Assembly (NCBI GenBank): GCA_964514585.1
Contig: CAZETU010000001.1
Span: 120,901-144,900, forward strand
Direction of reading: 5' to 3'
Length of the DNA: 24,000 bases
Origin: Candidatus Woesearchaeota archaeon
GTDB taxonomy: Archaea; Nanobdellota; Nanobdellia; Pacearchaeales; GW2011-AR1
How positions within the stretch are numbered: the first letter of the stretch is position 1; every line of letters starts with the position of its first letter. The notes under the pieces are model-generated. The model did not search any database, was not told the origin of the DNA, and worked only from the letters and a program-made list of their open reading frames with translations. The position numbers were made by a program, and so were the translations under genes. Below, piece after piece: positions 1-24,000 of this stretch.

Positions 1-278
1 GAATATTTTTTGCCTTCGGTCTCACCTAAATCACACTCTCGAAGTTCATCAACATAATTAACCAAAATCCCAGGATAATGTTTGACTATCTCATCGACAG
101 TCTCCCTCGCTCTAACAAAAGGACTGGAATAAATAACATTAATATTTTCTTCCTTCAGTTGCAATCCAAGTTTCTTTGCCTGAATAATTCCCTCTCTTGA
201 CAACTTGCCTTCGCGACCTTCCATTGTTTCAGCCTCATTCCCCTCGCTCTTAGCATGTCGAACTAAAATTAATTTCAT
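1..278 (-). CDS. Histidine phosphatase / phosphoglycerate mutase-like protein, partial (C-terminus off window)
   Basis: Reverse-strand translation from ATG at 278: MKLILVRHAKSEGNEAETMEGREGKLSREGIIQAKKLGLQLKEENINVIYSSPFVRARETV...; LxRHAxS signature and SSPxxRAxET. Not in the ORF track because it runs off the window. Confidence 0.88.
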   Translation of the reverse strand, partial: MKLILVRHAKSEGNEAETMEGREGKLSREGIIQAKKLGLQLKEENINVIYSSPFVRARETVDEIVKHYPGILVNYVDELRECDLGETEGKKY

Positions 279-308
279 ACAAGAGAAAGTAGTCCACAAT
301 TGATAAAC

Positions 309-1520
309 TTATTCATACCTTAAAGCATCAACAGCATTAATCTTACTAGCTCTCCACGCAGGAAGCATACCCGAAATCGCCCCAGTCAATGTAGCAAATA
401 CAACCAATCCTGCAAATAAAACCCAAGAATAATGAGGAGTAAGAAATCCATATCCAAGATTATCCAAAATTTCCGCACCAATATCCGTAGCAAGCCATCC
501 AATCAAAACTCCAATTACCCCAGCCACAAATCCAAGGAACCCAGACTCAAATAAAAATATTTTAAAAATCTCAGCATTCCGAGCACCAATAGACTTCAAA
601 ACCCCAATCTCCTTAAATCTCTCAAGCACCGACGTAATCATCGTATTAGCAGTATTAACCGCCGACACAATAACCGAAATAAAAGCAATCAAAATAATAA
701 AACCAATAATAATATCCAAAACAACAGTAAACGATTCCAGCAAATCAGCATAAGACTGAACACTAAAATCCTCCTTACCTTCATCTAATCCCCGATGTTG
801 CCGCAACTTTTTCTCGACCCTCTCAGCAACTTCATTAACATTATTTTTATCAGCCCTCGCAATAATCATTCCATAAGAAAGATCTTTTTCAGGATAAAGT
901 TCAATCATGAAATCGTTTGTAACATAGATATTAGCATCATCTTGTGGATTCCCAACGGACTCATAAAATCCAACAATCCTCAAATCCTGTCCCTGAATAT
1001 TAATCTTGCTATTAAGAGAATAAGCCTTGGGGAAAATCTTATTCTTAATCATATAATTGTAACCCAAAGTAACCTTCCCAGAGTCTCCTAATCGAAGCTT
1101 CCTCCCCTCAATAATATCAACATTAGAAAGTTCCATAATCAGAGGAATCTTAGGGTCATAACCTATAACAAAAGCATACTTCTTAGAATCATCCTGAATA
1201 ATTTCTCCAGCTCCCATATACGACCCCGTCACCTCGTAAATCCCAGGCGTTCTCCCAATCACATCTATATCATCATCCAAAAGTTTAAACGTTGTATCAA
1301 GACCAGGCACGCCACTCCCCTTAGGTTGAATCAATAACTTATCTGCCGATGACGAAGAAGTAAACTCATCAATATATTCATAAAGCCCCCAGCCAAAACT
1401 AACAAAAATAAAAATCGTAGCAATCCCCACAAAAATCGACAAAATCGTAAGAACACTCCTTGCCTTACTTTGCTTAATATTATTCAGCGAATATTTGACA
1501 CTCTCTTTACTGATTACCAT
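309..1520 (-). CDS. ABC transporter permease, MacB/FtsX-like
   Basis: N-terminal TM, periplasmic-type core domain, C-terminal ...TSVLERFKEIGVLKSIGARNAEIFKIFLFESGFLGF...LPAWRASKINAVDALRYE typical of the FtsX/MacB family. Confidence 0.9.
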   Translation of the reverse strand: MVISKESVKYSLNNIKQSKARSVLTILSIFVGIATIFIFVSFGWGLYEYIDEFTSSSSADKLLIQPKGSGVPGLDTTFKLLDDDIDVIGRTPGIYEVTGSYMGAGEIIQDDSKKYAFVIGYDPKIPLIMELSNVDIIEGRKLRLGDSGKVTLGYNYMIKNKIFPKAYSLNSKINIQGQDLRIVGFYESVGNPQDDANIYVTNDFMIELYPEKDLSYGMIIARADKNNVNEVAERVEKKLRQHRGLDEGKEDFSVQSYADLLESFTVVLDIIIGFIILIAFISVIVSAVNTANTMITSVLERFKEIGVLKSIGARNAEIFKIFLFESGFLGFVAGVIGVLIGWLATDIGAEILDNLGYGFLTPHYSWVLFAGLVVFATLTGAISGMLPAWRASKINAVDALRYE

Positions 1521-1942
1521 TATAATTTTTTAGAAAGTATAACCTCTTTAGGGGCTACCTTATAATTTAATTTTTTATAAAATTTAAACGCACCAGCTTT
1601 TCTACTTGTCATAACACTAATGGTTTTAATTCCTTCTTCAAGAGATTCTTCTTCTACAAATTTCAAGAGACTTTTACCAAAACCTTTTCTCTGATATTCT
1701 TCCTTTATCCAAAACTCATCAAGATAAATTTCTTTTTTCCCTTCTCCCGCTGTAGAAAGAAATCCAGCTATTTTTTTATCAATAATTGCTACATAGATAA
1801 TTCCTTTTGTGAACATGTCGCTTATTCTTTTATTTGCTGTTTGAAAATCATATCCCTGAGAAAACGGTTTTTTTGCGGATTCTGTTAAAAATAGTTCGGA
1901 AATTTCCTTCAATTCTCTTCTTTTCGCCTTTCTAATTTTCAT
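1520..1942 (-). CDS. GNAT family N-acetyltransferase
   Basis: 140 aa with IYLDEFWIKEEYQRKGFGKSLLKFVEEES...AFKFYKKLNYK (acetyl-CoA binding motif A/B). Overlaps neighbouring genes at both ends. Confidence 0.88.
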   Translation of the reverse strand: MKIRKAKRRELKEISELFLTESAKKPFSQGYDFQTANKRISDMFTKGIIYVAIIDKKIAGFLSTAGEGKKEIYLDEFWIKEEYQRKGFGKSLLKFVEEESLEEGIKTISVMTSRKAGAFKFYKKLNYKVAPKEVILSKKL

Positions 1943-3156
1943 CCCCTCAACGCCTCCACCGGATTTTGTTTAGCCGCACTCATCGCAGGAACAATCCCCG
2001 CAATAGCCCCAATCATAAAACTTCCAAACAATGCCATTCCAATTAACATAAAATCAACAACGGGCGTCATGTCAGAACCAAGAAAGCTATTAATCCCAGC
2101 AACGCCAGCAACACTAATCAACGTCCCAAGAACAGCCCCGACCAAACCACCAATAAGCCCAAGTAAGCCAGATTCAAAAAAGAACTGCATAAAAATTTGC
2201 CAATTAGTCCCACCAATAGCTTTCATAATCCCAATCTCTTTTTTCCTCTCTAGAACCGAAGTCGTCATCGTATTAACAATCCCCAACGCACCAACCAAAA
2301 TTGAAATCGAAGCAATAATTATAATAAAAGCCTGAACGCCACCAAGAATACTATTCACCGTTTCCATCGTCGCCTCTGGAGTCGAAACCTCGAAATCCTC
2401 TTCTCCTTCATCAACATCCCTTCTCTTTCTTAATAGCTTCGCAATATCCTCAGCCGCACGGTCCATCAAATCTGGATCCTTAATGTGAGCAACTATTACA
2501 TCAACATCATCACCAGTATCAAATAAATCTTCCAAAGCAACTTGATCCATCAAAACAATACTATCCCAAACAAAACTCCCCTTCTTTTTCAATATCCCCA
2601 CAACCCTAAAACTTTTATCTTGAACTAACACATTATCTCCCAAAACGACTTCCTTTTCAAGACCAACCTTGTCAACAAAAAAATTAGCTCCCAAAACAAC
2701 CTTATTGGAATCTGAACCACCAAGCATCCTTCCTTTATCAATTTCAAGATCATTAACTTCATACATAAAATCAGCATCATCCCCACGAGGAACATTCGAA
2801 GCAAACCCAAAAATAACCCTATCATTAAATTCCAACTTGCCCGTTTGAATATATCGAGGCAAAACCCTGTTCACAGAACCAATATTCTCTATCGCTCGAG
2901 CATCATCTTTAGTCAAAGAATTCACAACACCACTTCCTGGCGGGCCATAAGCATTAAGTCCCCCAGCCTGAACCGTAATTATTTCCGTAGAACTAATCCC
3001 AAATTGAGCACTAACCGCCGCCTGTAACCCATTCCCAAGACCAATCAAAGCAACAACAGCAGTCACCCCAATAAAAATACCAAGTAAAGTCAACCACGAC
3101 CGAATCCCACGATGCCGTAAATTTTTCAAAGCAAGAATCAAATAATCAAGATTCAT
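1939..3156 (-). CDS. ABC transporter permease, MacB/FtsX-like (paralogue of 309..1520)
   Basis: 405 aa, [41 protein letters not shown]...TTSVLERKKEIGIMKAIGGTNWQIF...MSAAKQNPVEALRG. Confidence 0.92.
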   Translation of the reverse strand: MNLDYLILALKNLRHRGIRSWLTLLGIFIGVTAVVALIGLGNGLQAAVSAQFGISSTEIITVQAGGLNAYGPPGSGVVNSLTKDDARAIENIGSVNRVLPRYIQTGKLEFNDRVIFGFASNVPRGDDADFMYEVNDLEIDKGRMLGGSDSNKVVLGANFFVDKVGLEKEVVLGDNVLVQDKSFRVVGILKKKGSFVWDSIVLMDQVALEDLFDTGDDVDVIVAHIKDPDLMDRAAEDIAKLLRKRRDVDEGEEDFEVSTPEATMETVNSILGGVQAFIIIIASISILVGALGIVNTMTTSVLERKKEIGIMKAIGGTNWQIFMQFFFESGLLGLIGGLVGAVLGTLISVAGVAGINSFLGSDMTPVVDFMLIGMALFGSFMIGAIAGIVPAMSAAKQNPVEALRG

Positions 3157-3974
3157 TATTTCACTCCGTTAGATTTGCCCGACTTGATTGGAACTTTAGT
3201 TCCCTTTTTTGAGGGTACACCATTGAGCGCAGCTTCTTTCTTCTTCTTCTTAGTAACATCAATAAACCTAGACCCAACCCTCTTCGTAACTTTCTCCAAC
3301 TTCCCATCTAACAACCAATAAACAACATCAGCATACTCCTCAGCCAAATCCGGATCATGAGTAACCATAATAATCGTCTTCCCCTGCTTGTTCAACTTCT
3401 CCAAAAAATGCATAACAATATCCCCAGTCTTAGTATCCAAATTCCCAGTCGGCTCATCAGCAAGAATCACTTCGGGATCATTCGCCAAACTCCGCGCAAT
3501 CGCAACTCTCTGCATCTGCCCCCCAGAAATCTCTCCAGGATAATGATCCATCCTATCATGCAACTCAACCAACTTCAACAACTCCTCAGCCCGCCCAGCC
3601 CGCTCCTCAACACTCGTCCCCTGAAACATCATCGGCAACATCACATTCTCTTTCACCGTCAAATTCGGAATCAAATTAAACGATTGAAAAATAAACCCAA
3701 TCTTCTTCCCCCGAATCTGCGCCAAATCAGACTCACTCAACTCACTAATATCAGCATCATCTAAATAAATCGTCCCAAACGTCGGCATATCCAAACTCCC
3801 AACTAAATTCATCGCCGTCGATTTCCCAGAACCAGAAGGTCCCATAATAGCAACAAACTCTCCCTCATAAACTTTAAACTCCAAATGACTAAGCGCCTTC
3901 ACAACAGAGTCCCCCATGGGGTAATGCTTCGAAACATTCCTCAATCTAATAAACTCTTTCTTTACCTCTTTCGC
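3156..3974 (-). CDS. ABC transporter ATP-binding protein, LolD/MacB-like
   Basis: Walker [10 protein letters not shown], signature [14 protein letters not shown], Walker [13 protein letters not shown] track starts at 3992; the internal MAKEVKKEF (3974) sits better relative to the upstream TATA-like stretch. Confidence 0.93.
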
Positions 3975-4075
3975 CATACAGAAAATACACAAATATCATA
4001 TATAAATATAGTGATAGCAAAACTTACATTTCACCAGAAATACCTACTGGGTAAACCAAAACAACATGCGTTTAG

Positions 4076-4096
4076 AAAACTTGTAACACAAGTTTT
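4076..4096. promoter_or_regulatory. 9-bp palindrome abutting the rpoN TATA-like box
   Basis: AAAACTTGT-AAC-ACAAGTTTT followed by TTTTATAAA, about 25 nt upstream of the rpoN ATG. Confidence 0.4.
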
Positions 4097-4122
4097 ATAA
4101 ACCAAAATTTCGCTACTTCAAT

Positions 4123-4320
4123 ATGATAATCCCAATAAGATGTTTTAGTTGCGGAAAACCAATCGCACACTTATATCCAAAATACAAAGAAATGGTCGAA
4201 TCAGGCAAGACCCAAAAAGAAGCACTAGACGAGTTAGGCATCAAACGATACTGCTGCAGAGCACAAATTCTAGGACAAACAGACACATTAGAATTGATTA
4301 ATAAATTCAAAAAGTTTTAA
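4123..4320 (+). CDS. rpoN: DNA-directed RNA polymerase subunit N (Rpb10 family)
   Basis: 65 aa MIIPIRCFSCGKPIAHLYPKY...LGIKRYCCRAQILGQTDTLELINKF; CFSCG...RYCCR zinc motif. Confidence 0.95.
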   Translation: MIIPIRCFSCGKPIAHLYPKYKEMVESGKTQKEALDELGIKRYCCRAQILGQTDTLELINKFKKF

Positions 4321-4340
4321 TTATTTTTTTAAATTTTATC

Positions 4341-4790
4341 ATGGGAAATATAAAAGTTATCTCTTGGGATGTATACGGAACTTTAATAGCAACACATTAT
4401 GATAAATCCACAGATTGCGGGGACATCCCATTAAAACTTAGACCAAGCGCATTAGAAATTCTAACAGAAATAAAATCAAGACAAATCATTCAATGCACAT
4501 GCTCAGATGGCCACTTGGAAAATCTAAAAAACAATTTAAGAGAAGCAGGAATAAATTGGACAGATTTCTTCGACGATTTATACAAAATGGAACCATTCCA
4601 ACAAAAGGATTTCTCTTACATAATAGAAAATTATAATATTAGACCAGAAAACCTCTTAGTTGTCGGAGACAATTATGATATAGATATCTCTTTAGCAAAA
4701 AGACAAGGTTGCAAAACTTTACACGTCCCAGAAAAAGAAGAGTTCAAAAAGAATCCATTAGACACATCAAAAATACTAGAATTATTATAA
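4341..4790 (+). CDS. HAD family hydrolase
   Basis: ISWDVYGTLIATH (motif I DxxGTL), VVGDNYDIDISLAKRQGCKTLHV (motif III/IV). Confidence 0.85.
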   Translation: MGNIKVISWDVYGTLIATHYDKSTDCGDIPLKLRPSALEILTEIKSRQIIQCTCSDGHLENLKNNLREAGINWTDFFDDLYKMEPFQQKDFSYIIENYNIRPENLLVVGDNYDIDISLAKRQGCKTLHVPEKEEFKKNPLDTSKILELL

Positions 4791-4791
4791 A

Positions 4792-4866
4792 TAGACAGTT
4801 CCGCGTGTTCCCACCAAAGACAGTATGGACACATTAGAACTAGTTAACAAATTCAAAAAATTCTAA
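4792..4866. pseudogene. Chimeric relic: diverged 5S rRNA 3' segment (4792..4832, minus sense) joined to a diverged rpoN 3' segment (4828..4866, plus sense)
   Basis: tagacagttccgcgtgttcccaccaaagacagtatggacac matches 35/41 with 5445..5485; gacacattagaactagttaacaaattcaaaaaattctaa translates DTLELVNKFKKF* versus rpoN DTLELINKFKKF*. Confidence 0.8.
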
Positions 4867-4872
4867 TTATTA

Positions 4873-5238
4873 TTAATGCCAGTCATAAAAACCACTACTT
4901 ATAACTTTACTAACAAGATGACGCCTAAGCTCACAATCAGGCATTTGCTCAACCTCTCCATCTCTTATCTGAATGGGCCAACACTGCATTTTTCCTCTTG
5001 CATAATAATCAGGTGATTCTCTTAGATGTTTTTTCGCATCTTCAGGAGACTTACCAAGACAGAAAGCAGATTCATTACATACATAACATTTATCAGGATT
5101 CCCAAAATCATGACGTCTCCTTATGGGAACTTTATAAAGATTCAACTTTTTATTATCTTTTTCGAAATCAAATTCTCCAATCAATAATCCCAGTATTCCC
5201 AGTCCGGCTATTCTATTAAATTGTCTTCTATTCAACAT
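4873..5238 (-). CDS. Small secreted or membrane-anchored Cys-containing protein with Tat-like leader, function unknown
   Basis: Translation MLNRRQFNRIAGLGILGLLIGEF...CYVCNESAFCLGKS...CWPIQ...DCELRRH. ORF track start is 5301; the internal Met at 5238 places RR-x-F at the N-terminus. Confidence 0.55.
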   Translation of the reverse strand: MLNRRQFNRIAGLGILGLLIGEFDFEKDNKKLNLYKVPIRRRHDFGNPDKCYVCNESAFCLGKSPEDAKKHLRESPDYYARGKMQCWPIQIRDGEVEQMPDCELRRHLVSKVISSGFYDWH

Positions 5239-5388
5239 TAAATTAACAAGTGAACCAAGTTTATAATAATTATTGAGATAGATTATTATTAAATTTTTCA
5301 AATTTTTTCTTTATTCTAATTAATCAGCCGAATAAAGTCAAAAGAAATCAAATTATCTGCGACAAAGTCGGTAAGTAATTTGGAACCT

Positions 5389-5439
5389 AAAATTCTGCAG
5401 AATTTTCCCAATGATTTTTTCACCAGAAAAAATGTTAAT
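5389..5439 (-). repeat. 51-nt double-hairpin element copy 1, immediately 3' of 5S rRNA
   Basis: AAAATTCTGCAGAATTTT (perfect 18-nt palindrome) then ATTTTTTC-ACCA-GAAAAAAT (8-bp stem). Same length and layout as 6116..6166. Confidence 0.7.
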
Positions 5440-5444
5440 AAAAA

Positions 5445-5553
5445 TAGACAGCTCCGTGCGTTCCCATCAAAGACAGTACAGACACGAACATAACAAGCTT
5501 AACTTCTGAGTTCGGAACGGGATCAGGTGTAACCAAGTTATTATGGCCGTCTA
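5445..5553 (-). rRNA. rrf: 5S ribosomal RNA
   Basis: Minus strand TAGACGGCCATAATAACTTGGTTACACCTGATCCCGTTCCGAACTCAGAAGTTAAGC...GGGAACGCACGGAGCTGTCTA; conserved CCGAACTCAGAAGTTAAG and TAGACGGC/GCTGTCTA terminal helix. Confidence 0.93.
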
Positions 5554-5598
5554 ACATTACATCAAAATTCCATTTTATAAACTTAACGATTCAAAAAA

Positions 5599-5620
5599 TT
5601 CAACGCTCCTGACAGGACTT
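5599..5620 (-). repeat. Second copy of the tRNA-Arg 3' end (22-nt exact repeat of 5683..5704)
   Basis: ttcaacgctcctgacaggactt present at both positions, offset 84 nt. Confidence 0.85.
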
Positions 5621-5687
5621 CACTCACCAGAGGGATGTCAAATGGACGCGATCACCAGATCACCTACTGGGTGAACCTCAGGTTCAA

Positions 5688-5763
5688 CGCTCCTGACAGG
5701 ACTTGAACCTGCGACTTCTTCCTTAGGAGGGAAGCACTCTAATCCAAACTGAGCTACAGGAGC
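5688..5763 (-). tRNA. tRNA-Arg (anticodon CCT)
   Basis: GCTCCTG...CAGGAGC acceptor helix, CTTCC-CTCCTAA-GGAAG anticodon arm, GCAGG-TTCAAGT-CCTGT T arm; 76 nt. Confidence 0.93.
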
Positions 5764-5798
5764 ATAAAACAATCAACAGAAAACTCTTTTTAAAATTA

Positions 5799-5815
5799 AT
5801 GAGGGAAGGAGGATT
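5799..5815 (-). repeat. Second copy of the tRNA-Leu 3' end (17-nt exact repeat of 5898..5914)
   Basis: atgagggaaggaggatt at both positions, offset 99 nt. Confidence 0.8.
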
Positions 5816-5898
5816 AAAAGTCCTTTACGAACTTTTCAGCAAATCTTTGATTTGCGCTTCAAGCTTCTCCGAAGCGCCGGTCGTTCGAATCCGACACA

Positions 5899-5982
5899 TG
5901 AGGGAAGGAGGATTCGAACCCCCGTAAGCATAAAGCTAACAGATCTTGAGTCTGCCCCGTTTGACCACTCCGGCATTCCCTC
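5899..5982 (-). tRNA. tRNA-Leu (anticodon CAA)
   Basis: GAGGGAA...TTCCCTC acceptor, GCAGA-CTCAAGA-TCTGT anticodon arm, long variable arm TAGCTTTATGCTTAC, GGGGG-TTCGAAT-CCTCC T arm; 84 nt. Confidence 0.93.
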
Positions 5983-6115
5983 ATAATATAACTCAATAAA
6001 TTCAATATAAAAAGTTATTGATAGTTTTCATGAGAAATTATGCGGCGAAGCCCATGATTTTTTATGAAATAAAAAATAGATAATATCCGAAATTTATTTC
6101 CAGAAACTATCCCTA

Positions 6116-6166
6116 GGAATTCTAAAAAATTCCCCTAACGATTTTCACACCAGTGAAAATATTAAT
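6116..6166 (-). repeat. 51-nt double-hairpin element copy 2
   Basis: GGAATT-CTAAAA-AATTCC then ATTTTCAC-ACCA-GTGAAAAT (8-bp stem); 37/49 ungapped identity to 5391..5439, with substitutions in the stems compensated. Confidence 0.7.
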
Positions 6167-6290
6167 TCATCTATGCGCGGCCGTTGATTAGGATCGTTGC
6201 GTAGCTTAGGTTTTTGGTTGGGTATTAGGCGAGATAAAAACCTCAGCCTATCTTTCCTAAGAATGCTGATTAAGAGCCCGACAAAGCCCC

Positions 6291-7538
6291 TTAAATTGCC
6301 TTTGTGGGCGTTTTGTAGCACTTGTTATCTTCTAGTAGCCATTTCCAAACTGGCATCAGAATTATTTCCTTGCTTTCAATTTCAAATTTGTCCTCTTGAT
6401 TATGTGTTAAGATTAGCCCCTGTTTTAGCTTCAATTCATTCATTGCTTCCAGTAAGCCATTTATTTCCCTATCTCTATTTTCTTTATTAAAATCATAGCA
6501 AACCTGAATTGCTTGAATAACTTTTTCTTTCTCTTTAACTATAAAATCACATTCTTTGTCTTTTTGAAAATAAAATATTTCTTTGTATTTTTTTCTTAGA
6601 TTTAGGAATACTTCATTTTCTAGCATTTTCCCTTTATCTTTTGAAAAGGAAACTGAGTTAGCATAAGAGAGTCCATTATCTATGGAATAGACTTTTTTTG
6701 GATTAACTTGCTGTTTTTTGTAGGAGTAGCTAAATTTAGGTATTGTGAAAATTAAATAAGAATCCTCCAAGTAAGAAATATAGTCTATGATTGTTTGGAC
6801 TGATTTGACTTCTAACATTTTTTTAAGAGAGTTTGCGGAGAATTCTTTTCCAACATTACTTAATAAATAAATTGCTAATTTATTTAGTATAGCGGTATTT
6901 TTAATCCCAAACCTATTGACTATGTCTCTCATTAAAACATCTCTTAATAATTCATGCAAGAGAGTTTCGTCATCATCTTTTAAGAATTCTGGAAATCCTC
7001 CTTTGTATAAATAATCTGAATAAGATTTTTCATTTGGTTTCTGCTTGGAGAATCTTAAAAATTCAGTATAAGAAAATGGAAAGAGCTCGTAGCTTAAGTG
7101 TCTTCCAGTAAGTCTTGTCCCAAGTTCTCGGCTTAGAAGTGATGCATTTGAACCTGTTATCATTACTTTGTTTTTTCTGTCCACTAAATATCTAATGAAT
7201 TTTTCCCATTTGTCAATATTTTGAATCTCATCAAAAAAGTAAACTCCTCCAGCGCCATAAATTTCATTAAAAATTTCTTCTGCGATATTGAAATCTGTTA
7301 GCTTAAAACCTTCTAGTCTAGGGTCTTCAAGATTTAGATAATAAAAAACTTTTTGTCCTTTTAGAATTTGATTCAGAAGGGTGCTCTTTCCGCATCTTCT
7401 AATCCCTGCAACAACTAAGGCAAAGGACTTATTCAATTTTATTTCTTCAGTCTTTTCTCTAGAGATACCTTTTTCAGTTGATTCTACCCATTTTCTTTGT
7501 TCTTTTATTACTTTGGTTAGGTCTTCTTTTGTTATCAT
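6291..7538 (-). CDS. AAA ATPase with C-terminal DUF4143-like domain
   Basis: 415 aa; Walker A VVAGIRRCGKSTLL, Walker B GVYFFDEIQNI, sensor MITGSNASLLSRELGTRLTGRHLSYELFPFSYTEFL, C-terminal FYFQKDKECDFIV. Confidence 0.9.
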   Translation of the reverse strand: MITKEDLTKVIKEQRKWVESTEKGISREKTEEIKLNKSFALVVAGIRRCGKSTLLNQILKGQKVFYYLNLEDPRLEGFKLTDFNIAEEIFNEIYGAGGVYFFDEIQNIDKWEKFIRYLVDRKNKVMITGSNASLLSRELGTRLTGRHLSYELFPFSYTEFLRFSKQKPNEKSYSDYLYKGGFPEFLKDDDETLLHELLRDVLMRDIVNRFGIKNTAILNKLAIYLLSNVGKEFSANSLKKMLEVKSVQTIIDYISYLEDSYLIFTIPKFSYSYKKQQVNPKKVYSIDNGLSYANSVSFSKDKGKMLENEVFLNLRKKYKEIFYFQKDKECDFIVKEKEKVIQAIQVCYDFNKENRDREINGLLEAMNELKLKQGLILTHNQEDKFEIESKEIILMPVWKWLLEDNKCYKTPTKAI

Positions 7539-7562
7539 GTTTTATATAAGATATTTAATTTT

Positions 7563-7618
7563 ATAAAGGTTTCTATTGGGAATGGAAACTTCTTTCTATT
7601 GGGAATGGAAACCTTTAT
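7563..7618. promoter_or_regulatory. Tandem + inverted repeat overlapping the ATPase promoter
   Basis: Two exact copies of TTTCTATTGGGAATGGAAAC (7570..7589, 7593..7612; period 23) bounded by ATAAAGGTTTC / GAAACCTTTAT. Confidence 0.6.
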
Positions 7619-7753
7619 GTTAACTCTATCCCCTCCCCTAAGCCCCCCACGTCAGTACTATCATACATACATATTATGCCGACTGACTCTTTGGTAATTT
7701 TGTTTAATTTTCATCGACGATAAACTCTGTCCTACACCCAAGAAATCGGAGTC

Positions 7754-8647
7754 CTATTTTTGGGCTTTTTTTGCTAATTTTACTAGCTTATCTAGCCTCG
7801 ATTTTACATATCTTTTGTCAACTGCATCACCATATTTTTTATATTTTTTCACCTTATTTCTATCCGTCACAACGAAAAACCACTTATCATAATTTTCCAA
7901 AACTTTCAGCTTCTCTTTCATCCTACTAATTTTAGAAAAGATGGAACCCGTTTCAATTTCAATCGCAAATCTCTTTCCACGAATTTCAAAAACAATATCC
8001 GGTTTTTTAGTCACAAATAATTCCGTTTCAATCCCATTCTTTTCTAAGAACTCAGAAATATTCTTAGTTAGAAATAGGTGAGTAAAACTTTCATTATGTC
8101 TTGGGAGCAAAAGAAAGTCTTCCATTTTCCCATTCAAGAGATTTTTATATTTTTTAATTTGATAATCATCATTCAAGAGATATTTGACTTCGTGTTTGGT
8201 TATATTTTTCTTATGAAAATATCTTTTATCTGAATCAACTTTTATATTCACACTTCTTCGATAGGTTCCAATAGGCAGAGGTTTATATGGTTCTTCATCT
8301 TCAGTCTCTTCAGAGTCTAATTCTTCATTTTTATCATCCACAGCATATTCTAAATTTACTTTCCCAATTTTCTTCTTCGGCATTTTCTTAATCCTTTCTT
8401 TTTCCTCAAGTTCCCATTTTTTATAATTTCTACGCGATTTGTAACGGAAAAATATTAAGAGGATTATTCCAAGAAAAGCAATAGAAAAAATAGTAATAAT
8501 AAAAATCGGATTAATAATGAAAGAGAATAACTTACTAGGAAATTCTTGAATGTTCTTTTTAATTTTTTGAAGTGGTTCTGCAAGAATGACTAAAAGAGCT
8601 CCTACGGATAATAAAAATGGAACTAATGCGTCGTCAGAAGTTTCAAT
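7754..8647 (-). CDS. Predicted two-TM protein with C-terminal PD-(D/E)XK nuclease-like domain; ATT start proposed (ORF track lists only 7754..8383)
   Basis: Frame is open from 8680 to the stop at 7754. Extension: (I)ETSDDALVPFLLSVGALLVILAEPLQKIKKNIQEFPSKLFSFIINPIFIITIFSIAFLGIILLIFFRYKSRRNYKKWELEEKERIKK-MPKKK.... C-terminal KPDIVFEIRGKRFAIEIETG resembles a nuclease core. AGGAGG lies 7 nt before ATT at 8647. Confidence 0.65.
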   Translation of the reverse strand: METSDDALVPFLLSVGALLVILAEPLQKIKKNIQEFPSKLFSFIINPIFIITIFSIAFLGIILLIFFRYKSRRNYKKWELEEKERIKKMPKKKIGKVNLEYAVDDKNEELDSEETEDEEPYKPLPIGTYRRSVNIKVDSDKRYFHKKNITKHEVKYLLNDDYQIKKYKNLLNGKMEDFLLLPRHNESFTHLFLTKNISEFLEKNGIETELFVTKKPDIVFEIRGKRFAIEIETGSIFSKISRMKEKLKVLENYDKWFFVVTDRNKVKKYKKYGDAVDKRYVKSRLDKLVKLAKKAQK

Positions 8648-9825
8648 CTTATTGCCTCCTGAATATTTCCATAAACTCGATTAACATCCACCGTTATCGC
8701 AACCATCTGCCTTTTCATATTTTCAACCTGAACTTCTAGTAACTCTGACCTATTTTCTGATTTTGTAAGTCGCTTTTCTAATTCTGTTTTAGTTACATCA
8801 ATTAGTAAATCCTCTTCAGAAATTGTATCTCTCATCCCAAGCATTTCAGAATAATAATGAATCTTGTCAGATTTCTTCCATCCGAATCTGAATTTTAATG
8901 CTGATTCGGATTTGTATCTTGGCAACCAATAGCAACAACTGCAATGCCTAAAATCATACATTGTTAAATCAGAATATTTCTGGCCTGCCAAGCTTTTTTC
9001 ATCACCAAATAGTTTTTTAGCAACTCTTTTCAAATAACGATTCACGACTGGCGGACTAAATTTGAACAGATAATCTTCTGTATCTAATTCATTCTCCTTG
9101 ATGTATCTTTTAACTAATTCGGAACAAATCATCAGCTTAATCCTTCTTCCGAAAGTTTTGCTTATTTCATCCCGAATGTTCAACTCCTTAAAATCCTTAG
9201 ACAAATCAGAAACTTTCACATTCATTAATTCAGTTGGAGACCTAATTCCTGTATCAAATAAAAACATCACAATCGTCTTATATTTTGGGTTGCAGTTTTC
9301 GGAGAATAATTTTATTTGCTCTTCATTTAAATAAACCCATTTGGGTTTCTCTCTAGAAGTATCTAAGTAAGTTGTAATATCTTCAACCTCTTTTCCCGCC
9401 TTCCTTGCGACTTTTTGATACCAGTGCCAGAATGCCTTAAACATCTTGACAAAGTCTCGTGTCGCCTTATATTCGCGCCCGTCCTGCCGTCTTATCACTC
9501 CCTTTCTCATATCAACAAAGAATTGGCAGAGTTGTTGCTCTGTCAATTTAGTCAAGTCATCAACATCTAAAACTTCTTTAAATTTTCTAGTCAGAAAAGT
9601 TAGTCTGAGCCTAATCGTATTAAGTCTTATAAAACTTCTAGCACCTTTTTTCGAAGATAAGGAAGTGTTGATTCCAAGTTCCATATCAATCAAGTATTGT
9701 AGAATTATTGACGAGTTAGCTCTGGAGAGGTCAGGAATGCCCCCTGCTTCCTTGACTCTATTTTTCCAACGGGTCAGCGACCCTTCGTGGTTATAAGGAT
9801 CAATCTTCATGGTGTCAGTGTCCAC
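8623..9825 (-). CDS. Tyrosine recombinase / integrase (GTG start)
   Basis: 400 aa; catalytic-type DTGIRSPTELMNVKVSDL, DFRHCSCCYWLP, FGWKKSDKIHYYSEMLG; SAM-like N-terminal domain, C-terminal coiled-coil extension. Confidence 0.88.
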   Translation of the reverse strand: MDTDTMKIDPYNHEGSLTRWKNRVKEAGGIPDLSRANSSIILQYLIDMELGINTSLSSKKGARSFIRLNTIRLRLTFLTRKFKEVLDVDDLTKLTEQQLCQFFVDMRKGVIRRQDGREYKATRDFVKMFKAFWHWYQKVARKAGKEVEDITTYLDTSREKPKWVYLNEEQIKLFSENCNPKYKTIVMFLFDTGIRSPTELMNVKVSDLSKDFKELNIRDEISKTFGRRIKLMICSELVKRYIKENELDTEDYLFKFSPPVVNRYLKRVAKKLFGDEKSLAGQKYSDLTMYDFRHCSCCYWLPRYKSESALKFRFGWKKSDKIHYYSEMLGMRDTISEEDLLIDVTKTELEKRLTKSENRSELLEVQVENMKRQMVAITVDVNRVYGNIQEAIRLKLLTTH

Positions 9826-9967
9826 ATGGACGCGTTATTTAATAATTGTCGAGAACGAAAGAATATAATAGACTGGACAGGACATCTGCTAATTCTTGTT
9901 TTTTTCTGTTTCATTTAGTTTATTTCTAAACAAAAAGTAGTCCCACCAAGATGCCAAAAAGGTAGAA

Positions 9968-10079
9968 TGCGCGGGCGGGGACTCGAACCCCGGTCATTTG
10001 GTCTCTTCATTGAAGGCAATAGATATTCCATCAACTAAACATTTGGAAGCCAAATATTCTGCCACTAAACTACCCACGC
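9968..10079 (-). tRNA. tRNA-Gly (anticodon TCC) with a 41-nt intron (10003..10043)
   Basis: GCGTGGG...CCCGCGC acceptor, TTTGG-CTTCCA|intron|A-CCAAA anticodon arm, CGGGG-TTCGAGT-CCCCG T arm. CTTC/GAAG helix with 3-nt bulges (CAA, AGA) gives a bulge-helix-bulge at position 37/38. Confidence 0.9.
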
Positions 10080-10105
10080 ACAAAATAATCATCTAATTCA
10101 AGGTT

Positions 10106-10438
10106 TTAAAGTTTATTGTTTTTGAAATGTTTTTTCCGATGACAGTTGGAACAAAGGGCCTCACACTTATCTAATTCAGACTTTATTCTTTCGATAGAAA
10201 ATCCATCAGCAACCATTTTAGAAATACCCTCTTCTTTCTTTCCAGTTTTATGATGAAAATCAATAGTAGCAGGATGATCTTCTCCACACAAACAACATCG
10301 CAAAGAGGATTTATGTTTCCGAAACCACGCCCGAATTTCATTTTTACGCTTCTTAACATGGGCCTTTTCTGAAGCTTTATTATTCGCATACCACCTACGC
10401 CTACAATCCCTTCTTTTTTCTAAATCCCTGTATGGCAT
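10106..10438 (-). CDS. HNH endonuclease-like protein
   Basis: RCCLCGEDHPATIDFHHKTGKK...CEALCSNCHRKKHFK: CxxC...DFHH...CxNCHRxxH. Confidence 0.8.
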   Translation of the reverse strand: MPYRDLEKRRDCRRRWYANNKASEKAHVKKRKNEIRAWFRKHKSSLRCCLCGEDHPATIDFHHKTGKKEEGISKMVADGFSIERIKSELDKCEALCSNCHRKKHFKNNKL

Positions 10439-10530
10439 AAAAAATTAAGGATACCAAACTTTATAATAGTTTGGATTCCCTATCCCCCCTCAACAATTAA
10501 CTTTAAAACTAAACATTTTCTAACTATATT

Positions 10531-11541
10531 ATGAAATTTGAATCGTGGTATGACAAAAATTACAAGAAACTCCTAATAATACCAGCAATACTTCTAGCCT
10601 TATCCCTAATATACATAACCGCATTCTACGTCCAAACAGGCGACATCATCAACAAAGACGTCTCCCTAACAGGAGGAACAACAATCACAATCCAAACAGA
10701 TGTATCAGCCCAAGAAATAGAAAATGCAGTATCACAAACACTAACTGATTTTGAAGTCAAAACCATATCAGATAATGCAGGAAATCAAATACAATTAATG
10801 ATTACAGTAGGCGAACAACACTCCGAAGCACTCGAAACAGCCTTAGAAGAATTTCTCGGCTACGAATTAGCTTCCGAAAATTCATCAAAAGAAACAACAA
10901 GTGCATCTCTTTCGGCAGATTTCTACAAACAACTTATCGTCGCAATTCTCCTAGCATTCTTCTGGATGGCAGCAGTCGTGTTCATAATTTTCTCCAAAGG
11001 CAAAAAGGCAAAAACATGGGCAATAATCATAAACATTCTTCTCGGTTTCTTCATGGGAAACTTTTTCCTCACGATTAACCCAGTAGTGTCCGCAATCATA
11101 TTCTTAGCATTTGCAACATTTCTAATCCGAATGTACATAAAAAATTCAGTCCCAGCTTTCGCAGTTATGCTTTCAGCCTTCTCCGACATCGTCATGACAT
11201 TAGCAATCGTAAATTTCCTCGGAATCAAGCTCTCTACCGCCGGAATTGTAGCATTCCTTATGCTTATTGGTTACTCAGTTGACACAGACATACTTCTAAC
11301 AACAAGACTTCTAAAGAAAAAAGAAAGCGTCAACTCAGCACTTTTCGGAGCATTCAAAACAGGAACAACAATGACAATAACCTCCATCATCGCAATAATA
11401 ACAGCTCTTATAGTAGTATTCTCATTCGCCTCAGTTCTAAACCAAATCTTCACAATATTACTTATCGGTCTAAGTCTCGACCTTTTCAACACATGGGTTA
11501 CCAACGCCTCAATAATTAAATGGTACGTCGAAACGAAATGA
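10531..11541 (+). CDS. secF: Protein-export membrane protein SecF
   Basis: 336 aa; VSLTGGTTITIQTD, multiple TM segments, LMLIGYSVDTDILLTTRLLKKK...GTTMTITSIIAI; next to SecD. Confidence 0.92.
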   Translation: MKFESWYDKNYKKLLIIPAILLALSLIYITAFYVQTGDIINKDVSLTGGTTITIQTDVSAQEIENAVSQTLTDFEVKTISDNAGNQIQLMITVGEQHSEALETALEEFLGYELASENSSKETTSASLSADFYKQLIVAILLAFFWMAAVVFIIFSKGKKAKTWAIIINILLGFFMGNFFLTINPVVSAIIFLAFATFLIRMYIKNSVPAFAVMLSAFSDIVMTLAIVNFLGIKLSTAGIVAFLMLIGYSVDTDILLTTRLLKKKESVNSALFGAFKTGTTMTITSIIAIITALIVVFSFASVLNQIFTILLIGLSLDLFNTWVTNASIIKWYVETK

Positions 11542-13079
11542 AAATAACATTTAGAATTTGGTTACTAATTGCATGTGTAATGCTGTCCTTGGTCGCGATA
11601 TTCTCAATTCCCCCAATGATATTTGAAAAGGGAGTAATAGTTTCATCAGTAGAACAAAATTCAACCATATTCGAAAGCGGGCTCAGAACAGGGATGATAA
11701 TAACTGAAATAAACGGACAAACAATAACATCAATAGACGATTATTCATTAGCATTCGCTCCTCTTCAAAATTTAGGAGAAAACGAAACACAAAAGCTAAC
11801 GATAAAAACTGAAACCATAGAAATAATTAATTTATTCACAAAAGACGTAATTAATGATATTTCCGTAGAGAAAATCCCATCCTCAAAAATAAAAACAGGT
11901 TTAGACTTACAGGGTGGAGCAAGGGCATTCGTAAAAGCAGATGTCCCACTTTCAGACACACAATTAGCAGATTTAATCTCAGTATCAGAACAAAGACTAA
12001 ATGTTTACGGGTTATCCGACGTGAAATTCTTCAAGGTTGTAACCTCAAATCAAGAAAAATTGATGGGTATAGAAATTGCAGGCTCATCCCCAGATGATTT
12101 AGAGGAGCTAATAGCAAAACAAGGACACTTCGAAGCAAAAATTGGAAACGAAACAGTTTTTGTCGGAGGAAATGAAGATGTAACTCATGTCGGACGAACA
12201 GGCCAAGACGCATTCATTTCAGAATGTTTTGAAGTAGAAGGAGGTGAAGCGTGCAATTTCAAATTCGTAATCTTCCTAAGCGAGGACGCAGCCCAAAGAC
12301 ACGCAGATATAACGGACGAACTATCAATTAATGGATCCTATCTTAGTAAAAAATTAGATTTCTTTATCGACGAACAACTAACATCTTCATTAAACATCGG
12401 AGCCTCTCTTAAAGGAAATATTGCAACACAAATTCAGATTTCAGGTTCGGGCTCAGGAGCAACAAGACAAGAAGCAATTGAACAAGCAAAAATAGAAATG
12501 AAGACGTTGCAGACAATACTAATCACAGGGTCACTCCCGTACCAATTAGAAATAGTAAAGATAGACAAGATATCTCCAAACCTAGGAGAACAATTTACAA
12601 AACAAATTTTATTAGCTGGGATCTTCGCAATTTTAGCAGTTTCAATAGTTGTATTCGTCAGATATAGAAAAATCAAAATTTCATTTGCATTAGTAACGGT
12701 CTCCCTTTCAGAAGTTTTAATTATCCTTGGAGTGGCAGCATCAATTGGCTGGAATTTAGACCTGCCTTCAATAGCAGGAATCATAGCAGCTATAGGTACG
12801 GGGATAGACTCTCAGTTAATTATTTTAGATGAGGCACGAGATAAACACGAATCGATGGTTCAGAGAATTAAGAAAGCGCTTTTTATCATCGTGACAGCGT
12901 TTACAACAACTTTTGTTGCAATGATTCCATTAACAGGTTTTCTAGGCTTCATGGGCATCGGAGCAGCCTCAGCAGGCCTTCTAAAAGGTTTTGCAGTAAC
13001 GACATTAATTGGTATAACAACAGGGGTATTAATATCCAGACCAGCTTTCGCAGACATAGCAAAACAATTGGAGAATTAA
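11538..13079 (+). CDS. secD: Protein-export membrane protein SecD
   Basis: GLDLQGGARAFVKADVPLS...IAAIGTGIDSQLIILDEARDKHE...FTTTFVAMIPL. ATG at 11538 overlaps the SecF TGA; ORF track start is 11520. Confidence 0.93.
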   Translation: MKITFRIWLLIACVMLSLVAIFSIPPMIFEKGVIVSSVEQNSTIFESGLRTGMIITEINGQTITSIDDYSLAFAPLQNLGENETQKLTIKTETIEIINLFTKDVINDISVEKIPSSKIKTGLDLQGGARAFVKADVPLSDTQLADLISVSEQRLNVYGLSDVKFFKVVTSNQEKLMGIEIAGSSPDDLEELIAKQGHFEAKIGNETVFVGGNEDVTHVGRTGQDAFISECFEVEGGEACNFKFVIFLSEDAAQRHADITDELSINGSYLSKKLDFFIDEQLTSSLNIGASLKGNIATQIQISGSGSGATRQEAIEQAKIEMKTLQTILITGSLPYQLEIVKIDKISPNLGEQFTKQILLAGIFAILAVSIVVFVRYRKIKISFALVTVSLSEVLIILGVAASIGWNLDLPSIAGIIAAIGTGIDSQLIILDEARDKHESMVQRIKKALFIIVTAFTTTFVAMIPLTGFLGFMGIGAASAGLLKGFAVTTLIGITTGVLISRPAFADIAKQLEN

Positions 13080-13080
13080 A

Positions 13081-13542
13081 ATGCATTTTAGGTGGCACAT
13101 CTTATTTGGGTTTGTAACATCTTACATTCTCATTCAATTTTTTAATTTTTCTTTATTTTCAGGATTAATTATTTTTCTAGCATCATGGATGATCGACTGG
13201 GATCATTATCTATGGTATGTTTTTGAAACAAAAGATTGGAATCCAGCCCATGCAATAAGATGGTATGTGAAATCAATCCCAAAATGGCACAAACTTTCCT
13301 TACGAGAAAGAGATAAATTCAAAAGAGGAGTTTTTATTTTTCATGGAATTGGTTTTTGGATAATTCTAATAGTATTATCTTTCATCAGCATTTTCTTTCT
13401 GTGGGTTTTAATGGGCGTCGCCATTCACATGGTAGCAGACATAATAGAATTAATCAAAAGAAAAGAACCCCTATATAACAAAATATTCCCATGTTATGTT
13501 ATACGAAGAAATAAAAACAAAAAAGGATTAAATAAGTTATGA
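13081..13542 (+). CDS. Small polytopic membrane protein, possible membrane-bound metal-dependent hydrolase-like
   Basis: MHFRWHILFGFVTSY...ASWMIDWDHYLWY...FHGIGFWI...VAIHMVADIIEL; conserved-looking H/D residues in TM context. Confidence 0.5.
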   Translation: MHFRWHILFGFVTSYILIQFFNFSLFSGLIIFLASWMIDWDHYLWYVFETKDWNPAHAIRWYVKSIPKWHKLSLRERDKFKRGVFIFHGIGFWIILIVLSFISIFFLWVLMGVAIHMVADIIELIKRKEPLYNKIFPCYVIRRNKNKKGLNKL

Positions 13543-14900
13543 CTAATTTTGTAAAAGAAGAGGTTAAAGATATAAAAGGAATCGCTAGAAGATTTAAGCG
13601 AAGAGATTTTTCCGGGAATACTGGAAAGGTTATAAAAAATTCAACATATCAATTAATGTCTACGTTTGTCACAAAAGCGGGAAGCATTTTATTTACAATT
13701 ATTTTAGCACGATTTTTAATGGGAGCAGAACTTTTTGGGTTATATGGATTAGCCTTCTCAACGATTTTATTTCTTGGAATTTTTAATGATTTTGGGATTA
13801 GTTCAGCTCTAAACTTTTTTCTTTCAAAAAATATTGACAAAAACCCAGGAAAAGCAAAAGGATACTTCTATTATTTGACAAAATGGAAGATTGCATTCAT
13901 GATGTTAACAATTCTAACAATCATATTGATATCAAAAGGATTGGCATCAAGTTATCAAAAACCAATCTATCTTGCCATTTTAGCCGGAATTATATATTTG
14001 CCAGCAGCTATATTTTCAGCACATGTAATCCAAATTTTTACATCGACAAATAATTTTAAACCAATACTCGTCAAAGAAATAATTCTCCAAGTTTCAAGAC
14101 TAACAATTATTCCTTTAGGAATTATCTTCTTTCTTTCTAAGGTAAAATCTACCGACGCATATCTATTCTGGATTATAATTCTTTTATCATCGTGCCATTT
14201 AATTGCGGGGGCCTATCTATATTTCATTATCAAAAAAACCCAGCCATTTAAAAAACAGAATCCAATCAAATTATCAAAAAAAGAAAGAATAAATTTAAGA
14301 AAATTCATATTGCCATTAACAGTTACGGCTCTCTCTGGGACTTTTTTTGTATTTATCGACCAAATCATGTTAGGCCTTTACAAAATAACCGGAGAGATGC
14401 TAGGTTTTTATTATATATCAGTTAATTTAGTATCTTCAATATCAGTCATTATTGCATTTTCTGGCGCAGCAATATTTCCAATATTAACAAGAATAAAAGA
14501 TTCTAGACTCGAAAGAGGATTCAGAAAAAGTAAAAACATAACTCTAATAATATCGATTTTAGTTTTTATTCTTTCATTTTTATTAGCACCATTAATTATA
14601 AAAATTCTCTATGGGACAGAATATGTCGGAGCAATAATATATTTCCAAATTTTGTCTCTTCTGATAATAAGTTTCTCCATGACAAGTATTTATACAGCAT
14701 ATTATATGAGTCAAAAAAGGACAAGAATAATTTCCATATTAGTTGTATTGTCAACCGTTCTAAATATAGTTTTAAATTATGTATTCATAGGATTCGGTCT
14801 TCAATTTAGCATGTCTTACGCAGTCATAGGGGCCTGTATCGCAACGCTAATTAGTCAATACTTATATATGCTAACACTTATAATTTTTAGAAGAAGATGA
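13539..14900 (+). CDS. Polysaccharide flippase (MATE/Wzx-like)
   Basis: 453 aa, about 12-14 hydrophobic segments, STYQLMSTFVTKAGSILFTIILARFLMGAELFGLYGLAFS. Confidence 0.87.
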   Translation: MTNFVKEEVKDIKGIARRFKRRDFSGNTGKVIKNSTYQLMSTFVTKAGSILFTIILARFLMGAELFGLYGLAFSTILFLGIFNDFGISSALNFFLSKNIDKNPGKAKGYFYYLTKWKIAFMMLTILTIILISKGLASSYQKPIYLAILAGIIYLPAAIFSAHVIQIFTSTNNFKPILVKEIILQVSRLTIIPLGIIFFLSKVKSTDAYLFWIIILLSSCHLIAGAYLYFIIKKTQPFKKQNPIKLSKKERINLRKFILPLTVTALSGTFFVFIDQIMLGLYKITGEMLGFYYISVNLVSSISVIIAFSGAAIFPILTRIKDSRLERGFRKSKNITLIISILVFILSFLLAPLIIKILYGTEYVGAIIYFQILSLLIISFSMTSIYTAYYMSQKRTRIISILVVLSTVLNIVLNYVFIGFGLQFSMSYAVIGACIATLISQYLYMLTLIIFRRR

Positions 14901-15616
14901 AAGAAAAGTTATTATTTCAAGATAAAAATGAAAACGACTTAATAGGATTTTTAAAACAAAACAAACAAACAAAAATTTTAAATTTTTTAAATCTACATGA
15001 ATTATACCAATTTAATAAAGAAAAAATCTACCAGAAGGCAGTCATCGAAAAGAACAACATAAATTTTATAGATGGATTTGTGATTTCTGCCTACCTATCA
15101 TTTAACAATATTAAAAGAGTCCCAAGGGTAAGGGGCCCAACTTTTACAAGAAGTTTTTTATCAAATCCAGATTTATCAAAAAATAAAAGACATTTTTTTA
15201 TCGGATTTGATAATAAGGATTTTAAAAATCTAAAAAAAAATTTTCCTCACCTAAAAAATATATCTTGCTACAATCCCCCTTATATTAAAAATCTAAAATT
15301 TTCAAAAAAAGAAATTAATAAAATATCAAAATTAATAAACAAATTCAAACCAGACTATGTGTGGGTTGGTATTGGGGCTTCAAAGCAGAATATTTTGTCA
15401 TCAGACCTCTCTAAAAAAACCACCGCACAATATTTTATTAATATAGGAGCAGCGCTAGATTTTTTAATAGGTAAAAAACGAGAAGCTCCATTAATTGTTA
15501 GGGAACTAGGGATAGAATGGTTTTATAGACTTGTGACAGATTTTAAGTATTCTAAGAAAAAAGTTTGGAGAAGTCTAATTGGATTAAAATATTTGAGGCA
15601 AGTGAAATTGCAATGA
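14897..15616 (+). CDS. WecG/TagA/CpsF family glycosyltransferase
   Basis: RVRGPTFTRSFL, YVWVGIGASKQN, INIGAALDFLIGKKREAPLIVRELGIEWFYRLVTDF - a diverged version of the family core (GxGxPxQE, GAxFDFxxGxxxRAPxxxxxxGLEWxYRL). Confidence 0.8.
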   Translation: MKEKLLFQDKNENDLIGFLKQNKQTKILNFLNLHELYQFNKEKIYQKAVIEKNNINFIDGFVISAYLSFNNIKRVPRVRGPTFTRSFLSNPDLSKNKRHFFIGFDNKDFKNLKKNFPHLKNISCYNPPYIKNLKFSKKEINKISKLINKFKPDYVWVGIGASKQNILSSDLSKKTTAQYFINIGAALDFLIGKKREAPLIVRELGIEWFYRLVTDFKYSKKKVWRSLIGLKYLRQVKLQ

Positions 15617-16707
15617 AAAAGAAAATCTTGTTCCTAAGTCCCTTGCCACCACCAAGTTATGGGAGTGCCCTCTCAAGTCAAGCAAATCTAGAAATATTAA
15701 AAAAAGATTTCGAAGTACATTCAATAAAACTCAATTTCGCCAAAAGCATGTCTAATATAGGAAAAATAGACCTGAGTAAAATCAGGGGAGTAATCAAGAC
15801 ATCAAAAAAAATAAAAGAAGAGATAAAATCATTTAATCCAGATATCATATATTTTGTTCCAGCAACTTATCAAATTGGACTATTTAGAGATTCTCATTAT
15901 GCATCCATTATAAGAAAATTAACAAGCAAAAAAATAATATTTCACATAAGAAGTCGAATACTAGAAAAGCATTGGAGAAATCCACTCTATAAATCAAGAT
16001 ACAAAAAAATGCTAAAAAATCAGAAAGCAATAGTTCTAGACGAATCATTAATATCAGATCTTCACGAATTAATATCTAAAGAAAGTATCAAAATCCTTTC
16101 GAATGCAATTCCGAATGCAATTCCAGAAACAAAGTTTAAAAAAATAGTTAAAAAAAGATTAAAACAAAATTCTTTCAACATATTATTTTTTTCAAATATG
16201 GACAAAACAAAGGGGTGGACAATTCTTCTCAAAGTTTGCAAGATTTTAAAAAATAAAGGAATAAAATTTGAATGTAACTTTGCTGGAGCATGGCCATCTA
16301 GAAAGGAAGAAAAAGAATTCAAAGATTTTGTAACTCAAAACAATCTCAAAGAAGTTAAACATCTGGGAAAATTAAGTCCAACAGAAAGGAACAATCTAAT
16401 GTCTAAATCGGATATTCTTGTTTATCCGACGACACTTGACACCTTTGGTCGCGTAATTGTAGAAGCAATGATGCTAGGTCTTCCAATAATAGCAAATGGG
16501 ATAGCAGCAATCACAACTACAATTCAGCATGGCAAAACAGGCTTCGTCTTGAAAGAAAATTCTCCAGAAGAGATTGTATCATACATAGAAAAACTTCAAG
16601 ATAAAAAACTAAGAAAAAAAATGGGGCTTGCGGGAAGAAAAAGATTTTTGAAAGAATATGAAATCAAAAAATACGAAAAGAAATTTTTGAAAATTATCAA
16701 TTCTTAA
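15613..16707 (+). CDS. Glycosyltransferase family 4 (GT-B)
   Basis: FLSPLPPPSYGSALSS, NILFFSNMDKTKGW, LSPTERNNLMSKSDILVYPTTLDTFGRVIVEAMMLGLPIIANG. ATG 15613 overlaps the upstream stop; ORF track start is 15565. Confidence 0.9.
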   Translation: MKKKILFLSPLPPPSYGSALSSQANLEILKKDFEVHSIKLNFAKSMSNIGKIDLSKIRGVIKTSKKIKEEIKSFNPDIIYFVPATYQIGLFRDSHYASIIRKLTSKKIIFHIRSRILEKHWRNPLYKSRYKKMLKNQKAIVLDESLISDLHELISKESIKILSNAIPNAIPETKFKKIVKKRLKQNSFNILFFSNMDKTKGWTILLKVCKILKNKGIKFECNFAGAWPSRKEEKEFKDFVTQNNLKEVKHLGKLSPTERNNLMSKSDILVYPTTLDTFGRVIVEAMMLGLPIIANGIAAITTTIQHGKTGFVLKENSPEEIVSYIEKLQDKKLRKKMGLAGRKRFLKEYEIKKYEKKFLKIINS

Positions 16708-18502
16708 TCCAATATTTATACCAAGAATAAAACAAAAATAATCTGATTTTGTAATTATTGGTAACGATATTATTGTTAAGAAAAATTTCCTCCAAGTAAA
16801 ATTTTTCCCACTCTTTAGATAAAACTCCGACATCAACCAATTCTTTCAAAATAGATTTCAACTCATTTTCATAAGATTTCCTTTGCATCCATTCTCCAAT
16901 TGGAGGAGTAAATCCCTGTTTCTTTTTGTTAATTATTTCTCTAGGTAAAAATTTGGACACAATTTCTCTAAAGAAAGTTTTTTCTCCAAATAATGAGACC
17001 TTATATTTAGTAGGCAATTTCATAGAATACTCTATCAGTCTATAATCTAAGAATGGACAACGAACCTCCAGCGAATTAATCATCGAAGCTCTATCAACCT
17101 TTGTTAAAAAATTATCTGGCAAAGTATAAAAATAAATATCCATAAGTCGCACAGCCTCAACTAAATTCCCATTAGTTTTTGTAAGACATTTTTTCAACTG
17201 GGTAGACAAAAGTTCTCTAGCTATCTTAGGCTTATAATAACTTTTTCTAGCTTCAGAATAAAAAGATTCTTTAGAGAGTAGACTTAATCTGATACCCTCC
17301 TTTAATCTTTCAATAGGTAAGAGCATTAAGATTTTTCTAAAAAACCTAGGCAACTTTCTTAGAATTTCCATTTGGTAAGCCATTTTATATCGAGGATATC
17401 CCCCAAATATTTCATCACCACCGTCTCCACTTAAAGATACGGTTAACTTCTCCCTCGCAAATTTTGACAACATTCTCGAAGGGAACATGGAATAATCAGC
17501 AAAAGGCTCATCATAATAATAAAAAATATCTTTTAACATTTCCTGAAAATTTTTTTCTTTGAAATATTTATGATGATGATCCGTGCCGAGATGCTTCTCT
17601 AAAATATTTATTCTGGGAGTTTCGTCTAGAGACCCATCAAAACCAATAGAATAAGTATTGATATTTTTATTGAATTTTTTAGAATAATTAACAATCGTAG
17701 AAGAATCGAGTCCACCACTCAAAAAAGCCCCAAGAGGAACATCGGAAATCATCCTCAATTTTATAGAATCAGTCATTAGCTCATCAAATTCTTTTTTCAA
17801 GCTAGCTTTATCATTAACTGGATCAAAATCAGGCCAATCATAATATTTTTTCTTAGTCAACATTTTTTCATTCAAATCAAAAATCAAAGACTCTCTTTGT
17901 TCTAATTTTTGAATATTTTTATAAATAGAATAAGGAGCCGGTATAAACCCCAAAGAAAAATACAAGTCCACAGCATTTTGGTTTAACTCAATTTTTAGCT
18001 CATGTTTTAGTATTCCCTTTATTTCCGAAGAAAAAACGAATTTATTTTTATCAAAATAGTAATACAGGGGCTTTTTGCCAACCCTGTCTCGAGATAAAAA
18101 TAAAATATTTTTTTGCGGATCAAAAATACAAAACGCCCACATCCCATTAAATCTATCAACACAACCCTCGCCCCACTCTAAGTATGCAGCAAGTATTACC
18201 TCCGTGTCAGAAGCCGATTTAAATTTATATCCCTTAGAGACTAACTCTTTTTTAATTTCCAAAAAATTATAAATTTCACCATTAAAAGTTATCGTAACAT
18301 TTTTACCCCGATGAGAATGCGTCATAGGTTGAGTTGCATTCTCAGAGAGATCAATTATTGATAAACGCCTTTGTCCCAAGGAAAGTTTGCATTTTTTATC
18401 AAAAAATTCTCCTGACATATCAGGACCCCTATGGACAAGGGAGTCATTCATTTTCTTTAGAATAGATTTGTTTATAAAATTAAAGCCATTTATTCCGCAC
18501 AT
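16697..18502 (-). CDS. asnB: Asparagine synthase (glutamine-hydrolysing)-like amidotransferase
   Basis: MCGINGFNF...LVHRGPD, SFNGEIYN-like TFNGEIYNF, PLGAFLSGGLDSSTIV, DGGDEIFGGYPRY, EVRCPFLDYRLIEY. Confidence 0.93.
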   Translation of the reverse strand: MCGINGFNFINKSILKKMNDSLVHRGPDMSGEFFDKKCKLSLGQRRLSIIDLSENATQPMTHSHRGKNVTITFNGEIYNFLEIKKELVSKGYKFKSASDTEVILAAYLEWGEGCVDRFNGMWAFCIFDPQKNILFLSRDRVGKKPLYYYFDKNKFVFSSEIKGILKHELKIELNQNAVDLYFSLGFIPAPYSIYKNIQKLEQRESLIFDLNEKMLTKKKYYDWPDFDPVNDKASLKKEFDELMTDSIKLRMISDVPLGAFLSGGLDSSTIVNYSKKFNKNINTYSIGFDGSLDETPRINILEKHLGTDHHHKYFKEKNFQEMLKDIFYYYDEPFADYSMFPSRMLSKFAREKLTVSLSGDGGDEIFGGYPRYKMAYQMEILRKLPRFFRKILMLLPIERLKEGIRLSLLSKESFYSEARKSYYKPKIARELLSTQLKKCLTKTNGNLVEAVRLMDIYFYTLPDNFLTKVDRASMINSLEVRCPFLDYRLIEYSMKLPTKYKVSLFGEKTFFREIVSKFLPREIINKKKQGFTPPIGEWMQRKSYENELKSILKELVDVGVLSKEWEKFYLEEIFLNNNIVTNNYKIRLFLFYSWYKYWIKN

Positions 18503-18536
18503 AAAAAATTAAGAATTAAAGATTATTTAAGAGTAT

Positions 18537-19364
18537 CTAGGGATTATCAAACTCTGCTACTAACAGCCACCCATAATTATCCTTAATCCATTGCTCAATA
18601 TTTCTAGGAACCAAGGGCAGCATTTTAAAGCCCATATGAGTGACCGATATTTTAACATTCTTAAATCCAATTTTTTCTAATTCTCTTTTCAATTCCCTCG
18701 GAGTAAAATGCCTATGATAATATCCATCCGTATAAAAATCCTGAACCTTTTCCAAATCATAACCTCTGAATATTTTTCCTTTCAAAAAAAGCCAATTTAA
18801 TCCATTAATATAATACCTTGCACTATTCTTATTGTATACCATAATCAACCCTCTTCCCCCTTTCTTAAGAACCCTTGAAACATTTTTGAACGCTTTAATC
18901 GTATTCTTAGAATGATGAAGAACCCCCCATGAAAAAACAAAATCAAAAGAACCATCCTTAAATGTCATTTTTTCTGCATCTTGATTCAATGCTCTAACCT
19001 TTACTCCTTGAGTTTCAGCATTTAATTTTGTAATTTCTATAGCTTGTTTTGTAATGTCCACCGCCGTCACATTTGCTCCAGACTTTGCAAACAAACAACT
19101 CCCAGCACCAGACCCACATCCAATTTCCAAAACCGACTTCCTTCGAAATTTAGTAAAATCAAAATTACCCAAGAATTTACTATTCAATAACTCTTTTTCT
19201 GCAAAAAGAAACTCTTTTTTCGTCTTGGGAATTCTTTCTTTATCTTCCCATTCTTGATAAGTCATAGGCAGAGATTCCCACCACAATCGATTTTTCTCCT
19301 GATCATTTTCCAATTTAGACAAATCGTCTATCCTTTTTTTGAAAACCCTTACTTTATTTTTCAT
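18537..19364 (-). CDS. Class I SAM-dependent methyltransferase
   Basis: VLEIGCGSGAGSCLFAKSGANVTAVDIT, FDFVFSWGVLHHSKNTIKAFKNVSRVLKKGG. ORF track start 19415; internal Met at 19364 avoids overlap with the upstream gene. Confidence 0.88.
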   Translation of the reverse strand: MKNKVRVFKKRIDDLSKLENDQEKNRLWWESLPMTYQEWEDKERIPKTKKEFLFAEKELLNSKFLGNFDFTKFRRKSVLEIGCGSGAGSCLFAKSGANVTAVDITKQAIEITKLNAETQGVKVRALNQDAEKMTFKDGSFDFVFSWGVLHHSKNTIKAFKNVSRVLKKGGRGLIMVYNKNSARYYINGLNWLFLKGKIFRGYDLEKVQDFYTDGYYHRHFTPRELKRELEKIGFKNVKISVTHMGFKMLPLVPRNIEQWIKDNYGWLLVAEFDNP

Positions 19365-19389
19365 GTTAAATAATGAGAATCTCCCTTTA

Positions 19390-20322
19390 TTAAATTTTAT
19401 AGTATTTAGAATCATTAAATTTTATAGCTCTAGTAAATAAACCATCAATTAATCCCCTGAAGTATTTTTTAAGAACAGTCAGTTTATTGGACTGCCTCAA
19501 AGAAATATAAATATTTTTAATATTTTTAATAAAAAATAAATTCATTATGAAGACAAAAAATTCCCTATTGGTTGCATGAATTCTTTCCAGCCAAATCATA
19601 TTTCTAGTGGAGTAATATGCTTTAAAACCAGAAACTCTTCCAGACGATGCAGCCCCTTTGTGCCAAATTTTTGCAGCTGGATTAATGAAAAACTTATATC
19701 CAGATTTTTTTATTCTAAGTGCCAACTCTATTTCTTCGCCATAAGCGAAAAACTTTTCATTAAAAAATCCAGATTTTTTAACCATATCAGATCTGACTAG
19801 CCAACATGATGCCGATGTATAATCAACGCAAAAAGGAGCTTTCCGCAATTTAATTTGTTGCAGATCACGATCCCATGGTTCACCTCCGCCCTTCTTTAAA
19901 TTAAATTTTCCTGGAGAGTCTGTTTCCCCAAGAACATTTTTATCATAGTAATTAAAAACCATAGGAGAAACTACCCCAATTTTATCATCACTCAACATAG
20001 TGTTAAGTAATTTTAACAAAAAATCTTTATCAACCACAGTGTCATTATTTAAAATCATAAAATATTCAAATCCAGAGCCTAAAGCCTTTTTAATCCCCAA
20101 ATTATTACCCAAAGCAAACCCCAGATTGTTCTTATTTGATATAAATTCTATTTTTCTATTTTTTATTTGCTTGAGTTTCTTTATCGAATCATCATTAGAC
20201 CCATTGTCTATTAAGAATATTTTATAATTCTTGAAATTATTCCTCTTGATGCTTTTTAGGCACTCAATCGTGTCTTCCGACCCATTCCAATTCAATATAA
20301 TTATAGCTATCTTTTTACTCAT
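19390..20322 (-). CDS. Glycosyltransferase family 2
   Basis: IIILNWNGSEDTIECLKSI, FLIDNGSNDDS, FMILNNDTVVDKDFL, GFFNEKFFAYGEEIELALRIKKSGYKF. Confidence 0.92.
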   Translation of the reverse strand: MSKKIAIIILNWNGSEDTIECLKSIKRNNFKNYKIFLIDNGSNDDSIKKLKQIKNRKIEFISNKNNLGFALGNNLGIKKALGSGFEYFMILNNDTVVDKDFLLKLLNTMLSDDKIGVVSPMVFNYYDKNVLGETDSPGKFNLKKGGGEPWDRDLQQIKLRKAPFCVDYTSASCWLVRSDMVKKSGFFNEKFFAYGEEIELALRIKKSGYKFFINPAAKIWHKGAASSGRVSGFKAYYSTRNMIWLERIHATNREFFVFIMNLFFIKNIKNIYISLRQSNKLTVLKKYFRGLIDGLFTRAIKFNDSKYYKI

Positions 20323-20438
20323 CTCAATAGATACATGTTTTATTTTTTAAAGATATAGATTGCCATATGTCTAATATATTTGAATAGGCATGTTTCCAGA
20401 ATATAAATTTTAATAAACCCAAATAAGTAGACAAAAAC

Positions 20439-20897
20439 ATGAAGCTAAATTTTATTTTGGATATCGACGGAGTGATGACAACAGGGCAATTCTTATATTC
20501 AAAAGATGGCAAGTCCCATAAAATTTTTGGATCCCATGATTCCGACGGACTAAAATTAATCAAAGACAAAGTTAATATTTTATTTATAACTGCAGATAAA
20601 AGAGGATTCCCTATTTCGAAAAAAAGAATTGAGGATATGGATCACCCTATAAAACTTATAACCGAACAAGATAGATATTCTTACATAAAAGAAAATTTTG
20701 GATTTGAAAATACTATATTCATGGGAGACGGCATCTTTGATGCACCATTACTAAAAGATTGTAAATTTGGCATTGCTCCTGCAAATGCAAGGATTGAAGC
20801 AAAAAAGACCGCCGACTTTGTAACTCCCTCTAAATCTGCAGAAGGCGCCGTTTGTGATGCATGTATAAAAGTGGATAGATTATTTTTTAGAAATTAA
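20439..20897 (+). CDS. HAD phosphatase, KdsC-like (3-deoxy-octulosonate 8-phosphate / nonulosonate 9-phosphate phosphatase type)
   Basis: FILDIDGVMTTGQFLYSKDGKSHKIFGSHDSDGLKLIKD, ITADKRG, FMGDGIFDAPLLKDCKFGIAPANA, GAVCDACIK. Confidence 0.83.
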   Translation: MKLNFILDIDGVMTTGQFLYSKDGKSHKIFGSHDSDGLKLIKDKVNILFITADKRGFPISKKRIEDMDHPIKLITEQDRYSYIKENFGFENTIFMGDGIFDAPLLKDCKFGIAPANARIEAKKTADFVTPSKSAEGAVCDACIKVDRLFFRN

Positions 20898-20969
20898 ATT
20901 TATCACTCATATTATAATCTCCACATCCTTTACTCTCAAATAGTTTATCTAAATTGAGTTTTAGTAGAC

Positions 20970-21443
20970 TTGTTTAATAATACCCCTCTGAATAATATAA
21001 AACTATATATAAGGAGAATCTTGGATAATTCAATGAGAGATAGTCCGATGAGAGTCATGTTCGTTTATCATAATCAAGTTGAAGATGGATTTATGCCCCA
21101 GGCCATTGCTGTCCTTGGGGGGATGATGAGAGATCATAACATAGAAACAAAATTATTTGATACAACACTTTATCGAGATAAAGACTCACACCTTGCTAGA
21201 ACAGATAGAGAGCTTAGAGAAAGTCAGGCAAAAGGAGGATATCAGAAAGTTGAGGGGTTTGATCATACGAGAGAAGTGGTTGACTTAGCGGGTAAATTCT
21301 ATGAAGAAGTAGAAAAATATAAACCAGATTTAATCGCTGCTACTTCAACTTCTTTTGAATTCGGATCCTTGACTAGATTCATTCTTCCTGCAAAAAGAGC
21401 TTTTGAGGTCCCAGTAATTGTTGGGGCTCGCATGCCACTGTAG
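20970..21443 (+). CDS. B12-binding domain of a radical SAM protein (N-terminal piece of a frameshifted gene; likely start 21033)
   Basis: MRVMFVYHNQVEDGFMPQAIAVLGGMMRDHNIETKLFDTT...DLIAATSTSFEF...VPVIVGARMPL*; continues in another frame at 21443. Confidence 0.8.
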   Translation: MFNNTPLNNIKLYIRRILDNSMRDSPMRVMFVYHNQVEDGFMPQAIAVLGGMMRDHNIETKLFDTTLYRDKDSHLARTDRELRESQAKGGYQKVEGFDHTREVVDLAGKFYEEVEKYKPDLIAATSTSFEFGSLTRFILPAKRAFEVPVIVGARMPL

Positions 21444-22462
21444 TGCCATATGAAGCAATTCAAAATCCGGCGGTAGATTACGTTTGTGTAGGAGAAGGAG
21501 AAAGGCCCCTTTTGAGCTTAGTAAGGGGGTTGGAGGGAAATGTGGATACCTCAAAAATTCCCAACCTCGTTGTAAAAAAACAAGGAAGAATTATTACCAA
21601 TTCTCGTTTCCCCATTCTTACAATGGATGAAACTCCAGATGCAGATTGGGATTTATTGGGAGAACTACATAGAATTCGCCCATTCGAAGGGAAATTAAAA
21701 AAATATGGTTGGTTTGAAACAAGTAGAGGATGTCCACACGAATGTAGTTATTGTATTAATTCAGCATTACACGGCATGGAGGCCCCCGGGGAAATTCAAC
21801 CAGGAGATTATAGATTTTTTAGCCAAGATAAAATTATTAGTAGAATGGTGGCAAAGAAAGAGAGATATGGGTATGATCATGTCCAACTTATTGATGAAAA
21901 TCTGGCCGCCAGGCCCCAAAGAGAACTAGAAAAACTTGCAGAGGCATTCAAAGAGAATGTTGGAGTCGGGTTTTTTACTCAGAGTCGTCCTGAGCAATTT
22001 ATCGGGAGGTCAAAGAAGGCCAAAATCATGGCCGAAATGGGTTGTGAGATGGTTGCCATGGGAATGGAGTCTGGAAGTGAATCGTTGAGAAAAAATGTAT
22101 TAAATAGACCGATGAAAGACGGGATAATTGAAGAGGCAGTGGACGCCTTAAGAAAAGAGGGGATAAAAGTTGCCGGTTATTATATAATGGGATTCCCTGG
22201 AGAAACAAGAGAAATGATAGAGGAAACAATTGCTTTGCATAAAAGAGTTCAACCAGATAGATTTTCTGTCAGATTTTTACATCCATTTCCTGGGACCACA
22301 ATCAGGGAATTGTGTATCGAGAAAGGTTATCTATCACCGGATTTTGAATCCAGAAACCAGGACGCAAGCTTTTTTAAAGATCCAGTTTTAAATCTTCCCT
22401 CTCCTCCACATCCATCAAGAGAAGAATTATTTGAACTACAAGCAAAACTACAAAATAGCTAA
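21443..22462 (+). CDS. Radical SAM domain protein (C-terminal piece of the same frameshifted gene)
   Basis: ENPAVDY-like QNPAVDYVCVGEGERPL, TSRGCPHECSYCINS (CxxxCxxC), MGMESGSESLRKNVLNR. Confidence 0.9.
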   Translation: MPYEAIQNPAVDYVCVGEGERPLLSLVRGLEGNVDTSKIPNLVVKKQGRIITNSRFPILTMDETPDADWDLLGELHRIRPFEGKLKKYGWFETSRGCPHECSYCINSALHGMEAPGEIQPGDYRFFSQDKIISRMVAKKERYGYDHVQLIDENLAARPQRELEKLAEAFKENVGVGFFTQSRPEQFIGRSKKAKIMAEMGCEMVAMGMESGSESLRKNVLNRPMKDGIIEEAVDALRKEGIKVAGYYIMGFPGETREMIEETIALHKRVQPDRFSVRFLHPFPGTTIRELCIEKGYLSPDFESRNQDASFFKDPVLNLPSPPHPSREELFELQAKLQNS

Positions 22463-22565
22463 TTATTTCACAAAAATTCTCTTCTTATTTTTTCTTCAAT
22501 ACTTTTTGCATCTAATTCAAATTTTTTATAAAGATTTTCAAAGTAAATATATTAGTTTACCTCAA

Positions 22566-23531
22566 TTATTTGAAAAATAAATCCTTCTGTCTTGCGTTTT
22601 TATAAAAATTGAGAGAAGTTCTTAGTATTCCTTCAATATCCAATCCATGTTTTTTGTATAAATCCTCTGGAGCTCCACTTTCACCAAACCCCTCGATTCC
22701 AATACTTTTCATAGGAACCCCAACGCCATTTTTAGCAATTATTTCGGAAACAATAGTGCCTAGTCCCCCTACTATTGAATGATCTTCCACCACCACAATA
22801 CATCTGGATCTTTTGGCGTAATTAAGAATCGTTTCTTCATCGATTGGCTTCAGAGTGGAGATGCTAATCACCGATGATTCAACGCCCTCCTTGTGTAATT
22901 CTTCTGCAGCCATTAAAGAATTATATACGGTATCCCCACTTGCTATAAACGTTAAATCTCTGCCTTCCCTAAGTACTGTAGCTTTGTTAAATTCAAATTT
23001 ATGTTCTTCAGGCAAGACCAAAGGGGAAGGAGTTCTTGATAATCTCAAATAAGCTAAATTGTTAGTCTTAAGTAAATAATCGGTTATTTGTTGCGCTTCT
23101 CGGGCATCTGCTGGCTGAAAAATTTCCATTCTAGGAATCCCCCTCATTACATTAATATCAGTAATTCCCATCTGTGTTTGCCCATCCTTTCCTATTGCTA
23201 ACCCAGAATGAGTTCCTACGACTAAAGCACCCACATCGTTATATCCAAGAGAAACCAATATTTGCTCATAAGCCCTACTCGTAATAAAAGCTCCAAAACT
23301 TGGGATAACTGGTCTTAAGCCTTCAATTGCCACACCTCCAGCCATACTAATAGCATTCTGTTCTTGAATCCCAACTTCGCAAAACCTATCAGGAAACTTT
23401 TTTGCAAATTCATTTGTTTTTGTTGCTCCAGTTAAATCACAGCCAAAAACAATTATTCTTGGGTCATCGCCGTTTCTTAACAATGACTTACCAAAGCCAT
23501 CTCTAGTAGCAACTCTATTTAATTCTTCCAT
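22566..23531 (-). CDS. Transketolase, C-terminal section (pyrimidine-binding and C-terminal domains)
   Basis: RFCEVGIQEQNAISMAGGVAIEGLRPVIPSFGAFITSRAYEQI, VEDHSIVGGLGTIVSEIIAKNG. Confidence 0.92.
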   Translation of the reverse strand: MEELNRVATRDGFGKSLLRNGDDPRIIVFGCDLTGATKTNEFAKKFPDRFCEVGIQEQNAISMAGGVAIEGLRPVIPSFGAFITSRAYEQILVSLGYNDVGALVVGTHSGLAIGKDGQTQMGITDINVMRGIPRMEIFQPADAREAQQITDYLLKTNNLAYLRLSRTPSPLVLPEEHKFEFNKATVLREGRDLTFIASGDTVYNSLMAAEELHKEGVESSVISISTLKPIDEETILNYAKRSRCIVVVEDHSIVGGLGTIVSEIIAKNGVGVPMKSIGIEGFGESGAPEDLYKKHGLDIEGILRTSLNFYKNARQKDLFFK

Positions 23532-24000
23532 TTTAATTCTTCCATTGCGATGGAATAATCCTCCTCGTCCAATAATTTACTATGCCATTTCCATGGTTCC
23601 CTTTCCATAAGCGAAACCCCCTTGCCCTTTGTGGTATCAGCAATTATTAACGATGGCTTTCCATTTCTTTGAGATATTTCTCTCGCATTTTCATAAGAGT
23701 TTAATATTTGGGAAATATCGTGACCATCAATACACTGGACATAAAATCCGAATTCGCTCAATATGCTTGGCAAATTTTCTAATGGCATTCTTTCTCCTAT
23801 AAATCCTTCTAGTTGACATTTATTTTTATCAACAATTATAGTCAAATTATCCAATCCCAAATTCACAGAGGACATAAATGCTTCCCAATTTTGTCCCTCT
23901 TGGATTTCTCCATCTCCAAGTAAAACATATACCCTTCTATTTTCTTTCTTTTGTTTAATAGCATATGCAATTCCTGCAGCTAAAGATAGCCCTTGACCCA
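23519..24000 (-). CDS. Transketolase, N-terminal section (TPP-binding), partial at window edge
   Basis: ORF track shows 23519..23875; the frame continues upstream to the window end as GQGLSLAAGIAYAIKQKKENRRVYVLLGDGEIQEGQNWEAFMSSVNLGLDNLTIIVDKN (TPP motif GDGE...). Confidence 0.92.
   Translation of the reverse strand, partial: GQGLSLAAGIAYAIKQKKENRRVYVLLGDGEIQEGQNWEAFMSSVNLGLDNLTIIVDKNKCQLEGFIGERMPLENLPSILSEFGFYVQCIDGHDISQILNSYENAREISQRNGKPSLIIADTTKGKGVSLMEREPWKWHSKLLDEEDYSIAMEELKWKN

What the first reader, a model, noticed from the sequence alone, without database searches (positions are those of the whole stretch)
8384..8647. Hidden N-terminal membrane domain on the nuclease-like ORF, with a probable ATT start overlapping the integrase stop
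The track annotates a 209-aa soluble protein (7754..8383). Reading the minus frame codon by codon, no stop occurs between 8383 and the TAA at 8683..8681. The extra 88 codons encode two hydrophobic segments (ALVPFLLSVGALLVILAEPL and LFSFIINPIFIITIFSIAFLGIILLIFF) followed by a basic juxtamembrane stretch. There is no ATG, GTG or TTG in the open stretch, but a perfect AGGAGG (8660..8655) lies 7 nt upstream of ATT at 8647. A 25-nt overlap with the integrase would imply translational coupling. The result is a membrane-anchored PD-(D/E)XK-like protein expressed with a recombinase, an unusual architecture and an unusual start codon.
Basis: partly seen in the sequence, partly recalled or inferred. Interest (0 to 1): 0.75.

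Follow-up and report, generated by a model that had tools for sequence, protein, structure and literature searches.

The report
ATT-started membrane nuclease beside integrase
The annotated 209-residue "soluble" protein is really a 297-residue membrane-anchored nuclease whose gene starts at a conserved, rare ATT codon inside the end of the neighbouring integrase gene, on a small mobile element of DPANN archaea.

Summary
The minus frame is open for 99 codons upstream of ATG 8383 with no ATG, GTG or TTG. AGGAGG (8660..8655) lies 7 nt before ATT 8647, which sits 25 nt inside the integrase ORF.

About 45 homologues of 280-312 aa carry the same two-helix N-terminus. In one set of loci (class B) the protein starts with GTG or ATG at exactly the codon aligned to the ATT. 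Eight distinct sequences from separate assemblies (class A) all keep AGGAGG, 7 nt, then ATT. In these the transmembrane region is under purifying selection (dN/dS 0.12-0.36, dS up to more than 1). The ATT is therefore not a sequencing error or a dead start. It is very probably the real initiation codon, although no protein or ribosome data exist.

The C-terminal domain folds as a PD-(D/E)XK nuclease with an E...D...ExE active site like that of BamHI. The same domain ends the VirB3-VirB4-like ATPases of DPANN type IV secretion clusters. The integrase-nuclease pair sits directly 3' of tRNA genes as a compact integrative element.

The biochemical role is inferred, not shown. The best guess is DNA processing at the membrane for transfer of the element.

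The parts
7754..8647 (-). Full-length CDS: 297 codons from ATT 8647 to AAA 7757, then stop TAG 7756..7754. It replaces the annotated 209-aa ORF 7754..8383.
   Evidence: Translation. Full-length homologues cover 95-100% of it.
8645..8647 (-). ATT, the proposed initiation codon.
   Evidence: It aligns with the GTG/ATG start of class-B homologues and is invariant in 8 distinct class-A sequences. It lies within the integrase-frame codons AGA|TTG.
8655..8660 (-). Shine-Dalgarno motif AGGAGG, 7 nt upstream of ATT, embedded in integrase codons CAG GAG GCA.
   Evidence: Invariant in all class-A loci although the flanks diverge. Of the 12 AGGAGG in the window, it is the only one placed before a start.
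8623..8647 (-). 25-nt dual-coding overlap between the integrase 3' end (..RLKLLTTH*) and the nuclease 5' end (I/M-ETSDDAL).
   Evidence: The overlap is 25 nt in every class-A locus and 11 nt in class B.
8579..8629 (-). TM helix 1 (residues 7-23, ALVPFLLSVGALLVILA).
   Evidence: Kyte-Doolittle scan. AF2 helix 5-45 with pLDDT about 90.
8531..8578 (-). Conserved loop or amphipathic segment EPLQKIKKNIQEFPSK (residues 24-39), the best-conserved part of the N-terminal region.
   Evidence: Alignment A1 consensus AEPLQKIEKxIQEFPxKL.
8447..8530 (-). TM helix 2 (residues 40-67).
   Evidence: Hydropathy scan and AF2 helix 47-88.
8384..8446 (-). Basic juxtamembrane stretch RYKSRRNYKKWELEEKERIKK (residues 68-88). 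By the positive-inside rule it places the C-terminal domain in the cytoplasm.
   Evidence: Sequence and conservation. The topology is inferred.
8264..8383 (-). Variable acidic linker, predicted disordered. It begins with the internal ATG 8383 that the gene caller used.
   Evidence: pLDDT below 50 for residues 97-120. The ATG is not conserved: TTG, TTA or other residues elsewhere.
7757..8263 (-). C-terminal domain: a small beta-alpha-beta-hairpin subdomain followed by a PD-(D/E)XK core. Catalytic candidates are E186 (8092..8090), D217 (7999..7997), E230 (7960..7958) and E232 (7954..7952).
   Evidence: AF2 model with pLDDT 90.1 and pTM 0.86. Foldseek hits to Hjc, OkrAI/BamHI, XisH, EndA, Cdn1, AF1548 and RecU. 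The four residues are invariant or nearly invariant.
8623..9825 (-). Tyrosine-recombinase-type integrase. The ORF as listed starts at GTG 9825. The real start is probably ATG 9810 (MKIDPYNH..), matching homologues.
   Evidence: phrog_1 integrase 7.8e-17. NCBIfam XerA 1.5e-11, below its cutoff. It lies upstream of the nuclease in every full-length locus.
9968..10079 (-). Intron-containing tRNA (probably Gly-UCC), whose 3' end abuts the element. It is the likely integration target.
   Evidence: Rfam tRNA 55.3 bits. Other copies follow tRNA-Gly(GCC) or tRNA-Glu(TTC).
6291..7538 (-). Variable cargo gene of the element: AAA_14/DUF4143 ATPase, matching the PADLOC candidate defence family PDC-S01.
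   Evidence: Pfam hits 2.6e-36 and 1.2e-22. PADLOC 3.9e-113. Present in only some copies of the element.
6174..6323 (-). Conserved non-coding block of about 110 nt at the distal end of the element (6196..6323, with hairpin GCCCACAAAG..CTTTGTCGGGC). A 7-nt repeat of the tRNA 3' end, CCGCGCA at 6180..6174, is a candidate attR.
   Evidence: 88-91% identity in L024-29, L034 and L044, separated from the cassette by different cargo. In L040 a 12-nt repeat of the tRNA-Glu 3' end lies 4.7 kb downstream.

Best explanation
The gene at 7754..8647 (-) encodes a 297-residue protein. It has a short acidic N-terminus, a two-helix membrane hairpin, a basic juxtamembrane stretch, a disordered acidic linker, and a cytoplasmic C-terminal domain. 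That domain combines a small DNA-binding-like subdomain with a PD-(D/E)XK nuclease core whose active site reads E...D...ExE, as in BamHI.

**Translation.** It starts at AUU 8647. A perfect AGGAGG motif 7 nt upstream, buried in the last codons of the integrase gene, recruits the ribosome on a shared integrase-nuclease mRNA. A canonical start would need G at the third position. That would turn a conserved integrase Leu codon (TTG) into Trp. The overlap, and perhaps a benefit of keeping nuclease levels low, therefore hold the start at ATT.

**Element.** The integrase-nuclease pair is the conserved core, about 2.4 kb, of a small element integrated at the 3' end of a tRNA gene. Here it is a tRNA-Gly containing an intron, and the cargo is a defence-candidate ATPase.

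**Function (inferred).** The nuclease domain is the same one that ends the VirB3-VirB4-like ATPases of DPANN type IV secretion clusters. The membrane hairpin places it at the inner face of the membrane. There it most likely cuts or nicks element DNA for transfer, acting as a relaxase analogue.

**Shown:** the ORF, the homologues, the conservation of ATT and the SD motif, the selection on the TM region, the fold, the synteny and the fusions.
**Inferred:** actual initiation at AUU, the topology, nuclease activity and the biological role.
For: **ORF and homologues**
- Open frame and absence of canonical starts.
- Full-length homologues start with M/V-ET(N/D/E)D exactly where the window has I-ETSDD.

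**ATT and SD conservation**
- Start-codon survey of 33 loci. Eight distinct class-A sequences have AGGAGG, 7 nt, then ATT. Class B has GTG or ATG at the same codon.
- L002 is a separate assembly, about 4% diverged, with the same ATT.
- The integrase codons AGA|TTG that contain the ATT never vary. Elsewhere only 2 of 41 amino-acid-conserved Leu columns and 8 of 27 Arg columns keep one codon in all six full loci.
- L107 carries a window-like TM sequence behind a GTG start.
- The internal Met89 is not conserved.

**Selection**
- dN/dS is 0.12-0.36 over codons 10-88 among class-A loci, with dS up to more than 1.

**Translation signals in this genome**
- SD-like motifs precede operon-internal genes here, while first genes look leaderless.

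**Fold and family**
- AF2 models: pLDDT 86.8 (full length) and 90.1 (C-domain).
- Foldseek matches are PD-(D/E)XK proteins with probabilities 0.95-1.0.
- PADLOC REase_II matches residues 215-241 at 2.5e-4.
- CoiA_nuc gives a weak hit in 43 of 69 members.
- E186, H190, D217, E230 and E232 are invariant or nearly invariant.

**Context**
- The integrase lies upstream in all full-length loci, with fixed overlaps of 25 or 11 nt.
- Copies sit directly 3' of different tRNAs.
- The domain ends PrgI-VirB4 ATPases next to T4SS pilin genes.
- MOBC relaxases are BamHI-like enzymes with a DEE motif (PMC6736028, citing Francia 2013).
Against: - There is no protein-level or ribosome-level evidence for initiation at AUU. 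In E. coli ATT works at only about 0.3% of ATG (Hecht 2017, as cited in PMC10666635), and nothing is known for DPANN archaea.
- Conservation of the junction is partly confounded by the overlapping integrase frame.
- Foldseek E-values are modest (1e-3 to 0.1, TM-scores 0.3-0.49). No significant sequence match exists to any solved structure or Pfam family.
- The canonical Lys of the (D/E)xK motif is replaced by Glu.
- The functional role rests on domain associations only. Only a 7-nt candidate attR was found in the window.
- The window's own internal ATG could also yield a soluble 209-aa isoform.
Confidence: 0.8

Rival explanations
1. The start codon was lost. The upstream TM region is a decaying remnant, and the real product in this lineage is the soluble 209-aa protein made from ATG 8383.
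For: - No canonical start occurs in 99 codons.
- The window and L002 do have an ATG at codon 89.
- Standalone C-domain proteins of about 165-180 aa exist after integrases, so a TM-less form can be functional.
Against: - Eight distinct class-A sequences have diverged to dS of about 1 or more, yet keep the frame open with no stop or indel and show dN/dS 0.12-0.36 in the TM region.
- ATT and AGGAGG are invariant.
- Codon 89 is TTG, TTA, Ser, Phe, Lys and so on in the other class-A loci, so those loci have no start at that position.
Confidence: 0.07
2. ATT is a sequencing or assembly error for ATG.
For: It would be a single-base difference in an AT-rich metagenomic assembly.
Against: The same ATT is present in 8 distinct sequences from different samples and assemblers (ENA, JGI, NCBI MAGs), each with its own nearby substitutions.
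Confidence: 0.01
3. The membrane-nuclease is made as a C-terminal extension of the integrase by a programmed -1 ribosomal frameshift in the overlap, not by independent initiation.
For: - The nuclease frame is -1 relative to the integrase frame.
- The overlap is conserved at 25 nt.
- Chimeric integrase-N-terminus::VirB4::nuclease ORFs exist (P0063, L097, P0144).
Against: - There is no X XXY YYZ slippery heptamer in the overlap.
- In L004 and L043 a nuclease-frame stop lies only 4-5 codons before the ATT, which leaves about 37 nt for a shift.
- There is no significant RNA structure (z = +0.56).
- Class-B genes start independently at the same codon.
Confidence: 0.03
4. The gene model is the same, but the role differs. 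The membrane-tethered nuclease is either a defence or exclusion factor that cuts incoming foreign DNA at the membrane, or an excision-controlling or junction-resolving partner of the integrase (like XisH or Hjc). In neither case is it a transfer nuclease.
For: - The structural neighbours include XisH, the fdxN-element excision controlling factor, and Hjc and RecU resolvases.
- The element carries a defence-candidate ATPase.
- The linkage to the integrase is strict.
- There are weak SieB and holin-like hits to the TM region.
Against: - A resolvase or directionality factor has no obvious need for a membrane anchor.
- The dominant architecture of the domain is the C-terminus of VirB3-VirB4 ATPases in T4SS pilin clusters.
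- The closest sequence family is the competence nuclease CoiA. Both points indicate DNA translocation.
Confidence: 0.3

Closest known systems
AUU-initiated bacterial genes (infC is the textbook case; my own knowledge) and the non-canonical ATT start discussed for overlapping gene pairs (PMC10666635)
   Same: A conserved ATT lies at the position of the start codon, preceded by a good SD motif. Standard gene callers miss it. The weak start probably keeps the product scarce.
   Different: The host is archaeal (DPANN) and the gene belongs to a mobile element. The ATT lies 25 nt inside the upstream gene and is constrained by that gene's Leu codon. No autoregulatory logic like the IF3 case is evident, and there is no experimental proof.
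PD-(D/E)XK (restriction-endonuclease-like) nucleases with a BamHI/OkrAI-type D...ExE site, and the MOBC relaxases (pAD1 TraX, DEE motif; PMC6736028)
   Same: The alpha-beta-beta-beta-alpha-beta core is predicted. An acidic quartet, E186/D217/E230/E232, sits at the canonical positions. The domain is associated with type IV secretion and conjugation genes.
   Different: There is no significant sequence similarity to BamHI, OkrAI or any MOBC profile. The protein has a two-TM anchor or is fused to VirB4. No oriT, and no catalytic Tyr equivalent to TraX Y181, has been identified.
CoiA competence protein, nuclease-like domain (Pfam PF06054)
   Same: It is the most consistent, though weak, sequence match: 43 of 69 members, best E 2.4e-4. 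It is also the only tblastn hit in plasmids. Both are PD-(D/E)XK domains linked to DNA transfer across the membrane.
   Different: All hits fall below Pfam's gathering score and cover only the first ~57 of 158 profile positions. CoiA is soluble, with other N-terminal domains, and is bacterial.
VirB3-VirB4 (PrgI-VirB4) fusion ATPases of monoderm and archaeal MPF_FATA-type T4SS
   Same: The window's C-terminal domain is the terminal domain of such ATPases, about 970-1085 aa long, in DPANN loci next to VirB2/TrbC-like pilins.
   Different: The window protein has no ATPase. Its TM hairpin is not detectably homologous to the PrgI/VirB3 segment. Bacterial VirB4 proteins are not known to carry a nuclease domain (my knowledge; no paper found).
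Integrative and mobilizable elements (IMEs): integrase plus relaxase minimal elements (PMC5357655, PMC11389934)
   Same: The tRNA-targeting cassette is compact. It consists of an integrase, a single DNA-processing-type enzyme and variable cargo, and several copies occur per genome.
   Different: The host is archaeal. The putative processing enzyme is a membrane-anchored PD-(D/E)XK rather than a HUH relaxase. Mobilisation is hypothetical.

Membership tests
Gene with a non-canonical ATT (AUU) start codon | ATT occupies the codon homologous to the canonical start of orthologues | tested here: met
   Alignment A1 and the codon survey: I(ATT)-ETSDD aligns with M/V(ATG/GTG)-ET(N/D)D.
Gene with a non-canonical ATT (AUU) start codon | No in-frame canonical start could give the conserved N-terminus | tested here: met
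   No ATG, GTG or TTG occurs in the 99 codons between the upstream stop and ATG 8383.
Gene with a non-canonical ATT (AUU) start codon | Ribosome-binding site at functional spacing, conserved together with the ATT | tested here: met
   AGGAGG plus 7 nt is invariant in 8 distinct class-A sequences.
Gene with a non-canonical ATT (AUU) start codon | The region downstream of ATT is under protein-level selection | tested here: met
   dN/dS is 0.12-0.36 for codons 10-88.
Gene with a non-canonical ATT (AUU) start codon | Direct evidence of initiation (N-terminal peptide, start-site ribosome profiling, reporter) | not testable with these tools
   No expression data are available for these uncultured archaea.
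PD-(D/E)XK nuclease superfamily | alpha-beta-beta-beta-alpha-beta core fold | tested here: met
   In the AF2 C-domain model (pLDDT 90.1), the confident Foldseek neighbours (probability 0.95-1.0; a few low-probability unrelated folds also appear) are Hjc, EndA, OkrAI, XisH, AF1548, RecU and VRR-NUC. E-values are modest, 1e-3 to 0.1.
PD-(D/E)XK nuclease superfamily | Catalytic motif D...(D/E)xK | tested here: inconclusive
   P-D217 and E230-I-E232 are invariant or nearly invariant, but the Lys position holds Glu. BamHI and MOBC enzymes show the same DEE variant (PMC6736028). No superposition of side chains was possible.
PD-(D/E)XK nuclease superfamily | Metal-dependent nuclease activity | not testable with these tools
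   This needs biochemistry.
CoiA nuclease-like domain (PF06054) | Score above Pfam's gathering threshold (20.3 bits) | tested here: not met
   The window protein scores 14.4 bits, E 0.043. 43 of 69 relatives hit weakly, best E 2.4e-4. This is a remote relative at most, not a member.
MOBC relaxases (TraX / CloDF13 MobC type) | Sequence membership, a cognate oriT, and a catalytic Tyr | not tested
   No MOBC profile or sequence was available in the tools. Only the shared DEE motif and BamHI-like fold can be noted (PMC6736028).
Two-pass membrane protein | Two hydrophobic helices long enough to span the membrane, with flanking charge asymmetry | tested here: met
   There are Kyte-Doolittle 19-residue windows scoring at least 1.8 at both segments and AF2 helices 5-45 and 47-88. 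An R/K-rich stretch follows TM2. No dedicated TM predictor was available.
Tyrosine recombinase / integrase (upstream gene) | Match to integrase profiles | tested here: met
   phrog_1 integrase 7.8e-17. NCBIfam XerA 1.5e-11, below its cutoff. A relative has a weak PF00589 hit. Pfam itself gave no hit for the window protein.
tRNA-integrating element | Integrase adjacent to a tRNA 3' end, with a direct repeat of the tRNA end at the far boundary | tested here: inconclusive
   The tRNA abuts the cassette here and in other loci, with three different tRNAs. The window has only a 7-nt repeat, CCGCGCA. L040 has a 12-nt repeat. No empty site was found.

The most novel reading that the evidence does not exclude
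The integrase plus AUU-initiated membrane-nuclease cassette is an archaeal counterpart of an integrative mobilizable element. Its nuclease is a BamHI/MOBC-like DEE enzyme, derived from the C-terminal domain of DPANN VirB3-VirB4 ATPases. It would be the long-missing DNA-processing, relaxase-like activity of archaeal type IV secretion-mediated DNA transfer. The weak AUU start, locked in by the overlap with the integrase gene, would be a conserved device that sets a low nuclease:integrase ratio.
Probability: 0.2. Interest if true: 0.8.

Novelty: new variant of a known kind. Interest (0 to 1): 0.62.

Why it matters
1. **Annotation.** A whole clade of DPANN mobile-element genes is truncated or mis-started by gene callers that allow only ATG, GTG and TTG. 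Examples are P0018 (209 aa), P0028 (232 aa) and P0023, which was started inside TM1. The truncation hides a membrane anchor and changes the predicted localisation of the protein.
2. **Translation.** A non-canonical AUU start that is conserved across deep divergence, paired with a perfect SD motif, is a clean comparative case in archaea, where such starts are poorly documented. The class-A and class-B junctions form a natural experiment: a strong SD with a weak codon against no SD with GTG and a short overlap.
3. **Mobile elements.** The nuclease domain links tRNA-integrating mini-elements to VirB4-nuclease fusion ATPases of DPANN type IV secretion clusters. This gives a testable candidate for the DNA-processing step of archaeal conjugation-like transfer, for which no relaxase is known.

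Tried and rejected
- **No sequence match to known structures or records.** Sequence-profile searches of PDB with the full-length and C-domain alignments found nothing meaningful. NCBIfam gave no hit for the nuclease. tblastn found nothing in phages and only a marginal CoiA hit in plasmids.
- **attR.** A search for an attR as a long repeat of the tRNA 3' end (15-24 nt, up to 3 mismatches) found none in the window. Only a 7-mer remained.
- **RNA structure at the junction.** None was significant (z = +0.56). A local SD/codon-3-4 hairpin is not conserved in L043, so SD sequestration was dropped as a coupling mechanism.
- **Frameshift fusion.** Rejected, because there is no slippery site and nearby stops exist in relatives.
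- **Palindrome at 7563..7618.** The 20-nt palindromic repeat was tested as a general cassette-boundary site. It occurs only in loci with the same ATPase cargo, so it belongs to the cargo gene.
- **TM hairpin origin.** Homology of the window's TM hairpin to the PrgI/VirB3 N-terminus of the large fusions was tested by phmmer. None was found.
- **Internal start.** Codon 89 was tested as a conserved internal start. It is not conserved.
Full report
**1. The observation**

On the minus strand the frame of the annotated 209-aa ORF (7754..8383) stays open upstream to TAA 8683..8681. None of the 99 intervening codons is ATG, GTG or TTG. ATT lies at 8647..8645 and AGGAGG at 8660..8655, with a 7-nt spacer. 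The upstream integrase-like ORF ends at 8623, so the overlap is 25 nt.

From base composition, the chance of no stop in 99 codons is about 3e-4. Among the window's 27 ORFs of at least 100 aa, the next-longest open stretch before a first canonical start is 15 codons.

The extension encodes two hydrophobic segments, residues 7-23 and 40-67 counted from the ATT. A strongly basic stretch follows.

**2. Is the extension a real part of the protein?**

A search with the 297-aa translation found 104 relatives. About 45 of them are 280-312 aa long and cover 95-100% of the query, including both hydrophobic segments.

In the alignment, these homologues begin M-E-T-(N/D/E)-D or V-E-T-D-D exactly where the window reads I-E-T-S-D-D. 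The Met that the gene caller used (codon 89) is Leu, Ser, Phe, Lys or Pro in the relatives. At DNA level it is TTG in four loci, TTA in two, and ATG only in the window and L002.

A library-wide profile search found 664 cluster representatives of the C-terminal domain. Of the 86 listed representatives that are 200-400 aa long, 51 have one or two N-terminal TM segments behind a short acidic N-terminus. The two-helix anchor is therefore a family trait, not an oddity of this window.

**3. Is ATT the start?**

I collected 107 loci and read the codon aligned to the start in the 33 loci that have the N-terminal region. They fall into two junction types.

| | Class A | Class B |
|---|---|---|
| Loci | window, L002, L024/25, L026/27, L038, L004/39, L041/47, L043 | L001 and its duplicates, L003/33, L030/45, L031/32, L034-37, L046, L058, L107 (L048/49 also have ATG but no integrase upstream) |
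| Junction | AGGAGG-c(a/t)ataag-ATT-GAA | GTG or ATG at the same codon |
| AGGAGG present | yes | no |
| Overlap with integrase | 25 nt | 11 nt |
| Integrase tail | ..EAIRLKLL(T/K)T(H/C/Y)* | ..IPCGN* |

Class A comprises eight distinct sequences from ENA, JGI and NCBI assemblies. They have diverged strongly:
- N-terminal protein identity is 52-94%.
- dS over codons 10-88 is 0.13 to more than 1.
- dN/dS there is 0.12-0.36, and the frame never breaks.

The ATT sits inside the integrase codons AGA|TTG. Synonymous drift of those codons (AGG, CTG, TTA) would destroy it, yet none is seen. Elsewhere in the same genes, only 2 of 41 amino-acid-conserved Leu columns and 8 of 27 Arg columns keep a single codon in all six full loci. 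This argues for nucleotide-level selection on ATT itself. AGGAGG is equally invariant.

L002 is an independent short contig, 95.6% identical to the window, with the same ATT. This rules out a base-calling error.

L107 (P0001) is a natural recombinant. It combines a class-B junction and a GTG start with a TM-coding sequence almost identical to the window's.

Any canonical start in class A needs G at 8645, which would change the integrase Leu (TTG) to Trp (TGG). The overlap thus gives a simple reason why ATT persists.

In this genome, first genes look leaderless and have upstream TATA-like A/T boxes. Operon-internal genes carry GGAG-type motifs. An SD-driven internal start therefore fits local usage.

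The literature reports the following:
- ATT is a weak but usable start, about 0.3% of ATG in E. coli (Hecht 2017, cited in PMC10666635).
- About 30% of putative alternative initiation sites in Haloferax mapped to near-cognate codons. The authors set these aside without further analysis (PMC7261190).

No direct evidence exists for DPANN archaea.

**4. What the protein is**

AlphaFold2 with a 69-sequence alignment gave a mean pLDDT of 86.8. The model contains:
- two long helices (5-45 and 47-88) forming a hairpin;
- a disordered acidic linker (97-120);
- a compact C-terminal domain.

The C-domain modelled alone gave pLDDT 90.1 and pTM 0.86.

The confident Foldseek matches against PDB are restriction-endonuclease-fold proteins. 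They are Cdn1/Can2 nuclease domains, Bax1, archaeal splicing endonuclease, XisH, OkrAI and BamHI, Hjc, AF1548, SPO1766, RecU and VRR-NUC. Probabilities are 0.95-1.0 but E-values are only 1e-3 to 0.1.

Invariant or nearly invariant residues sit at the canonical catalytic positions:
- E186 in helix alpha-1 (N-E-S-x-x-H);
- P-D217 at the start of beta-2;
- E230-I-E232 in beta-3.

The usual Lys is replaced by Glu. BamHI has the same arrangement (my knowledge). So do the MOBC conjugative relaxases, which are described as BamHI-like with a DEE motif (PMC6736028).

At sequence level the family is orphan:
- There is no Pfam, NCBIfam or PDB match.
- PADLOC REase_II gives a weak hit over residues 215-241.
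- CoiA_nuc gives a consistent sub-threshold hit in 43 of 69 members.

By the positive-inside rule, the R/K-rich stretch after TM2 puts the nuclease in the cytoplasm. This topology is inferred.

**5. Context**

- **Integrase.** The upstream gene is an integrase: phrog_1 7.8e-17 and XerA 1.5e-11. Its true start is probably ATG 9810. It precedes the nuclease gene in every full-length locus, and also precedes some TM-less versions.
- **Extent of homology.** Between loci, DNA homology spans window positions about 9996 to 7631. A conserved block of about 110 nt follows at 6323..6196, and variable cargo lies in between.
- **Cargo.** Here it is an AAA_14/DUF4143 ATPase matching PADLOC candidate PDC-S01.
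- **tRNA.** The cassette abuts the 3' end of an intron-containing tRNA at 9968..10079, which ARAGORN missed. Other copies follow tRNA-Gly(GCC) or tRNA-Glu(TTC). Two copies can occur on one contig.
- **Far boundary.** A 12-nt repeat of the tRNA end marks it in L040. In the window only CCGCGCA recurs, at 6180..6174.

Together these features indicate a small tRNA-integrating element.

**6. Where the nuclease domain comes from**

In 60 of the loci collected, the C-domain is the end of a much larger ORF whose upstream part matches a VirB4-like ATPase in the same frame. Full-length examples run about 970-1085 aa and begin MYEIPQQLEYKEKIVFGLTF...

One example (L018) contains PrgI (VirB3-like), TraG P-loop, AAA_10 and HerA domains, and follows two T4SS pilin genes.

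Chimeras and deletion derivatives also exist. P0088 joins PrgI to the nuclease. P0063 and L097 join an integrase N-terminus to VirB4 and the nuclease.

The window's TM hairpin is not detectably related to the PrgI segment.

The common theme is a nuclease held at the cytoplasmic face of the membrane, either on the T4SS motor or on its own anchor.

**7. Mechanism proposed**

The steps that are shown are the gene structure, the conserved SD and ATT, the selection, the fold, the synteny and the fusions.

The inferred steps are as follows. The integrase and nuclease genes are co-transcribed. Ribosomes bind AGGAGG within the integrase 3' end and initiate inefficiently at AUU. The 25-nt overlap is longer than the range in which termination-reinitiation is efficient, so coupling is at most partial (PMC10666635). 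The product inserts as a helical hairpin with the nuclease in the cytoplasm. There it cuts or nicks element DNA for export through a T4SS encoded elsewhere, analogous to the integrase-plus-relaxase IMEs of bacteria.

Alternative roles, namely exclusion or defence at the membrane or XisH-like control of excision, cannot be excluded.

**8. Verdict**

Non-canonical starts and PD-(D/E)XK nucleases are both known kinds. Three things appear undescribed, as far as two literature searches and the Pfam, NCBIfam, PHROG and PADLOC libraries show:
- a deeply conserved archaeal ATT start locked into an integrase overlap;
- the membrane-anchored form of this orphan nuclease family;
- its link to VirB4-nuclease fusions in DPANN T4SS clusters.

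I rate it a new variant of a known kind, with interest 0.62.

Noticed in passing
window 9968..10079 (-): An intron-containing tRNA (Rfam 55.3 bits, 112 nt; anticodon loop CUUCCAA, probably Gly-UCC) that ARAGORN did not report. The integrase-nuclease cassette starts right after its 3' end.
   Followed up: partly
window 6196..6323 (-); L024 4726-4840, L026 5894-5983, L028 3611-3697, L034 ~6345-6459: A block of about 110 nt is conserved at 88-91% identity at the distal side of the variable cargo. That is better conserved than the coding genes of the element. It contains an invariant 10-bp hairpin, GCCCACAAAG..CTTTGTCGGGC, with no covariation. In the window it overlaps the last codons of the ATPase (..KCYKTPTKAI*). 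In L026 and L028 the same sequence starts with ATG as a tiny ORF. It could be an att arm, a terminator or a small RNA.
   Followed up: partly
window 6291..7538 (-): The cargo gene is an AAA_14/DUF4143 ATPase with a very strong match to the PADLOC candidate defence family PDC-S01 (3.9e-113). It is 100% identical in L001 although the adjacent integrase is only 82% identical.
   Followed up: partly
window 7754..9996 vs L001: The window and L001 share the same chromosomal context: the ATPase is 100% identical and the nuclease C-domain 99%. The integrase is only 82% identical and the nuclease N-terminus 81%, and the junction types differ (ATT against GTG). A recombination breakpoint therefore lies inside the nuclease gene. 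L107 shows a second breakpoint right after the start codon. The junction modules are being swapped between copies.
   Followed up: partly
window 7563..7618: A 20-nt unit, TTTCTATTGGGAATGGAAAC, is repeated in tandem (7570-7589 and 7593-7612) and forms a 26-nt imperfect palindrome just upstream of the ATPase start. It is found only in loci that carry the same ATPase (L001, L036), so it is probably that gene's operator or promoter region.
   Followed up: partly
window 5443..5554, 5687..5764, 5898..5983 (-): A 5S rRNA, tRNA-Arg(CCT) and tRNA-Leu(CAA) cluster lies just beyond the element. Short exact repeats flank the tRNAs: a 22-nt repeat at 5599/5683 and a 17-nt repeat at 5799/5898. These may be partial tRNA duplications of the kind left by integration events.
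   Followed up: no
L018 1030..6510; also L006, L009, L011, L051, L077 and others: DPANN (Nanoarchaeota, Pacearchaeota, Woesearchaeota) loci encode a PrgI/VirB3-VirB4 ATPase with a C-terminal PD-(D/E)XK domain, directly after VirB2/TrbC-like pilin genes. In L018 an MFS transporter gene and then a reverse-transcriptase gene lie downstream. My literature search found no description of the nuclease fusion.
   Followed up: partly
L097 (1061-aa ORF), P0063, P0113, P0132, P0144: Some ORFs begin with the integrase N-terminus (MKIDPYKHKE..) and continue into VirB4 and/or the nuclease domain. These are either chimeric genes from deletions between neighbouring genes or real fusion proteins.
   Followed up: no
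L007 (Babeliales MAG) and L023 (Cloacimonadota MAG): VirB4-nuclease genes typical of DPANN archaea appear on contigs binned into bacterial MAGs. This could be mis-binning or transfer between domains.
   Followed up: no
window 10106..10438 (-): A 110-aa Cys-rich ORF with a weak HNH-endonuclease match (E 0.004) lies between the tRNA and secF. It is flanked by an 18-nt inverted repeat (10103-10120 and 10492-10509, 94% complementary).
   Followed up: no
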